A DNA stretch of 64,000 nucleotides, taken from Bacteroidota bacterium. GTDB taxonomy: Bacteria; Bacteroidota; Bacteroidia; Bacteroidales; FEN-979. The notes below the pieces were generated by a model that saw nothing but the letters and a program-made list of their open reading frames with translations, was not told the origin of the DNA and searched no databases. This document shows, one piece after another, positions 1 to 64,000 of the stretch. The translations under genes were made by a program, and so were the position numbers. The stretch spans positions 2,587 to 66,586 of the forward strand of contig JBAXRP010000001.1 in NCBI GenBank assembly GCA_037131145.1, in the 5' to 3' direction. Numbering within the stretch: the stretch's first letter is position 1; each line of letters begins with the position of its first letter.

Positions 1-569
1 GGTCCCCATTGTAAAGCGCCGGATGGGCTTATCTTCTGCCTGATGATAACATCATCGGCTTGCCAGGCAACAACGATATTTCCGGCTGCCGTTGAAACTA
101 CTTTCGGGGCAACGTTGAAGGCTGTACTGTTCGACAGCATAATGCCGTTGGCGCCCCAAACAAAACCGCCGGAGGGAGAGATGCGGTAAGCTACAACGTT
201 GGTATTGCCGGTACGAATGTCGTTAAAAACGAGAATAGCGTGATTGGAGGCGTCGCACGTCATATCCCAATCGGTAAGCCAGGTCTCCTGAGGGTTTCCG
301 CTAATCAGAATCCCATTTGGCGCCCACAGGATATTCCCAAGCGCGTCCAAACGCTGAAGTCTGACGTCGTAATTCCCTGTTTCGCTGGAAAAAAAACCGA
401 TATAAGTATCGCCGTTTGAACAGGTGGCAATTTTGGGGATAACCTGTTCGCCGCTGAGGTTAGAGATTACATTGTTGACAGCCGGGTTGGTACTCCATTG
501 AGAAAAACATAAAATTGGCAGCATCAGCAGGGCGAAAAAAAGACCTTGTGACAGAATTTGCTTTTTCAT
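1..569 (-). CDS. secreted repeat protein, N-terminal part (partial; continues past the window edge)
   Basis: Not in the ORF track. Hand translation from ATG at 569..567 gives MKKQILSQGLFFALLMLPILCFSQWSTNP..., which looks like a signal peptide, and the frame stays open to position 1. Confidence 0.55.
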   Translation of the reverse strand, partial: MKKQILSQGLFFALLMLPILCFSQWSTNPAVNNVISNLSGEQVIPKIATCSNGDTYIGFFSSETGNYDVRLQRLDALGNILWAPNGILISGNPQETWLTDWDMTCDASNHAILVFNDIRTGNTNVVAYRISPSGGFVWGANGIMLSNSTAFNVAPKVVSTAAGNIVVAWQADDVIIRQKISPSGALQWG

Positions 570-1002
570 AGTAGGATTTGTATAGGATTAAGGTATTATG
601 AGCAGCGCTTGAAATAGATTCACAAACTTACATAAAAATATGGGGTATATTAACAATTATCCTACAAATTGAGGTAAATTGTGATATTCTGATAGCAAAT
701 TTCAGATTGTAAAATCACCAGATATTGTTGAATTTATAAAAGTACAAACCCGCATTATCCATTCCAAAAGGAAACAAAGCGGATGCTTTAGGAGGGCAGC
801 GCGTTTATTAACAATGCAAAAATGGATAAAACCTTTGTGTTTGGTCGGCGCTCGTTGCTGAACTGGAAATATATCCTGGTTCAGAATGGGAGGAAGAATT
901 ATTTCCTTGTGAAGGCGATCTGATATTCAAAAGCAGTAGTGAGAAATTAAAACCAGCTCAATTATTTCCGTAGTTTTGCTGAAGCATTAAAACTCATTAA
1001 TT

Positions 1003-1287
1003 ATGGTACTCTCAGCCTGTGGACTTATCTGCTCCGATTGCGAATTCTTCGAAAAAACATGCAATGGTTGTCACGCCGTGAAGGGACAAACTTTTTGGGC
1101 AGTTGAACACCTCCCTACCAAAGTGTGTCCCTTGTACGATTGCAGCGTAAACAAGCTAAAATACAAGGATTGTGGCGACTGTGCCGAACTTCCCTGCGCT
1201 ATGTTCCGTGAAATGAAAGACCCCGCCTCCACCGATGAACAACATCAGAAGGGGTTGATTGAGCGGGTGGAGAGGTTGCGAAAATGA
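1003..1287 (+). CDS. small Cys-rich protein (DUF3795-like)
   Basis: 94 aa with CGLICSDC...CNGC...CPLYDC...CGDCAELPC spacing. It ends 15 nt upstream of purH. Confidence 0.6.
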   Translation: MVLSACGLICSDCEFFEKTCNGCHAVKGQTFWAVEHLPTKVCPLYDCSVNKLKYKDCGDCAELPCAMFREMKDPASTDEQHQKGLIERVERLRK

Positions 1288-1302
1288 ATAAAACTATTCT
1301 CA

Positions 1303-2829
1303 ATGATCGACCAGCTAAAAATTAAATCAGCCCTCATCTCAGTCTATTCCAAAGATGGAATCGAAGAACTGGCGCGTACGCTTGAATCTTACGGGATCGC
1401 GATATTTTCAACGGGAGGCACCTTTGATTTTCTCACAGCCAAAGGAATTATGGCAACCTCAATTGAATCGGTCACCTCTTATCCCTCCATTCTTGGAGGA
1501 AGGGTGAAAACGCTTCACCCGAAAATATTTGGCGGTATCCTCTGGCGGCGCAATCAGTTAACTGATGTGGAAGATATCGAAAAATATGAAATTCCTTCAA
1601 TTGACCTGGTAATTGTTGATCTGTATCCATTTGAAAAAACAGTTGCCACCACAAACAATGATGAGGAGATCATTGAGAAAATTGACGTCGGCGGAGTATC
1701 TTTAATCAGGGCTGCCGCTAAGAATTTTGAGCATGTCGTAGTAGTTCCGTCAGCAGAATTGTATTCTTCGTTGCTTCAAACCTTAAAGAATAACCACGGA
1801 GCTACCAGCCTTGCCGACAGAAAGTTGTTTGCGGCTCATGCCTTCAATGTTTCATCGCATTACGACACACAGATTTTTAACTATTTCAACCGTGAGGAAC
1901 ATATCAATGTTTTCCGGCAGAGCATTCCTACTGCCACGCCTATGCGATACGGTGAAAATCCGCATCAGTCGGCTACCTTTTATGGTGATCTGAAGCGCGT
2001 TTTCACCCAGCTTCATGGCAAAGAACTCTCTTACAATAACCTGGTTGATATTGACGCCGCCATTCAGTTTATCAGCGAATTTACCGAGCCAACGGTCGCC
2101 ATTATCAAACATACAAATCCTTGTGGCGTTGCCAGCCGTTCAACTCTCCTCCTGGCATATCTTGACGCGCTTGCCTGCGATCCTGTTTCGGCATTCGGAG
2201 GTATCATTATTGCCAATGGAGTTATAAAAAAAGATATCGCCGAAGAAATCAACACCCTCTTTTTCGAAGTTTTAATTGCCGATAACTTTGAAATAGATGC
2301 GCTTGAAATCCTAAAGACAAAGAAAAATAGAATAATTTTGCAAAAAAATTCATTTACGTTCTCAAAAAGGCAGTTTAAATCGCTTCTGAATGGCGTTATC
2401 GATCAGAATAAAGATATGAAAACCGAACATATTTCTGAATTTAAGTACGTTACAGAAATAAAACCATCGGCTGAAGAAAGTGAGGCTTTGATTTTTGCAA
2501 ACAAAATAGTCAAACATCTGAAATCAAATACAATTGTTCTTATCAAAGAACGCCAACTAATTGGTTGTGGGATGGGGCAGACATCGCGTGTAGATGCACT
2601 CAGGCAGGCAATCATTAAAGCGCAGGCATTCGGGTTTTCAACAAAAGGATCGGTGATGGCTTCCGACGCTTTTTTCCCTTTTGCCGACTGTGTTGAACTT
2701 GCGAAGGAAGCCGGCGTTACAGCAGTTATTCAACCCGGCGGCTCTATCAGGGACGTTGATTCGATACGATACTGCAACGAGCACAATATGTCAATGGTTT
2801 TTACGGGCATAAGGCATTTTAAACATTAA
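1303..2829 (+). CDS. purH: bifunctional AICAR formyltransferase / IMP cyclohydrolase
   Basis: 508 aa. N-terminal MGS-like domain (SVYSKDG, KTLHPKIFGGIL) and a C-terminal AICARFT region (YGENPHQ, KHTNPCG). Confidence 0.93.
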   Translation: MIDQLKIKSALISVYSKDGIEELARTLESYGIAIFSTGGTFDFLTAKGIMATSIESVTSYPSILGGRVKTLHPKIFGGILWRRNQLTDVEDIEKYEIPSIDLVIVDLYPFEKTVATTNNDEEIIEKIDVGGVSLIRAAAKNFEHVVVVPSAELYSSLLQTLKNNHGATSLADRKLFAAHAFNVSSHYDTQIFNYFNREEHINVFRQSIPTATPMRYGENPHQSATFYGDLKRVFTQLHGKELSYNNLVDIDAAIQFISEFTEPTVAIIKHTNPCGVASRSTLLLAYLDALACDPVSAFGGIIIANGVIKKDIAEEINTLFFEVLIADNFEIDALEILKTKKNRIILQKNSFTFSKRQFKSLLNGVIDQNKDMKTEHISEFKYVTEIKPSAEESEALIFANKIVKHLKSNTIVLIKERQLIGCGMGQTSRVDALRQAIIKAQAFGFSTKGSVMASDAFFPFADCVELAKEAGVTAVIQPGGSIRDVDSIRYCNEHNMSMVFTGIRHFKH

Positions 2830-2840
2830 AGTTAAATTTC

Positions 2841-3854
2841 ATGGGATTATTTACGAAAGAGATCGCTATTGACCTGGGAACAGCCAATACAGTAATAATA
2901 TATAACGACAAAGTGGTGGTTGACGAACCTTCAATTGTCGCCATTGAAAGAAGTACCGGTAGAATTATTGCCGTAGGGAAAAAGGCTCAGATGATGCATG
3001 GCAAGACTCATGAGAACATCAGGACTGTGAGGCCTTTGCGTGGCGGTGTTATTGCCGATTTTCAGGCGGCCGAACACATGATAAGGGCAATGATAAAGAT
3101 GATAGACCTGAGAAAATCCTGGTTTCCGCCAGCTTTGAAAATGGTCATCTGTATTCCGTCGGGAATTACTGAAGTTGAAGAACGCGCAGTTAAAGATTCA
3201 GCCGAACAAGCTGGCGCCAAGGAGGTGAGGCTTATTCATGAACCTATGGCGGCGGCAATCGGCATCGGGATTGACGTGCTGGAACCTATCGGTAACATGG
3301 TGATTGATATCGGCGGAGGCACAAGCGAAATTGCCGTTATCGCCCTCGGCGGAATTGTAAACAGCAAATCTATCCGTATTGCAGGAGATGAGTTCAACGC
3401 GGATATCGAAGAATATATGCGTAAGCAGCATAATATCAACATTGGCGAACGGACTGCTGAAAGAATTAAAATTGAAGTCGGAGCTGCAATTTCCGATATC
3501 GAAAATCCTCCACCCGATTATGCCGTCCATGGCCGCGACCTGCTTACCGGTATCCCAAAGGAAGTTATTGTTAATCATGCCGAAATCGCCCATTGTCTCG
3601 ATAAATCGGTCGCAAAAATTGAAACAGCCGTATTAAACGCTCTTGAAATGACGCCGCCGGAACTTGCTTCCGACATCTTCGATACCGGGATTTATCTTAC
3701 TGGCGGCGGCGCCCTTTTGCGGGGGCTCGACAAACGGATTCATCTGAAAACCAAATTGCAGGTTCATGTAGCCGAAGACCCGCTTCGCGCCGTTGCCCGC
3801 GGTACAGGTATCGCGCTTAAAAACTTTGATAAGTTTACCTTCCTCATCAAGTAG
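2841..3854 (+). CDS. mreB: rod shape-determining protein MreB
   Basis: 337 aa actin-like ATPase with IAIDLGTANT, DIGGGTSE and GIYLTGGGALL motifs. Confidence 0.95.
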   Translation: MGLFTKEIAIDLGTANTVIIYNDKVVVDEPSIVAIERSTGRIIAVGKKAQMMHGKTHENIRTVRPLRGGVIADFQAAEHMIRAMIKMIDLRKSWFPPALKMVICIPSGITEVEERAVKDSAEQAGAKEVRLIHEPMAAAIGIGIDVLEPIGNMVIDIGGGTSEIAVIALGGIVNSKSIRIAGDEFNADIEEYMRKQHNINIGERTAERIKIEVGAAISDIENPPPDYAVHGRDLLTGIPKEVIVNHAEIAHCLDKSVAKIETAVLNALEMTPPELASDIFDTGIYLTGGGALLRGLDKRIHLKTKLQVHVAEDPLRAVARGTGIALKNFDKFTFLIK

Positions 3855-3862
3855 GAGGCGTC

Positions 3863-4693
3863 ATGCGGAATCTTTTTGTTTTTCTCAGGGAACGCTATTT
3901 CTATTTACTTTTCCTGGCGCTTGAGACAATTTCATTGGTTCTGCTTGTCAATAACAACGATTTCCAGAAAAGTTCCCTTTTTGTAGTTTCAAGTAACTTA
4001 TCCGGGAGTGTCAACAGCATTTTCAGCAATATTTCCGAATATTTTTCGCTCCGAAAAACGAACAGTGTTCTGATTGAGGAGTTGGCGCGACTCCATTCGC
4101 GAATCCCTGAAGCTTTTTATGTCGCCGATAAAAATGTTTTTTATAAGAAGGATTCAATCGTAAGGCTTGAATACAAATACATCAGCGCAAAGGTAATCAG
4201 CAATTCGACCAACAAAAGAAATAATTTTCTGATGATCAACAAAGGCTCACTCCATGGTATTGTAAATCACATGGGCGTTATAATCGGGAATAAAGTAGTT
4301 GGTCAGGTGGTTAGCGTTTCGCCCCATTTTAGCTGGATAATGTCGTTGCTTAACAAGGACAGCCGGGTTTCGGGGAAGTTTAAAAAAAATGAGCAACTGG
4401 TCAATATTGAATGGAATGGTATAAATTACCGAATCGGGCAGTTAAAGGAAATACCCAAGCATATACAAATGGTGAAAGGAGATACAATCATAAGCAGTGG
4501 AAATTCAGATATTTTTCCTCCAGGACTTATGATTGGCACCATCGCCGATTTTACGATTACACCGGATGAAAATTTTAATCGCGGACAAATCTTTTTTTCT
4601 ACCGATTTCAACAGTCTTGGCTACATCGAAGTAGTTGTAGATTTAATGCGTCAGGAAAAGGAAACATTGAAATCATCTTTTAAAACCCAATAA
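3863..4693 (+). CDS. mreC: rod shape-determining protein MreC
   Basis: 276 aa with an N-terminal TM segment. It sits between mreB and mreD and has a typical MreC beta-rich C-terminus. Confidence 0.8.
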   Translation: MRNLFVFLRERYFYLLFLALETISLVLLVNNNDFQKSSLFVVSSNLSGSVNSIFSNISEYFSLRKTNSVLIEELARLHSRIPEAFYVADKNVFYKKDSIVRLEYKYISAKVISNSTNKRNNFLMINKGSLHGIVNHMGVIIGNKVVGQVVSVSPHFSWIMSLLNKDSRVSGKFKKNEQLVNIEWNGINYRIGQLKEIPKHIQMVKGDTIISSGNSDIFPPGLMIGTIADFTITPDENFNRGQIFFSTDFNSLGYIEVVVDLMRQEKETLKSSFKTQ

Positions 4694-4714
4694 TCAGGAT
4701 AAAAACAAATACAC

Positions 4715-5230
4715 GTGACCTCAGGAACAGTCTTTTATAATATTATTCGGTTTTTTTTCCTGATTTCTTTCCAGGTCCTGATTTTGAATCATATTTATCT
4801 CGGCGGTTTTATCAACCCATATTTCTACATCTATTTCATTTTGTTATTGCCATTTGATACGCCGAAGTGGATGTTGCTTATTTCTGCTTTCGTTATTGGA
4901 ATTTGCATAGATATTTTCACTAATACAATCGGGTTAAATGCAGCCGCAAGTATTTTAATGGCCTTTTGCAGGCCATTTGTAATCATCGTTATCTCTTCGA
5001 GTCCCGAATCGCTTATCGGCGATACGCCGTCACTCAGGAACCAGGGCGTAAAGTGGTTCCTTTATTATGCAACTTCACTGGTGCTGATTCATCATTTTGC
5101 CCTTTTTTACCTTGAAATATTCAGGCTGAATGAGTTTTTTCTGACCTTTACCCGTTTGGTTCTCAGTTCCGTTTTTACCATGACGCTCGTTATGATAAGC
5201 GAGTATCTTTTATATATCCGGGGAAAATAA
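4715..5230 (+). CDS. mreD: rod shape-determining protein MreD
   Basis: 171 aa polytopic membrane protein with a GTG start, directly after mreC. Confidence 0.7.
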   Translation: MTSGTVFYNIIRFFFLISFQVLILNHIYLGGFINPYFYIYFILLLPFDTPKWMLLISAFVIGICIDIFTNTIGLNAAASILMAFCRPFVIIVISSSPESLIGDTPSLRNQGVKWFLYYATSLVLIHHFALFYLEIFRLNEFFLTFTRLVLSSVFTMTLVMISEYLLYIRGK

Positions 5231-5256
5231 AAAACCCGTTCCGAAATGAAACGGGT
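5224..5256 (-). terminator. rho-independent terminator after tRNA-Cys
   Basis: Stem ACCCGTT (5234-5240) pairs with AACGGGT (5250-5256). A T-run follows on the minus strand (plus-strand aaaataaaaa, 5224-5233). Confidence 0.6.
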
Positions 5257-5261
5257 GAGCG

Positions 5262-5332
5262 AGGTTTCGAGCGGAGTCGAACCGCTGTGGACGGTTTTGC
5301 AGACCGCTGCCTAGCCACTCGGCCACGAAACC
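5262..5332 (-). tRNA. tRNA-Cys (anticodon GCA)
   Basis: Hand-folded cloverleaf. Acceptor GGTTTCG/CGAAACC, anticodon arm GCGGT-CTGCAAA-ACCGT, T-arm AGCGG-TTCGACT-CCGCT. Ends are good to about 1-2 nt. Confidence 0.85.
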
Positions 5333-5378
5333 CTTATTTGTGGCGCAAAAGTACAAAATATTTTAATCTTTGCCAATT

Positions 5379-5735
5379 TCATTTATTCCATCGTATCAGA
5401 TAACTCACCTGGCGCATCTTTCCACCCATCGGCGGATTTATCTTTGAAATCTTCAGTTCAATGTCGTTAATGGTTGGAAACAAAAAACGCAATTGATCTA
5501 TAATTCGTTTTGCCAGATGCTCCAACAAATGTGATTTCTGTTCCATCTCTTTTTTAACACATTGGTATAATGCAACATAATCAACCGTGTCGCGCAAGTT
5601 GTCCGATATTTCGGGTTTTGTTGTATCAGTTTCAACATGAAGATCCACAATGAATTTTGTTCCGATGATCTGTTCTTCCCTGAAACACCCGTGAAATGCA
5701 AAAAACTCCATTCCTTCAAGCGCTATTTTTCCCAT
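5379..5735 (-). CDS. folB: dihydroneopterin aldolase
   Basis: 118 aa starting MGKIALEGMEFFAFHGCFREEQ..G..F.VDL, a typical FolB N-terminus and length. Confidence 0.85.
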   Translation of the reverse strand: MGKIALEGMEFFAFHGCFREEQIIGTKFIVDLHVETDTTKPEISDNLRDTVDYVALYQCVKKEMEQKSHLLEHLAKRIIDQLRFLFPTINDIELKISKINPPMGGKMRQVSYLIRWNK

Positions 5736-5804
5736 AATTCCGATTTTTCAATCGCCTAAATTATGAATTTGCCATGAACTGCCCGTAATTTTTTTAAATT
5801 GTAT

Positions 5805-5812
5805 TAAGTTTG
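5805..5812 (+). promoter_or_regulatory. Bacteroidota-type -7 promoter box (TAAGTTTG) upstream of glnS
   Basis: Matches TAnnTTTG and lies 57 nt upstream of the glnS ATG. Confidence 0.4.
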
Positions 5813-5868
5813 CAAAAGATCAGGCAGAAATATTAACAAACATCTGTTCAAGCTACAAAACTAATTTT

Positions 5869-7572
5869 ATGGATGAAAACAAACTCCCGGAAGAGGAAAA
5901 AAACACCAGATCACTCAATTTCATTGAAGAGATAATCGAAGAAGATAATCGTATCGGCGTATATGATGGGCAAGTACATACCCGTTTTCCGCCCGAACCA
6001 AATGGCTATTTGCATATCGGCCACGCGAAATCAATCTGCCTGAATTTTGGTCTGGGAAAGAAGTATAACGGCAAAACCAACCTACGATTCGATGATACAA
6101 ATCCTATAAAAGAGGATGCGGAATATGTTGATTCCATAATGGAAGATGTAAAATGGCTTGGTTTTGATTGGGAAGACCGTCTTTTTTATGCTTCCGATTA
6201 TTTTGATCAACTTTACGATTATGCTGTAATCCTTATCAGGAAAGGGAAAGCTTACGTTTGTGACATGACTGCCGGTGAAATCAGTGAAACTCGCGGCGCT
6301 CCCACACGCCCTGGCAGCGAAAGCATATACCGTAGTCGGTCGGTTGAAGAAAACATTGATCTTTTTACACGTATGCGTTCGGGAGAATTTCCTGATGGGG
6401 CAAAGGTGCTAAGGGCAAAAATAGATATGGCGTCGCCCAACATGCATATGCGCGACCCGGTTCTGTATCGAATCCTGCATGCCAATCATCATCGTACCGG
6501 CGATAAGTGGTGTATTTATCCTATGTATGATTTCGCCCACGGACAGTCTGATTCCATCGAACGGATTACACACTCAATTTGTACCCTTGAATTTGAAGTC
6601 CACCGCCCGCTTTATGATTGGTTTATCAGGGAGATTGGTATCTATGCTCCGAGACAAATCGAATTTGCCAGACTCAATGTAACGTACACTGTAATGAGCA
6701 AGCGCAAACTGCTCGAATTGGTCCGCGATGGCAACGTGAGCGGCTGGGACGACCCAAGGATGCCGACAATTTGTGGTTTGCGCCGACGTGGGTTTACTCC
6801 AGAATCAATCCGCAACTTTGCAGATACTATTGGTGTTGCAAAACGCGACAATGTAATTGACGTAAGTCTGCTCGAATTTTGCATTCGCGAAGATCTCAAC
6901 AAAAGCGCCAACCGGCTTATGGCTGTTCTAAATCCCGTCAGGGTGATTATTGATAACTATCCGGATGACCTTGTTGAAGAGATGGAATCAATAAACAATC
7001 CAGAGGATGAGTTGAAAGGGAAACGGAAATTGCCATTCTCAAAATCTCTTTTCATTGAGAGGGACGATTTCATGGAGGATCCTCCAAACAAATTTTTCCG
7101 CCTCGCTCCCGGTCGTGAAGTGCGTTTAAAGGCTGCCTATATTATCAGGTGTGAAAGCGTTGCGAAAGACCTTGAAACAGGTGAAATCACAGGGATTCAT
7201 TGTACTTATGATCCCCAAACCAAAAGCGGAATGCCCGAAAGCAACCGGAAAGTGAAAGGAACCCTTCACTGGGTATCTGAAAAACATGCTGTTAAAGTTG
7301 AAATAAGGCTCTACGACAGGCTGTTTACCAAAGAAAACCCCGATGATCCGGAGGAGGGAAAAACATATAAAGATTATCTGAACCCCAATTCTCTTAGGAT
7401 TATCACGGCAATGATTGAACCGGCAGTTAAAAATGCTGTGATTTTAGATAAGTATCAATTTGAACGAACCGGGTATTTCTCTGCGGATAAGGATTCAACC
7501 CCTGAAAACCTTGTTTTTAACCGGATCGTCCCTTTGAAAGATTCATGGGCAAAAGTTGAAAAAGTTAAATAA
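5869..7572 (+). CDS. glnS: glutamine--tRNA ligase
   Basis: 567 aa class I aaRS with the HIGH motif ([14 protein letters not shown]), a KMSKS-like VMSKR, and a GlnRS-type C-terminal anticodon-binding region. Confidence 0.93.
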
Positions 7573-7599
7573 AACTTGACCGTTTTGTAAAAATTGTAT

Positions 7600-7607
7600 T
7601 AATTTTG
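7600..7607 (+). promoter_or_regulatory. -7 promoter box (TAATTTTG) for tRNA-Gln
   Basis: Matches TAnnTTTG and ends 10 nt before the mature tRNA 5' end. Confidence 0.45.
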
Positions 7608-7616
7608 CACTCAGAT

Positions 7617-7689
7617 TGTCCGATGGTGTAACTGGCAACACAAATGATTCTGGATCATTAGAGTCTAGGTTCGACCCCTAGTCGGACAA
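7617..7689 (+). tRNA. tRNA-Gln (anticodon CTG)
   Basis: Hand-folded. Acceptor TGTCCGA/TCGGACA, D-stem GTGT/ACAC, anticodon arm AATGA-TTCTGGA-TCATT, T-arm CTAGG-TTCGACC-CCTAG. Confidence 0.9.
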
Positions 7690-7697
7690 CAATCGAA

Positions 7698-7741
7698 AAC
7701 CATAAAAAGCTGTAAACTAAGTGTTTATGGCTTTTTTTTTA
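7698..7741 (+). terminator. rho-independent terminator after tRNA-Gln
   Basis: Stem CCATAAA (7700-7706) pairs with TTTATGG (7724-7730), followed by a T10 run. Confidence 0.7.
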
Positions 7742-7928
7742 GTACTCCACTATTTCACACACTTTATTTTTTTTGAAGTTCTTTTTTCCATTGCATTGAT
7801 TACAAGATAACCCCGATATATTTTCCTTCTAAATAGCTCCATTAGTTATTCTGAAACCGGGATAATTGGTCGCATTTTTTAAGCCCCGAATTCCCCAAAA
7901 AAAGAAAAATGGTTCTCTCACAAGACTA

Positions 7929-7992
7929 AAATTCCAAATTCTAAACGCGGTACCGACACGCGTAAGGCGTTGGAGCTTGAATTTTGGAATTT
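7929..7992. repeat. inverted repeat of the AAATTCCAA / TTGGAATTT family with a nested GC hairpin
   Basis: Arm aaattccaaattc (7929-7941) pairs with gaattttggaattt (7979-7992) with one bulge. An inner ACGCG/CGCGT hairpin sits at 7945-7963. The core 9-mer recurs at about 28.86 kb and 39.6-39.7 kb. Confidence 0.6.
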
Positions 7993-8123
7993 ACGATCAA
8001 AATGTCACAATTTCGCACTTTTGCAGTCGAACTCACACCTTGTTTGGATTTTTCAATTTTAATTCGTAAAATATCTTAAACCATAGGGGATTTAGAAAAG
8101 ATTATCAGTATGCAAATTCGTTG

Positions 8124-9665
8124 CTATATGGCCAATTTCTTCAACTTCTCCAGCCCTATCCGAATCCTCTCCAAAAATTCAGCTTTCCCAAGCGCTTCGG
8201 CAATATCCATCATCCCCGGTCCTTGGTTGGAACCGACAATAAGCAATCTGACTGGATTCATCAGTTGTCCTGTTTTCATTCCCGATTGAGTTGTAAATTC
8301 CTGAACGAGAGTATGCAGAGTATCCTTGGTAAAAATGGTCATTTTTTCAACGTCAACCAAAAATTCCTGTATTGCAGCAGTCGTATTTGCCTGCCATATT
8401 TTTTTGTAAACCTGGTTGTCAAATATTGTTGGCCTTTGAAAGAAAAACCAGGAATTATTCCAAAGATCGGGAACGAGAAAAGCCCTGTCCTTTATCAGTG
8501 CGGTTACTTTTTCAAGGTAATCGGGATTAGGATAAACCTGGTGAATAGCCAATGCGGGATTCATCAAATCGGCAAGTTCACTTGCTGAACATTTCTGCAT
8601 ATATTGATGGTTGAACCATTTTGCCTTCTCCGGATCAAATTTTGAACCATGTTTACCTACCCTGTCAAGCGAAAAATGTTGAATCAGTTCATCCATCGAA
8701 AAGAGTTCTTGTTCATAACCTGGATTCCAGCCGAGATGAGCAAGAATGTTAATAACAGCTTCAGGTAGATAACCAGCTTCGCGGTAACCGGCATAAATCT
8801 CACCTGATTTCGGATCCTTCCATTCGATAGGAAAAACAGGAAATCCAAGCCGATCTCCGTCGCGTTTACTGAGTTTCCCATTTCCATCAGGTTTCAGAAT
8901 TAACGGTAGATGCGCAAACCGGGGCATGAAAGACTCCAATTCCAGAAACCGGTATAATAATACATGCAATGGGGCTGAAGGCAACCACTCTTCGCCGCGG
9001 ATTACATGAGTTATTTTCATCAGATAATCATCAACAACATTGGCAAGATGATAAGTGGGCAAACCGTCGGACTTAAACAATACCTTGTCATCAAGATTAG
9101 CAGTTTGCACTACCACTTCTCCGCGAATCATATCATGCACGATCACTGTTTCATCCTCGGGTATCCTGATACGAATTACATAATGAGCGCCGTCTGAAAG
9201 CAGCTTTCGTATTTCATCGGCTGGAAGCGCAAGGGAATTTTTTAACAGTTTTCGCGTTTCCTGATCATACTGGAAAATCTTACCGTCAAATGCTTTATAT
9301 TTTTCGCGAACGGCGTCAAGTTCAGCCTCAGTATCAAAGGCATAATAGGCGTGCCCGGTTGCAACCAACCGTTGAATATATTCAAGATAAATTGCCGAAC
9401 GTTCCGATTGACGATAAGGAGCATACGGGCCTCCTTTATCAGGACTCTCATCAAAGGTAAGCCCGCACCATTCTAGTGACTTTACGATATAATCCTCAGC
9501 GCCAGGAATAAATCGGTTTTGATCAGTATCTTCGATACGCAGAATCATTGCGCCACCAGATTGTTTGGCAATCAAATAATTGTATAATGCTGTCCGCACT
9601 CCTCCAATGTGAAGGGGGCCTGTTGGACTGGGTGCAAACCTAACGCGAATCTGTTTTTTTGTCAT
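8124..9665 (-). CDS. gltX: glutamate--tRNA ligase
   Basis: Motifs RFAPSPTGPLHIGG and KLSKR. I chose the start at internal Met41 of the 553-aa track ORF (ATG at 9665, MTKKQIRVRF). A TAATTTTG -7 box lies 22 nt upstream, inside the longer ORF. Confidence 0.9.
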   Translation of the reverse strand: MTKKQIRVRFAPSPTGPLHIGGVRTALYNYLIAKQSGGAMILRIEDTDQNRFIPGAEDYIVKSLEWCGLTFDESPDKGGPYAPYRQSERSAIYLEYIQRLVATGHAYYAFDTEAELDAVREKYKAFDGKIFQYDQETRKLLKNSLALPADEIRKLLSDGAHYVIRIRIPEDETVIVHDMIRGEVVVQTANLDDKVLFKSDGLPTYHLANVVDDYLMKITHVIRGEEWLPSAPLHVLLYRFLELESFMPRFAHLPLILKPDGNGKLSKRDGDRLGFPVFPIEWKDPKSGEIYAGYREAGYLPEAVINILAHLGWNPGYEQELFSMDELIQHFSLDRVGKHGSKFDPEKAKWFNHQYMQKCSASELADLMNPALAIHQVYPNPDYLEKVTALIKDRAFLVPDLWNNSWFFFQRPTIFDNQVYKKIWQANTTAAIQEFLVDVEKMTIFTKDTLHTLVQEFTTQSGMKTGQLMNPVRLLIVGSNQGPGMMDIAEALGKAEFLERIRIGLEKLKKLAI

Positions 9666-9686
9666 CTCATGATTATTTTCTTGCTG

Positions 9687-9694
9687 CAAAATTA
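9687..9694 (-). promoter_or_regulatory. -7 promoter box (TAATTTTG on the minus strand) for gltX
   Basis: The plus strand reads caaaatta; the reverse complement matches TAnnTTTG. Confidence 0.45.
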
Positions 9695-9820
9695 AGCTAT
9701 TCCGGCTGTTTGAATGAGATGTGGCTGCTATTTCGTAATTTTGTACCTGATACCATGAAGAATTCGATCTCTTTTTACTTTCCACAAAGTATAGTCAAAT
9801 TTGAAAAAGCCATCATATAA

Positions 9821-12800
9821 ATGAAGAATAAAAACCAGGAACTCATAGAAAAACTTGATTTGTTTATTAAAAAATACTACAAAAACCGACTGATCAGAGG
9901 TTTTTTATGGTCTGTGACTCTAACGACTGTATTATTTCTGGTGATCATCATGCTCGAAAATGTTTTCAATTTTGAACCGATTGTCCGTACAGGATTGTTT
10001 TTTACTTATTCTGCTCTCTTATTGTTTGTATTAACACGGTTAGTTTTTATTCCGTGCTTTCAGTTACTAAAAATTGGAAAACTTATTACTTATCAGCAAG
10101 CTGCTGAGATTGTCGGCAGCCATTTCAACGATATTCAAGATAAATTATTGAATACCTTACAGCTTATTGGGCAAAATAAAGAATCTGGCGAAAATTCAGA
10201 CCTTGTCATTGCAAGTATTGAACAGAAAACCAGGTCATTGAATCTTTTTAAGTTTACCCTTGCAATAGATTTCAGGAAAAATTTCAAGTATCTCAGATTT
10301 GCAGGTGTTCCGGTAATAATTATTTTGGTTCTTATATTACTTTCTCCTCGTACCATTTCAGATCCCACAAGTCGAATAATACGTTTCAACGAAACATTTA
10401 CAAAACCACTCCCCTACACTATTGAAATCCTAAATATAAAACTGGACGCTTTACAACAGGAAGATTTTGAATTACGCGTGAAAATCATTGGTGACGAAAT
10501 TCCTTCTGAAGTCTTTATTAAAACCGGTGATGTCATATATAAAATGCTGAGAACAAAAGATTTTAATTATACATTTAAATTCAAATCTTTGCAATCAAAC
10601 ATAAATTTCAAAATTGTTACTGGTGATTTACAATCAGCAACATATACAATTATTGTTCTTCCTAAACCAATAATTCTGAACTTTGATCTTTTAATTAATT
10701 ACCCGGAATATACCGGTAAAAAATGTGAAAAGTTTGAAAACCAAGGAGATGTTGTTGTACCTGAAGGAACCAAGATTACCTGGAATTTCTTTACAAAAGA
10801 TGTAGAGGAGATTTTAATGAGATTTTCCTCTGAAATTATTCTAAAGAAAACAAAATCAGCAAATAAATTCACTTTTTCTGGTTCGCCCATGACAAACTGC
10901 ACATATAGCATTAAACCTGTTAACTCCCGTGTTTTTTTTTCTGATTCATTACTTTATAGATTGATGGTAATTAATGACGGGTATCCCTCAATTTTCGTTG
11001 TTGAATCTACAGATTCAGTACTTTTTACAAAATTATTCTTCAATGGCACAATTAAAGATGATTACGGGTTTTCAAAGCTTACATTTAATTATAAAATTTA
11101 TAATCAAAAGGATACAACTGGTAATTATACGATAAGCGAAATTCCTGTCGAAAAAAAACTAAATAATCAGGTTTTTTATTATTCAATTGATCTCGTTTCA
11201 CTGTTAACGGATCCCGGAAAGAAAATTATCTACTATTTCGAAATAAGGGATAATGACCAAATACATGGACCAAAAGCTACACGTACTGAACCACATATAA
11301 TTGCAACTCCTACCTTGGAAGAAATTTCAACAAAAACCGAACAAAATGCTCAGTATATCAATGATGAACTTGAAAAAAGTATCTCTGGTTCAAAATCTAT
11401 AATAAAAACTTTAGACGAGTTAAATAAGCAATTGGTTGACCAAAATAGCATTTCATGGCAGGATAAGAAAAAAATGGAAGATTTGATAAAAAGCAGTGAA
11501 GCTATTCAAAAACGGATTGATGACATTAAGAAAAAGGCTTTAGAGAACATGAGCAGCGAGGAGAAATACCTTGAAACCAGTGACCGAATCATTGAAAAAC
11601 AAAAAATGCTGAATGAAATGATTGATCAGATTTTTCCTGAAGAATTAAAAAAAATGATTGAAGAGTTAAAAGGTCTAATGAATAAAGTAGATAAAGAGAA
11701 ACTTGGAAATCTTTTGGAAAAAATGAAAATGAGCAATAAAGAACTTGAAAATCAACTTGACAGGGACCTCGCTTTGATGAAGCAAATTGAGTTTGACAGA
11801 AATCTTGAAGAAACAATAAAAGAACTTAGAAAAACATCTGAAGAACTTGAAAAGCTTGCTGAAAAAGCTGAAACACCGGTTAATAACCTTGATAAATTAC
11901 TTGAAAAACAGAACGAGATTAATGAAAAATCAGATTCTCTATCGGCTAAAGTAGAACAACTTCAAAAAGACGCAAGGAATCTTGAAGAACCTGTTGAGCT
12001 TGGAAATACAGAGAAATTACAGGATAGCATTCGGAAAAATCTTTCGAAAAGTAAAAAAAGTCTTGAAGACAAAGACAAGAATAAAGCCGCCGGTTTACAA
12101 AAGAAAGCTGCCGGAAACATGAAAGAACTGGCACAGCAAATGGAATCGGCTAATGAAGAATCGGAAGAAGATCAACTTGAAGAGGATGCTCTGAATATTC
12201 GCATGATTCTACAAAATCTTGTACGGTTGTCTTTCAACCAGGAAGAACTTATCAGACAAACAAAACCAATTTCAAAGACTGATCCTCGATATCTTGAAAT
12301 TGTTGTCAAACAAAAAGAGTTCGGCGATAAAATGAAAATTGTGGAAGATTCTTTAAATGCAATAGCCAAACGTCAGTTAATGATTAAGCCGGTTATTACA
12401 AAAGAAATAATGTCAATAAACCAAAATATTGACTTGGCTCTTGAATCCTTTGAAGCAAGAAACATTGGCGCAGTAGTAACACGGCAACAGTTTGCGATGA
12501 CTTCCATAAACAATCTTGCATTATTGCTCAATGAATCATTGCAGAAGATGAATGAGAAGTTATCAAGCAGTATGAAGTCGAAAAGTGGCAATAAATCATG
12601 TTCAAATCCTTCATCAGGAAAAAGCGGAAAAAAATCAGCAAAGGAGATGAAAGATATTCAGGGAAAAATTGGTGATCAATTAAAAAAATTAAAAGAAGGA
12701 CTTGAAGGATCCAAGAAGCCAGGAAATTCCAATAAATCCGAACAACAGGGCATGAACCGGGAAATTGCAAAACTTGCCGCACAACAGGAGACCCTTAGAA

Positions 12801-13177
12801 ATGAAATGCAAAAGTATCAGGAAAAATTTGGCTCAAAAGGCATTACAGATCAGACCGGATTGAATGAAACCATACGTGATATGGAACAAATTGAAAAGGA
12901 TTTAATTAACAAAAAAATAACTCAAGAAACAATTCGAAGGCAGCAAAGCATTATTACGCGTTTACTTGAATCTGAAAAAGCCGAGCAAACCAGAGACAGA
13001 GAAGAAAAGAGGGAGTCGATTGAAGCAAAAGATCAAAAAATAAGTAACCTTAGTAAACCTTTTGAGTATAATATAAATAAAAGAGCCAGTCATGATCAAA
13101 TTGAATTAATACTGCCATCGTTACGCTCTTTTTATAAAAACAAAGTGAATAGCTACATTGTTAAAATAGAACAATAA
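9821..13177 (+). CDS. large membrane-anchored coiled-coil protein (DUF4175-like)
   Basis: 1118 aa. The N-terminus (KLDLFIKKYYKNRLIRGFLWS) is followed by TM helices. The C-terminal half is a long E/K/Q-rich heptad-like region. Confidence 0.6.
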   Translation: MKNKNQELIEKLDLFIKKYYKNRLIRGFLWSVTLTTVLFLVIIMLENVFNFEPIVRTGLFFTYSALLLFVLTRLVFIPCFQLLKIGKLITYQQAAEIVGSHFNDIQDKLLNTLQLIGQNKESGENSDLVIASIEQKTRSLNLFKFTLAIDFRKNFKYLRFAGVPVIIILVLILLSPRTISDPTSRIIRFNETFTKPLPYTIEILNIKLDALQQEDFELRVKIIGDEIPSEVFIKTGDVIYKMLRTKDFNYTFKFKSLQSNINFKIVTGDLQSATYTIIVLPKPIILNFDLLINYPEYTGKKCEKFENQGDVVVPEGTKITWNFFTKDVEEILMRFSSEIILKKTKSANKFTFSGSPMTNCTYSIKPVNSRVFFSDSLLYRLMVINDGYPSIFVVESTDSVLFTKLFFNGTIKDDYGFSKLTFNYKIYNQKDTTGNYTISEIPVEKKLNNQVFYYSIDLVSLLTDPGKKIIYYFEIRDNDQIHGPKATRTEPHIIATPTLEEISTKTEQNAQYINDELEKSISGSKSIIKTLDELNKQLVDQNSISWQDKKKMEDLIKSSEAIQKRIDDIKKKALENMSSEEKYLETSDRIIEKQKMLNEMIDQIFPEELKKMIEELKGLMNKVDKEKLGNLLEKMKMSNKELENQLDRDLALMKQIEFDRNLEETIKELRKTSEELEKLAEKAETPVNNLDKLLEKQNEINEKSDSLSAKVEQLQKDARNLEEPVELGNTEKLQDSIRKNLSKSKKSLEDKDKNKAAGLQKKAAGNMKELAQQMESANEESEEDQLEEDALNIRMILQNLVRLSFNQEELIRQTKPISKTDPRYLEIVVKQKEFGDKMKIVEDSLNAIAKRQLMIKPVITKEIMSINQNIDLALESFEARNIGAVVTRQQFAMTSINNLALLLNESLQKMNEKLSSSMKSKSGNKSCSNPSSGKSGKKSAKEMKDIQGKIGDQLKKLKEGLEGSKKPGNSNKSEQQGMNREIAKLAAQQETLRNEMQKYQEKFGSKGITDQTGLNETIRDMEQIEKDLINKKITQETIRRQQSIITRLLESEKAEQTRDREEKRESIEAKDQKISNLSKPFEYNINKRASHDQIELILPSLRSFYKNKVNSYIVKIEQ

Positions 13178-13178
13178 A

Positions 13179-13664
13179 ATGAAATATTCCCTTGAAAAGT
13201 TGTTAATTCACGGCAAAAAGGAAAGTTATCGTCTCGAAAGGTTTGTTGAAGAAATCTGTGATTTCCATAATATCACAAATGAATTCTTCGGAAATATTCA
13301 ACTTGCAACTTCTGAAGCTGCTGAAGTTCTATTTTCGATTGGTTCCGACGAGGTATCGGATTGTCTGAATGTTTTCTTTGAGAAAAGTCTCAAAGGTCTT
13401 ATATTCAAAATAAACCTGGTTGGATATAGAAATGATATCATTGTTGATGAGGATTTGCTTGACAGGGAAATACGGAAACACCAATTGGGACGGGAACTTT
13501 ATATTATTAAATCACTTACCGATGAGTTTAGGATAAATGCAGATGGAACGGGAATCCAACTGATTTTTTATGTATCAAGTATAAATTTTGAGAAATCATT
13601 GCAACGAATTCAACATTTAAAAACTTTCTGGGAAAAGGAAAAGAACGTAATGCACGAAAATTAA
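13179..13664 (+). CDS. hypothetical protein
   Basis: 161 aa. It starts 2 nt after the previous stop, and its stop overlaps the ybeY ATG (TAATG). No motif was recognised with confidence. Confidence 0.55.
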   Translation: MKYSLEKLLIHGKKESYRLERFVEEICDFHNITNEFFGNIQLATSEAAEVLFSIGSDEVSDCLNVFFEKSLKGLIFKINLVGYRNDIIVDEDLLDREIRKHQLGRELYIIKSLTDEFRINADGTGIQLIFYVSSINFEKSLQRIQHLKTFWEKEKNVMHEN

Positions 13665-14110
13665 TGATACAAATTCATTTTTTTACAGAAGATATTAAAT
13701 ATAGGACGCGGAACACAGTCCAACTGCGAAGATGGCTTTGCACTGCAGTGAAAATGGAAAGAAAAAAAGTTAAAAATGTCAATATAATCCTATGTTCAGA
13801 TGCTTTATTGCTCGAACTTAATAAGAAACATTTAAAACGTAATTCATTAACAGATATTCTTACTTTTCCTTTGTCCGAAATAGAAGGTTTTATTTCAGGT
13901 GATATTTTTATCAGTGTTGAAAGAGTTCGGGTTAACGGAATAATATTCAAACAAAAATTGGAAGTAGAATTACGAAGAGTTATTATTCATGGTATTTTGC
14001 ATCTGATTGGATACAATGATATTGACCATGATGATAAGGAAAAAATGAGAAACAAAGAAAATATTTACCTTAATTTATACGATGAAATATTTCCTATAAA
14101 GACTATCTGA
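13664..14110 (+). CDS. ybeY: rRNA maturation endoribonuclease YbeY
   Basis: 148 aa with the metal-binding motif HGILHLIGYNDIDH. Confidence 0.9.
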   Translation: MIQIHFFTEDIKYRTRNTVQLRRWLCTAVKMERKKVKNVNIILCSDALLLELNKKHLKRNSLTDILTFPLSEIEGFISGDIFISVERVRVNGIIFKQKLEVELRRVIIHGILHLIGYNDIDHDDKEKMRNKENIYLNLYDEIFPIKTI

Positions 14111-14133
14111 TAATTATATATTTCTTCGTAAAA

Positions 14134-14149
14134 TGTTTCACGTGAAACA
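14134..14149. other. parS (ParB-binding centromere-like site), perfect palindrome TGTTTCACGTGAAACA
   Basis: 16/16 match to the tGTTNCACGTGAAACa consensus. It lies in the ybeY-mnmG intergenic gap. Confidence 0.8.
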
Positions 14150-14156
14150 ATAGATT

Positions 14157-16028
14157 TTGAAAAATAGTTACGATGTAATTGTTGTTGGCGCTGGTCATGC
14201 AGGTTGTGAAGCAGCTTCTGCTGCTGCAACACTAGGATCCAAAGTTTTGTTGATTACCATGAATATGATGAACATGGCACAAATGTCATGCAATCCTTCT
14301 ATTGGAGGAATTGCCAAAGGACAGATTGTTCGGGAAATTGACGCATTAGGAGGATTTACTGGAATTGTTACAGACAGAACCATGATTCAATTCCGAATGC
14401 TGAACAAATCAAAGGGTCCAGCGATGTGGAGTCCCCGCTCCCAAAATGATCGGATAAAATTTTCACAGGAATGGAGGCGAATTTTGGAAACAAACTCTAA
14501 TGTAGATTTCTGGCAGGATTTTGTTTTCGATCTAATTCTTAAAAATGGAAAAATTATTGGAGTTAAAACAGGAATGGGACTCAAATTTGAATCCCGGTCA
14601 GTTGTTTTAGCAAACGGAACGTTTCTTAATGGCATGATATACATTGGGGAAAAGAAGTTTTCAGGGGGTAGAATCGGCGAACGATCATCAATGAATCTTT
14701 CTGATAATATATTAAAATCAGGTTTTGTCTCAAACAGAATGAAAACCGGAACACCTGCTCGGGTGGATGGAAGATCCCTGGATTTCTCTAAAATGGAAGA
14801 ACAACCTGGAGATGAAAACCCTGGTAAGTTTTCCTTTTCTGAAACCCCTCCATTAAAAACTCAGCGAAGTTGTTTTCTTACTTATACAAATGAGGAAGTA
14901 CACGACATTTTAAGAACCGGATTTGATCGCTCCCCTATGTATTCAGGAAGAATTATTGGTCGAGGTCCGAGATATTGTCCTTCCATTGAAGACAAAATTG
15001 ATCGGTTTGCTTCCCGAAACAGGCATCAGTTATTTATTGAACCGGAAGGCTGGAATACCGTTGAATTCTATGTTAATGGATTTTCTTCCTCCTTGCCTGA
15101 AGATATACAGTTTAAAGCCCTAATGAAAGTTAAAGGATTTGAAAAAGCAAAGTTTTTCCGTCCTGGTTATGCAATAGAATACGATTATTTTCCACCAGAA
15201 CAGTTATATTCAAATTTAGAAACAAAAATAATTGAAAACCTTTTTTTTGCAGGCCAAATTAATGGAACAACTGGTTATGAGGAGGCTTCTGCGCAAGGTC
15301 TAATTGCTGGCATAAATGCTCATTTGAAGGTTAATAATCAAAAGCCATTAGTTCTTAAACGTTCTGAAGCATATATTGGTGTACTAATAGATGATCTAAT
15401 TACAAAAGGTACCGAAGAACCATACAGAATGTTCACCTCCAGAGCGGAATACAGATTACTTCTTAGACAAGATAATGCCGACCAACGTTTAACCGGTATT
15501 GCTCATGAACTTGGTCTTGTTTCACATGACCGACTCAGAGGTGTTTCTGAAAAATACGAAAAAGTAAATCATTTGACCAGATTTCTTAAAAACCAGACTC
15601 TTAAACCAGAGGATATTAATTCTATTCTTCTTGAAAACAATTCTGCTCCAACTACACAGAAACAAAAAGCTGCGAATTTTCTTCTCAGACCTCATGTTTT
15701 CCTAAATGATTTGATTTCAAAAATTGATATACTAAAATCATATTTAGAAGAGCACTGCCTGGATAATTTCGAGATTATCAACGAGGCAGAATTAGTAATA
15801 AAATACGAAAGTTATATCGAAAAAGAACAAATGCTTGCTGACAAAATGGCTAATCTTGAAAATCTTTTCATCCCAAATAATTTTAATTTCAATAAAATTA
15901 CCTCATTATCCATCGAAGCCAGAGAAAAACTTACAAAGATTAAACCTTCTTCAATAGGACAGGCAACAAGGATTAGCGGTGTATCTCCTGCTGATATTTC
16001 GGTGCTTATTGTCTTCCTTGGAAGATAA
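14157..16028 (+). CDS. mnmG: tRNA uridine 5-carboxymethylaminomethyl modification enzyme MnmG (GidA)
   Basis: 623 aa with a TTG start, the FAD motif YDVIVVGAGHAGCEAA, and a conserved GidA body and C-terminal helical domain. Confidence 0.93.
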   Translation: MKNSYDVIVVGAGHAGCEAASAAATLGSKVLLITMNMMNMAQMSCNPSIGGIAKGQIVREIDALGGFTGIVTDRTMIQFRMLNKSKGPAMWSPRSQNDRIKFSQEWRRILETNSNVDFWQDFVFDLILKNGKIIGVKTGMGLKFESRSVVLANGTFLNGMIYIGEKKFSGGRIGERSSMNLSDNILKSGFVSNRMKTGTPARVDGRSLDFSKMEEQPGDENPGKFSFSETPPLKTQRSCFLTYTNEEVHDILRTGFDRSPMYSGRIIGRGPRYCPSIEDKIDRFASRNRHQLFIEPEGWNTVEFYVNGFSSSLPEDIQFKALMKVKGFEKAKFFRPGYAIEYDYFPPEQLYSNLETKIIENLFFAGQINGTTGYEEASAQGLIAGINAHLKVNNQKPLVLKRSEAYIGVLIDDLITKGTEEPYRMFTSRAEYRLLLRQDNADQRLTGIAHELGLVSHDRLRGVSEKYEKVNHLTRFLKNQTLKPEDINSILLENNSAPTTQKQKAANFLLRPHVFLNDLISKIDILKSYLEEHCLDNFEIINEAELVIKYESYIEKEQMLADKMANLENLFIPNNFNFNKITSLSIEAREKLTKIKPSSIGQATRISGVSPADISVLIVFLGR

Positions 16029-16044
16029 TGTTCCACGTGAAACA
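16029..16044. other. parS site TGTTCCACGTGAAACA
   Basis: Identical to the canonical Bacillus-type parS 16-mer. It begins immediately after the mnmG stop codon. Confidence 0.8.
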
Positions 16045-16051
16045 TTTTTTT

Positions 16052-16942
16052 ATGACTGAACTATTATCAATTTGCCCCATTTGCCAACTAACTAATTTTA
16101 ACCTTTTTCTTTCCATTAAAGATCATTTTCTTTCAAAGGAAATATTTCATATCATGCAATGTTCCTCCTGTGGGTTTAGGTTTGTAAATCCCAGACCTAA
16201 TACCTCTGATATGAAGCATTATTACCAATCTGAATCTTACATTTCTCATGATGCTTCAAAAAGTGATTTGCTTAGCCAAATTTATAAGCTTGCCAGAAAT
16301 ATTTCTCTTCGAAATAAATATTATCTTGTCCGACAGTATTGTGAAACAGGGCCAATCCTTGATTTTGGTTGTGGTACCGGTGAATTTCTTGCTTATTGCA
16401 AAAAAAAAAGACATCAGGTAGTAGGGATTGAACCCAATGATAAAGCGAGAGATTTTGCAATAAATCAACAAAAATTAGCCGTTTTTACCGATCTTAATTC
16501 TCTTGGAGTAAACTTGCGAACTTTTGATTGCATTACTTTGTGGCATGTTTTAGAACATGTTCATGACCTGGATCAAACACTTACTAAAATTAATACCCTA
16601 CTTTCTACTAAAGGAACTTTGATTATTGCAGTTCCAAATTGCAATTCCCCGGACGCACGCAAATATAAAACATTTTGGGCCGCTTATGATGTTCCTCGAC
16701 ACCTCTATCATTTTACAGTCGAATCATTTACCAGATTAGCTGCTCGTCATCATTTTATTGTGGAAAAAATTCTTCCACAAAAACTTGACGCTTATTATGT
16801 TTCAATGCTTAGTGAAAAATACCAAAATGGAAAAAACAAATATTTTTGTTCATTACTTAATGGGTTTCGCTCCAATTTCCTTGCAAAGAAAGACAATATG
16901 GGTTATTCCAGCCAGATTTTCATCCTCCACAGGATAACTTGA
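16052..16942 (+). CDS. class I SAM-dependent methyltransferase with an N-terminal Cys4 zinc-ribbon-like segment
   Basis: SAM motif I (ILDFGCGTGEFL) plus CPIC...CSSC. The track start at 16028 would place parS inside the coding sequence, so ATG 16052 (MTELLSICPIC) is preferred. The start remains uncertain. Confidence 0.75.
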   Translation: MTELLSICPICQLTNFNLFLSIKDHFLSKEIFHIMQCSSCGFRFVNPRPNTSDMKHYYQSESYISHDASKSDLLSQIYKLARNISLRNKYYLVRQYCETGPILDFGCGTGEFLAYCKKKRHQVVGIEPNDKARDFAINQQKLAVFTDLNSLGVNLRTFDCITLWHVLEHVHDLDQTLTKINTLLSTKGTLIIAVPNCNSPDARKYKTFWAAYDVPRHLYHFTVESFTRLAARHHFIVEKILPQKLDAYYVSMLSEKYQNGKNKYFCSLLNGFRSNFLAKKDNMGYSSQIFILHRIT

Positions 16943-17060
16943 CTATTTTAAGCCCCCTAATGCATTCTAAGTTCATTCTAAGCAAACCTGCCATCTTGTT
17001 TGAAATAAACGTTTATATGCAATCTTATACAGTGATAATATTTCTCAACCTATCTGAACA

Positions 17061-20000
17061 TTGACCAAATTTAAAATAGAAATATTTAGATTCCAAAAAT
17101 TTCAACCCCTTATAGTTGCCGGGATTATTTTTTTGATGATACCTTTTACAGATTGGTGTATCAACAGGATAAATATTCCAGAAAATATTTTATTGGTTTT
17201 CAACCAGAAAATTATTATTGAAGAGAAAGCTCTTACGGTTTTCGTCGAGACTATTTCAACAAACATTGACCCCAACACTCTATCCAATGCAACAGGAGAT
17301 TCTATTTACAAATTAATAAATCACGAAAAACCGAAAATATCCTTATTCATTTTCAGAAACGATTCTTTAATATTTTGGAACAGTAACAGGGAAATTTTTC
17401 CAACAGATTTAGTAAAATCATCAGAAACTGGTTTTCAGATACTCCACCTTCAAAATGGGTGGTATAGCGTTTACACAAAAACGATTGTATCCTGTAAGTT
17501 TATAGCCTTCGCCTTAATAAAGAATGAGTATCCGATCACCAATTCCTATTTGAAGAATTGCTTTTCTGAACAATTTTCATTGCCAGAAAATGTATCATTA
17601 TCTGTAAAAACAACAGCTTATCCGGTTTTTTCAGCTAATAATAAATATCTTGTCAGCTTGGTATTACCTCCTCAACTCTTTTATAAACTGCGTATTCCCG
17701 AATCTTTTCAACTCTCAAATAATTTTTCTATAGTTTGGTATTTTGTATTATTCCTTCTTGGAACCTGTTTTCTTCTACTATTTATCTACCGTATATTCCT
17801 GAGTTTAAACTACTTTAAAATTCGTAAAATTCAGTTTTTGCTTTCTATTTCGTCTATCGTACTCGTTTTACGCATTATTCAGTTCTATTTACAATTTCCC
17901 GAACATTTGTATCAAACCGAAATATTTAGTCCCGCTTTATACTCTTCTTCCTTTATTCTCCCATCCCTTGGCGATTTTTTTTTTAATTCACTGCTCATCT
18001 TTTATATAACCTGGATAATAGGCAAAGTAAATTCTGTTAATCAAAGTAAAACATTTGATACTAAAGTCATGTTTATCGAATACCAAGTCTTATTAGTTGT
18101 TTTATTTAGCCTTTTTGCTATTCTCGAATTTCTCATTACCGACCTAATTATCAATTCCTCATTTTCACTGAATTTCCAGAATATCTCAGATCTGACCCCG
18201 ATAAGCATATTCGGATTACTCATCCTCGCTTTGTTGTCGGGTGCCTTTTTGATTATTTCTAACCAATTATTGGACAAGATTTTCTCAATTTCCTCAAAAA
18301 TCGAATGGCTAATTTTCGGGTTGATTGTCTCTTCTATTCTATATGGAATTACATGCAAGGCTACATCTATTAAGATAAATTATGCTATAATTTTGTTTTT
18401 TTTTGTTAACGCTGTCTTTTATTGGTATTTAAAATCAATGCAAATTCCGAAGTATTCAATCCAACACATACTTTTCTTGTTATTATTTTATTCTATACTT
18501 GCAACGTTTCTTTTAAATCGGGCAAATACTCTCAAAGAAAACAACAAAGTGAACTTGCTCGCGCTTAACCTTATATCCAAACAAAATCCTGTTACTGAAG
18601 ACCGATATTATCAGATTGCGGGAAAACTAAGATCTGACTCGATATTGAAAAGGATGCTTCTTTCTGAAAACTCACATGAGTATTATTCTGATAGTCTTGA
18701 TATCTATTTAAAAACACGCTATTTTAAAGATTACTGGCGCATGTATAATATTCAGATCACTTTGTGCAAACCTAGGCAGGAACTTCGTGTGGAACCCAAG
18801 CAATACCTTATTGATTGCAACCTTTTTTTTCAAAATCTGATCATCAATTACGGTGAAACAACTTCGACGCCAGGTCTGTATTATCTTGATAATGGATATG
18901 GAAAAGAATACTACCTCGCATTTTTGAATTTTTTGGAATCAAACGCAATTACCAAAAATCAAGCACAGTTATATATCGAGTTTACGATAACTGGCACAAT
19001 CCCTGATCCAGGATACCCTGGATTATTGCTCGATAAGGGTCGCAAGGATCCCACTCTACGTTCAAATTACACTTATGCATTTTATCAGCAAGGTCGCTTG
19101 GTTCATGTTGTTGGTAACGCTAATTATTTGTTTGAATTAGCAACCTACCCGCACTATTCCAGCGTCAGTCCATATTTTTATGATAATGATCTCAAACATT
19201 TTCACTTCAAGATTAATGAGGATTGCGACTTGCTGATCAGCAAAACAAGGAATGGTTTTTTTTCGGAAATCACGCCTTTTTCTTACCTTTTCTTCCTCTA
19301 TTCCTTCATGGCGCTTATTATCACTGGGTTTAATATGGTGCAAAAAGGAATCTATTCCAAACCTGTTGACCTGCGTACTAAATTGCAAATATCTTTAACG
19401 AGCCTTCTTATTCTTACCATGGTCATCATTGGGATAGTACAGATTATATATATTATCAATATTAATGAAAAGAAAAACATTGATTTTTTACGAGAAAAAG
19501 CATTTTCAGTGCTAACTGAGTTTCAGCACAAATTCGGCGGGGCTGGGGTTGCTTCCGACGTTATCAACAGGAAAAATGAAAATTTTCTTATTAAGCTTTC
19601 AAATATTTTCTTTTGTGATATAAATTTTTATAATGTGCGGGGATTCTTAATTTCTTCTAGTCGCCATGAAATATTCCATGCAGGGCTGATCTCGGAACGA
19701 ATCAACCCTTTTGCCTATCAGAAAATGATCATTGAACACAATTCAATTCTTATCCAGGAGGAAGTAATCGGAAATATGAAATTCGGTTCTGTATATCTTC
19801 CTATGCACAACGATCAGGGTAATTTACTGGGATATATTAATTTGCCATATTTTTCTCGACTAGATGATTTAAAAAAGGAGATTTCCTCTTTTCTCGTAAC
19901 TTTTGTCAATATTTATATTCTTATAATTTTATCAGGCGCTCTGATTTCATTTTTACTTGCCAATTATATAACCTCCCCGTTGGCCTTACTTTCAACGAAA

Positions 20001-20837
20001 ATGTCGCTACTACGACTTGGAAAACCGAATGAGAAAATTTTATGGAAAAACAACGATGAAATAGGACGTTTGGTGGCTGATTACAACAGGATGGTTGATG
20101 CACTTGATAACAGTGCAAATCAATTAGCTCTAAAGGAACGAGAAAGCGCCTGGCGGGAAATGGCGAGACAAGTAGCTCACGAAATTAAAAATCCGTTAAC
20201 ACCCATGAAACTGAGCGCCCAGTATCTTCAGAAATCATGGATTGAACATGCGCCAGATATGGGGCAACGGATTGCTCGTTTTACCAAAACCCTTGTAGAA
20301 CAGATAGATACTCTTTCAACCATTGCCTCCGATTTTTCAGGTTTTGCTAAAATGACTCCCCCAATATTTGAGCGATTCGATATTGTTGAAGTTATTAACA
20401 CGGTATTAGCATTGTATCCCGAATCTACCAATATCAGATATGTTTTTGAATCAGAAAATAACGCCTCAGAAATTCTTTCTGATCGTTTTCAATTTATACG
20501 TGTTTTGACAAATCTAATCAACAATGCAGTTCAGGCAATTGGTTCCCGAAAGGATGGATTAATCCGAATAATTCTGCATGAAACCTCTTATCACCTAATT
20601 ATTAAGGTTTCAGATAATGGGATCGGCATTCCCGCCGACCGGGCATCAAATATATTTCAACCCGATTTTACTACAAAAACTGGAGGGATGGGATTGGGAC
20701 TTGCCATTGTAAAGGGTATAATCTTGGATCTGAGGGGTGAAATTTCTTTTACTTCCATTGAAAACACAGGCACGAATTTTACTATAAGCCTTCCTAAAAA
20801 TATAAAAAATAACGATGGCAAATCCATTCAGAACTAA
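17061..20837 (+). CDS. sensor histidine kinase with a very large polytopic N-terminal region (NtrY-like H-box)
   Basis: 1258 aa with a TTG start and many hydrophobic helices across the first ~950 aa. A HAMP-like linker is followed by the H-box HEIKNPLTPM and the HATPase N/G boxes (NLINNAVQA, DNGIGI, GGMGLGL). Confidence 0.85.
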   Translation: MTKFKIEIFRFQKFQPLIVAGIIFLMIPFTDWCINRINIPENILLVFNQKIIIEEKALTVFVETISTNIDPNTLSNATGDSIYKLINHEKPKISLFIFRNDSLIFWNSNREIFPTDLVKSSETGFQILHLQNGWYSVYTKTIVSCKFIAFALIKNEYPITNSYLKNCFSEQFSLPENVSLSVKTTAYPVFSANNKYLVSLVLPPQLFYKLRIPESFQLSNNFSIVWYFVLFLLGTCFLLLFIYRIFLSLNYFKIRKIQFLLSISSIVLVLRIIQFYLQFPEHLYQTEIFSPALYSSSFILPSLGDFFFNSLLIFYITWIIGKVNSVNQSKTFDTKVMFIEYQVLLVVLFSLFAILEFLITDLIINSSFSLNFQNISDLTPISIFGLLILALLSGAFLIISNQLLDKIFSISSKIEWLIFGLIVSSILYGITCKATSIKINYAIILFFFVNAVFYWYLKSMQIPKYSIQHILFLLLFYSILATFLLNRANTLKENNKVNLLALNLISKQNPVTEDRYYQIAGKLRSDSILKRMLLSENSHEYYSDSLDIYLKTRYFKDYWRMYNIQITLCKPRQELRVEPKQYLIDCNLFFQNLIINYGETTSTPGLYYLDNGYGKEYYLAFLNFLESNAITKNQAQLYIEFTITGTIPDPGYPGLLLDKGRKDPTLRSNYTYAFYQQGRLVHVVGNANYLFELATYPHYSSVSPYFYDNDLKHFHFKINEDCDLLISKTRNGFFSEITPFSYLFFLYSFMALIITGFNMVQKGIYSKPVDLRTKLQISLTSLLILTMVIIGIVQIIYIININEKKNIDFLREKAFSVLTEFQHKFGGAGVASDVINRKNENFLIKLSNIFFCDINFYNVRGFLISSSRHEIFHAGLISERINPFAYQKMIIEHNSILIQEEVIGNMKFGSVYLPMHNDQGNLLGYINLPYFSRLDDLKKEISSFLVTFVNIYILIILSGALISFLLANYITSPLALLSTKMSLLRLGKPNEKILWKNNDEIGRLVADYNRMVDALDNSANQLALKERESAWREMARQVAHEIKNPLTPMKLSAQYLQKSWIEHAPDMGQRIARFTKTLVEQIDTLSTIASDFSGFAKMTPPIFERFDIVEVINTVLALYPESTNIRYVFESENNASEILSDRFQFIRVLTNLINNAVQAIGSRKDGLIRIILHETSYHLIIKVSDNGIGIPADRASNIFQPDFTTKTGGMGLGLAIVKGIILDLRGEISFTSIENTGTNFTISLPKNIKNNDGKSIQN

Positions 20838-21303
20838 AAGAGTATTTATCTTTGTTTATATCTTATTTTTAATGCTTAACCAAGCTTGCATCCGGGAAAA
20901 ACCAACTGAATTATATCATAAATTTCCCGGAAACCAATGGGATAGATTTAACTTTTTGAGTTTTGAAATTCCGATTGAAAAATCAAATGAAACTTATGAC
21001 ATTCTTTTGCTATTCAGTTTCACACCCGAATATCCATACGAGACACTTTTTTTTAACATGGACTTGAAAACGCCATCGGGGGAGGAGCGAATCAATGAAT
21101 ATCAGTTGAAAATAAAAACTAAAGACGGAAAATTTCTTGGTGAAGTTAAGGGTGATTCCTGTCAGCTTTCCATTACCTTGAAGCGGTATTTAAAAATTAC
21201 AAAACCAGGCATTCTAAAGATTGAACTCGAAAATCTGATCCCACGTATGACAACACAAGGGATATCAGGAGTTGTAATCAGTATAATGCATTCAGGCAAG
21301 TAG
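20815..21303 (+). CDS. gldH: GldH-like gliding-motility lipoprotein
   Basis: 162 aa with a signal peptide and lipobox (LNQAC). The W..F.F, YDI....F..EYPYE.LFF and TPSGE pattern resembles GldH. It overlaps the kinase stop by 23 nt. Confidence 0.55.
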   Translation: MANPFRTKRVFIFVYILFLMLNQACIREKPTELYHKFPGNQWDRFNFLSFEIPIEKSNETYDILLLFSFTPEYPYETLFFNMDLKTPSGEERINEYQLKIKTKDGKFLGEVKGDSCQLSITLKRYLKITKPGILKIELENLIPRMTTQGISGVVISIMHSGK

Positions 21304-21744
21304 ATATAACGCCTTTCGTTTATCCTCACGAATTTGAAATGCGAGTTCATCAAGATTCTTGAACTTTATTTCGGCACGTATTCTGTCAATAAATTTAACG
21401 ACCAGGGTTTTTCCATATAGATCCTCGGAAAAATCGAATATATGAATTTCCACTCTCATTGTTTTTCCATCAACAGTTGGTCGAATTCCAGCGTTCGCAA
21501 TTCCTTTCAAAACACGCATTTCGACTACAGTATTAACAGCATAAACTCCATAAGGTGGTAAAAATAGATTGTTATCATCTAGTTCAAGATTGGCAGTTGG
21601 AAAACCCAACTTCCTACCCAAATGATTTCCATGAACCACGATACCTGTAATCGAATAAATATCTCCAGTAAGTTGAATAAATAGCCGCATGTTTCCCTCT
21701 GCAAGAGCGACTTTTGCTATCTCTGAAAACTTCTCAGGATTCAT
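21292..21744 (-). CDS. monofunctional riboflavin kinase (RibF C-terminal domain only)
   Basis: 150 aa with GRKLGFPTANL, YGVYAV and HIFDFSEDLYGK motifs. There is no FAD-synthetase domain. It starts 5 nt after the upstream gene. Confidence 0.85.
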   Translation of the reverse strand: MNPEKFSEIAKVALAEGNMRLFIQLTGDIYSITGIVVHGNHLGRKLGFPTANLELDDNNLFLPPYGVYAVNTVVEMRVLKGIANAGIRPTVDGKTMRVEIHIFDFSEDLYGKTLVVKFIDRIRAEIKFKNLDELAFQIREDKRKALYLLA

Positions 21745-21749
21745 CCACG

Positions 21750-22658
21750 TTAGAAAAGATTCTTATCTTTTTTACTAAGCCTTTTAATCATAATCAACTC
21801 ATAAACCGCATAAATATAATGAGCCCACACACCTAAAAGCATGACTATAAGTGTAATTATCATCCACATGGGAGCAATAGGAGTCCATAATTCCCGCGAA
21901 GGAACTTCCGCCTTGTAATATTGTTTTGGTACGCCCCAGTTTATAGTGTTTTTACCCTCCACAGCTCCATAAACGTCATGCTCTTCAATTCTCGCAATCA
22001 CAACAAGGTTTCCCAGAGTATCTCCAACAATCTCTTTTGGAAACTCAAGTGTTCCTGTTCCCGTTTCATCCAGCGAAATCTCGCCAATTTTAAGAAGGCT
22101 GAAAAGCCTTGGTACATATATAATAACAGTTTCTTTAGAAATCGGAATTACCTCTCTTTTCGCATTTTTCTGAGTTGCTGTAACTTTTAGTGTTTTAACA
22201 GAATCCTCGATGCTGAAAAAAAGCTTAAGACTAGCGGGTTTTGCGGTAAAAGAGGCCTCAGCGTCCTGATATCTATCGGTTCCGGTAAATTTTGCCAAGT
22301 ATGAAATCATTCCGTCTTTGTTTGTCGGTAAACCAGAATGCGAGAAAGTAAATTTGGCAATTCCCTCTTGATTTGTTTTAACTTTCCCAATTACCATGTT
22401 AGATGTTTCCCCAATCACAATAAATTCAATCTGAGCATCTTCGAGGGCAAGTGTAATGTCTCCACGTTTGATAAGCAGCGTAGCTGTGAGGTTCACTGAA
22501 TCCTGCGGACCACATAAATAGCCCAAAGTAAGCCGGGTTTCTATAGTCATATTTACAGAATCCGACTTTTCCTCTGCTTTCAGATAGTTTGGTTGCATCA
22601 TTGTGATGCACAAAACCAAAATGGTCATAAAAGAGTTATAATTTTTCATAATGATCAT
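21750..22658 (-). CDS. periplasmic beta-rich protein with a signal peptide and C-terminal TM anchor (function unknown)
   Basis: 302 aa. N-terminal hydrophobic leader and a C-terminal helix (MWMIITLIVMLLGVWAHYIYAVY). It is the last structural gene of the NrfCD/cytochrome operon. Confidence 0.65.
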   Translation of the reverse strand: MIIMKNYNSFMTILVLCITMMQPNYLKAEEKSDSVNMTIETRLTLGYLCGPQDSVNLTATLLIKRGDITLALEDAQIEFIVIGETSNMVIGKVKTNQEGIAKFTFSHSGLPTNKDGMISYLAKFTGTDRYQDAEASFTAKPASLKLFFSIEDSVKTLKVTATQKNAKREVIPISKETVIIYVPRLFSLLKIGEISLDETGTGTLEFPKEIVGDTLGNLVVIARIEEHDVYGAVEGKNTINWGVPKQYYKAEVPSRELWTPIAPMWMIITLIVMLLGVWAHYIYAVYELIMIKRLSKKDKNLF

Positions 22659-22675
22659 TTAATTTCAGTTTAGTT

Positions 22676-23995
22676 TCAAACCAATATATCATCCTTTTTT
22701 GCTTCTTCCCGCAAACCAGTTACTGGTACAATGGGTACAAACTTTGAGGCAAGCGTAAATAGAAGGCAGAACACGGCAACTCCCGCAGCATTCAAGCTCC
22801 ATTCCACCCAAGTAGCCGTATAATTTAACCACTCAGGCCTTGCATCCTGTATGGGGAGATACGGCGACTCAAGTGTAGGCACCACAATAATATAACGATT
22901 CAACCAAAGAGCTATAACGACAACAATTGAAGTAAGCGTGATATTAGTTATCGTTCTGAATTTTGGTATTCCTACCACGATCAGCGGTAACAGCACACCA
23001 ATATAATTGGAGATAATAAAGGGCCAGTAGAATTCTTTAAAAAGCAACTGAATAAGTAATTCGTCATTTTTTTCCGACCCATACCATTTCGTCAGGTAAT
23101 CGCTAAAAGTAAAATATCCAAAAAATGCGGCAAGCACAAGCATTATTACCCCAACAGCAACGAAGTGTTTTTTTGTAATGTATTCCTCAAGATGATAAAC
23201 CTTTCTAAAAATCCACATTGTGATTATCAGTACTGCGCTTCCCGAATATACAGCCGCAATTACAAAGTAAGGGCCAAAAATAGTACTGTGCCAACCAGGT
23301 TGCAGTGTAACGCTAAAAATCCACGCCAATACAGAATAAACGATAATAGCTATGGAAATTACCATCGCAGCCATAATATCTGTTGCACTGTTGAGACGCT
23401 GCTGTTGTTCCGGGGTGCCGGTATAACCCAATGCAAGGGCTTTATAAAGGCGTTTTCTCCACATAGGAAGTCGTAGGAAGTCATCATCACGAAGTGTTGC
23501 CAGATCGCGTAATAAGGCAAGATAAAGAAAAATGAAACACCCAAAAATATCGGTTGAAATGGCAATTACGTCCCATGTAATTGGTGATTGAATACGTCCA
23601 AAAATTACAAGATAATAAAGTTTATCAAGTCTTCCAATGCAAAGAAGAATAAAGCAAGGGCCGATTAAAAGTGAAATTACAGTGATAAATTCTGCCATTC
23701 TGATAACCGGTTTGCGCCAGGGTGTTTTGAATAAGTGGAGTGTGCCAGAAATCAAAGCGCCAGCGTAACTGATTCCCATAAAAAAAATGAAGTTGACGAT
23801 ATAAACACCCCAAACAACATTATCGCGCATACCTGTTACTTCATGTCCTTTTATAACCTGTTGTAGAAAAGCATAAATTCCAAGACCGATCACGGCAAGC
23901 AGGAATACAATCCAGGCATATCCTACAAAACTAGTTTGCTCAAGTTGCGGCGCAAATTCTCTTAATGGACTTTTTTTTTCGTTTTCCATATTCAC
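22676..23995 (-). CDS. NrfD/PsrC-family polytopic quinone-interacting membrane subunit
   Basis: 439 aa with about 10 TM helices. The N-terminal signature (GHEVTGMRDNVVWGVYIVNFIFFMGISYAG) is typical of NrfD. ATGA overlap with the upstream gene. Confidence 0.8.
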   Translation of the reverse strand: MNMENEKKSPLREFAPQLEQTSFVGYAWIVFLLAVIGLGIYAFLQQVIKGHEVTGMRDNVVWGVYIVNFIFFMGISYAGALISGTLHLFKTPWRKPVIRMAEFITVISLLIGPCFILLCIGRLDKLYYLVIFGRIQSPITWDVIAISTDIFGCFIFLYLALLRDLATLRDDDFLRLPMWRKRLYKALALGYTGTPEQQQRLNSATDIMAAMVISIAIIVYSVLAWIFSVTLQPGWHSTIFGPYFVIAAVYSGSAVLIITMWIFRKVYHLEEYITKKHFVAVGVIMLVLAAFFGYFTFSDYLTKWYGSEKNDELLIQLLFKEFYWPFIISNYIGVLLPLIVVGIPKFRTITNITLTSIVVVIALWLNRYIIVVPTLESPYLPIQDARPEWLNYTATWVEWSLNAAGVAVFCLLFTLASKFVPIVPVTGLREEAKKDDILV

Positions 23996-24954
23996 GGCTT
24001 ATTTTTTTTACTGTATGGTGTATCCTTATATCTGCTTTTTACCTCATCAGTCAAATCCGGAAAACCACGATCAACGGGAAACTGACGATCAACGGGTGGT
24101 AGGTAATAAACACAAGGCCTTGTACCAAGAGTTTCAAGGTATCTGTATCCAGCCCGGTCACGGATTAACTGGCTGAACTGATATGTTTCAGTTCCATTGG
24201 TTACAGTATCTTCATCCACATCCCCAAAATATATTACGCCCATCGGGCAGGCGGAAACGCAATATGGCACTTTGCCAACCCGTATCAGGTCGGGACAAAA
24301 ATCGCATTTAGAAACAGTGCCCTCCTTTCCAGGGCTGCTCGCTTCCGGTGAATAGGGCTCTTTATCTTCATCAAACTCGTGATAATGTTTCCATGCAAAA
24401 ACACGGGTTGAATATGGGCAACCTGTCATGCAGAATTTGCATCCAATGCAACGTTCATTATCGATCAATACAATTCCATCGCTTCGTTTATATGTGGCGC
24501 CAACCGGGCAAACACTCACGCACAAAGGGTTGTCGCAGTGAAAGCAGGGTTTTGGAAACCAGTACGGAGAAGTTTTTTCAGAATCCTGTAACAAGTACAC
24601 CTTCAAAAACTCCTGACTTTTTGGAAGATGATGCCCTTTCTGGCAGGCCTCTACGCATTTCCTGGCATTTTTGCATTTACCAAGATCAATAACCATGACA
24701 AATTTTCGTCCTGGAAGTCCTTTATGGGATTCTTCGCGTGATACCCTCGGCAGTTTAAGAAGGCCTCTATCCACTTCCATAATTTCTCCTTCAGTGGTGA
24801 GGACTTTTACCTTCTTTCCGGATTCGGTTGCATTCGCGTCAACGTATGCTGCAACCAATCCACTACCGGCTGCTATTCCGGCTCCAGCCAGTAGCCCTTT
24901 TTTCAAAAACTGTCTTCTGGTATTTTTTTTATTCTGATTAGTATGCTCTTCCAC
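23992..24954 (-). CDS. Tat-exported 4Fe-4S ferredoxin-type subunit (NrfC/PsrB/DmsB-like)
   Basis: 320 aa with the twin-arginine leader TRRQFLKKGLLAGAG. Four Cys clusters: CKNARKCVEAC, CFHCDNPLCVSVCP, CIGCKFCMTGCP, CDFC...CVSACP. Confidence 0.85.
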   Translation of the reverse strand: MEEHTNQNKKNTRRQFLKKGLLAGAGIAAGSGLVAAYVDANATESGKKVKVLTTEGEIMEVDRGLLKLPRVSREESHKGLPGRKFVMVIDLGKCKNARKCVEACQKGHHLPKSQEFLKVYLLQDSEKTSPYWFPKPCFHCDNPLCVSVCPVGATYKRSDGIVLIDNERCIGCKFCMTGCPYSTRVFAWKHYHEFDEDKEPYSPEASSPGKEGTVSKCDFCPDLIRVGKVPYCVSACPMGVIYFGDVDEDTVTNGTETYQFSQLIRDRAGYRYLETLGTRPCVYYLPPVDRQFPVDRGFPDLTDEVKSRYKDTPYSKKNKP

Positions 24955-24965
24955 GTTTCTGGGTT

Positions 24966-25589
24966 TTAATGTGACTCATGATAACCATTGATCATGCTTT
25001 TAAAATTACTTGTCGGATTTTTTCCGATAGTGCAAAAATATATGTGAACACACATGATTAGACTAATGCCAAAGCCAGAAATAATATGCACAAAATCGGT
25101 CAGATCCAATCCGCTGAAACCGAAAATACTGTTAACGGTGATTTCCGGATACAACAGACCGAATCCGGAAATAATTACAAATGGCACCAGAACATACATC
25201 AGAACAACATAGGTAACTTGTTGTAACGGATTAAATTTTTCTTCCTCATTAACCGGAAAAGGGGCTTGTTCATTTTTGAAAATTCCTATTGTATAAAAAT
25301 ATAGTTGTTTTTTCAGCCTGTCAAATGTATTTTTCAGCGGAATTACATAATGACCGCCGTTTTTCGTGAAAAGATTCCCGAAAAAGAAAACAATGTAACT
25401 TAATGAAAGCAGCATCCCCGCAATATTATGCAAAGTAACAGCCATATTAAATTTAACAATTGTTGAAGGATTTGAAAACTGGATACTTAAACCTGTAATA
25501 ATTAAAATCAAACAAAGTAGTGCATTTGTCAAGTGCCAAATCCTGATCCAAACAGGATACAAATAAAGGCGTTGGGAGCTATGATTCAT
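24966..25589 (-). CDS. membrane di-haem cytochrome b-like subunit (PhsC / Ni-Fe hydrogenase cytochrome b family-like)
   Basis: 207 aa with 4 predicted TM helices and conserved-looking His residues (WIRIWHLTNA, TLHNIAG, FVHIISG, CVHIYF). Confidence 0.6.
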   Translation of the reverse strand: MNHSSQRLYLYPVWIRIWHLTNALLCLILIITGLSIQFSNPSTIVKFNMAVTLHNIAGMLLSLSYIVFFFGNLFTKNGGHYVIPLKNTFDRLKKQLYFYTIGIFKNEQAPFPVNEEEKFNPLQQVTYVVLMYVLVPFVIISGFGLLYPEITVNSIFGFSGLDLTDFVHIISGFGISLIMCVHIYFCTIGKNPTSNFKSMINGYHESH

Positions 25590-26616
25590 GTGGATGATTA
25601 TTTTTAATGCGCAAAACTGCGTGGATAATTATTACGAGAATGGTTAGTCCAAAAATAATCAGACTAATTATATTTAAGGTGTTACTTTGATCTGGTCCAA
25701 TAGTGGTGGAATTTCCCATTAGCAAACCTTTAATAAAACCTTCTTTCTGAATTTGCGAACTCACCTGGTATTTATATAAGGAGGCGTAAAGAATAGAATT
25801 CTGTGAATGGCAGGATTCACACTTTCTGACCGCCAGGCTCTTAGGTACAACATGATGGGCAACAACCAAAGTATCCTCATTTTTGGCATGACATTCAATA
25901 CATCTAACATTTGTAAAATGAGAGGCCTGATTTGGCAGCCATTCATGTTTTTGAAGGATATTTGGATTTACTTTGTCGGTAAGTAACTGATAATTTTTTA
26001 TATCTGCATGACAGTTCAGGCATATAAGGTTATCATAAGTAATAGTTTCTTTAAGGATATTGGTATTACGCGCATTGATTTTGTAGGTATGTGCATCATG
26101 ACACATCCAGCATGTAAAATCTTCGCTATGTTTCTCGGAATGGACACTGGCCATAAAGCCTGTATCAATTTGTTCAAATTGAAATTTTGCGTATTTCTCA
26201 TCTCCACCATGACAGTCAATACAAGTGGCAATTGCTTCCATGCGAAGGTTGCCGTTATGGGGGAAAGTACCATAATCTTCGGAATGACAATCGGTACATT
26301 TAAACTCGCGGTGGTTGGACGAGTAAAAAAGTTCGCGGTTGATTATAACTTCTGAATACATCCGTTTGGAAACATTTCTATTTGCTTCTTTATTTTGATA
26401 TGTATATTTTGACTGACCGTGACATTTGAAGCAGTTTTCGTTTTCGATATAATTTTTAAATTTCGTAAAATCAGTCTTTGCCTGTTGTTCTTTTTCGGTT
26501 TGAGTTGTAATAATAGGCTTTGAATCAGATGTTTTTAAAAGGATAAGGGCAATGGCGCACAAAAGCAACATCATAAGAACGAGCCAGGCCGGGCGTAAAT
26601 TTGCTTTATAAATCAT
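25579..26616 (-). CDS. membrane-anchored heptahaem cytochrome c
   Basis: 345 aa with seven CxxCH motifs (CFKCH, CTDCH, CIDCH, CWMCH, CLNCH, CIECH, CESCH). It has both an N-terminal hydrophobic anchor and a C-terminal TM helix. Confidence 0.85.
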   Translation of the reverse strand: MIYKANLRPAWLVLMMLLLCAIALILLKTSDSKPIITTQTEKEQQAKTDFTKFKNYIENENCFKCHGQSKYTYQNKEANRNVSKRMYSEVIINRELFYSSNHREFKCTDCHSEDYGTFPHNGNLRMEAIATCIDCHGGDEKYAKFQFEQIDTGFMASVHSEKHSEDFTCWMCHDAHTYKINARNTNILKETITYDNLICLNCHADIKNYQLLTDKVNPNILQKHEWLPNQASHFTNVRCIECHAKNEDTLVVAHHVVPKSLAVRKCESCHSQNSILYASLYKYQVSSQIQKEGFIKGLLMGNSTTIGPDQSNTLNIISLIIFGLTILVIIIHAVLRIKNNHPHES

Positions 26617-26649
26617 AGTATCTTAAAAGTAAGTATGAGGGATTGCATT

Positions 26650-26697
26650 GCAAAACAAATGGGTGTAAACAGGAAATTATCTGTTTTACACCCATTT
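26650..26697 (-). terminator. terminator hairpin after the 138-aa cytochrome c gene
   Basis: A 16-17 bp stem with one bulge: aaatgggtgtaaacag (26657-26672) pairs with ctgttttacacccattt (26681-26697). A short U-rich tract follows on the minus strand. Confidence 0.6.
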
Positions 26698-26725
26698 GGT
26701 TAATCATATTAGAACCGGTATGCAG

Positions 26726-27142
26726 TTATTTCTTGAAAGTGCGCATGTAGGCAACCAACGACCAACGATCGTTTGCATCGGGAATTTTCTTTTCGTAGGC
26801 AGGCATTTCATCTCGGCCTTTATCAGTGCGGAAGAAAAGTTCGCCATCAGTGGATCCCTGGAAAGCTGCTGAAGAGAAATCTCCCGGAAAAGTTTTTAGG
26901 GAAGCGCCCTTTGGTCCATCACCCAACCCTTTGCTGCCATGGCACGATTTACAATGTTTTGCCCAAAGTTCCTTCCCGGTAGCTACATCAGCTTTTGCTG
27001 AGGCTTTCAGAGCCTTGTCTTTATCGGGAACAGGCCATGCCTTTGCTTTGGCTTGTTGTGCTGAAGCAGCCTGACCAAACAGAAAAACAACAGCAACGAT
27101 AGCTGTTACGATGATTGTTGCAATTTTTTGAGATGTTTTCAT
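26726..27142 (-). CDS. periplasmic monohaem class I cytochrome c
   Basis: 138 aa with a signal peptide ending ASA-QQ, a single CKSCHG motif and a distal Met (DEMPAY). Confidence 0.85.
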   Translation of the reverse strand: MKTSQKIATIIVTAIVAVVFLFGQAASAQQAKAKAWPVPDKDKALKASAKADVATGKELWAKHCKSCHGSKGLGDGPKGASLKTFPGDFSSAAFQGSTDGELFFRTDKGRDEMPAYEKKIPDANDRWSLVAYMRTFKK

Positions 27143-27186
27143 AATTTTTAATTGTTAGTTATTTGACATTTTGTTTTGGTTTTGGA

Positions 27187-28254
27187 TTAAAAGGTCCATA
27201 ACCGGGTTATATTAAATCCAAGAAGAATAGCGCCATTATATGGATTATTGTTATTATACATAACTGTTTCCTGGGGAAGAAGTCCATTTGCTGCTGTTAA
27301 AAAAATCTGGAAAGCATGGGTACTTGTTGAAATTTCCACGCCAAGACCAAAATTGGGCCACGGGGCAGTATTGACATAAGTAAATACAGGTTGAGAGTAA
27401 CTTAAAATGATTGAAGCCTGCGGACTTATCTTCACTTTTCCTATACCTGAGATATTGATATTATCGTTTTTCATTCCATTTACATGGTTATTGTCTGCTT
27501 CTGCTTGATCAACCAGATTATAATGTACCCATGAAATCCCCAATTGTGCTGAAAATTCTTTACAAAATCTACGTGCAAACATAAATTCAGCAAAATATGA
27601 AAACCTGTAAGAAGCTTTAAAGGTTTGGTCAAAAAGATTTCCCAGATCAGACTGATTAGCTCCATTTAATCCTGTTGCCTGGTTGTATGTAATATAGTTC
27701 AGTCCAGAGTTTGTATCATTTTCAATTATCTGATTTTGAATACTTCTCCGAAACGCTGTATCCTTAACTAAGGAATTGTAATCAAGATCAGATAGTAGTT
27801 TATTATTTCCAAGCGATGACTTGTTACTGGCATTGATCGCTACATTTCCGAAAAAACTAATGGTGACAGGAAAACCATCTTTTCTCTGGCGGGCAATTAC
27901 ATATTTAATGTTGAAATCCTGGAGCATTTTTAGCTTAGTGGTTCCAAACCCCACCTGTAGATTTTTTGTTATTGTAAAATTAAGCCCGAGACGGATGTTT
28001 GAAGCGCCCCAAATACCATACAGGTCAGACCAGTGTTGTTGTATCGTTCCAAAGTCATGCTGGATAACAGCTTCAAGGGTTCTTGCAGGGGGCAGAAAAA
28101 CTGTTCGGTCTGCCATAAAATAACCGCTTTCAAATGGAGCTTTTGCCAATGGTTTCTGGGTTGGTTGTTCAGGGATCGAATCCTGCGCAAAACCCATTCC
28201 AAGACCGCTCATCATGAAGATGAAACCCAGCGCTAATCGTTTCATTTTATCCAT
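27187..28254 (-). CDS. putative outer-membrane beta-barrel protein (DUF5777-like)
   Basis: 355 aa with a signal peptide (GMGFAQD), alternating hydrophobic beta-strand patterns and a C-terminal aromatic beta-signal (ITRLWTF). The family name is from memory and unverified. Confidence 0.55.
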   Translation of the reverse strand: MDKMKRLALGFIFMMSGLGMGFAQDSIPEQPTQKPLAKAPFESGYFMADRTVFLPPARTLEAVIQHDFGTIQQHWSDLYGIWGASNIRLGLNFTITKNLQVGFGTTKLKMLQDFNIKYVIARQRKDGFPVTISFFGNVAINASNKSSLGNNKLLSDLDYNSLVKDTAFRRSIQNQIIENDTNSGLNYITYNQATGLNGANQSDLGNLFDQTFKASYRFSYFAEFMFARRFCKEFSAQLGISWVHYNLVDQAEADNNHVNGMKNDNINISGIGKVKISPQASIILSYSQPVFTYVNTAPWPNFGLGVEISTSTHAFQIFLTAANGLLPQETVMYNNNNPYNGAILLGFNITRLWTF

Positions 28255-28300
28255 AAGATTTATGTATGTATTTCGATTAATATTAGTGTGAAAAAATCAA

Positions 28301-28693
28301 TTAATTATTTACCGCGCCCTCATTGATCCATTTTAAGACTGAATCGGCATTCGCTTTGTTACAATGCTGGCTCATCCCTCCCCCGGGAGCCATTTCGATA
28401 TAAAGGTCGCTGTTTTCCGGAACGGCTATGTCTATCATACCAGCCATATTCTTCAATGCCAGATAGGATTTTCCATCAATCAGAACTGGTGGATTCTGCC
28501 CAATACCATGACAACTAACGCATTTTTCATTAAAAATGGGTTGTATTTCCCCGGCATAGCTAATTTTACCTGGTACCGGAGGAGGAGGAGGAGGTGAAGG
28601 AGGATCAGGTACGATTAAATCCTTCGTACATGCAGAAAAGATAAAAAGCACGAAAAAGATCGTAATCAGTTTTTTCAACTTTTTGCTTTGCAT
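28301..28693 (-). CDS. monohaem c-type cytochrome lipoprotein with a poly-proline linker
   Basis: 130 aa with lipobox FSAC-TKD and linker PDPPSPPPPPPVPG, then IQPIFNEKCVSCHG (a PSCyt-like haem motif). Confidence 0.7.
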   Translation of the reverse strand: MQSKKLKKLITIFFVLFIFSACTKDLIVPDPPSPPPPPPVPGKISYAGEIQPIFNEKCVSCHGIGQNPPVLIDGKSYLALKNMAGMIDIAVPENSDLYIEMAPGGGMSQHCNKANADSVLKWINEGAVNN

Positions 28694-28774
28694 AATTATA
28701 TTTTTAGGTTAAACTATTAATAATTCGATAACAATTGGTTTTCTGAGGTACTTGAAATGTGATTTTTCATGTTT

Positions 28775-28804
28775 GTAAAAAAGCCTCAGGTTCTCTGAAG
28801 CCTT
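28775..28804 (-). terminator. terminator-like hairpin with T-run between the hexahaem gene and the downstream operon
   Basis: On the minus strand, AGGCTTCAG...CTGAGGCTT (two G-U pairs) is followed by TTTTTTAC. Confidence 0.45.
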
Positions 28805-28845
28805 TTTCGCAAATAATTATGACTTTATTACAGATTTGTCAATAT

Positions 28846-28900
28846 CCAGAGAAAACACAAATTCCAAAAATAAAATGTGATTTATTTCTGGAATCTGTGT
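28846..28900 (-). terminator. terminator hairpin after the hexahaem cytochrome gene; also contains the AAATTCCAA repeat core
   Basis: acacaaattccaaaaataaa (28855-28874) pairs with tttatttctggaatctgtgt (28881-28900), 18/20 complementary. A TTTT tract follows on the minus strand. Confidence 0.55.
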
Positions 28901-28915
28901 TGCAATAAAAAACAA

Positions 28916-30220
28916 TTATGGATGTGCAGTTACCCAATCAATCGAATTTTGTAAAAGCTGTAATGCATAAGGAGGATTATGAACGCCTAATGATAATTCA
29001 CTGTTGATATAGGCATAATTGTAAGCAGCTCCTAATTCTCCATATTTCCATACACGGCCTATTCTGTTAGCAAAATCGGTATCTTTTGCGTATTTCAGCA
29101 TATTGCCGTAAATCACCAGACCAGTTGTAGGGCTAACCGTATTGTTACTTGCACTGGTTGCATAAAGTTCTGAACTTGTAACAGTTTGGTACAGTTTTCC
29201 ATTAAAATCGTGGCTTGGCTGAGCGCTGTACGATACAACGCCGGAGGTACTTGTAGTTTTCTTGAAAACTTTTCTCGCAGTAAGGAGTTCGGCTAATTCA
29301 ATGCGTTTTGCATCAATAAGGGCTTGAACAGGTGTTATTTTATCGCCACCGTGGCAAGCAGTACATTCAGCTTTGTTAGCCCATAATGTATGACCACCAG
29401 TTGAGTCGGCTGGATTATATGTATTCATGTGGCAATCAGTACATGCAAAAGCAGAGTGTTTCCAAGTTCTTGTATAGGTTTTGCCTTGATATTCATAACC
29501 ATTAATACCTGAAAATAAATTTGACTGGTTTCCATCATGAACCGAGAAGCTTCTCCCTACACGGTATTGAACAGTATCAAGATCGTTTGTATTTACAAAA
29601 GGAAAGTATGGCAGTTGATCAAATGCCTTATTTATAACCTGAGGTCTGAGAGTAGTGTCGGAATAAACCAGAGAGGTATAGCCACGAATCTGGTGACAAC
29701 TAACACACAGATTATTAATTGCGCCAAAATCCGTCGCAGTAAGATTTTTGTTATAATTTAAATACACAGGGTTAATATTCGTTAAAATTTGAGAAACTGT
29801 GTCGCCTGTAAAATCAAATGAACTATGTTTATGGCACGTTGTGCAGTTAATTCTGTTAGCAGTTGGCATGTCGTTGGCTACAATAAATTTCCCACTACCG
29901 AGATTCTGCATAAATCCTTCACTTGTATGACATCCTGCGCAAAACTTGGTATTTCTTGCGCTTGTTGTACCAAGATAATGTTTTGAGAAATGATACTCAG
30001 CAATTTTAGTATCAAAATTAGCAATTGTGTGGCAAACAAGACAGGAAGCAGTTCCGTCTTTTCCATTTAAGCCATCAACACCGTTCACGCCATTAATTCC
30101 GTTTACTCCGTTTACTCCGGCAGTACCCTGCGGACCTTCTTTGGTGCAGGCAGTAAACATCAACATTGCAGCCGAAACCATCATTCCGGCAACAATAATA
30201 AATTTGTGTAATTTTTTCAT
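28916..30220 (-). CDS. hexahaem cytochrome c lipoprotein with a collagen-like G-X-Y linker
   Basis: Six CxxCH motifs (CLVCH, CAGCH, CTTCH, CVSCH, CTDCH, CTACH). I chose the start at ATG 30220 (MKKLHKFIIVAGMMVSAAMLMFTAC, a lipobox) rather than the track TTG at 30292. Nine G-X-Y triplets follow directly after the lipid-anchor Cys. Confidence 0.85.
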   Translation of the reverse strand: MKKLHKFIIVAGMMVSAAMLMFTACTKEGPQGTAGVNGVNGINGVNGVDGLNGKDGTASCLVCHTIANFDTKIAEYHFSKHYLGTTSARNTKFCAGCHTSEGFMQNLGSGKFIVANDMPTANRINCTTCHKHSSFDFTGDTVSQILTNINPVYLNYNKNLTATDFGAINNLCVSCHQIRGYTSLVYSDTTLRPQVINKAFDQLPYFPFVNTNDLDTVQYRVGRSFSVHDGNQSNLFSGINGYEYQGKTYTRTWKHSAFACTDCHMNTYNPADSTGGHTLWANKAECTACHGGDKITPVQALIDAKRIELAELLTARKVFKKTTSTSGVVSYSAQPSHDFNGKLYQTVTSSELYATSASNNTVSPTTGLVIYGNMLKYAKDTDFANRIGRVWKYGELGAAYNYAYINSELSLGVHNPPYALQLLQNSIDWVTAHP

Positions 30221-30373
30221 TTTTTTACAGATTTTGTTAATAAATACGTTTGAATTGCAGCAGACAACTTGTGCAAAAAGTTTCCGCGACAAAAGTATCT
30301 AAGAAAACAAGAGCCCCTCGTATGGTATTGGTGAGATTTGTTAATATAATAACTGACATTTCTCAACAGCCTG

Positions 30374-30387
30374 TTGATAAATATCAA
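30374..30387. promoter_or_regulatory. perfect FNR/CRP-family box TTGAT-AAAT-ATCAA upstream of the hexahaem cytochrome gene
   Basis: 10/10 match to TTGAT-N4-ATCAA. It lies 154 nt upstream of ATG 30220 and 14 nt downstream of the Crp/Fnr gene stop. A TACTTTTG -7 box sits at 30290-30297 on the minus strand. Confidence 0.7.
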
Positions 30388-30400
30388 TCATTATATATAA

Positions 30401-31096
30401 TCAGCCAGTTTCGCTGATCTGACGAAGTTGTTTTACATTAAGGATTTCCATTTTATTTCCTGCAACAGTTAATATACCCTCCTCCTTAAATTCTTTTAAA
30501 ATTCTTATGGCGCTTTCCTTTGACATGCCCGAAAGATCGGCCAGATCCTGCCGCGAAATGCTTAGTTCAAAAGGATTCTTGCAATAGATTTTTTCGGAAA
30601 GGTAAAAAATGACGTCGGCAATCCTACCGGGCATTTGCTTTTGAGTCAGACTAACGATTTGTTCAAAGTTAAAGATGGATTGCAGAGATACTCGTTTTAA
30701 AAAATCCTCGGCAAAATCGGGGTTTTCACGAATCAGTTTTTTAAAAACGGATGCATCAACAAGGCAGGCGGTACAGTCTTCAACGGCTGATGCTGAATAA
30801 TAGTGACGATTATCAACGTATATACCAGGTCCGAAGATGTAATCCACAGGTTTTACAAGCGCCAGAATAAGATTCTTGCCATAGCCCTCAATATAGATCT
30901 TTGCCAATCCGGATGTTATACAAACAAAGTATGGCGAAGGAGTGCCTTGTTTGAAAATGATTTCTCCACCTTTATAATCAACCTGAAATCGGCTGTTGTT
31001 GATCAGATCAAGCTCCGTCGAACCTAAATTTTTAAAAATCTGAGTTTTGCAGTTGCAATCATTACAATTGGATGCCTGATGATTTTTATTGATCAT
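30401..31096 (-). CDS. Crp/Fnr-family transcriptional regulator with an N-terminal Cys cluster
   Basis: cNMP-binding-like beta-roll followed by a C-terminal HTH (RQDLADLSGMSKESAIRILKEF). I chose the start at ATG 31096 (MINKNHQASNCNDCNC), because the 23 extra residues of the track ORF are implausibly hydrophobic. Confidence 0.85.
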   Translation of the reverse strand: MINKNHQASNCNDCNCKTQIFKNLGSTELDLINNSRFQVDYKGGEIIFKQGTPSPYFVCITSGLAKIYIEGYGKNLILALVKPVDYIFGPGIYVDNRHYYSASAVEDCTACLVDASVFKKLIRENPDFAEDFLKRVSLQSIFNFEQIVSLTQKQMPGRIADVIFYLSEKIYCKNPFELSISRQDLADLSGMSKESAIRILKEFKEEGILTVAGNKMEILNVKQLRQISETG

Positions 31097-31192
31097 TATA
31101 CTGCCTCTTAGACTTTGCTTTTTAGTATCGGACAAAATTAGTAATAAAATGATAAAAAGCAACAATTTTACTATTTTTCATCAACTAAGAGG

Positions 31193-31206
31193 TTGATAAA
31201 AATCAA
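31193..31206. promoter_or_regulatory. perfect FNR box TTGAT-AAAA-ATCAA upstream of the Crp/Fnr gene
   Basis: 10/10 half-site match, 97 nt upstream of ATG 31096. A TAATTTTG -7 box sits at 31133-31140 on the minus strand. Confidence 0.7.
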
Positions 31207-31290
31207 TTGACTGTTTTATTTTTAACAAGGTTTAGGATTTCAGGCTCCATGCTTTAAAATTCGACATTCGGTTTTTCAGTTTTTCAGTTT

Positions 31291-32280
31291 TCACATAAGT
31301 TCAGCATTTTCGAGATATTCGGCGATTTGAACAGCATTGGTGGCGGCGCCTTTGCGAAGGTTATCAGCAACGATAAATAAATTGAGGGAGGCAGGTTGGG
31401 ATTCATCCCGTCGGATACGACCGACAAAAACCGCATCCGACCCTTTTGCAATCAGAGGCATCGGATATATATTCTTTGCCGGATCATCCTGAATAACTAT
31501 TCCGGGAGTTCCTGATAATATCGCTTTTATATCAGGTAATGTGAAATCATGTTCAAATTCAACGTTTACCGCTTCTGAATGTCCGCCCAATACAGGAACC
31601 CTCACAATAGTTGAGGTGATCCTGATGGAATAATCGTTCAGAATTTTATGTGTTTCATTTCGAAGTTTCATCTCTTCCGTGGTATATCCGTTTTCGAGAA
31701 AATCGCCGCCATGAGGAAACAGGTTCAGGTCTATCTGGTGTGGATATGCCATCGCCCCTGAAACGCCATTGCGTTCATTTTCTAATTGTCGCACCGCTTT
31801 TGCTCCAGTTCCCGTTACCGATTGATAAGTAGAAACCACGATTCTTCTGATGCGGTATTTTTCATGCAGCGGCGCGAGCGCCATAACCAATTGAATTGTA
31901 GAACAGTTTGGATTAGCTATTATTTTATGCGCGCTAGTAAGGATTGAAGCGTTGATTTCAGGAACAATCAGCGGAACATCCGGATCCATACGCCATGCCG
32001 AAGAGTTATCAATTACCGTACATCCAGCCGATGCATATCGTTTAGCCCATTCCTTCGAAACTGTGGCGCCGGCAGAAAAGATGGCTAAATCCGGGTTATG
32101 CGTAATCGCAACAGTATTTGATTGAACAACGTGGGTTTGATTATTGAATATAACCGATGATCCTTCCGATTTTGCGGAAGCAACAGGAATCAACAAATCC
32201 GGGTGGAATTTGCGCTCTTCCAGAACCTTCAGTATTTCTCTGCCTACCAGTCCGGTAGCGCCTACAATTGCCAGTTTCAT
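31291..32280 (-). CDS. asd: aspartate-semialdehyde dehydrogenase
   Basis: 329 aa with the N-terminal Rossmann motif MKLAIVGATGLVG, the active-site region NPNCST, and an Asd-typical length. Confidence 0.92.
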   Translation of the reverse strand: MKLAIVGATGLVGREILKVLEERKFHPDLLIPVASAKSEGSSVIFNNQTHVVQSNTVAITHNPDLAIFSAGATVSKEWAKRYASAGCTVIDNSSAWRMDPDVPLIVPEINASILTSAHKIIANPNCSTIQLVMALAPLHEKYRIRRIVVSTYQSVTGTGAKAVRQLENERNGVSGAMAYPHQIDLNLFPHGGDFLENGYTTEEMKLRNETHKILNDYSIRITSTIVRVPVLGGHSEAVNVEFEHDFTLPDIKAILSGTPGIVIQDDPAKNIYPMPLIAKGSDAVFVGRIRRDESQPASLNLFIVADNLRKGAATNAVQIAEYLENAELM

Positions 32281-32396
32281 GCGGGGTCGAGTTTTGGCAA
32301 AGATACTGAAATGGCGAAATGACGAAATGGTAAAAAAAGTTATTAACAGTGGTTTTACTTTTGGGGTTTTTGGGGATTAAACAGAAAAATGAAATC

Positions 32397-34985
32397 ATGA
32401 AAAAAATATTTTTCTTTCTTTGCCTTGCTCCTATGATGGGGCTGGGGCAGGTTATTGATAATTTTTCGGATGGAAATTTTTCGGTCAATCCCGCGTGGAC
32501 AGGCGATACGGCGCAATTTGAGGTTAGTTTGGGCAATCAACTCCAGTTGCAATCATCCGGCGCCGACACTTCCGTTCTTCTTACTCCCAACAGTAGAACG
32601 CTAAATACCGAATGGAGTTTCTGGATGAAATTATCTTTCAATACCTCAGCAAATAATCACGCAAGGATTTATTTACTGTCCGATTCGGCAAATCTGAAAT
32701 GCGCCAACGCTATCTTTTTGCAGGTTGGAGGCTCCGATGATTCCATCGCGATAATTAAGCAGAATGGCATTGAGCTAACATCATTATACAGATTCAAATC
32801 ATATAAAACCGATAATTCTACAAATATCATGCGGTTCAGAATAATCAGAGACGACCGGGGCGACTGGGAAACAAATATTGATACAACCGGTGGTTTCAAT
32901 TATATTCCTGATGGCGGTTTTTCGGAAAATTCATTGTTTCAATCCAGATGGTTTGGAGTTTACTGCCGTTATACATCAAGCAATGCTACAAAATTATGGT
33001 TTGATGATTTCTATGTAGGAGCGATCATACATGATACTACTCCGCCACAAGTAATCTCACAGGAAATTATCTCTGAAAATATAATCAAAATTGCAATGTC
33101 GGAACCCATTCAGAAGCAGGAGGCGGAAAACCCCGAAAACTTCAGGCTTTTTTCAGGTGGTTATCCCGATTCGGCAAAACTGGAAGTAAACGATCCAACA
33201 GTTATTATTCTTAGTTTTCCCGGAATATTCCCCGAAGGTGTGATTGATACATTATCCGTTCATGGCATAAGCGACCTCAACGGAAACATAATTCTGGATA
33301 CCCTGGTTCCGGTTTTTTATTACAAGCCAAAGGCTTTTGACATTGTAATCGTCGAAATTCTTGCCGACCCTGAGCCGCCGGTTGAACTGCCTGTTGCAGA
33401 ATTTGTAGAATTATACAACCGCACCGTTTATCCGCTGAATCTGAAAGATTGGACATTTCAGTATGGAAGCTATTCAAAAATATTCCCAGATGTGACGATA
33501 CCTCCAAAAAACTATTTGATTATATCTAAAGATTCGGTTTTCCTCCATTTTGGTTTATGCACAACATTGTTCACGTCATCAAGTTCATTGTCAAATGAAG
33601 GTACAACATTGGCGCTAATGGATCAGAAAAAGCATGTAATTCATTCAGTTTCATATAGCCCTGAATGGTTTGGCGGTTCCTTCAAAGGGGATGGAGGATG
33701 GTCGCTCGAAATGTCCGACCCTGAAAATCCTTGCGGTTGTATGGAAAACTGGTGCGCCTCCACCGATTATTCCGGAGGAACTCCAGGAAGAATAAATTCG
33801 AATTTCAGGTCAAATCCAGATATTACCAAACCTCTCATTTCAAGGGCTTTTATCGCCGATTCATCTACGCTGAAAGTGAGTTTTTCGGAAGCCATGGATA
33901 GCCTTACTTTGCTTTCGCGTGAGAAATGGATTGTAAACCCTGAAGAGTTGGGACATCCCGAAAGTGTGGAACCTGAAGCGCCAAGGTTTGACGCGGTAAA
34001 ATTGCATTTTAACAATCCGTTTTCGAGAGGCGTTTTATATAATTTGGCAATCGCCGGCAAAATGAAAGATTGTGTCGGAAACCAGATTGATTCATCGCGG
34101 AATGTGCGGTTTGCAATTCCCGATTCCGTAGCGCTTCACGATATTGTAATCAATGAGTTTTTACCTGATCCCGCCACCGGCGGATCGAGATTTGCGGAAC
34201 TTTATAACCGTTCGGAAAAGATACTTGATCTGCAATCATTGGTCATCGCGGTTAGCGACAGCGCAAGCCTTCAGTCTGATGCAGAACCATTGACTGATAA
34301 TGGCTATTTGTTGTTTCCTGGCGATTATGTGGCGTTTACTTCCATTCCTGCTGATATTATTTCACGCTACCGACCACAGTTTCCAGAAGCGATTATGGGG
34401 ATGGAAAAATTCCCAACTTTGGGAAATGATTCGGGAACCGTTATCATTGCGCGAAAGGACAACTTTACCATTATTGACCGGGTTCGGTATGACGCAGCCA
34501 TGCATTATCCGATATTGGCGACAACCGAAGGCGTTTCACTTGAACGGGCAAGCCCTGAGTTACCATCCGACGACAGGAACAATTGGCATTCGGCGGCAGA
34601 AACCGTAGGATTTGCGACGCCGGGATACCTAAATTCGCACCGGCTTGATTCGCCAAACGATGGGTTGGATATATCGGTAACGCCGGAAGTTTTTTCACCG
34701 GATAACGACGGGTTTGACGATCTGCTGAATATCGCAATTCGTGAACCAAATCCTGGATTTTCAGTTAATATTTACATTTACGATTCGCATGGAAGAGCGA
34801 TAAAACAGTTGGCAAACCAGGTTTATGCAGGCAACGAGGGGGTTTTCTGCTGGGATGGAATGACTGGCGCAAACAGAAAAGCCGGAATCGGCATATATGT
34901 TTTGCTGATCGAATTAACAAGGCAGGATGGAACTGTAAAAAAAGTGAAGAAAACCACGGTACTTGGAGGAAAGTTATCACAATAA
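32397..34985 (+). CDS. secreted protein with two lamin-tail (LTD) domains and a gliding/T9SS-type C-terminal domain
   Basis: Start chosen at ATG 32397 (MKKIFFFLCLAPMMGLGQ, a signal peptide). LTD signatures IVIVEILADPEP..EFVELYNRT and IVINEFLPDPA..FAELYNRS. The C-terminus reads FSPDNDGFDD...GIYVLLIEL. Confidence 0.75.
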   Translation: MKKIFFFLCLAPMMGLGQVIDNFSDGNFSVNPAWTGDTAQFEVSLGNQLQLQSSGADTSVLLTPNSRTLNTEWSFWMKLSFNTSANNHARIYLLSDSANLKCANAIFLQVGGSDDSIAIIKQNGIELTSLYRFKSYKTDNSTNIMRFRIIRDDRGDWETNIDTTGGFNYIPDGGFSENSLFQSRWFGVYCRYTSSNATKLWFDDFYVGAIIHDTTPPQVISQEIISENIIKIAMSEPIQKQEAENPENFRLFSGGYPDSAKLEVNDPTVIILSFPGIFPEGVIDTLSVHGISDLNGNIILDTLVPVFYYKPKAFDIVIVEILADPEPPVELPVAEFVELYNRTVYPLNLKDWTFQYGSYSKIFPDVTIPPKNYLIISKDSVFLHFGLCTTLFTSSSSLSNEGTTLALMDQKKHVIHSVSYSPEWFGGSFKGDGGWSLEMSDPENPCGCMENWCASTDYSGGTPGRINSNFRSNPDITKPLISRAFIADSSTLKVSFSEAMDSLTLLSREKWIVNPEELGHPESVEPEAPRFDAVKLHFNNPFSRGVLYNLAIAGKMKDCVGNQIDSSRNVRFAIPDSVALHDIVINEFLPDPATGGSRFAELYNRSEKILDLQSLVIAVSDSASLQSDAEPLTDNGYLLFPGDYVAFTSIPADIISRYRPQFPEAIMGMEKFPTLGNDSGTVIIARKDNFTIIDRVRYDAAMHYPILATTEGVSLERASPELPSDDRNNWHSAAETVGFATPGYLNSHRLDSPNDGLDISVTPEVFSPDNDGFDDLLNIAIREPNPGFSVNIYIYDSHGRAIKQLANQVYAGNEGVFCWDGMTGANRKAGIGIYVLLIELTRQDGTVKKVKKTTVLGGKLSQ

Positions 34986-35666
34986 AGCGGTGGCAATACA
35001 AGCAATGCTGATCTTAACTTCTGGTATCAACTCTAATGCGTGAATGCAGGATTCGAGGGTGGCACCGGTTGTAACTACATCATCAACAAGCAATAGATGC
35101 TTTCCGCGCCATTGTTCAGGCTCTTTCACGAGGAATATCTCGCGAACATTCTGATACCTTCTGAAACGCGATTTGCGGGTTTGCGTTTCGGTGGCTTTTG
35201 TGCGTATAAGTAAATGCCGGTTCACCGGAATTTTCATTGCGGATGAGAGACCAATGCCAAACTGCTCGCTTTGGTTATAGCCTCGTTTCATGTATTTCTT
35301 TTTGTGCAAAGGAACCGGAATGATCAAATCGGCACAATTAAACAAGGGAGCATATTTCAGGGTTTGTCCGTAAAACGAGCCAAGAAAAATCCCGATATCC
35401 TTTCTTCCCTTGTATTTCAACTGATGTACCAATTGCTGAACTTTATTTCCTTTGTTGAAATAGAGAAAAGCCGCGCCAGAGAAGAGAGACGCCCTGCCCC
35501 AGAATATCCGCGCCACTGGATTATCCTCCGAAAAATGAAAATTGGTTTTCGGAAGATGAAATTCACAGGAATGGCAGATTACATCTTCGTGTTTCCACAA
35601 ACTGTTGCCACAGGCGGCGCAAATCCTTGGAAAGATAAGTGAAGTGAAGTCGCTTAACCATTTCAT
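34977..35666 (-). CDS. ComF-family phosphoribosyltransferase-domain protein
   Basis: 229 aa with an N-terminal Cys4 (CAAC...CHSC) and the PRTase motif LLLVDDVVTTGATL. Confidence 0.85.
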   Translation of the reverse strand: MKWLSDFTSLIFPRICAACGNSLWKHEDVICHSCEFHLPKTNFHFSEDNPVARIFWGRASLFSGAAFLYFNKGNKVQQLVHQLKYKGRKDIGIFLGSFYGQTLKYAPLFNCADLIIPVPLHKKKYMKRGYNQSEQFGIGLSSAMKIPVNRHLLIRTKATETQTRKSRFRRYQNVREIFLVKEPEQWRGKHLLLVDDVVTTGATLESCIHALELIPEVKISIACIATALL

Positions 35667-35760
35667 CGGTTTTTAATGGTTAATCGGTATTGATGGCAAA
35701 AGGTGAAACCGGTTTTAAAGATTTTTTATTTTTCAATCGTATATCGGCTAAAAAAACCAG

Positions 35761-35774
35761 TTGATCGCTATCAA
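35761..35774. promoter_or_regulatory. perfect FNR box TTGAT-CGCT-ATCAA
   Basis: 10/10 half-site match in the 186-bp gap upstream of the ComF-family gene, 95 nt from its ATG. Confidence 0.5.
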
Positions 35775-35852
35775 GTCTCATTGAAACTAAAGGAATTCAA
35801 ATTTTTGCCGGGTATGGGGTCGCGCCACCATTTTGATGGCATCATTCCACCC

Positions 35853-36629
35853 TCAGCGGCATACCCTGAATCCAACGTAGCCATACCTATATGTAGGATT
35901 AGCGCTTTCGCGGTCGGCGGTGCGCAAACCGGCTTGGTCGTAAAACCAGCTTCCACCTCGAATGACCCGGAAAATGCCTTCGGAGGGTCCGGTTGGATTG
36001 TTTTTTGGCGATATTTTGTACCAATTGGCATCATACCAGTCGGAGCACCATTCAAAAACATTTCCGGTCATATCGTAAATACCAAGTTCATTCGGTTTTT
36101 TCAGTCCTGTTTGATGAGTCATCATATTCGAGTTTCCGACTTTCCAGGCTACACTAATTTCTGCATTGCTTCCACTGTATTTATAACCTTTCGACAGTGC
36201 GCCGCCTCGTGCCGCATACTCCCATTCCGCTTCGGTGGGGAGGCGGTAATTCATTTTAGTTTTTTCGTTAAGTTTCTCAATATACTCCTGAACATTGTTC
36301 CAACTTACCCGCTCAACAGGACAACTGTCGCAGCCCATAAAATAGCGCTTACTGGTGTCCTGGTCCATAATTAGCTCCCATTGTTTCTGTGTAACTTCAT
36401 ATTTGCCGATATAAAAATCGTCCAAAATAACCTCATGAACCGGTTGCTCATCGGCGCCGCCTAATAAAGAACCCATTTTAAATTTTCCGCCCTGAATAAA
36501 AACCATTTCATGATTTTTCTCCTGAGCCATAATAAAATTAATGGAGAACAAGAAAATCAATGTGATACCGGAAATTTTAAGAAGTAAGTACATCATTTGA
36601 AAACTATTTATCCCATTCATCCGGGGCAA
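35853..36629 (-). CDS. formylglycine-generating enzyme family protein (SUMF1/EgtB/PvdO-like)
   Basis: 258 aa with a signal/TM leader and the motifs WEYAARGG, GIYDMTGNVFEWCSDWY and RVIRGGSW. Confidence 0.85.
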   Translation of the reverse strand: MPRMNGINSFQMMYLLLKISGITLIFLFSINFIMAQEKNHEMVFIQGGKFKMGSLLGGADEQPVHEVILDDFYIGKYEVTQKQWELIMDQDTSKRYFMGCDSCPVERVSWNNVQEYIEKLNEKTKMNYRLPTEAEWEYAARGGALSKGYKYSGSNAEISVAWKVGNSNMMTHQTGLKKPNELGIYDMTGNVFEWCSDWYDANWYKISPKNNPTGPSEGIFRVIRGGSWFYDQAGLRTADRESANPTYRYGYVGFRVCR

Positions 36630-36632
36630 TAA

Positions 36633-38693
36633 TTACCATATTTTCACTTTTAAACTATCCGGACGCCATAAGGCATCGCCTTGCTTAACTCCAAAAGCAG
36701 TATAAAATTCGGGCATATTAGCCAGCGGGCCTACAACGCGGAATCGGGCTGGCGAATGGACATCACTGCGAACCTGATTGGCGATTGCTTCCGGACGGGA
36801 ATTGATCATCCAGGCGAGGGCATATCCAAGAAAAAACCGTTGGTCGGGCGTTAACCCGGCAATGACTTCGTTTTTTTTATATTGAGCTGTCTTTTTAAAC
36901 GCTTCATAACCCATCACTATTCCGGCAAGATCGGCAATGTTTTCTCCCTGTGTCATATCGCCGTTTATGTGAAGACTGTCAACTGCCACGTAATCGTCAA
37001 ATTGATCAACAATCAATTTGGTTTTTGAATAAAACCTTATGCTGTCCTCAACTGTCCACCAGTTGTGCAGATTGCCGTTTTCATCGTATTTGCTCCCTTG
37101 ATCATCAAAACCATGCGTGATTTCATGACCGAAGGTTGATCCTCCGATGATGGAATAAAGCAGTGCGTCATCAGCCAGTTTACGCTCATAACCCGGAACC
37201 AGAATGTTGCATCCGGGCACAACAATTTCATTGTTTGAAGGACTGTAATAAGCGTTGTAATTCTGCGGTTGCATATTCCATTCAGTGCGATCAACGGGTT
37301 TGCCGTATTTGGAAGTTTGATAACCGAACCACCACTTATTGCTGTTCATGACATTGCGTAGGTAAGAAGACCTATCGATCGTAAGGTTACTCATATCCTT
37401 CCATTTATCGGGATAACCAACCTTGAAGATCACCGAATTGAGTTTAGCAAGAGCTTTTACCTTTGTTGTTTCGCTCATCCAGTCAAGTGATTTAATTCGT
37501 TCGGCATACACAACCTTTATAGCATTACCGATTTCCTGAAGTTTTTCTTTGGCGCCTTTCGGGAGGTATTCGTTCACGTAAATCTGTCCGATCAGTTCAC
37601 CCAAAGAACCATCGGTAGCCCCAACAACTCTTTTCCACCGGGGTTTGGGTTCCTTTACACCGCGGAGTGTAGTTGAATAAAAACTGAATGATTCCTTGTA
37701 CGTATTGTCATCAAGGGAACGGGCAAGTTCATTGATCAGATGATATTTCAGATAAAATTTCCAGTCTTCGGGCGGAAATGATTTAAGGAAACCGTTCACC
37801 GCGGAAATAAATTCCGGTTGCCCCACAATCACAGAATCCACCTTTTGCACTCCTACATTTTGAAAAAAGAGAGACCAATCAATGTTTGGCGAAATGGCAA
37901 TCAAATGGTCCAGCGGAAATTTGTTATAATTCTTCAAAGGGTCGCGTGTTTCCTCAAGTTTGCGCGACTTTGAAGCAATGGCTGTTTCAAGTTTCATCAC
38001 CCGGTCGGCTGCAAATTTGGCTACTTCATTGTTGTAACCCATAATCCTGAACATATTAAAAAGATGTTCAACAAATTTTCCGCGGATCATAACTGCGCGA
38101 GAATCCATATCAAAATAAAAGCTTCGGTCGGGAAGGCTTAACCCGTCCTGACTAATATATACAGCATTTTTGCTGCTGATTTTGTCATCCTGCCCAACAT
38201 AAAACCCAAATATCGGCGAACCTGAAACCGTATGAATATAGGCTGCCTCGCTAATAACACCTTTCATATCCGAAATGCGGTCAATCCTGTCAAAGTCGGG
38301 TTTGAGACCAGTTATCCCGCTTTTATTCCGGGAAACACTGTCCATGCCGGAAAAAAAGAAATCTCCGATCTTTTGTCTGGCGGTTCCTGCCGGGGCATTA
38401 TTTATTGTTGCTGAAGATTCACAGATATTCCGAATCTGACTGTTGATAGTATCTTGTATCAATTGCCAGAGCCCGTTGCTTTGCTCGGTTGCAGGGATCG
38501 GGTTTTCTTTGAACCATTTCCCATTTGCAAACAGGAAAAAGTCATCCCCGGCTTTTAGTGTGGAATCAATGTGTGATACCAAGGCGTCACGACCTTGTTC
38601 AGCGCTTTTTCCAACTCCGTTATTACAGGAAACAATAGCAGAAAGAATAATGATCCATAAAAGATGATGAAGTTTGTTGTTCATAAGAAGCAT
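36633..38693 (-). CDS. pepO: M13-family zinc metallopeptidase (PepO / endothelin-converting-enzyme-like)
   Basis: 686 aa with a signal leader, the HEITHGFDD zinc motif and a downstream ENIADLGG-like motif (GENIADLAG). Confidence 0.9.
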   Translation of the reverse strand: MLLMNNKLHHLLWIIILSAIVSCNNGVGKSAEQGRDALVSHIDSTLKAGDDFFLFANGKWFKENPIPATEQSNGLWQLIQDTINSQIRNICESSATINNAPAGTARQKIGDFFFSGMDSVSRNKSGITGLKPDFDRIDRISDMKGVISEAAYIHTVSGSPIFGFYVGQDDKISSKNAVYISQDGLSLPDRSFYFDMDSRAVMIRGKFVEHLFNMFRIMGYNNEVAKFAADRVMKLETAIASKSRKLEETRDPLKNYNKFPLDHLIAISPNIDWSLFFQNVGVQKVDSVIVGQPEFISAVNGFLKSFPPEDWKFYLKYHLINELARSLDDNTYKESFSFYSTTLRGVKEPKPRWKRVVGATDGSLGELIGQIYVNEYLPKGAKEKLQEIGNAIKVVYAERIKSLDWMSETTKVKALAKLNSVIFKVGYPDKWKDMSNLTIDRSSYLRNVMNSNKWWFGYQTSKYGKPVDRTEWNMQPQNYNAYYSPSNNEIVVPGCNILVPGYERKLADDALLYSIIGGSTFGHEITHGFDDQGSKYDENGNLHNWWTVEDSIRFYSKTKLIVDQFDDYVAVDSLHINGDMTQGENIADLAGIVMGYEAFKKTAQYKKNEVIAGLTPDQRFFLGYALAWMINSRPEAIANQVRSDVHSPARFRVVGPLANMPEFYTAFGVKQGDALWRPDSLKVKIW

Positions 38694-38833
38694 GATTATG
38701 TGTGAATAATTTCACTACAAAGATAAAGGTGATTTACAGACATATTATAACCGAGGCGTTGCATAATTTTTTTGATTACTTTCGTTTTTTCCTGGCGACA
38801 ACGATAAAAACTGGAGTAAATTCGGGTGTACGC

Positions 38834-38870
38834 TAAACAAAACAGGCTATAAACAATTAGTTTACAGCCT
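38834..38870 (-). terminator. rho-independent terminator after tRNA-Ala
   Basis: On the minus strand, CAGGCTGTAAAC...GTTTATAGCCTG (11/12) is followed by TTTTGTTT. Confidence 0.6.
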
Positions 38871-38884
38871 GATATGATTTGAAG

Positions 38885-38961
38885 TGGTGGAGAATAGGGG
38901 AGTCGAACCCCTGACCTTTAGACTGCCAGTCTAACGCTCTAGCCAACTGAGCTAATCCCCC
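38885..38961 (-). tRNA. tRNA-Ala (anticodon GGC), 3' CCA encoded
   Basis: Hand-folded. GGGGGAT acceptor with the G3:U70 pair, TAGCTCAGTTGG D-arm, anticodon loop CTGGCAG, T-loop TTCGACT, and terminal ACCA. Confidence 0.9.
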
Positions 38962-38994
38962 CAAAGCGGTTGCAAAAATAATACCTTTTTTCTT

Positions 38995-39564
38995 ATGAAA
39001 CGTCTTTTTGCTGCTTTAAAATTTAATCCTGACGCCGAATTTCTTTCGAGCTATCAGCGCTTGCAATCTGCCATGAAAGATCAGCAAATCAAATGGGTTG
39101 AAGAGCAAAACATTCATATTACCATCAAATTTTTTGGTGAAACAGAAGAACAGAAAATTCCTGCGATATCCTCAGCGATGCGAAAACGGGCTTCCATAAC
39201 CAGTACTTTTGTTTTTGGACTTTCGCAACTTGGTATTTTTGGCAGCAGCTATGCGCCAAAAGTAATCTGGGTTGGAATAGAACCTTATTTCGATCTTTTA
39301 ACCCTTATGAAAAATATTCAGGAAGATTTGAAACCGGCAGGATTTGAGCCTGATCGCCAGAATCTGATTCCTCATCTGACCCTCGGCAGAATCAGAGAGT
39401 TGAAAGATAAGGTTCTTTTTGATCGTACAATCGGGCAGTTTCGGAATATTGTTTCCGATTCGATGCAAATTGGAGAAATCATTCTTTATGAAAGCATTCT
39501 GCTCCGTGAAGGTCCGAAATATTTCATATTGGATAAATACCCTTTTCTGCTGCAAACAGTGTAA
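38995..39564 (+). CDS. thpR: RNA 2',3'-cyclic phosphodiesterase (2H family, ThpR/LigT)
   Basis: 189 aa with two HxT motifs (NIHITIKF and IPHLTLGR). Confidence 0.85.
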   Translation: MKRLFAALKFNPDAEFLSSYQRLQSAMKDQQIKWVEEQNIHITIKFFGETEEQKIPAISSAMRKRASITSTFVFGLSQLGIFGSSYAPKVIWVGIEPYFDLLTLMKNIQEDLKPAGFEPDRQNLIPHLTLGRIRELKDKVLFDRTIGQFRNIVSDSMQIGEIILYESILLREGPKYFILDKYPFLLQTV

Positions 39565-39582
39565 ATTGCGACATTCTGATCG

Positions 39583-39721
39583 CAAATTCCAAGACCCAAA
39601 TTCCAAGCCTCAAATTCCAAAGCTCAAATTCATAATTCATGCTTTCAAACCTTTTAAAACCATGCCTGACTCCCGGTGAACCCTTGGAATTTGGATCCTG
39701 GAATTTGTGGCTTGGAATTTT
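39583..39721. repeat. iterated inverted repeat: 3-4 direct copies of CAAATTCCAAG (14-bp period) facing 3 inverted copies CTTGGAATTTG
   Basis: Direct copies start at 39583, 39597 and 39611, with a degenerate fourth near 39625. Inverted copies are at 39683, 39697 and 39711. The units are complementary but the 3-nt spacers are not. Confidence 0.75.
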
Positions 39722-39757
39722 TTGATGCGCTGTTGTATCCAGGTTTTATTATAAAGC

Positions 39758-39803
39758 AAACTCCCCTGACGAATTGAACTTCATCAGGGGAGTTTATTAT
39801 TTT
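39758..39803. terminator. strong hairpin between convergent genes (probable terminator)
   Basis: A perfect 12-bp stem: aaactcccctga (39758-39769) pairs with tcaggggagttt (39784-39795). A T-rich tail follows on the plus strand. Confidence 0.6.
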
Positions 39804-39838
39804 CTCCACCCCACAAAAAGCGGGGAGAGGCATTTACG

Positions 39839-40156
39839 TTATCCTTCGAATTTTTTGGCAATCAGGTGATAAATAACCAAGCCAATCCCTCCGAAAAGCA
39901 ACACCATGGAGAATATTGCAAGCTCTTCATCGAGGTATGTGTTCATTGAAAGAATCTTACCTAAAAGAATCCCGATTCCGAGTCCTACCAGCACAAGCCC
40001 CAATTTTAATGAAGATGGCTGTTTTGAGGAATCAAAGATTGTTGCATTGGCGCCTTTCTGAATCAGCGTAAGGCGTTCCTTTAATCGTACCAACAGATAA
40101 ACGATGCCATAAAACATGGCAAAGAACGCGATCAGGATCAAAATTTCAATTTTCAT
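39839..40156 (-). CDS. small membrane protein (3 TM helices)
   Basis: 105 aa with hydrophobic helices at the N-terminus, middle and C-terminus. Confidence 0.6.
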   Translation of the reverse strand: MKIEILILIAFFAMFYGIVYLLVRLKERLTLIQKGANATIFDSSKQPSSLKLGLVLVGLGIGILLGKILSMNTYLDEELAIFSMVLLFGGIGLVIYHLIAKKFEG

Positions 40157-40239
40157 TTCCGTTTATTATATATTGTTTCCGTTTCTGATCCTTTTGACGC
40201 TGATTCAAAGCATTGGTTACATTCTTTCATTAACGGCGT

Positions 40240-43227
40240 TTATTGAACAACAACCTTTTCGCTGTAAGACCGGTCGTTAGCAGATAACCGGATAAAATAA
40301 ATACCTTTTGAGAATCCCGACATATCAAGTTTCTTCCTGAATTCACTTCCGGAAACATTCAGTTTTTCTGATAAAAGAACTTTCCCGTTCAGGTCGGTAA
40401 TAGTTAAATCGAGTGATTTTTCCTTACCGGCGATATTGATAGTCAGCTCTTCTTTTACCGGGTTAGGATAGATTTTTACAACCGATTCCAGATCTTTCTG
40501 TCCAATCCCTCCACAGTTATGAACTGATAGCGCTTTGGCAGATTCTGTACCAGAGCCACAATCATTAGTTCCTTTTATAGCGATATTTCCTGATTGCGCA
40601 GTACCGCTTATTGATAAGGTAACCACATTCGTTCCTTGTCCGGCAGTTATGGTAACACCCTGAGGAAGCGTCCATTCGTATCCGGTAGCGCCTGTAATGA
40701 CTGGAATGCTGAAAACATAGTTTCCTTCTCCCTGGCAAACAGTATCCTGACCCGCTATGACGCCAGCCGGTTCCGGGATTGTATTTACGGCAACCTGTTT
40801 TGAAACAGCCGGTCCGGTTCCGCAATCATTTGTAAGGAAAACTGCAACATCTCCAGCAATTATACCCCAGAGAACATTGATTGTTTCGGTTCCCTGACCA
40901 CTTTGGATAGTAGCGTCGGCGGGAACCGACCAATTGAATGTAACGCTTCCACCAGTATAGGATGTTGAGTAAGTACCTTGTGTGTTTGTGCAAAGAATAT
41001 CGGGACCACTTACCGCTGCCGGACTTACAGGAGGTATATTAACCAAAACCGGAAGAATGGAGGCGATTGGATTTGGGCCACAATCATTACTTACAGTAAC
41101 CTGAAGATCGCCGGAGGCGTTTCCCCATTTAACTGTAATTGCCGGAGTATTCTGACCTTGCAGAATCGTAGCCTCGGCAGGAACAATCCATGAGTAACTG
41201 ATTCCGCCAACCACTTCAACGACAGAATACTCAGCGGTATCTCCATTGCAAACGCTCTGCAATCCGGCAATTGGACCTGGCGCTTCCGGGGCGTGGTTTA
41301 CAGTTATCAGAACACTATCTGTAGCGGTATTGGAAGCATTATCGGAAACTGTGATGTGGTACATTGTGGTTGCAGTAGGAGTTGCAAAGGTTGTTGCGTT
41401 GTTTGGGTTTACAATGCCTGTAGTTGGCGTCCATGAAAATGTAAACGGAGGAGTTCCACCAAGAATGTTTACGCTTAATTCTGTCATCAAACCCTGACAG
41501 ATGGTTGTGGGGTTTGCGCTTGCTGTTGCTACGAATACGTTTCCCTGAAGCACCTTGATGGTCGCTGTGCGTTTATGCGCAGGTGTGCCATTGGGGCCGG
41601 TTGCAAAAAATGTAGCCATATAAGTTCCTATTGGAACATCGCCACTGAGCGATAATTTTACCGGTAAGGAAGCTGGATAACTGGTTATTGTGGTTCCGGA
41701 AGGAAATTCAAATGTAATAGAACCAGCGGTAGGCACAGGAGAAATTGATCCGGATAAAATAACAGAATCGGTATATAGTTTTACGGCAGGAATAGATACC
41801 TGGAATGTTGTATTATCAAATGGAGCATAAAGCGTATCCGATGCTTTATCAATAGCCATGGCATAGTCGGGAAAATATCCGGTCATACTCTGGAAGGTTC
41901 CTGCGCGAAAATCTGTCCAACCCAGCATGGAAACTTTTTTATTTGAAACCACCCCATTGTAGTCGCCTTCATAAGCCGGGGTTCCACCGCCGCCGCAGGT
42001 AGTACAGTTAATTTTCATCTTTTTATTGGAGATACGCTGATTTGCCACCCACGTCGCTCCACCGTCTGTTGAATAGGAAGCATAGATAAAAGCGCTGTCG
42101 TTTGTAGGCGTATCACGGGTATCCATCCACATGGCATACAATTTTCCGGTCTCCTTATCACACCAGATAGCGGGATGCCATTGCTGAAAGTTCTGGGTAT
42201 TTGGATCGTCGTTAATGCGAACGGATGAGCTCCAGGTAGCGCCGCCGTCGGATGAACTGCGACACCAAACATCGGACTTGGCGTTGGCGCCTGGAGGATC
42301 GTTGGAGGCGTAAACACAATAAAGTTTTCCGCGGTTGGCGCCATAACTGTTATCGGCGGCAATCATAGGATAAGGACGGGTACGCATGTTTGACACCGAA
42401 TTTCTGCCACCCACCTGCGATCCCACTGTATTTGACCATTGCTGAGAAGACTTTTGTACAAAAGTGGACCCGCCATTTGTTGAAAGATAAAATGTATAAA
42501 CTGAACTGAATGAACTGCCACTATTGGTTACCACATAAACAGAGCCTCCCTGAATATTACTTTGAGGACCAACGCACACCATCATACCGGGAAGCGACTG
42601 TGTAGTTGGCGCAAAAGTTGAAGTAAATGTTGCTCCGTTATCAATGCTTCTGGCAAAATTTCCAACGCCGTTGTTGGTCATTGTTGTATAAACATAATTG
42701 GCATAAGGACCTGAGGTTTGGTCGCAGGCAAGCCAGTTTTTATCATTTCCGGCAATTGCAGTAACCGACGTACCCCATGTTGCGCCGTTTGTAGTAGATT
42801 TTATTACTTTACAACCGGATATGCTTCCATACATGTTTTCATAAAAAAGATTTCCTATACTATCATAACCTACAACCGGGTCTCCCGCCATTGTAGCTCC
42901 GAAATTCGGATTGTTCTTCGCCCAGTCAATGCCATTTTCGGTATGATGAGTTTCATTGGTGTTGTATGCGGTAAAAAACCATGTAGGATGATTGGGATCT
43001 GTTGCCATGTTGTTTTCTGCAAAATCAACCCCAAGACTGTAATTATCCCAGTTATCAATAGTAACCACAGCCGAATTTGCAGTTGTTCCATCGCTTGTTG
43101 CCGAGCCTCTCTCGCGAAGGTACTGAGGAATTTGATCAAGATTGGGATTATCCCGCTTGAACTGTGCAAAACTCTGGTTTGCAAACAATAGGACAAAGAG
43201 CAAACCCACCAAAGTAAAGATTTTCAT
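40240..43227 (-). CDS. secreted BNR/Asp-box (sialidase-like beta-propeller) protein with repeated Ig/PKD-like modules and a T9SS C-terminal sorting domain
   Basis: 995 aa with a signal peptide and Asp-box repeats (STTNGATWG, SIDNGATF, STNGGSTF, SSDGGATWS, STDGGATWV). Four Cys-containing Ig-like repeats follow. The C-terminus reads KIYPNPVKEELTI...GIYFIRL. Confidence 0.8.
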   Translation of the reverse strand: MKIFTLVGLLFVLLFANQSFAQFKRDNPNLDQIPQYLRERGSATSDGTTANSAVVTIDNWDNYSLGVDFAENNMATDPNHPTWFFTAYNTNETHHTENGIDWAKNNPNFGATMAGDPVVGYDSIGNLFYENMYGSISGCKVIKSTTNGATWGTSVTAIAGNDKNWLACDQTSGPYANYVYTTMTNNGVGNFARSIDNGATFTSTFAPTTQSLPGMMVCVGPQSNIQGGSVYVVTNSGSSFSSVYTFYLSTNGGSTFVQKSSQQWSNTVGSQVGGRNSVSNMRTRPYPMIAADNSYGANRGKLYCVYASNDPPGANAKSDVWCRSSSDGGATWSSSVRINDDPNTQNFQQWHPAIWCDKETGKLYAMWMDTRDTPTNDSAFIYASYSTDGGATWVANQRISNKKMKINCTTCGGGGTPAYEGDYNGVVSNKKVSMLGWTDFRAGTFQSMTGYFPDYAMAIDKASDTLYAPFDNTTFQVSIPAVKLYTDSVILSGSISPVPTAGSITFEFPSGTTITSYPASLPVKLSLSGDVPIGTYMATFFATGPNGTPAHKRTATIKVLQGNVFVATASANPTTICQGLMTELSVNILGGTPPFTFSWTPTTGIVNPNNATTFATPTATTMYHITVSDNASNTATDSVLITVNHAPEAPGPIAGLQSVCNGDTAEYSVVEVVGGISYSWIVPAEATILQGQNTPAITVKWGNASGDLQVTVSNDCGPNPIASILPVLVNIPPVSPAAVSGPDILCTNTQGTYSTSYTGGSVTFNWSVPADATIQSGQGTETINVLWGIIAGDVAVFLTNDCGTGPAVSKQVAVNTIPEPAGVIAGQDTVCQGEGNYVFSIPVITGATGYEWTLPQGVTITAGQGTNVVTLSISGTAQSGNIAIKGTNDCGSGTESAKALSVHNCGGIGQKDLESVVKIYPNPVKEELTINIAGKEKSLDLTITDLNGKVLLSEKLNVSGSEFRKKLDMSGFSKGIYFIRLSANDRSYSEKVVVQ

Positions 43228-43379
43228 AAAATTTTGATTTTTAGTTTATAGATAAATTTTCTACCTACAAACTTACAAAAAACTTATTTATCAGCAACTT
43301 AATAACAAATAAATAAATGATGTTATCTTTGTGCTTCACGGTGTAACCTTTGTGCAACCCTGCCGTCAAAAAGTTCCGG

Positions 43380-43946
43380 ATGAAATACCTCGACGACAAC
43401 TATTACATTGATCGCGTACTCAGCGGCGATGTTAGCGCTTATGCACAACTGGTTGCCAAACACAAAAACCTGGTTTTTTCTATTGCTTTAAAAATACTGA
43501 ATAATCGGGAGGATGCCGAAGAGATTGCCCAGGATTGTTTTCTCAAAGTATTTCATTCGTTGAAAACATTTGAAAGAAAATCGAAATTTTCGACATGGTT
43601 ATACAGGATAGTTTACAACGCTGCAATTTCAAAAACCCGGAAAAAGAAACCCGATCTTGTTCCAATGGATGATTATGTAATCCATAACTATAGTGAAGAG
43701 AATGTTTCAGAAGGAATCTATGACATTGATCCCGATATTCAGAAAGCATTGATCGAAAAGGCAATGACGAAACTAAGCGATGACGAAAACCTCTTAATAA
43801 CACTATTTTACCACGGAGAAAACTCAATTGAAGATATCAGCGCTATCACAGGCCTTACCATGTCGAATGTGAAAGTGAGGCTACACAGAATACGAAAAAA
43901 ACTGCATGACGACCTCTCTGTGACGATGAAACAGGCGTTGGCATGA
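43380..43946 (+). CDS. ECF-type RNA polymerase sigma-70 family factor
   Basis: Region 2 (EDAEEIAQDCFLKVF, FSTWLYRIVYN) and a region 4 HTH (IEDISAITGLTMSNVKVRLHRIRKKL). The start is ambiguous (TTG 43350 or ATG 43380). A TATCTTTG -7 box sits at 43324-43331. Confidence 0.85.
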   Translation: MKYLDDNYYIDRVLSGDVSAYAQLVAKHKNLVFSIALKILNNREDAEEIAQDCFLKVFHSLKTFERKSKFSTWLYRIVYNAAISKTRKKKPDLVPMDDYVIHNYSEENVSEGIYDIDPDIQKALIEKAMTKLSDDENLLITLFYHGENSIEDISAITGLTMSNVKVRLHRIRKKLHDDLSVTMKQALA

Positions 43947-43971
43947 TTAAACTTTATAATATTGTACTACT

Positions 43972-44385
43972 ATGGAAAAAGAAGAAATAGAAAACGATGA
44001 TTATTTAAGCAGGTTGATATGGCAAATTCCGCTTGAAAGTCCTTCCGATGATTTTGTGGATCATGTAATTGCGGCAATTCAGGCGGAATCTGTGGTTGTT
44101 ACCGGGAAAAAATCCTTCTTTCCGGCTTTCAACTCAGTACTGCCCTACTTAGCGGTAATATTGTTTAGCATTTTGATTTTTGCTACTTCCGATCTGCCTT
44201 TCCTTAGCAGAATTCCTGCAAAAGGATACTTTATGAATGATATTCTTCCCTCCTTTGGCGCTCTTATCGCCGGTATGAAGGCTGCTTTTACTTCGAAATA
44301 TGTTACCTGGGGGTTGCTTGTTGGTTTAGCCGGTGGATTGCTTTTTTTTGTTGACCGTTTTCTCAGCAGGCGCAGCGCCATTTAA
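43972..44385 (+). CDS. membrane protein, possible anti-sigma factor partner
   Basis: 137 aa with a cytoplasmic N-terminus followed by 3 TM helices. It lies 25 nt downstream of the sigma factor gene. The function is inferred from position only. Confidence 0.5.
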   Translation: MEKEEIENDDYLSRLIWQIPLESPSDDFVDHVIAAIQAESVVVTGKKSFFPAFNSVLPYLAVILFSILIFATSDLPFLSRIPAKGYFMNDILPSFGALIAGMKAAFTSKYVTWGLLVGLAGGLLFFVDRFLSRRSAI

Positions 44386-45758
44386 ATATGGGTTTCTTTC
44401 CACTGTTCCTTAAAACTTTTTTGCGCTATTCTCGGTAAGGAACGACGATTTCCCCACATTTTTTTTCCAAACCTGCTAATCATTTTGTTTTTCAGACCCG
44501 ACTTTGGTTTATCAATCATCCATCGGTGAAGCATAACCGTTTTCCATCCGCTGACGATGACGCGCCAGGTAAACGAAACGTATTTCTTAACAACGGCTTC
44601 ATGCCTGTTGTGAAGCAGCAACTCATGAAGCGGTATTTTTACAGGGCATACTTCAGTGCATTTTCCGCAAAGCGAGGAGGCAAAACTCAGGTGATTATAC
44701 TCCTTCATTCCGAGGTAATGAGGCGATATAACGGAACCAATAGGACCGGAATATGTTGCATTATAGGTATATCCTCCAACGCTTTTATAAATAGGACAAC
44801 CGTTCAAACAGGCCCCGCAACGTATGCAGGAAAGGGCTCGGCGCTGTTCCCTGAATTTCAGCAGCTCGGTGCGACGATTATCCAGCAGTATTACATACAT
44901 CTCCTCCGGTCCATCAGGTTCAAACTCAGTTCCTGGTCCAAATACAATATTATTATAAACCGTGATATGCTGACCGGTGCCATGCTGTGCAAGTAACGGA
45001 AGAAATAAATCGAGATCTTCAAGCGAAGGTATCAGCTTTTCAATACCTACAATGACGATATGAATTTTTGGAAAAGCTATTGTGAGTAAACCATTTCCTT
45101 CATTCTCTGTTAGTGAAACAGCTCCAACATCGGCAATGAGAAAATTCCCGCCAGTAATTCCAACATCGGCTCTCAAAAACTCACCACGAAGTTTTTCACG
45201 TACAAATTGTGTGATCTGTTCAGGTTTGCTATGAGGTGGCAGATTAAATTTTTCATGAAACAACTGCGCTACATCTTCTTTTGATTTATGCATTGCAGGC
45301 GTCAGAATGTGGTATGGCTTTTCACCGGCAATCTGAACTATGTATTCTCCGAGGTCAGTTTCAAATACTTCCCGCTTATTTTTTTCCAGCGCTTCGTTCA
45401 ACTCCAATTCCTCAGAAACCATGGTCTTTTGCTTTACGATTACCTGTGACCTTGACTTTTTTATAATATGGAGAATTTCACGTACCGCATCCTTCTCATT
45501 CGAAGCCCACAGTACCTTACCACCTCTTTTACTGAAATTATTCTCAAATTCAACAAGATACTTATCGAGGTTGTTGCTTATTTTATGTTTGATATTGGCT
45601 GCGCGCCGTTTTGCCAGTTCCAGGTTTTTATATTGTCTTTCCCCCTTTTCAACCTGCTCATTGTACCTGCCAATATTATGATTAAGACGCTTACGATGCT
45701 CTTTATCGAATGATTTGAGTTCTGCGTCTTCCAGAAATTTATGATATATATGACTCAT
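44382..45758 (-). CDS. lutB: LutB/LldF-family iron-sulfur protein (LUD domain plus 4Fe-4S dicluster)
   Basis: Motifs CIRCGACLNGCP and CGKCTEVCP plus an LUD-type N-terminal region. I chose the start at Met26 (ATG 45758, MSHIYHKF), which removes the overlap with rpiB. Confidence 0.8.
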   Translation of the reverse strand: MSHIYHKFLEDAELKSFDKEHRKRLNHNIGRYNEQVEKGERQYKNLELAKRRAANIKHKISNNLDKYLVEFENNFSKRGGKVLWASNEKDAVREILHIIKKSRSQVIVKQKTMVSEELELNEALEKNKREVFETDLGEYIVQIAGEKPYHILTPAMHKSKEDVAQLFHEKFNLPPHSKPEQITQFVREKLRGEFLRADVGITGGNFLIADVGAVSLTENEGNGLLTIAFPKIHIVIVGIEKLIPSLEDLDLFLPLLAQHGTGQHITVYNNIVFGPGTEFEPDGPEEMYVILLDNRRTELLKFREQRRALSCIRCGACLNGCPIYKSVGGYTYNATYSGPIGSVISPHYLGMKEYNHLSFASSLCGKCTEVCPVKIPLHELLLHNRHEAVVKKYVSFTWRVIVSGWKTVMLHRWMIDKPKSGLKNKMISRFGKKMWGNRRSLPRIAQKSFKEQWKETHI

Positions 45759-45768
45759 TCTGTTTACA

Positions 45769-46206
45769 TTATAATATATTTGAAATTTTTTCAACTCGAT
45801 TTTGATGCCTGCCACCCTCAAAATTTGTATCAAGGAAGATCAATGAAAATTTTACCGCCTCATCAAGGCTTATGAATCGGGCAGGTAATGCAATGATATT
45901 GGCGTTATTGTGCTTTCTCGCCAAACTGGTTATTTCATCATTCCAGCATAAGGCAGCTCTAATTCCTTTATATTTGTTGGCAGTTATGGCTACACCGTTG
46001 CCACTGCCACAAATCAGTATTCCAAACTTATAAATTCCTGATTGAACATCATTTGCCAGTGGATGAGCGGTATCGGGGTAATCCATTGATATTTCAGAAT
46101 ATGTTCCATAATCCTGAAAAACATAACCCTGAGCGCTCAGATTGCTTATTATATACTCTTTCATGGTAAAACCCGCATGATCACTTCCGATAGCAATTTT
46201 CATCAC
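45769..46206 (-). CDS. rpiB: ribose-5-phosphate isomerase B
   Basis: 145 aa with MKIAIGSDHAGF, ILICGSGNG and ARKHNNANI motifs. Confidence 0.9.
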   Translation of the reverse strand: MMKIAIGSDHAGFTMKEYIISNLSAQGYVFQDYGTYSEISMDYPDTAHPLANDVQSGIYKFGILICGSGNGVAITANKYKGIRAALCWNDEITSLARKHNNANIIALPARFISLDEAVKFSLIFLDTNFEGGRHQNRVEKISNIL

Positions 46207-46682
46207 AAAACCAACCGTTGTTAATTAATTTTTTTACAAATGTACGCTAAACCCATCATTATGAATTAAAAAGAAATCTGCCTGTTTTATAGCATACTCA
46301 AAATCAAAATTTTATTTTTTTAACAGGCAATTGTTAACAACTCATTACTTTTGTGATTAAATGTTAATAAAAAATGAAAAATGTTAATAACTAATGCTGC
46401 CTGAAAATGTTTTTAGAAATTAGCAATATTTTATCAATAGTTTTCAACACAATCTTACCTGGCTGCAAAGCTGAGGTTATTAACAAGCCATCTTATTAAC
46501 AATTGTTAATACCAAATATAATTATTTATTATACAATAATTTAAAAAATATAACCTGTTAATAAAATGTTCATCAATTCATAAAATTTTAAAATCAAAGG
46601 TTTTTATTGAAAATTAATTAACAATATTAACAGCTATTAATATAAATACATATAAATATATTCTTTTTATTATTAAAAAAAA
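46207..46682. other. AT-rich divergent intergenic region with an array of TGTTAATAA / TTATTAACA 9-mers (candidate oriC or operator array)
   Basis: Exact 9-mers: forward at 46362, 46382 and 46556; reverse at 46477 and 46493. One-mismatch copies at 46219, 46504, 46615 and 46624. Palindromes TTGTTAACAA (46331-46340) and TTAACAATTGTTAA (46497-46510). An almost pure A/T tract runs 46641-46682. Confidence 0.5.
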
Positions 46683-47621
46683 ATGACTGAAAAAACAACC
46701 GCTAACCTGATTGAACGTATTCAACGCCTGAAAATGGAAAAAAATGCTGTAATATTAGCACATTATTATCAGGTTTCTGAAATACAAGATGTTGCAGATT
46801 TTGTTGGCGATAGTCTCGGCTTATCTCAGAATGCTTTAAATACAAATGCTTCAATTATCGTTTTTGCCGGAGTTCATTTTATGGCTGAGACTGCAAAAAT
46901 TCTAAACCCAAACAAAAAGGTTCTGATTCCAGATCTGATGGCAGGTTGTTCACTGGCTGATTCATGTCCTGCCGACAAATTTGCCAGCTTTAAGAAGATG
47001 AACCCGAATAACCTTGTAATATCTTACATCAATTGTTCTGCTGTGGTTAAAACCATGTCGGATGTGATTTGTACTTCAAGTAACGCAATAAAAATCGTTG
47101 AATCTTTTCCAAAAGAGCAAAAACTGATCTTTGCGCCTGATAAAAACCTTGGTGGATATATAAATGCAAAAACCGGAAGGAATATGCTACTTTGGGATGG
47201 TAGTTGCGAAGTGCATGACATGATCAAGGTTGAAGCGGTTATTAAAATGAAGGCAGATAACCCGGATGCATTGTTAATAGCTCATCCCGAATGCAAGGCA
47301 ATTATTCTTGAACTTGCCGATTATATTGGTTCCACAACCGGATTGCTTAATTTTACCGAAAAAAACAGCGCGACGAAATTCATTGTCGCAACGGAAACAG
47401 GTATTCTTCATCAGATGAAAAAAGCGTCGCCCGATAAAGAATTTTTAATTGTTCCTTCCGATTCTACCTGCTCATGCAACGATTGTCCTTATATGAAAAT
47501 GAATACACTTGAAAAACTTTACAACTGTCTGAAAACAGAAATACCAGAAATAACATTGCCGGAAGACGTTATTGAAAAGGCAAAAAAACCGATTTTGCGA
47601 ATGTTGGAATTATCTGTTTAA
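46683..47621 (+). CDS. nadA: quinolinate synthase
   Basis: 312 aa with ILAHYYQ, VHFMAETAKIL, INCSA and CPYMK motifs typical of NadA. Confidence 0.92.
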   Translation: MTEKTTANLIERIQRLKMEKNAVILAHYYQVSEIQDVADFVGDSLGLSQNALNTNASIIVFAGVHFMAETAKILNPNKKVLIPDLMAGCSLADSCPADKFASFKKMNPNNLVISYINCSAVVKTMSDVICTSSNAIKIVESFPKEQKLIFAPDKNLGGYINAKTGRNMLLWDGSCEVHDMIKVEAVIKMKADNPDALLIAHPECKAIILELADYIGSTTGLLNFTEKNSATKFIVATETGILHQMKKASPDKEFLIVPSDSTCSCNDCPYMKMNTLEKLYNCLKTEIPEITLPEDVIEKAKKPILRMLELSV

Positions 47622-47651
47622 TCTGCTTCCACAAACTCCACACGGTTTTAA

Positions 47652-49250
47652 ATGAAACGGTGGTGGTATATGATATTGTCTATGAAATCAATGCAAATAA
47701 TTTTTCATATTAAATTAATCCTTATCATCACAGGAATTCTGGTTTATTCAATTGGATTTTGTCAGGATACAATTCAAAAGGATGGTTATCAAAAATTTTA
47801 TTTTTCCGATGGCAAGGTTTCAAGCGAAGGTATCATTAAAAATAGAAAACCTGATGGTTACTGGAAATCTTACAATCAAAACGGAAAATTGAAATCAGAA
47901 GGAAACCGGAAAAATTTTGAACTCGACAGTCTATGGAAGTTTTATAATCAGGATGGGAAACTGCTACTTGAAATTAATTATCTTGCCGGCAAAAAGAATG
48001 GAATAAAATCTACTTATACTGAAAATGAGGTGGTAAGGGAAACTTTTAAAAATGATGTTAAAGATGGATATACCCGGATTTATTTCAATGATGGCAAAAT
48101 CAAACAGGAAATTCCGTTTATTAAAGGTCAGGAACAGGGGTTTGGAAAGGAGTATAATTCAAAGGGAGTCATTATAACTCTAACTGAGTACAAAAAAGGA
48201 TTTATTGTTGACCGGCTTAGAATAAACAGAATAGATGCTTCGGGTCGCAAGCAGGGCAGATGGTTTACATTTTATGAAACAGGTAATCTTCAGTCGGAAG
48301 CGGGTTACAAGGATAATCTCAAACATGGCTATTATAAGGAATATGCTGAGAATGGCGATCTGATTAGAATTCTGAAATATTCCGATGGCATTCTACAGCA
48401 GGAAGCTGCGGAAATTCAGAAACTCGACATTCAAAACGAATATTATTCCAACGGAAAAATTAAAATAAGCGCGATGTTTAGGAATGGGGTACCTGAAGGT
48501 ATTCTACGTCAATATGATTCGGCAGGTGTGGTTGAGAAAGCCTTTTTATATAAAAACGGGCAGGTTGTTGGTGAAGGAATTGTAAAAGATGACGGAAACA
48601 GAGACGGAGCATGGAAAGATTTTTATCCCGACGGATCTTTGAAATCTCAGGGTAATTATAATAGCGGCAAACAAACAGGCGAATGGAAATTCTATTATCC
48701 TGATGGAAAAGTTGAGCAAACCGGAAAATTCAACAAATCGGGAAAATTAGATGGCGTGTGGAAATGGTATTTCGATACCGGGCAACTCCAACTTGAGGAA
48801 AATTACAAGGCAGGGGTGAAGGATGGACTTTCAACTACATATAATGAGAGCGGAAAAGTTATTGAGGAAGGCGAATTCATTGACGGAAATGAGGATGGCG
48901 CCTGGTTCGAACAAACCGGCGATACATATATGAAAGGTTCATATCGCGACGGAATGCGAAATGGAATCTGGTCTTATTATTATCTGAATAACAATGAATC
49001 CGGCGCCGATAGCCTTTGCTATTTCCGGGGTAATTTTATTGAAGACAATCCCAATGGAAAACATATTTATTACTATGAAAACGGCAAAGTTAAAACCGAG
49101 GGTAGTTATGTGATGGGAAAAAAAGAAAAGGATTGGTATCTGTACAATGAGGATGGTACTTTATTTCTGATTATTACATACAGATCAGGAATAGAAATAA
49201 GATATGATGGAGTAAAAATTAAACCAGCGTATGAAAAGGAGGACGAGTAA
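47652..49250 (+). CDS. MORN-repeat (YwqK-like) protein with an N-terminal membrane anchor or signal
   Basis: 532 aa with about 20 iterations of the G.W..YY.NGK...EG.Y..G...G.W motif. Confidence 0.75.
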   Translation: MKRWWYMILSMKSMQIIFHIKLILIITGILVYSIGFCQDTIQKDGYQKFYFSDGKVSSEGIIKNRKPDGYWKSYNQNGKLKSEGNRKNFELDSLWKFYNQDGKLLLEINYLAGKKNGIKSTYTENEVVRETFKNDVKDGYTRIYFNDGKIKQEIPFIKGQEQGFGKEYNSKGVIITLTEYKKGFIVDRLRINRIDASGRKQGRWFTFYETGNLQSEAGYKDNLKHGYYKEYAENGDLIRILKYSDGILQQEAAEIQKLDIQNEYYSNGKIKISAMFRNGVPEGILRQYDSAGVVEKAFLYKNGQVVGEGIVKDDGNRDGAWKDFYPDGSLKSQGNYNSGKQTGEWKFYYPDGKVEQTGKFNKSGKLDGVWKWYFDTGQLQLEENYKAGVKDGLSTTYNESGKVIEEGEFIDGNEDGAWFEQTGDTYMKGSYRDGMRNGIWSYYYLNNNESGADSLCYFRGNFIEDNPNGKHIYYYENGKVKTEGSYVMGKKEKDWYLYNEDGTLFLIITYRSGIEIRYDGVKIKPAYEKEDE

Positions 49251-50345
49251 ATGAAACCGGAAAAACCCAAAATAATCCGTCGTAAACCGTTAGGTAATTC
49301 AAACGAAGAGCCAAAAATAGTTCGTCGTAAACCATTAAGTAATTCAAACGAAGAGCCAAAGATAGTTCGTCGTAAACCGGCAGGAAATGAAAGCGAAGAT
49401 CGTAAAATAGTTCGTCGTAAACCTATAAGTAATTCAAAAGAAGATCCTAAGATAATCCGTCGTAAATCGGCAGAAAATGAAAAAGAAGATCCGAAGATAG
49501 TCCGCCGTAAACCGATGGGGTATGAAAAAAAAGAGACAAAGGTAGTTCACCGTAAACCGATGGATTATGAAAAAGAAGAGACAAAAACAGTCCGCCGGAA
49601 AAAAATAAGCAATGATAATGACGACCTTCTCCGTTTGAATAAATATATTGCCAATTCGGGAATTTGTTCGCGACGGGAGGCTGATAGAATGATCGAAGCA
49701 GGCATGGTTTCGGTCAATGGTAAAATCGTGACCGAACTCGGCACAAAGGTGAGTTTAACCGATAAGGTGAAATATGCTGATGAAATCATCAATCGCGAAA
49801 AACCAAGATATTTGCTTTTGAATAAACCAAAGGGTTTCATTACTACAGTTGACGATCCTGAAAATCGAAAAACTGTAATGACTTTGGTTGCCGGCGCCTG
49901 TAAGGAGCGAATTTATCCTGTGGGCAGACTTGACCGGAATACAACAGGTTTATTGCTCTTCACAAACGATGGCAATATTGCCAAGAAACTAAGTCATCCG
50001 CGTTACGGAATTAAAAAGATTTATCATATTGAACTGGAAAAATCGTTAACGAAGTTTGATTATGACAAGATTTCGGAAGGATTTAAACTCGAAGATGATT
50101 TTGTAAAAGTTGACGCGATAGAATACATTGGCGACGGTAAGGATAAGAAACAGATTGGCATTGAGTTACATTCAGGAAAAAATCGCATTGTCAGACGTAT
50201 TTTTGAATTTTTGGCTTATGAAGTAGTTCGACTTGACCGGGTTTATTATGCCGGGCTCACAAAAAAGAACTTACCTCGCGGTACCTGGCGTTTTCTTGAA
50301 GAACAGGAGATAAACATGTTAAAAATGATCAGTTCAAAACCGTGA
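49251..50345 (+). CDS. RluB/RsuA-family pseudouridine synthase with an N-terminal basic 15-aa tandem-repeat extension
   Basis: S4 domain (RLNKYIANSGICSRREADRMI) and catalytic motif (GRLDRNTTGLLLFTNDG). These are preceded by eight PKIVRRKP-type repeats. Confidence 0.88.
   Translation: MKPEKPKIIRRKPLGNSNEEPKIVRRKPLSNSNEEPKIVRRKPAGNESEDRKIVRRKPISNSKEDPKIIRRKSAENEKEDPKIVRRKPMGYEKKETKVVHRKPMDYEKEETKTVRRKKISNDNDDLLRLNKYIANSGICSRREADRMIEAGMVSVNGKIVTELGTKVSLTDKVKYADEIINREKPRYLLLNKPKGFITTVDDPENRKTVMTLVAGACKERIYPVGRLDRNTTGLLLFTNDGNIAKKLSHPRYGIKKIYHIELEKSLTKFDYDKISEGFKLEDDFVKVDAIEYIGDGKDKKQIGIELHSGKNRIVRRIFEFLAYEVVRLDRVYYAGLTKKNLPRGTWRFLEEQEINMLKMISSKP
49266..49625 (+). repeat. 8 x 45-bp in-frame tandem repeat (encodes the PKI[IV]RRKPxxNxxEE units)
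   Basis: Read directly from the sequence. Units 1-3 are near-identical at the DNA level and later units diverge progressively. Confidence 0.85.
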
Positions 50346-50351
50346 AACAAG

Positions 50352-51176
50352 ATGAATCCTATTTCAATTTACATTGTTGAAGATGAATTATTGATAGCTG
50401 CAAGTTTAAAATCGCAGTTACAACAGTTTGGTTATGTTATCAGCGGCTCTTCAATCCGTGGTGAAACCTGTCTTGAAGAGATAGAAAAACTTTCAAAGCT
50501 GGGCAAAGAACCGGAGATTATTCTAATGGATATTCATTTGCGCGGCGAAATGGATGGAATAGAAACAGCGCAGAGAATCAATGAAAAATTCAATTGTGCA
50601 ATCATTTTTCTTACCGGGCAAAGTTCCAAGGAGATTTACAAACTTTCATTTAGAACTAAGCCCTTTGGGTATCTGCTTAAGCCAATTGAAATGGAACAGA
50701 TGAAAATGACCATTGAAATTGCGGCATATCAGCGTAATCTTGAAATCGAGAATAAGTTGAATCAGAAGGGACTCGAAACATTGCTGGAAAAACGCTCTCA
50801 GGAAAACTCCGACCTGATGACCTTATATCAGACCATCATTGACAATTCACTGATGGGTTTAACCATAATGCAGGATGAAAGATTTGTTTTTTCCAACAAT
50901 CGCACTGCTGAAATTTTCGGCTATCCGCTTGATGAATTTCAAACCTTTACTATCCGCGAAATTGTAGGAATGGTACATAATGACGACAGGGAAAAGGTGT
51001 TCGCTTTATTCCGTGAAGGATTGGATGGTACAGAGCCCCCATGTCATCATCAGATCAGAATAATAACCCGAACAGGACAGTTGAAATACCTCGATACTTA
51101 TATCAGTCCGGTGCAGTTTAAAGGTAAACCTGCGTTACATCAAACCTTTCTCGATATTTCAGCCTATCTGAGATGA
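50352..51176 (+). CDS. response regulator: receiver domain plus PAS domain, with no DNA-binding output
   Basis: 274 aa. Receiver motifs IYIVEDE and ILMDIHL (phospho-acceptor Asp), then a helical linker and a PAS-like C-terminus. Confidence 0.8.
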   Translation: MNPISIYIVEDELLIAASLKSQLQQFGYVISGSSIRGETCLEEIEKLSKLGKEPEIILMDIHLRGEMDGIETAQRINEKFNCAIIFLTGQSSKEIYKLSFRTKPFGYLLKPIEMEQMKMTIEIAAYQRNLEIENKLNQKGLETLLEKRSQENSDLMTLYQTIIDNSLMGLTIMQDERFVFSNNRTAEIFGYPLDEFQTFTIREIVGMVHNDDREKVFALFREGLDGTEPPCHHQIRIITRTGQLKYLDTYISPVQFKGKPALHQTFLDISAYLR

Positions 51177-51208
51177 AAACCGGCAGTTAAAAAAAAGGAG
51201 ATTTAAAT

Positions 51209-53164
51209 ATGACTCAAATCAAAAGCATGATGTTTATCTTGCTGGCGCTGATTTTTTCTTTAACGGGTTCAGCGCAAACAATCAATAATCTGATAACAAA
51301 AGCCGGAGATGAATCAACATATCCGGGATACGATCAGTTGGTTGTTTTCGACAGTACTGTTGTTGATGTTCAGGAAACAGGTCTGACTTTCGTGATCAAC
51401 CATACACTTACGAAAGTTTTAACAAGTCATGGCGCAATTGATCTCAGTGTTATCAAATATGGTTACGACCCACTTTCGGCTTGGGTTGAAATCAGGAGGG
51501 CTGTGATTTATAAAAAATCAGGAAAGGTTATTGAACTGGATTTGAAAAAAGTTATGGATTATCCCGCGCCGGCAAGAGCCATTTATTGGGGAGCCAGGGA
51601 AAAGGCGCTCGAAATTGGACGGCTGGAGCCCGGCGACGCTATTGAAATGACGATGTTCCGCAAAGGATTCACTTATGCATTGCTGATGGCTGATGACGAT
51701 GAAAAATATATTCCTCCAATGCGGGGACAGTTTTATGACATTGTGGAATTCTTTTATACACAACCGGTAAAAAATAAGGTTTATCAGGTCTCGGTTCCAA
51801 AAGATAAACCTCTTCAGTTTCAATTTTACAATGGCGAAGCTCAATCCTCCTGCTGGTTTACAAATGATAAGATCATTTATACATTCAGTAAAAAAGAGAT
51901 GACGCCGCTGAAAAGCGAGTCGAAGATGGTAGCAATGGTTGATGTGGCTCCCAAACTTCTTGTCTCCACCACCCCCGGCTGGAATGAAAAATCAACCTGG
52001 TTTTACAAGGTGAATGAAGATTTTGGAAGTTTTACCTCAACCCCGGAGATTCAACTTAAGGTTGATGAAATTCTTAAAGGAGCGATAAATGAGATGGATT
52101 CGATATCGCGACTAACTCATTGGGTTGCCGATGAAATCCGTTATTCAGGAATTTCAATGGGATGTGGCGAAGGTTTTACGCTACATAAGGGCGGAATGAC
52201 ATTCACCGATCGATGTGGCGTATGCAAAGATAAAGCAGGTATGTTGATAACTATGCTGAGGGCGGCAGGTTTCAAATCCTATCCTGCAATGACAATGGCA
52301 GGGCCGCGCATTGACTATATTGCCGCCGATCAATTCAACCATTGCGTTACGGTTGTAAAATTACGCGACGGTAAATACCACCTGCTCGATCCCACCTGGG
52401 TTCCGTTTGTCCGCGAATTGTGGTCGAGCGCCGAACAACAGCAGCAATACCTCATGGGAATTCCCGAAGGCGCCGACCTTGCAACAACTCCAATTTCTGA
52501 TCCTGAGAACCACTTTATAAAAATTGACGGCGCATCGCAACTCCTTGCCGATGGAACTCTCAAAGGGCGAATTACCATAACCGCCGAAGGGCAATCTGAC
52601 GCCTCTGTTCGTGGATTGTTCAAATATTCAAACAGAACGATGTGGTATCAAAATGTGGAAAGAGAACTTCTGAAGGTTTGGCCCCAGGCGAAGGTCAACC
52701 AGGTTAAATATACCGATCCGGGCGATTACCAGAATTACAATATCTGGGTAGCCATTGACTTCACCATACCTGAGTTTGCTATGGTTTCTGAGGGTACAAT
52801 GATGTTTGTTCCATTATCGGCGAGCGGAATTTTCAAATCATTTCAGCCACATCTTGCCTTTGAAACTACTTTGAAAGAGCGCAAATATCCGTTTCGCGAC
52901 CGTTGTTCACGAACTGTGGAAATCAATGAATCGGTTGTTTTGCCGGCTTATAAAAAAGTTCTCCGGCTTCCTGAAAGCGCCAATAACGATGGGGAAACGG
53001 TATCATTCAAAGCAAATTACCGGGCGTCATCTGAAGCCGTTATCTTTTCAGCAAAAGCTGTTTTTCCAAAACGCATGTACGAGGCTGGAGAATGGCCCGA
53101 ATTTAAGTCTGCCATTGAATTGCAGAATAGTTTTGCCGGGCAGTATGTTACCGTTGAATTGTAA
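51209..53164 (+). CDS. secreted DUF3857-like protein with an intact transglutaminase-like cysteine protease core
   Basis: 651 aa with a signal peptide and a Cys-His-Asp core: DRCGVCKDKAGMLITMLRAAGF, NHCVTVV, HLLDPT. Confidence 0.75.
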   Translation: MTQIKSMMFILLALIFSLTGSAQTINNLITKAGDESTYPGYDQLVVFDSTVVDVQETGLTFVINHTLTKVLTSHGAIDLSVIKYGYDPLSAWVEIRRAVIYKKSGKVIELDLKKVMDYPAPARAIYWGAREKALEIGRLEPGDAIEMTMFRKGFTYALLMADDDEKYIPPMRGQFYDIVEFFYTQPVKNKVYQVSVPKDKPLQFQFYNGEAQSSCWFTNDKIIYTFSKKEMTPLKSESKMVAMVDVAPKLLVSTTPGWNEKSTWFYKVNEDFGSFTSTPEIQLKVDEILKGAINEMDSISRLTHWVADEIRYSGISMGCGEGFTLHKGGMTFTDRCGVCKDKAGMLITMLRAAGFKSYPAMTMAGPRIDYIAADQFNHCVTVVKLRDGKYHLLDPTWVPFVRELWSSAEQQQQYLMGIPEGADLATTPISDPENHFIKIDGASQLLADGTLKGRITITAEGQSDASVRGLFKYSNRTMWYQNVERELLKVWPQAKVNQVKYTDPGDYQNYNIWVAIDFTIPEFAMVSEGTMMFVPLSASGIFKSFQPHLAFETTLKERKYPFRDRCSRTVEINESVVLPAYKKVLRLPESANNDGETVSFKANYRASSEAVIFSAKAVFPKRMYEAGEWPEFKSAIELQNSFAGQYVTVEL

Positions 53165-53221
53165 AGATGATTTTCATTTTTTAATCGAATAACCCTGTTT
53201 TTCAACATAATTAATCTCAAT

Positions 53222-55063
53222 ATGATAAATTATAACCCTGTTTGTTTTTTCATTGGGATGGTATTCATTATCTCCGGCTCCATTTCCGCTCAGAATGAAA
53301 AGTACGATGCAGTTTACGATAAACTGATCAAAGAATATACCCTGAATACCGACGGAAGCATGGACTACCGTTATATCAAACAATTGAAACTACAGTCTTA
53401 TCGAGCATTCCATAACCTTTACGGGGAAACTTTCATTGTTTATGACACCGTTAATCAGAAACTGAAAATCAATGAGGTCTTTACCGTCATGGCAGATGGC
53501 AAAAAAGTTATAACGCCTAAAAATGCCTTTAATGAAGTTCTTCCGGGTTTTGCCTCCAATGCGCCGGCTTACAATTTTCTGCGCGAGATGGTCATTACCC
53601 ACACTGGTCTGGAACGGAATGCAACTATCAATCTCGATTATCAGGTTCACAGCAAAAAAGGTTCTTTTCCTTTCCTGATGGGAAATGAGGTTCTCGCGGA
53701 AACGGAGCCGGTTAAATACCTTGAAGTCAGAGTTCGGATACCTGTCGGGTCTGAATTTTATTACAAGATATTCAACAGTAATGAAAAACCGGTAGAAACC
53801 CAGGAAGGCAATTTTCGGATATTTACCTGGAAACGCTCGGATGTTCCCGCCATTTCGGCTGATGAGGGACAACCTGTCGGACTTTCATCTTACCCTCGAT
53901 TGATTTTCAGCGTCTCTGATAAACCCGAAGAGGCTTACGCGTTTTTACTTAGTCAGCCTGCTTTTAGTTTCACCCTGAATGAAGAGATGAAAAACGAAAT
54001 TTCCAAACTCAGGAATAAATACATTGACAAATTTGAACTTGCTTTGAATATCCAGGAAATGATAGTGGACGATATACGGTTATATCCAATTCCATTCCGC
54101 GCGGCAATGTTTAAATGCCGCACCGCTGAGGAATCCTGGAACAGCTCTGGCGCCACAACGGTCGAAAAAGCCGTTTTGCTCGCCGCTATGCTTAAATCTG
54201 CCGGCTTTGACGCACAGGTAGCCGCCGTTGTAAGAACTGCTTTTTCCGACGATAAAATAGCCACTCTGAACGATATTGAGGATTTTACAGTCAGGGTTGA
54301 TTTCAAAGAGGAGGGAGCCTGGTATTTTTCGGTGACAGGTTTGAATTCCGTCAATCTGAAATACACGCTTCCTGGACGTTCATTTATCATCTTCGGCGCC
54401 GACGGAAAGATTACAAAGGAAAAGTCGGAGATACCCCGCTACATCATCAAGGTAATCGGAAATTTTATTGTTTCCTCCGACCCCAAACTGACCGGAGAAG
54501 TTTCGCTTTATTTCGGGGGAAGCGTATATCCGCAGGCAGGTTTATCGAGGGATAAGAAAAAAATGAGAAACGCGCTTACCGGTAATCTGATCAAAAACGA
54601 TAGCGCTAATTTGAAAAAGAACATCCTGAACAATGAAAACGGTTTTCAGACCTACATAGTTCAAAGCGACAAACCATTTAAAAAAGATTCCGATTTCTAT
54701 TTTTTCCAGTTACCGGTTGTGAATACGGGGATTGAAGGCTGGTACATCCGGACATTGTCGGAAAAACGTGAAACAGCTTATGAAATTCCGGCGTTGGCTG
54801 ATGAATCCTATTCCTATACCTTCATTATTCCCGCCACAATGACGTTGTTTACTCCGGTGAAGAAGCAAGCCATCAGCAACAAAGCCGGAACTTATTCCTG
54901 GGAAGTAACGAATGAAAAGGGTAAGGTTACCGTTAAGCGAAGCCTGAAATTCAATGATCTTGTGATTCCGGTTTCGATTTATCCCGAATTCAAAATCCTA
55001 ATGGATTACTGGAACAATCCCTGGTACAAGGAGCTTGTTTTTAAACAACTTACCGTTGAATAA
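53222..55063 (+). CDS. paralogous DUF3857/DUF3858-like protein with a degenerate transglutaminase-like core
   Basis: 613 aa with the same overall layout as its neighbour. The segment equivalent to the catalytic Cys reads SGATTVEKAVLLAAMLKSAGF, with no Cys. Confidence 0.65.
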   Translation: MINYNPVCFFIGMVFIISGSISAQNEKYDAVYDKLIKEYTLNTDGSMDYRYIKQLKLQSYRAFHNLYGETFIVYDTVNQKLKINEVFTVMADGKKVITPKNAFNEVLPGFASNAPAYNFLREMVITHTGLERNATINLDYQVHSKKGSFPFLMGNEVLAETEPVKYLEVRVRIPVGSEFYYKIFNSNEKPVETQEGNFRIFTWKRSDVPAISADEGQPVGLSSYPRLIFSVSDKPEEAYAFLLSQPAFSFTLNEEMKNEISKLRNKYIDKFELALNIQEMIVDDIRLYPIPFRAAMFKCRTAEESWNSSGATTVEKAVLLAAMLKSAGFDAQVAAVVRTAFSDDKIATLNDIEDFTVRVDFKEEGAWYFSVTGLNSVNLKYTLPGRSFIIFGADGKITKEKSEIPRYIIKVIGNFIVSSDPKLTGEVSLYFGGSVYPQAGLSRDKKKMRNALTGNLIKNDSANLKKNILNNENGFQTYIVQSDKPFKKDSDFYFFQLPVVNTGIEGWYIRTLSEKRETAYEIPALADESYSYTFIIPATMTLFTPVKKQAISNKAGTYSWEVTNEKGKVTVKRSLKFNDLVIPVSIYPEFKILMDYWNNPWYKELVFKQLTVE

Positions 55064-56996
55064 TCCTGCCGAGGCCATCGCGGTTGATATGTACGCTCTG
55101 GTTTTTCAATTTCACATAAGATTGCTGTAAGGCAAACTGCTCCTCTGAGGTTGTTGCGGTTTCAAGTTTTTTTCGGATTTCGGTCATCATTTTATCAAGT
55201 TTCCTTGCTTTGAAGGCATGTAGCGACAGGGTTACATGCATCAGCAGCCGCGTTTCCTCGGTAGTGATCATGATGTTGTTTTTAAGCCAGTTCGGGCTAA
55301 GTTCATAAGGAGTAAACACCAGGTTTATAGCTACGCCGGAAATCCCCGGATCGCTATTGGAAAGAAAGAAATCGCGGTCGGGCATTTCATCATTTTCAGC
55401 GCCTTTTACATATTCCCCGAAAATGGTTTTGTAAACCTCATTTTCAAAATCCATTTTATCGTTTATCAGGTCGTTAACCACATAATCGGCTACCTGAACC
55501 GGCGTTTCTTCATCTTCGGTTTTGGTGAGCTTCAGGTTAATGATCTCTTTACCGTAAAGAAGCAGTAGCCGGATGATCTCTTTTTCCTGATATTCGGGCG
55601 AATCGGGGTCAATCTCAAGCTGGGGTTCGGCGGGAATCAGTTCCGGCGGAATCTCCTCCATCGCTTTATCCGGTTCCGGCGAGCTTTTACGGAGTTTATT
55701 CCGCAGGATTTTGTTCAGTTCATTCTGAAGAACCTGTTCGGAAATGGTCATGATCGCCGAACACTCCCGCACATACAACGACCGTGAAATCGGATCCGGG
55801 ATAAGACCGATAGTATTCACAATCTCCTTAATCAGCGCTGCCTTTTTGATTGGATCGCCTTGTGTTTCACCGAGCAGCAGGCGGGTTTTGAACAGGATAA
55901 AATTGACGGCGTTATCTGAAATGAAGGAGGTAACTTCCGTTGGATGATGTTTCCGGGCGAATGAATCGGGATCCTCCCCGTCGGGAAACAGCACGATCTT
56001 CACATTCATGCCGTGTTCCACAATCATATCAATTCCTCTGAAGGAAGCCTTGATTCCGGCAGGATCGCCGTCGTACAGAATTGAAATATTCGGGGTAAAA
56101 CGCTGGATCATACGAATCTGATCCTGCGTGAGAGAGGTTCCCGACGACGCCACTACATTTTCGATTCCCGCCTGGTGCATTGAGATTACATCGGTGTAAC
56201 CTTCAACCAACAGACAATTATCCTTTGAAATGATAGCATTTTTGGCAAAATAGATTCCGTAGAGGGTTTTGCTTTTGCTATAAATCTCCGATTCAGGCGA
56301 GTTGACATATTTAGCAAATGATTTATCGTTTCCGAGAATTCGTCCGCCGAAGCCGATTACCCTGCCAGACGCGGTGTGAATCGGAAACATTACTCTGCCA
56401 TGAAACCGGTCGTACAGGCGGTTTTCTTTTTCGATGGAAAGCCCGGTTTTGAGAAGGTATTCCTTTTTATAGCCATGTTGGGTGGCATGGTCGGAAAAGG
56501 CGTCCCATTTACCTGGGCTGAAACCGAGTTGAAATTTTTTTACGAGGTCGTCGCGCATGCCGCGTTCCCGGAAGTAGGAGAGACCTATTGATTTTCCTTC
56601 CGAGGTTTCATTCAGGATTGTGGTAAAGTACTGGCGGGCAAAATCGGAAAGATTATAGAGGCTCTCTTTTTCATTGAGTTCCTGAATCTGCTCCGGGGTT
56701 TGTTCTTTTTCCTCAATTTCGATGTTGTATTTCCGGGCGAGGTATTTGAGCGCTTCGGGATAGGAGAAATGCTCATGCTCCATGATGAAATTCACCGAAT
56801 TTCCGGCTTTGCCGCAGCCGAAACATTTGTAAATCCCTTTGGCGGGCGAAACAGTAAAGGAGGGCGTTTTTTCGTTATGAAAAGGACACAATCCCAGAAG
56901 GTTAACACCGCGCCGGCGTAGGTTCACGAAATCGCCGATCACCTCCTCCACGCGGGCGGTCTGGATGATAGTGTCAATAGTGTCGCGGCTAATCAT
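55050..56996 (-). CDS. dnaG: DNA primase
   Basis: 648 aa with the zinc ribbon CPFHNEKTPSFTVSPAKGIYKCFGCG, a Toprim domain (LVEGYTDV, DGDPAG) and a C-terminal helicase-interaction region. Confidence 0.93.
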   Translation of the reverse strand: MISRDTIDTIIQTARVEEVIGDFVNLRRRGVNLLGLCPFHNEKTPSFTVSPAKGIYKCFGCGKAGNSVNFIMEHEHFSYPEALKYLARKYNIEIEEKEQTPEQIQELNEKESLYNLSDFARQYFTTILNETSEGKSIGLSYFRERGMRDDLVKKFQLGFSPGKWDAFSDHATQHGYKKEYLLKTGLSIEKENRLYDRFHGRVMFPIHTASGRVIGFGGRILGNDKSFAKYVNSPESEIYSKSKTLYGIYFAKNAIISKDNCLLVEGYTDVISMHQAGIENVVASSGTSLTQDQIRMIQRFTPNISILYDGDPAGIKASFRGIDMIVEHGMNVKIVLFPDGEDPDSFARKHHPTEVTSFISDNAVNFILFKTRLLLGETQGDPIKKAALIKEIVNTIGLIPDPISRSLYVRECSAIMTISEQVLQNELNKILRNKLRKSSPEPDKAMEEIPPELIPAEPQLEIDPDSPEYQEKEIIRLLLLYGKEIINLKLTKTEDEETPVQVADYVVNDLINDKMDFENEVYKTIFGEYVKGAENDEMPDRDFFLSNSDPGISGVAINLVFTPYELSPNWLKNNIMITTEETRLLMHVTLSLHAFKARKLDKMMTEIRKKLETATTSEEQFALQQSYVKLKNQSVHINRDGLGRIIQR

Positions 56997-57190
56997 AGTT
57001 TCAGAATGGTTCGGTCAATCAGTTATTCTCAAAACGGGGTAATAAGTTTTTTGTGGAGTATTGGAGTGCAAAGATACCGGTTTGAAATGCAGTTGAGGCG
57101 CTTTCGGGGGTTTACCGGTAATTTTATCCTGATTGCTTTATATATTAACTATTTATTTGTTACTTTTGCTTATCACATTAAGCAAAAAGC

Positions 57191-58384
57191 ATGGAATCGT
57201 TATATAATTATCAAAATCAACTTGTTGCTTCAACGGAATTTTCATTTCGCCGATCGCTGGTTGATAAAATTGAGTGGGGTGAACGTTTGGTGGGTTTGTT
57301 GGGCCCTCGCGGTGTAGGAAAGACAACTTGTCTTCTTCAGCATTTTACCGACCAGCCATTTCCTGATAAGTCGAGGTTATATGTTTCCATTGATAATCTG
57401 GTAAATCCGTATCCAACAATAATTTCATTAGCCGAAGCATTTTACCGGCAAGGAGGGAAAGAGCTCATTATTGATGAAATTCACAAATATCGCGGATGGG
57501 CGGCTGAAATTAAAAATATTTATGATCTTTTTACCGATTTGAGAGTAGTCTTTTCTGGTTCTTCCCTCCTTAAAATTATGGCTGAGGGGGTTGACCTTAG
57601 CCGTCGGGCGGTCATTTATCACCTTAACGGATTATCTTTCCGGGAGTTTTTGCAAATCCGCACCCAAAAAGAGTTTTCTCGCTTTGATCTGGTTGATATT
57701 CTTTCAAACCATGAAACCATTGCGTATTCAATTCTTCGGGAATTAAAGCCACTTCAATATTTTTCAGATTATCTCAAATGGGGATACTTCCCTTTTTTCC
57801 TGCAATCAACATCAACATATCATATAAAGTTACAGGCAGTCATCAACTTTATCCTTGAAAACGAAATACCTGCCATATTCAACATCGAATTCCGCAATAT
57901 TCAGAAAATGAAGCGGGCGTTACAGATCATTGCGGCAAATGTGCCTTACCAGCCTAATATCACAAAACTCGCAGAAGCGCTTGAACTGAACCGGAATACC
58001 TTGCTTCAATATCTGGGCATTCTGGAAAAAACCGGAATTATCAACACGCTGTTCAATTCGGGCGGTTTTTACGGCAAATTAACGAAGCCGGAGAAAATCC
58101 TGTTGAACCATCCGAATATTGCATACACCCTGGCAACCGGAGAAGTTGATCCCGGCAGCATCCGTGAAGGTTTTTTTGTGAACCAGCTCATGGCCGGCCA
58201 TAAAGTTGAACTGGCAGAAAAAGGAGATTTTCTGGTGGACGAAAAATACACTTTTGAAATAGGCGGCAAAGGAAAAACCCGCAAACAAATTTCAGGAATC
58301 CCATCCGGTTATGTTGTGTTGGACGATACGGAAACCGGATATGAAAATAAAATCCCGTTGTGGTTGTTTGGGTTTTTGGATTAA
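57191..58384 (+). CDS. AAA-family ATPase (AAA_14 / DUF4143-type)
   Basis: 397 aa with Walker A (GPRGVGKTT) and Walker B (LIIDEIH). A TACTTTTG -7 box at 57161-57168 lies 23 nt upstream. Confidence 0.8.
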   Translation: MESLYNYQNQLVASTEFSFRRSLVDKIEWGERLVGLLGPRGVGKTTCLLQHFTDQPFPDKSRLYVSIDNLVNPYPTIISLAEAFYRQGGKELIIDEIHKYRGWAAEIKNIYDLFTDLRVVFSGSSLLKIMAEGVDLSRRAVIYHLNGLSFREFLQIRTQKEFSRFDLVDILSNHETIAYSILRELKPLQYFSDYLKWGYFPFFLQSTSTYHIKLQAVINFILENEIPAIFNIEFRNIQKMKRALQIIAANVPYQPNITKLAEALELNRNTLLQYLGILEKTGIINTLFNSGGFYGKLTKPEKILLNHPNIAYTLATGEVDPGSIREGFFVNQLMAGHKVELAEKGDFLVDEKYTFEIGGKGKTRKQISGIPSGYVVLDDTETGYENKIPLWLFGFLD

Positions 58385-58411
58385 GCCAATTGTATTAATT
58401 GGCCCCTGCCC

Positions 58412-61400
58412 CTACTGCTTTATTACCTTAAACATCTCCATTCTCCCTTCATGCATCACGCTTACCATGTACATGCCTGATGTCATGTCTTCAAGGGAAA
58501 CTGTTGTTTTTCCGGTCATCAAAATGCGCTTGTTCATAACTTCAGCGCCCATCAGGTTATAAATCCGGACAAGGGCCGGTGATGATGTGAACCCGGTAGA
58601 AAACGCCAAATTAATGATCCCGGTTGTAGGATTTGGATATATTTTTACAAATGATGTTTCTGAGACCATTGACGTTGGTGTAACCTCAATTTCTTTTACA
58701 ACTGCCGGCATCGATGGCGTTTGGCAAAATGGGCCGGAAGGGGAAATAAAACCATGCATATAGCCCCCTGGTTGAACAATGGTATTCGGCAAACAGGTGA
58801 TCCTCTGCCCTGCTATCAGTGTGGCACTGCCCCCTTCCTGGATCACAAAAGAGGTCGCGCCTCCTGCTACCGTTATGGAATTGGTTGCATTGTAGCATTG
58901 GTTTTGAGGGTTGATAATGATACCGGCGACATTAGTATTGGCCGGGAGCACATTCACAACCATCACTATCGTATTTGAAGTTGCCGGATTGCCGGTGACA
59001 CAGGCAGCATTGGAGGTCATGACGCATTTGACCTGGTCGCCATTGCCCGGAGAATATGTGTAGGTCATATTGGTCGCTGCGGCTACATTTGATCCATTTA
59101 CGTTCCATTGGAAGAGGGGTCCCGGTCCTCCATTGGTTGGCGATGCTGAAAAAGTTACGGGAGTGGTCGTGTAAACCGGGTTTGAAGAGGCGGTGATAGA
59201 TACTGCCGGATTTAATATAGGATTCACTACCATGGCAATTTCGTTGGATGTAACCGTCGTACCGGCAGTACAGCTATAACTGGACGTTAACATGCATTTT
59301 ACCACATCATTGTTTGAAGGGGTGTAAGAGAAGGTCCCGCCGCCATCATTGCTATACAAACCAAGTATTTCCGTGGCTGAAAGCGACCGGTTATAAACGC
59401 GGACCTCATCAATGGAGCCATTGAACGGATGGCTTGAATTAATGGTCCGGTATCCGATATCAATAAATGAAGAATGTTGAATATACTGGCTGCCCGCAGT
59501 CGTTCCCCATTCCTGCCCATTGATAAAAAACTTTAGGATCCCGTTGGCCCGTGCAACTGCAATGTGGTACCAGGTATGGGTAACAAATGGGCAATAGTTT
59601 GACATGCCGGCTAATCCTCCCCCCAGGTACATCTGAATATATCCTCCCCCGTTTTGAAAATTCAACTGGAAATTATCTAATGAAACGTTATCTACCAGGA
59701 TCATTGGATAGTTAGACAATGACAAGGGGTGCACCCAGGCAGTTATGGTGAAATCACCGGTTCCGAGAGTTGGCCAGTTGACCTGGGGAACCCGGATGTA
59801 GTTTCCGTTGCCGTTGAAATAATATGCTTTGTCCGGGCTCCCGTTATGATCCTCGGTCAATACCGGGCCATTGACGATGCCATTGTTGTTGTTCCCGCTA
59901 AAGTCATTGGCGTTGCCGGTGAACGGATAATAGGACAAGAGGTTGGAAGTATTCCCGGAACCAGTTGACACCAATTGGTTATTTACATACCACTGGTACA
60001 GTGGATTGTTTCCGCCATTCAAAGGGGTTGCATTGTATTGAACCTGTTCTCCCTGGCAAACAGTGTTTGAGGAAGCTGATATTGAAACGCCTAAAGGAAG
60101 GATCGGCTCAACAGTCATGGCCAGTGCGTTTGAAATAACAGGATTGGCAGAAACACACGGGCCGCCAGGGGTTAATACACAAGTAACAACGTCATTGGAT
60201 TGCAGGACATTGGTTGTATAAACGGCATTTGTTGCACCAGTTACAACCAAATTATTCTTTCTCCATTGATATGCAGGAAATCCTCCATTTACCGGGGTCG
60301 CCGAAAAATTAACAGTTGCCCCAACGCATACAACAACCGAAGGCTGGGCAACAATTGTTACACTGGATGTTGCCGGGTTGATTCCGGTGATGCTGCCATT
60401 GATGTCTAACAGAGGATTCGGAAATCCTTCGTTCAACAGAAGTGAAGGCAATTGAAGACTTGGGCTTGAACCCAAAACAAATGCCGGTTTAAGCGTAAAC
60501 CTCAACTTAACCAGCACACCGGCTGCGCTGAACGAATTGACTCCGGAGCCCGCGAAGATCACCTGTCCAGCAGTAGGATTGGCCACATACGACCATCCCT
60601 GGGTCAAGGTCCCATTGCTGACCAATTCGGTGAATGTCAGGTAGGTTGAATTGTAGGTAACGGTAGCCTGAATCGAATTTACGTTCTCACCGGAAGGCAA
60701 TGCTTCAATTGTGATCGGATAATAGAATTCTCCTGCTGCCGGGCACGTTGCCGTATCAGGCATCCAGACCCGGGTATCATATACCAGCCAGTTTCCGGTT
60801 GTTGCCGATGCTCCTTGTGCATCCGTGGCCGAAACGGTTACATTCCCCCCTTTGATCGTTGACATCAATCCGGTTTGATTGATTGAAGCAACCAAAGAAT
60901 CACTGACATTCCAGGTGATGGGAGGTGTTCCTCCTCCTTCCAGGGTAAACTGTTTGGTTTGTCCGGCCACCAGGGTTCCGGAAGCGGGCGTAATGGACAA
61001 TGATGGCAGGCTGACCGTTGTAAACTGTCCATTGGTGAAATTGGGCATCAGATCCTCGTTGAACAATCCATTGATGAAAGTGAGCGTGGAGGTTCCCGTG
61101 GTGGTCGTCGAAACATGGAATTTTACATAGATCAGAACACCACTGCCCGACAAGGTAGTTGTCCCGGCAAAATTGAGCGTGAAGGTTCCCGGAACCGTGG
61201 CATTGTAAACCGGCACGGGATAAGATGCCAATAACGTCCCGGCCTGAACAATTCCCACCGGAGTGAGCAAATTCGGACTGTAGCTGAAACTGAATCCGCC
61301 GGAAAAGATTTCCAGTCCGCTCAGATCGGTGGTGTTGACCGGGATGTTGATATCCTGTCCCTGGAGCTGGCTCAGGTTGGCCGGGATGGAGAGCCGCATC

Positions 61401-62101
61401 GGCCGGATCTCGATAAAACTGTTGGTCGTATCGCGCAATCCCTGGTTATCCTTTACGATTACTTTGGTGAAACCGGACTGTGTTGCAGTCATGAGTCCGC
61501 TTGAGTTGACCGAAGAAACCGCTGTGTTGGTCACAAACCACTGATAGGGCGCCACGCCCCCTGAAACCGTGAATTGCATCGTCTCCCCTTTGGTAATCGA
61601 CCCGGAATTCGGACTGATCGTGATATAAGGTGGCGTGCCGATGATGAGATATCCATTGTCAAAAGTCATTGCAGGTGTCCCTTCGTTGAAGAAGTTGTAT
61701 TGAGCATTTGAAAAATTGACCGCAATCCCCGCTGGCTGCAAAGCCTTGAAACGAATAAAAATGAATTTCCCGATCCCGGTCAGCGGTGTTGTTCCGGCGC
61801 CTGCAATGGTCACCTGTCCAGGAACTGCGGTATTTAGCGTTGGGGCGCCAAATGCATTGCTGATGGCTCCTGTTGTGATAACCGAGATCAACTGCAGGTA
61901 ATTCTGGTTGAAGGTGATTTGCAGGGTGTAGGAAAAAATATTCTGACCGGTGAGGGTGTTGTCGGCGTAAACAGGCAAGTCGATGAAATTCCCTGAAAGT
62001 GTTGTAGTGTCAGGAATCCGCATTTGAATAGTTTGGGACTTTGCTGTTTGGGTTCCGGCAACCATCCACAAAAAACCTATGATGAACAATAATTTTTTCA
62101 T
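58412..62101 (-). CDS. giant T9SS-secreted protein: 3 cohesin-like modules alternating with Big_2-like domains, Cys-containing Ig repeats, a LamG/laminin-G-like domain and a C-terminal sorting domain
   Basis: 1229 aa with a signal peptide. Cohesin-like segments include GNFIDLPVYAD...YTLQITFNQNYLQL. LamG-like motifs are FTITAWVHP and GSIDEVRVYNRSL. The C-terminus reads KIYPNPTTGIINL...GMYMVSV. Confidence 0.75.
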   Translation of the reverse strand: MKKLLFIIGFLWMVAGTQTAKSQTIQMRIPDTTTLSGNFIDLPVYADNTLTGQNIFSYTLQITFNQNYLQLISVITTGAISNAFGAPTLNTAVPGQVTIAGAGTTPLTGIGKFIFIRFKALQPAGIAVNFSNAQYNFFNEGTPAMTFDNGYLIIGTPPYITISPNSGSITKGETMQFTVSGGVAPYQWFVTNTAVSSVNSSGLMTATQSGFTKVIVKDNQGLRDTTNSFIEIRPMRLSIPANLSQLQGQDINIPVNTTDLSGLEIFSGGFSFSYSPNLLTPVGIVQAGTLLASYPVPVYNATVPGTFTLNFAGTTTLSGSGVLIYVKFHVSTTTTGTSTLTFINGLFNEDLMPNFTNGQFTTVSLPSLSITPASGTLVAGQTKQFTLEGGGTPPITWNVSDSLVASINQTGLMSTIKGGNVTVSATDAQGASATTGNWLVYDTRVWMPDTATCPAAGEFYYPITIEALPSGENVNSIQATVTYNSTYLTFTELVSNGTLTQGWSYVANPTAGQVIFAGSGVNSFSAAGVLVKLRFTLKPAFVLGSSPSLQLPSLLLNEGFPNPLLDINGSITGINPATSSVTIVAQPSVVVCVGATVNFSATPVNGGFPAYQWRKNNLVVTGATNAVYTTNVLQSNDVVTCVLTPGGPCVSANPVISNALAMTVEPILPLGVSISASSNTVCQGEQVQYNATPLNGGNNPLYQWYVNNQLVSTGSGNTSNLLSYYPFTGNANDFSGNNNNGIVNGPVLTEDHNGSPDKAYYFNGNGNYIRVPQVNWPTLGTGDFTITAWVHPLSLSNYPMILVDNVSLDNFQLNFQNGGGYIQMYLGGGLAGMSNYCPFVTHTWYHIAVARANGILKFFINGQEWGTTAGSQYIQHSSFIDIGYRTINSSHPFNGSIDEVRVYNRSLSATEILGLYSNDGGGTFSYTPSNNDVVKCMLTSSYSCTAGTTVTSNEIAMVVNPILNPAVSITASSNPVYTTTPVTFSASPTNGGPGPLFQWNVNGSNVAAATNMTYTYSPGNGDQVKCVMTSNAACVTGNPATSNTIVMVVNVLPANTNVAGIIINPQNQCYNATNSITVAGGATSFVIQEGGSATLIAGQRITCLPNTIVQPGGYMHGFISPSGPFCQTPSMPAVVKEIEVTPTSMVSETSFVKIYPNPTTGIINLAFSTGFTSSPALVRIYNLMGAEVMNKRILMTGKTTVSLEDMTSGMYMVSVMHEGRMEMFKVIKQ

Positions 62102-62111
62102 ACTATTTCGT

Positions 62112-64000
62112 TTACCTCGTTAATTGCAGAATCTGTGTCTGAACAAAGCCATCCGCCATCATCCTGATCAGGTAGGTTCCGGGTTTAAGGTTCAAGGTTG
62201 TGGTGGAGATGGATACCGTATACTTGCCTGTGGACATCAATCCATCGGCAAGCGTGGCCATTTTTTGTCCCATCATGTTAAATATTTCTATTGTAACATG
62301 CTTATTGTCTCCGTTTAAAAACCAGGTAAGCATCGCGTTTCCGGTGGTTGGGTTCGGGAAAACCGGGAACATTTTGTCAGGCGCATCATCGTTCTTTCCC
62401 TGGATGCCGGTCAACAGGCCATGAATGGCAACGCTTCCGCTCAAAGCGTTGGCGGTCAGATCGGTTTCATTGGCCAGGAAAGTATTGACGGTTATTGGTG
62501 TTGTTACCGACTGGTATGGCTGACAACGAGCAACGAAAGCGACCATAGCCAGCGTTGTATCCATGCTTAACGGAATTGTGCCTGCCAGGGCCATGGTGAC
62601 AATGCCGTTGATGCTGTCGTTGCTGAAACTGAAATTCATCCCCTCGATAAGGTTGGCCACATTTTTAACTTCCAGGTAAGCCGGATCATATTTCAGGCAA
62701 ATATCGTCGGATACCATCCCGGAATCATTGATCACCCTGACAGGGACATTCACCTCCTCCCCGCTGGTTGCCGTGGCATTGCCCACCATGAGCTGAGGAT
62801 CGGATAAAATAGCGTTTGCCGCTTTAAGCAACTCCGCCGGGAAAAAGTTGATCAGCCCGACCGAGTATTGCAGGATGAGCGAAGCATCGTATGCGGTAAT
62901 CCCGGCAGTTCCGCTCGTATTGGCCACCAACTGCTGGGTACTGTTCAATGGGATCAGGCCAACCGCGTATTTCAACACCAATGAAGCATCATAAGCTGAA
63001 ACAGTGCCGTTGAGGCTCACATCGCCCATCAGCGGCGCCCCAGCGCCATTGGCTTTCCAGGGAGAGTAATCAACCATGTCGCTGACCACATCCCCGGTAC
63101 CTCCCGGATTTCCCGAATGGGTTGGCCCTGTGTTGCTTCCCCACCAGCAGTTTTCGGCGTTGATGTTGAAGGCGAGGCCGGCGTTTTGGATGCCATATAA
63201 TTCATTTCCATAGATATCGCAGTTGTTTACCAATGGATCGGATGCTCCATTGGCCAGGATTCCTATCTTGTTTTTATAAATGGACGTGTTCAGTATAGAA
63301 GGACTGGCGCTGTTCAGGGTAATCCCCGGATAGGGTCCTCCCCAATTTGAAGGATAATTGAAACCAGCATACCGGACAATACAGTGATGGAGTTTGCAAA
63401 GAGCGTCATTCGACTCGTTCTCAAACACCAATCCGGTCCAGGGATAGCGATATCCATAAACAGAGGAATAGTAAAACCCCGGCTGACTTAAGGTACTGTC
63501 AGAATTGGTATCACCACCATAGAAATCGTCGCGGATGTCGGTGAAAACAATGGTGCTGTCGGCAGTCGATCCGCCGATGGCCATCATGCCTTTCTTAATG
63601 TTGAGTCCCTTTTGATCATTAAATTTAAGAACTACACCAGGTTCGATCGTCATTACTGAACTTGTGCCGATTATAAAATTATCATGGAAATAGTAAGGAA
63701 TGTTCACCTGGCTGCCAAATGCCCGTTTTGGCAAAGTGATATTCTGCGCCATTGTTTCCGCCTTAACGCCAAGCGCTTTATAGGTTGTACCCGAGATGAT
63801 ATTTCCGGCAGTTGACGCCGGATATGATACGAGAGAAAACTCAAGAGGAGTGTAGGTCAGGTTGTGAAATGTGCAGGAATCAACCACCGGCTGGGAATTC
63901 CCGGCCATGTTTATCCCCCGGTTGTCCTTTTCAAACCGGCTGTTCCTGATGGTTGGCGAGGACTGCTGAATCATGATCGCATCATTCTGGTATTTAAAAA
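62112..64000 (-). CDS. T9SS-secreted right-handed beta-helix protein with a dockerin-like pair, a cohesin-like module and a C-terminal sorting domain (partial; N-terminus outside the window)
   Basis: The frame stays open from 63974 to the window edge (..FKYQNDAIMIQQ). It has PbH1-type repeats and two dockerin-like segments (GDVSLNGTVSAYDASLVLKYAVG, TSGTAGITAYDASLILQYSVG). The cohesin-like segment reads GEEVNVPVRV...CLKYDPAYLEV. The C-terminus reads VFPNPTTGNAML...GTYLIRM. Confidence 0.75.
   Translation of the reverse strand, partial: FKYQNDAIMIQQSSPTIRNSRFEKDNRGINMAGNSQPVVDSCTFHNLTYTPLEFSLVSYPASTAGNIISGTTYKALGVKAETMAQNITLPKRAFGSQVNIPYYFHDNFIIGTSSVMTIEPGVVLKFNDQKGLNIKKGMMAIGGSTADSTIVFTDIRDDFYGGDTNSDSTLSQPGFYYSSVYGYRYPWTGLVFENESNDALCKLHHCIVRYAGFNYPSNWGGPYPGITLNSASPSILNTSIYKNKIGILANGASDPLVNNCDIYGNELYGIQNAGLAFNINAENCWWGSNTGPTHSGNPGGTGDVVSDMVDYSPWKANGAGAPLMGDVSLNGTVSAYDASLVLKYAVGLIPLNSTQQLVANTSGTAGITAYDASLILQYSVGLINFFPAELLKAANAILSDPQLMVGNATATSGEEVNVPVRVINDSGMVSDDICLKYDPAYLEVKNVANLIEGMNFSFSNDSINGIVTMALAGTIPLSMDTTLAMVAFVARCQPYQSVTTPITVNTFLANETDLTANALSGSVAIHGLLTGIQGKNDDAPDKMFPVFPNPTTGNAMLTWFLNGDNKHVTIEIFNMMGQKMATLADGLMSTGKYTVSISTTTLNLKPGTYLIRMMADGFVQTQILQLTR

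Follow-up and report, generated by a model that had tools for sequence, protein, structure and literature searches.

A nadA-Linked Cluster of Variant DnaA Boxes as the Probable Chromosomal Replication Origin of a Bacteroidota Genome

The rpiB–nadA Spacer

The window, by which we mean the whole 64-kb stretch of DNA analyzed here, comes from a metagenome-assembled genome of a Bacteroidota bacterium. At positions 46207-46682, it contains an AT-rich spacer of 476 bp with a GC content of 0.204. To the left is rpiB (45769-46206, minus strand; Pfam LacAB_rpiB, 1.5e-54), and to the right is nadA, encoding quinolinate synthase (46683-47621, plus strand; Pfam NadA, 3.3e-121), so that both genes are transcribed away from the spacer, leftward and rightward, respectively. 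The first-pass annotation of this DNA had called the spacer the longest non-coding stretch of the window, and this is borne out: among internal stretches free of ORFs of at least 60 aa and of tRNAs, the next-longest gap is 274 bp. The gene-orientation switch described there is also present, with the genes from 21 to 46 kb mostly on the minus strand and those from 46.7 to 55 kb on the plus strand. The gene downstream of nadA, which had been taken for nadB, encodes instead a MORN-repeat protein. The neighbors comprise rpiB, a lutB-like gene, and genes for an ECF sigma factor, the MORN protein, a pseudouridine synthase, and a PAS-domain response regulator, with a Crp/Fnr-family gene 15 kb from the spacer. 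The order rpiB–spacer–nadA–MORN is kept in 17 to 20 related loci. Four other metagenome assemblies carry the identical spacer sequence, and in a sister species, L005, which is the closest relative, identity is about 90%.

Searching Rfam with the whole window at the gathering threshold gave three tRNAs and zero matches in the spacer, and a search of 46100-46800 on both strands at an E value of 1 or below gave zero matches. An NAD+ riboswitch (nadA motif RNA) or another leader RNA was considered and rejected, given that no Rfam family matches over the spacer.

A Cluster of Nine-Base Boxes

The spacer is filled with copies of a 9-mer, TTATTAACA on one strand and TGTTAATAA on the other. The boxes and associated elements outside the segment next to nadA are as follows.

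46219-46227, minus strand: box TAATTAACA, one mismatch to TTATTAACA; adjoins the rpiB promoter
46237-46244, minus strand: TACATTTG, likely -7 element of the rpiB promoter, from a pattern scan
46317-46325, plus strand: box TTTTTAACA, one mismatch
46331-46340: palindrome TTGTTAACAA, two overlapping one-mismatch boxes in opposite orientations
46362-46370, minus strand: exact box (TGTTAATAA on the plus strand), first copy of the direct repeat
46382-46390, minus strand: exact box, second copy of the direct repeat
46441-46449, plus strand: box TTTTCAACA, which fits TT[AT]TN[AC]ACA
46477-46485, plus strand: exact box TTATTAACA
46493-46501, plus strand: exact box TTATTAACA, 16 bp after the 46477 box; left arm of an 18-bp palindrome
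46504-46512, minus strand: box GTATTAACA, one mismatch; convergent with the 46493 box across a 2-bp gap
46556-46564, minus strand: exact box (TGTTAATAA on the plus strand)

The putative promoter element TACATTTG fits TAnnTTTG, which we take to be the Bacteroidetes -7 consensus.

The five exact copies that had been reported are all present, at 46362(+), 46382(+), 46477(-), 46493(-), and 46556(+) when the strand is that of TGTTAATAA, and the first two form a direct repeat spaced 20 bp apart. A box pair with the same 20-bp spacing is found in Ferruginibacter (L044). Where at least four one-mismatch copies had been claimed, we find eight, bringing the total to 13 boxes at one mismatch or fewer. 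Both palindromes that had been described, TTGTTAACAA and TTAACAATTGTTAA (46496-46509), were recovered, and the latter extends to a perfect palindrome of 18 bp, 46494-46511.

In the 64 kb, the exact 9-mer occurs 10 times, with 1.58 copies expected, and 5 of the 10 are inside the spacer. Its TGTTAA core is found 12 times in the spacer, against a mean of 1.45 and a maximum of 7 in 5000 dinucleotide-preserving shuffles of the spacer itself. Since none of the 5000 shuffles reaches 12, AT-richness does not explain the enrichment. The spacer holds the densest box cluster of the 64 kb, and there is no second such cluster in the window.

As had been calculated, TTATTAACA and the canonical DnaA box TTATCCACA agree at 7 of 9 positions, and TTATTAACA shows a single departure from the relaxed consensus TTWTNCACA. 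The canonical box is absent: no box within one mismatch of TTATCCACA occurs in 46183-46682, and no exact TTATCCACA occurs in the whole window. Comparison with L005 shows that substitutions affect 5.5% of positions in the boxes and 10.9% in the spacers between them, a trend toward weakly greater conservation of the boxes (Fisher p = 0.10). Between the window and L005, the block around 46441-46449 differs solely at box position 5.

Could such an array serve a regulator of nadA and/or of rpiB–lutB, for example an NAD-responsive repressor, and have nothing to do with replication? The first-pass annotation had kept this alternative, and the spacer is indeed a divergent promoter region. The half-site resembles that of the enterobacterial NadR operator, TGTTTA-N6-TAAACA, which also lies upstream of nadA, as well as of nadB (PMC2330246), and one TTAACA-N6-TGTTAA dyad is present at 46320-46337. 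That dyad is, however, the single instance found when the spacer was scanned for TGTTAA-N6-TTAACA or its inverse. The NadR operator consists of one 18-bp palindrome, to which a dimeric repressor restricted to enterobacteria binds, whereas the sites in the window are many, asymmetric, and irregularly spaced, lying in both orientations at intervals of 9, 11, 16, 20, and more bp, and no dyad recurs among them. Thirteen sites in 415 bp also greatly exceed the number seen in known NAD operators. NadR proteins bearing an HTH are confined to enterobacteria, and the NrtR regulons of Bacteroidetes consist of pentose genes, with prs-nadV and nadE in Cytophaga (PMC2330246). Among the neighboring ORFs scanned, there is no gene for a regulator of the NadR, NrtR, or NiaR type, and the absence of a riboswitch or other Rfam family also counts against this reading, which we regard as highly improbable.

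A Candidate Unwinding Module Next to nadA

The right-hand edge of the cluster has a different organization, in which boxes, triplets, and an AT-rich tract follow one another up to nadA.

46514-46553: first of the two least stable 40-mers, nearest-neighbor dG of -34.5 kcal/mol
46615-46623, plus strand: upstream box of the module, TAATTAACA, oriented toward nadA
46624-46632, plus strand: trio-adjacent box ATATTAACA, abutting the upstream box
46634-46642, minus strand: three candidate DnaA-trios, top CTA TTA ATA, bottom 3'-GAT AAT TAT-5', matching the regular expression
46636-46675: candidate DNA unwinding element, extending toward the nadA start codon; the other least stable 40-mer, dG of -34.5

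Pelliciari et al. 2021 (PMC8287927) define a basal unwinding system by a run of three or more trios, each with A in the middle, (.A.){3,}; these lie on the strand whose box sequence is 3'-AATAGGTGT-5'. The first box has at most 2 mismatches to the standard motif and lies 0-16 bp from the trios, and a second box, with at most 4 mismatches, is optional (PMC8287927). In the window, there are exactly three trios, on the bottom strand, separated from the trio-adjacent box by a single base, G46633. Each of the two module boxes has 3 mismatches to the E. coli standard motif and 1 to TTATTAACA. Therefore, the published limit of two mismatches is respected only if the lineage motif is taken as the standard. 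In L005, a T-to-C change at the position equivalent to 46635 leaves two consecutive trios, and that sequence no longer matches the regular expression.

The tandem boxes at 46615-46632 point toward the trios and toward one member of the pair of least stable 40-mers. These two segments, tied in stability, are the least stable in the 64-kb window and both lie inside the spacer. The AT-rich segment at 46636-46675 is found at the edge of the cluster, directly after the tandem boxes and trios, where an unwinding element would be expected. The terminal A/T tract noted earlier, 46641-46682, is as described, two C residues being its sole non-A/T letters.

Conservation of the Cluster Upstream of nadA

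We compared 79 independent nadA loci of other, mostly Bacteroidota, genomes; in 44 of them, the stretch most densely filled with TT[AT]TN[AC]ACA abuts nadA. Here, abutting means that the end of the densest 500-bp interval falls in the range from 400 bp upstream of the nadA start to about 25 bp inside the gene, for which we estimate a chance rate of about 2% per locus. Compared with the remainder of the loci, the 500 bp preceding nadA are enriched 11.4-fold in the pattern TTATNNACA, with scrambled control patterns giving 0.7- to 5.8-fold. A box followed by a spacer no longer than 4 nt and three or more trios (NTA triplets) occurs just upstream of nadA in 32 of 80 loci, the window included, as against 1.7 by shuffles, and in these loci, the module has the orientation of the published one (PMC8287927). 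In Chitinophagaceae, CCCTAATAGTAATAGGG was also considered as a hairpin; this was rejected, as the triplet register persists from locus to locus and the stem does not.

The identity of the boxes varies among these genomes. At the orthologous trio-adjacent box, TTAACA alternates with TTCACA, TGCACA, TCCACA, and TACACA, and 129 of the 137 boxes upstream of nadA have A or C at position 6. The boxes grade continuously through CC, TC, GC, CA, GA, and TA. In Niastella, Sphingobacterium, and Chitinophaga, the cluster is filled by canonical TTATCCACA/TGTGGATAA boxes, and in three loci (L048, L052, and L066), variant and canonical types coexist. Given the A/C alternation at position 6 and the replacement by canonical boxes at orthologous sites, the variant 9-mer, as judged by comparison of sequences, behaves as a DnaA box. 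Accepting this equivalence, the lineage-type boxes of the spacer would be DnaA boxes that are clustered, statistically enriched, and present in both orientations. The same observations speak against the operator array, since orthologous spacers carry canonical DnaA boxes and trios, and canonical boxes take the place of variant ones at orthologous positions; together with the non-palindromic 9-mers, the lack of a fixed dyad spacing, and the lack of a nearby NAD regulator gene, they lead us to set aside the alternative that the first-pass annotation had retained.

A subtler possibility is that the spacer is an origin in which the TGTTAATAA sites are read by a second, Bacteroidota-specific origin-binding or nucleoid protein, DnaA occupying a few degenerate sites. 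In Chitinophagaceae, TGTTAAT and TGTGGAT occupy distinct, positionally conserved places, as in TGTTAAT-N4-TGTGGAT, a pattern that could reflect two readers, and every reference consensus motif quoted in the papers that we examined has C at box position 6. On the other hand, TTAACA and T[TGC]CACA interchange at the trio-adjacent box between close relatives, and the boxes form a continuous gradation, from CC through TA. DnaA arrays, too, typically pair a weaker with a stronger site in tandem. We consider a second reader quite unlikely.

Correspondence with Predicted Origins

Pelliciari et al. 2021 list unwinding modules for the curated DoriC origins of two cultured relatives, Chitinophaga pinensis (ORI93020100) and Niastella koreensis GR20-10 (ORI95030423) (PMC8287927); both origins are predictions rather than experimentally mapped sites. 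For C. pinensis DSM 2588, the listed basal unwinding sequence is 899685-899717; in CP001699.1, it starts at 899,685, 70 bp upstream of the nadA start (899,755), and ends 38 bp upstream of it. The module that we find upstream of nadA in C. pinensis is this listed sequence to the base. The N. koreensis module matches the sequence upstream of nadA in Niastella populi at 30 of 32 bases. Positional orthology with predicted origins is thus established by coordinates for C. pinensis and by sequence for Niastella. The candidate oriC reading of the first-pass annotation gains support from these two matches, and also from the nadA-linked box cluster and the box–spacer–trio module of the related loci.

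The spacer in the window shares with the C. pinensis oriC its position immediately upstream of nadA, and with the modules of C. pinensis and N. koreensis, the two tandem boxes directed toward nadA, a short G/C spacer, trios, and an AT tract reaching the start codon. The trios of that type begin with 5'-CTA or 5'-GTA on the top strand, as in the window, and additional boxes in both orientations extend over 400 to 700 bp. The two predicted origins differ from the window in having canonical TTATCCACA-type boxes, a 3-nt GCC or CCC spacer, and 3 to 4 trios; in the window, no box is canonical, the spacer measures 1 nt, and the trios number exactly 3. The left neighbor is a SurA-like gene in C. pinensis and rpiB in the window.

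Resemblances extend to the well-studied origins. As at DnaA-box 6/7 of the Bacillus subtilis oriC, tandem boxes, a short spacer, trios, and an AT-rich tract follow one another in the same orientation, and the window shares trios of the B. subtilis type, which are 3'-NAT-5' repeats with A in the middle on the strand whose box sequence is 3'-AATAGGTGT-5'. Unlike the B. subtilis origin, the site in the window has a box differing at positions 5 and 6, has fewer trios, and does not lie between dnaA and dnaN. With the Escherichia coli oriC (gidA–mioC), it shares a cluster of 9-mer boxes that face either way, an AT-rich region for unwinding on one side of the cluster, flanking genes transcribed divergently, and mnmG/gidA as a gene of the neighborhood. 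It differs from that origin in that mnmG is 30 kb away and the spacer has neither 13-mer repeats nor GATC (0 in the spacer versus 235 in the window). Since GATC is absent, control of the Dam/SeqA type is not indicated.

Skew and Chromosomal Context

Cumulative GC skew, computed within the 64-kb window of this metagenome-assembled genome, is lowest at 46-48 kb. Because raw skew is confounded by gene orientation, the raw left/right comparison across 51 nadA loci was replaced by a per-gene regression of GC3 skew on side and strand. The strand-adjusted GC3 skew switches sign at the spacer, with a side coefficient of +0.042 in the window and of +0.039 (95% CI 0.018-0.061) in 28 cluster-positive loci. 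In 10 cluster-negative loci, the coefficient is +0.016 and not significant, being small and positive in 7 of the 10. The effect is modest at the 20-kb scale. Two features run the wrong way for an origin 25-45 kb to their right, namely the positive raw GC skew of 1-15 kb and the plus-strand orientation of the genes of 1-21 kb.

Two parS sites flank mnmG/gidA, in agreement with the earlier report of parS about 30 kb from the spacer.

14134-14149: perfect parS TGTTTCACGTGAAACA, 32 kb from the spacer, just upstream of mnmG
16029-16044: one-mismatch parS TGTTCCACGTGAAACA, just after mnmG

Elsewhere, mnmG lies within 10 kb of nadA in 33 loci. A tblastn search with an E. coli DnaA domain IV sequence gave no match to dnaA in the window or in 88 loci, and the adjacency to dnaA/dnaN that is a common, though not universal, feature of origins is not seen within the window. 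In Bacteroidota, oriC is commonly far from dnaA (PMC4755523); therefore, locating dnaA is uninformative here, and adjacency is not a defining feature.

The skew data bear on a further rival, namely that the spacer is a secondary cluster, either a titrating or reactivating locus akin to datA or DARS or a DnaA-controlled nadA/rpiB promoter, and that the true oriC lies elsewhere. DnaA-box clusters outside oriC are known in model bacteria. The boxes abut the nadA start codon, so the nadA promoter must overlap the cluster, and this favors such a reading, as does the skew effect, which is modest at the 20-kb scale and was measured on the window and on individual loci. Weighing against it, the order of tandem boxes, spacer, trios, and AT tract, found in 32 of 80 loci, was defined for origin unwinding (PMC8287927). 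An independent method, combining the Z-curve with DnaA boxes, chose the spacer upstream of nadA as the C. pinensis oriC, and the module listed for N. koreensis matches the N. populi sequence upstream of nadA. The proximity of parS and mnmG also favors an origin. A secondary cluster is therefore, in our judgment, unlikely.

Proposed Function and Implications

Every bacterium has a replication origin, and we propose that the rpiB–nadA spacer is probably the DnaA-dependent chromosomal oriC of this Bacteroidota genome, operating with the variant box TTATTAACA. On the sequence evidence, DnaA would bind some 13 to 16 nine-base boxes of the lineage's TTATTAACA type over 46219-46632. The abutting, rightward-pointing boxes at 46615-46632 would nucleate an ATP-DnaA filament that extends onto the three trios at 46634-46642 and melts the tract of about 95% A+T up to the nadA start codon. 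Helicase loading would come next, and the forks would leave co-directionally with rpiB to the left and nadA to the right. We infer, then, that DnaA binds TTATTAACA, that unwinding takes place at 46634-46682, and that the spacer is the sole origin of the replicon. The kind of element is ordinary; the member with a variant DnaA box is new.

Our search of the literature for a link between oriC and nadA or quinolinate synthase found nothing specific, and a full-text search for the 9-mer returned unrelated matches only. The Ori-Finder 2022 supplements gave no match for Bacteroidetes, nadA, or quinolinate, and PMC13643167 makes no mention of Bacteroidetes.

If the proposal is correct, oriC is placed in an uncultured Bacteroidota lineage in which adjacency to dnaA offers no guidance and a search for the E. 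coli box comes back empty. The comparison suggests a rule for much of the phylum: origins could be sought upstream of nadA as tandem boxes with CTA, ATA, or GTA triplets after them. Such a rule could improve both origin annotation and the estimates of growth rate drawn from metagenomic coverage.

It is tempting to go further and to suppose that, in much of the Bacteroidota, the origin is anchored to nadA and the box code is relaxed to TTATN[A/C]ACA, some lineages, that of the window among them, having exchanged all canonical boxes for TTATTAACA; we offer this generalization tentatively, as a possibility that is rather doubtful at present. Lineages of the latter kind would imply either a shift in the specificity of DnaA domain IV at position 6 or an origin composed of "low-affinity" sites only. 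Default origin finders, which look for the E. coli box with at most one mismatch, would then overlook origins of this type. The interchange of A and C at box position 6 of an orthologous site amounts to a natural experiment on DnaA–DNA recognition.

Anatomy of the rpiB–nadA spacer

The spacer between rpiB and nadA is, most likely, the chromosomal origin. We keep this reading of 46207–46682, which the first-pass annotation had offered as a candidate oriC, on account of a conserved module of DnaA-trios (triplets with a central A that follow a box) and of its agreement with DoriC, the catalogue of predicted origins. The spacer measures 476 bp with 20.4% G+C, lies between leftward rpiB (Pfam LacAB_rpiB, 1.5e-54) and rightward nadA (Pfam NadA, 3.3e-121), and is unchanged at every base in four further metagenome assemblies of the source organism, an uncultured Bacteroidota bacterium. 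No other internal gap between ORFs (60 aa or longer) or tRNAs in the window is as long. The gene-orientation switch, the two palindromes, the 20-bp direct repeat and the terminal A/T tract described earlier are all present, as are five exact copies of the DnaA-box-like 9-mer TGTTAATAA/TTATTAACA (46362+, 46382+, 46477-, 46493-, 46556+); the one-mismatch copies bring the sites at one mismatch or fewer to 13, the exact ones included. No canonical DnaA box, GATC site or match to an Rfam family was found in the spacer.

Across the 64 kb the 9-mer occurs 10 times against 1.58 expected, and half of the copies are in the spacer. The TGTTAA core occurs 12 times there, while 5000 dinucleotide-preserving shuffles of the spacer averaged 1.45 and never exceeded 7; AT-richness therefore does not explain the enrichment. 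Two exact 9-mers stand alone elsewhere, both promoter-proximal: one at 30235–30243, upstream of a multihaem cytochrome gene and beside a Crp/Fnr-family regulator (30401–31165), and one at 32340–32348, between asd (31291–32280, minus) and a secreted LTD/CHU_C protein (32349–34985, plus). They may be lone DnaA boxes with a role in transcription or may have arisen by chance.

Features of the spacer (for boxes, + means TTATTAACA on the + strand)
46219–46227, -, box TAATTAACA
46237–46244, minus, TACATTTG element, candidate rpiB -7 promoter box
46317–46325, +, box TTTTTAACA
46331–46340, both strands, overlapping box pair TTGTTAACAA
46362–46370, -, exact box
46382–46390, -, exact box
46441–46449, +, box TTTTCAACA
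46477–46485, +, exact box
46493–46501, +, exact box
46504–46512, -, box GTATTAACA
46556–46564, -, exact box
46615–46623, +, box TAATTAACA
46624–46632, +, box ATATTAACA
46634–46642, trios CTA TTA ATA after G46633 (bottom strand 3'-GAT AAT TAT-5')
From the trios up to the nadA ATG, A/T tract

The two least stable 40-mers of the entire 64 kb, 46514–46553 and 46636–46675, both fall in the spacer. It is plausible that TACATTTG serves as the rpiB -7 box; if so, some 400 bp are left without an obvious need for transcription signals. The sole TAnnTTTG-type -7 element on the nadA strand in the spacer, TACTTTTG (46346–46353, plus), is 330 bp upstream of the nadA ATG, and transcription of nadA from it would cross most boxes and the candidate unwinding element. 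The two TGTTAATAA boxes at 46362–46390 share an orientation and have a spacing of exactly 20 bp. A pair like this occurs in a distant Ferruginibacter genome (L044), roughly 406 and 386 bp before nadA, which suggests that in the distal part of the putative origin spacing is kept as well as sequence.

The first-pass annotation had also proposed an operator array for a regulator of nadA and/or rpiB–lutB. We set this aside. Operators of the NAD type are improbable here: the sites lack symmetry, their spacing is irregular and just one N6 dyad occurs among them, HTH-bearing NadR is enterobacterial, the NrtR regulons of Bacteroidetes consist of pentose genes (PMC2330246), and no regulator of the NadR/NrtR type was found among the ORFs scanned near the spacer.

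The putative unwinding module

We compared 80 nadA loci from species-representative genomes. In many of them two tandem boxes aimed at nadA, the upstream one nearer consensus, stand just upstream of the gene and are followed by a short G/C spacer, triplets such as CTA ATA GTA ATA, about 35–45 bp of A+T and the start codon. The modules in a published table of origin unwinding sequences (PMC8287927) are written 3'-to-5'; read in that way, trios 3'-GAT-5', with central A, lie on the strand that carries the box as 3'-AATAGGTGT-5', and the module of the window is exactly like them in trio strand and box orientation. A strict pattern, in which the 3' end of a box is followed after no more than 4 nt by three or more NTA triplets within 200 bp of nadA, was found in 32 of the 80 loci against 1.7 expected from shuffles. 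Among closely related Chitinophagaceae the hexamer of the trio-adjacent box is TTAACA, TTCACA, TGCACA, TCCACA or TACACA, so that A and C interchange at box position 6 of one orthologous site. This swap beside the trios is the strongest evidence for reading TTATTAACA as a probable DnaA box.

Several points weigh on the other side. Besides the lack of a canonical box in the spacer, both module boxes have three mismatches to the E. coli motif, and thus the search rule of PMC8287927 accepts them only with a lineage-specific motif. The trios in the window are only three; in its closest relative, the sister species L005, a T-to-C substitution at the counterpart of 46635 leaves two. Between the window and L005, substitutions amount to 5.5% in boxes versus 10.9% in the remaining spacer (p = 0.10); the six in boxes are at positions 1, 4 and 5, with none at 6–9.

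In Chitinophagaceae the A+T segment from the trios to the nadA start (about TATATAAATAATAAGTATTAATACATATT, some 45 bp before the ATG) is near-invariant across genera, as seen in L038, L044, L052, L055, L061, L066, L067 and L082. Such conservation is far above what an unwinding element needs, and a nadA promoter or a helicase-loading signal may also be there.

Box clusters beside nadA in other genomes

In 44 of 79 loci, and in the window too, the 500-bp stretch with the most TT[AT]TN[AC]ACA boxes has its end near the nadA start, somewhere from 400 bp upstream of it to about 25 bp inside the gene; by our own estimate, the chance rate is about 2% of window positions. With loci pooled, TTATNNACA is 11.4 times as frequent in the 500 bp before nadA as in the remainder of the loci (scrambled controls, 0.7- to 5.8-fold). 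By variable positions (5–6) of the box, enrichment is 44-fold for TA, 21-fold for AC, 17-fold for GC, 13-fold for CA and GA, and 11-fold for CC, and 129 of 137 boxes have A or C at position 6. In our grouping, Niastella (3 canonical versus 0 TA-type boxes) and Sphingobacterium (5 versus 1) have canonical boxes only, and the window (0 versus 13) and L005 (1 versus 12) the TA type only; L048 (6 versus 5), L052 (4 versus 4) and L066 (3 versus 7) are mixed. No cluster was found in loci lacking an AT-rich spacer upstream of nadA, namely those of Prolixibacteraceae, Saprospiraceae/Lewinellaceae, Rhodothermales and cyanobacteria. The 9-mer is a motif that accompanies nadA throughout the phylum and merges by degrees with the canonical DnaA box.

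It is possible that a second protein reads TGTTAATAA inside a true origin, since TGTTAAT and TGTGGAT sites hold separate conserved places in Chitinophagaceae. A composite TGTTAAT-N4-TGTGGAT, in which a TA-type box is followed in tandem by a canonical one with centres 11 bp apart, is conserved (L085, 899,615–899,636; orthologous sites in L038, L044, L060, L061, L067, L068 and L079) and recalls the pairing of a weak with a strong DnaA site. Two metagenome-assembled genomes titled Chlorobiota bacterium (L012, L013) have the rpiB–spacer–nadA–MORN order and TA-type boxes of Bacteroidales-like loci; either the arrangement reaches beyond Bacteroidota or these bins are misclassified.

Agreement with catalogued origin predictions

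The module listed for oriC ORI93020100 of C. pinensis DSM 2588, 5'-GTTTTCACA TATTCACA GCC CTAATAGTAGTG-3' at 899685–899717 (PMC8287927), matches CP001699.1 exactly from 899,685, and nadA occupies 899,755–900,762. That of Niastella koreensis, 5'-TTATCCACT AATTCACA GCC GTAATAGTAATA-3' (PMC8287927), equals the nadA-upstream sequence of N. populi at 30 of 32 bases. The Z-curve and DnaA-box method thus independently picked the nadA-upstream spacer as oriC of C. pinensis and, going by the sequence match, of Niastella; both DoriC entries (C. pinensis and N. koreensis) are predicted origins, neither of them mapped. A non-origin cluster of DnaA boxes, or a DnaA-controlled nadA promoter, would leave this agreement and the conserved trio module unexplained, and we regard it as improbable. 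What is notable in the candidate origin is that its putative DnaA boxes are all variant and that the linkage to nadA is common to many fetched Bacteroidota genomes. No description of an oriC–nadA linkage was found in the searchable open-access literature, which is weak evidence of novelty.

For Flavobacterium johnsoniae, Tannerella forsythia and Flavobacteriaceae bacterium 3519-10, supplementary file 3 of PMC8287927 uses a "species-specific DnaA box", 3'-ACAAGGTGC-5' (5'-TGTTCCACG-3'), which is followed by ACCTTGT. The full site is then TGTTCCACGTGGAACA, which resembles a parS palindrome more than a DnaA box; in some cases a catalogued Bacteroidetes origin may in reality be a parS site.

Skew and gene neighbourhood

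Within the 64-kb window, cumulative GC skew is lowest at 46–48 kb. Since raw skew follows gene orientation, per-gene GC3 skew was regressed on gene strand and side of the site. The side coefficient is +0.042 in the window, +0.039 in 28 cluster-positive loci (bootstrap 95% CI 0.018–0.061; positive in 22 of 28) and +0.016, not significant, in 10 cluster-negative loci. The genes at 1–21 kb, on the plus strand and with positive skew, count against the origin reading.

The parS sites that had been placed about 30 kb away are there, flanking mnmG/gidA at 14.1–16.0 kb:
14134–14149, perfect parS TGTTTCACGTGAAACA, in the 46-bp gap before mnmG/gidA (14157–16028)
16029–16044, one-mismatch parS, at the junction of mnmG/gidA with the downstream methyltransferase

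In 33 loci mnmG is within 10 kb of nadA, and the order rpiB, 430–560-bp spacer, nadA, MORN gene is kept in 17–20 loci, whose RpiB proteins are just 50–61% identical to that of the window. A search for dnaA drew a blank in the window and, in every fetched locus, within 10 kb of nadA; this is uninformative because Bacteroidota origins are commonly far from dnaA (PMC4755523).

The window encodes type IX secretion sorting domains. Contigs of the metagenome-assembled genome GCA_964412745.1 carry its NadA protein too. Next in closeness comes a metagenome-assembled genome from a lake (NadA 95% identical), followed by Bacteroidales and Lentimicrobiaceae at about 70–73%. A DnaG primase gene (55050–56996, minus) lies 8 kb rightward of the candidate origin, a distance that L005 and L014 share. 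The segment 10000–15000, which encodes a DUF4175 protein of 1118 aa with small ORFs downstream, is unlike the remaining window in composition: its GC is low (0.31–0.34), its skew of A over T is very strong (up to +0.29) and its GC skew is positive.
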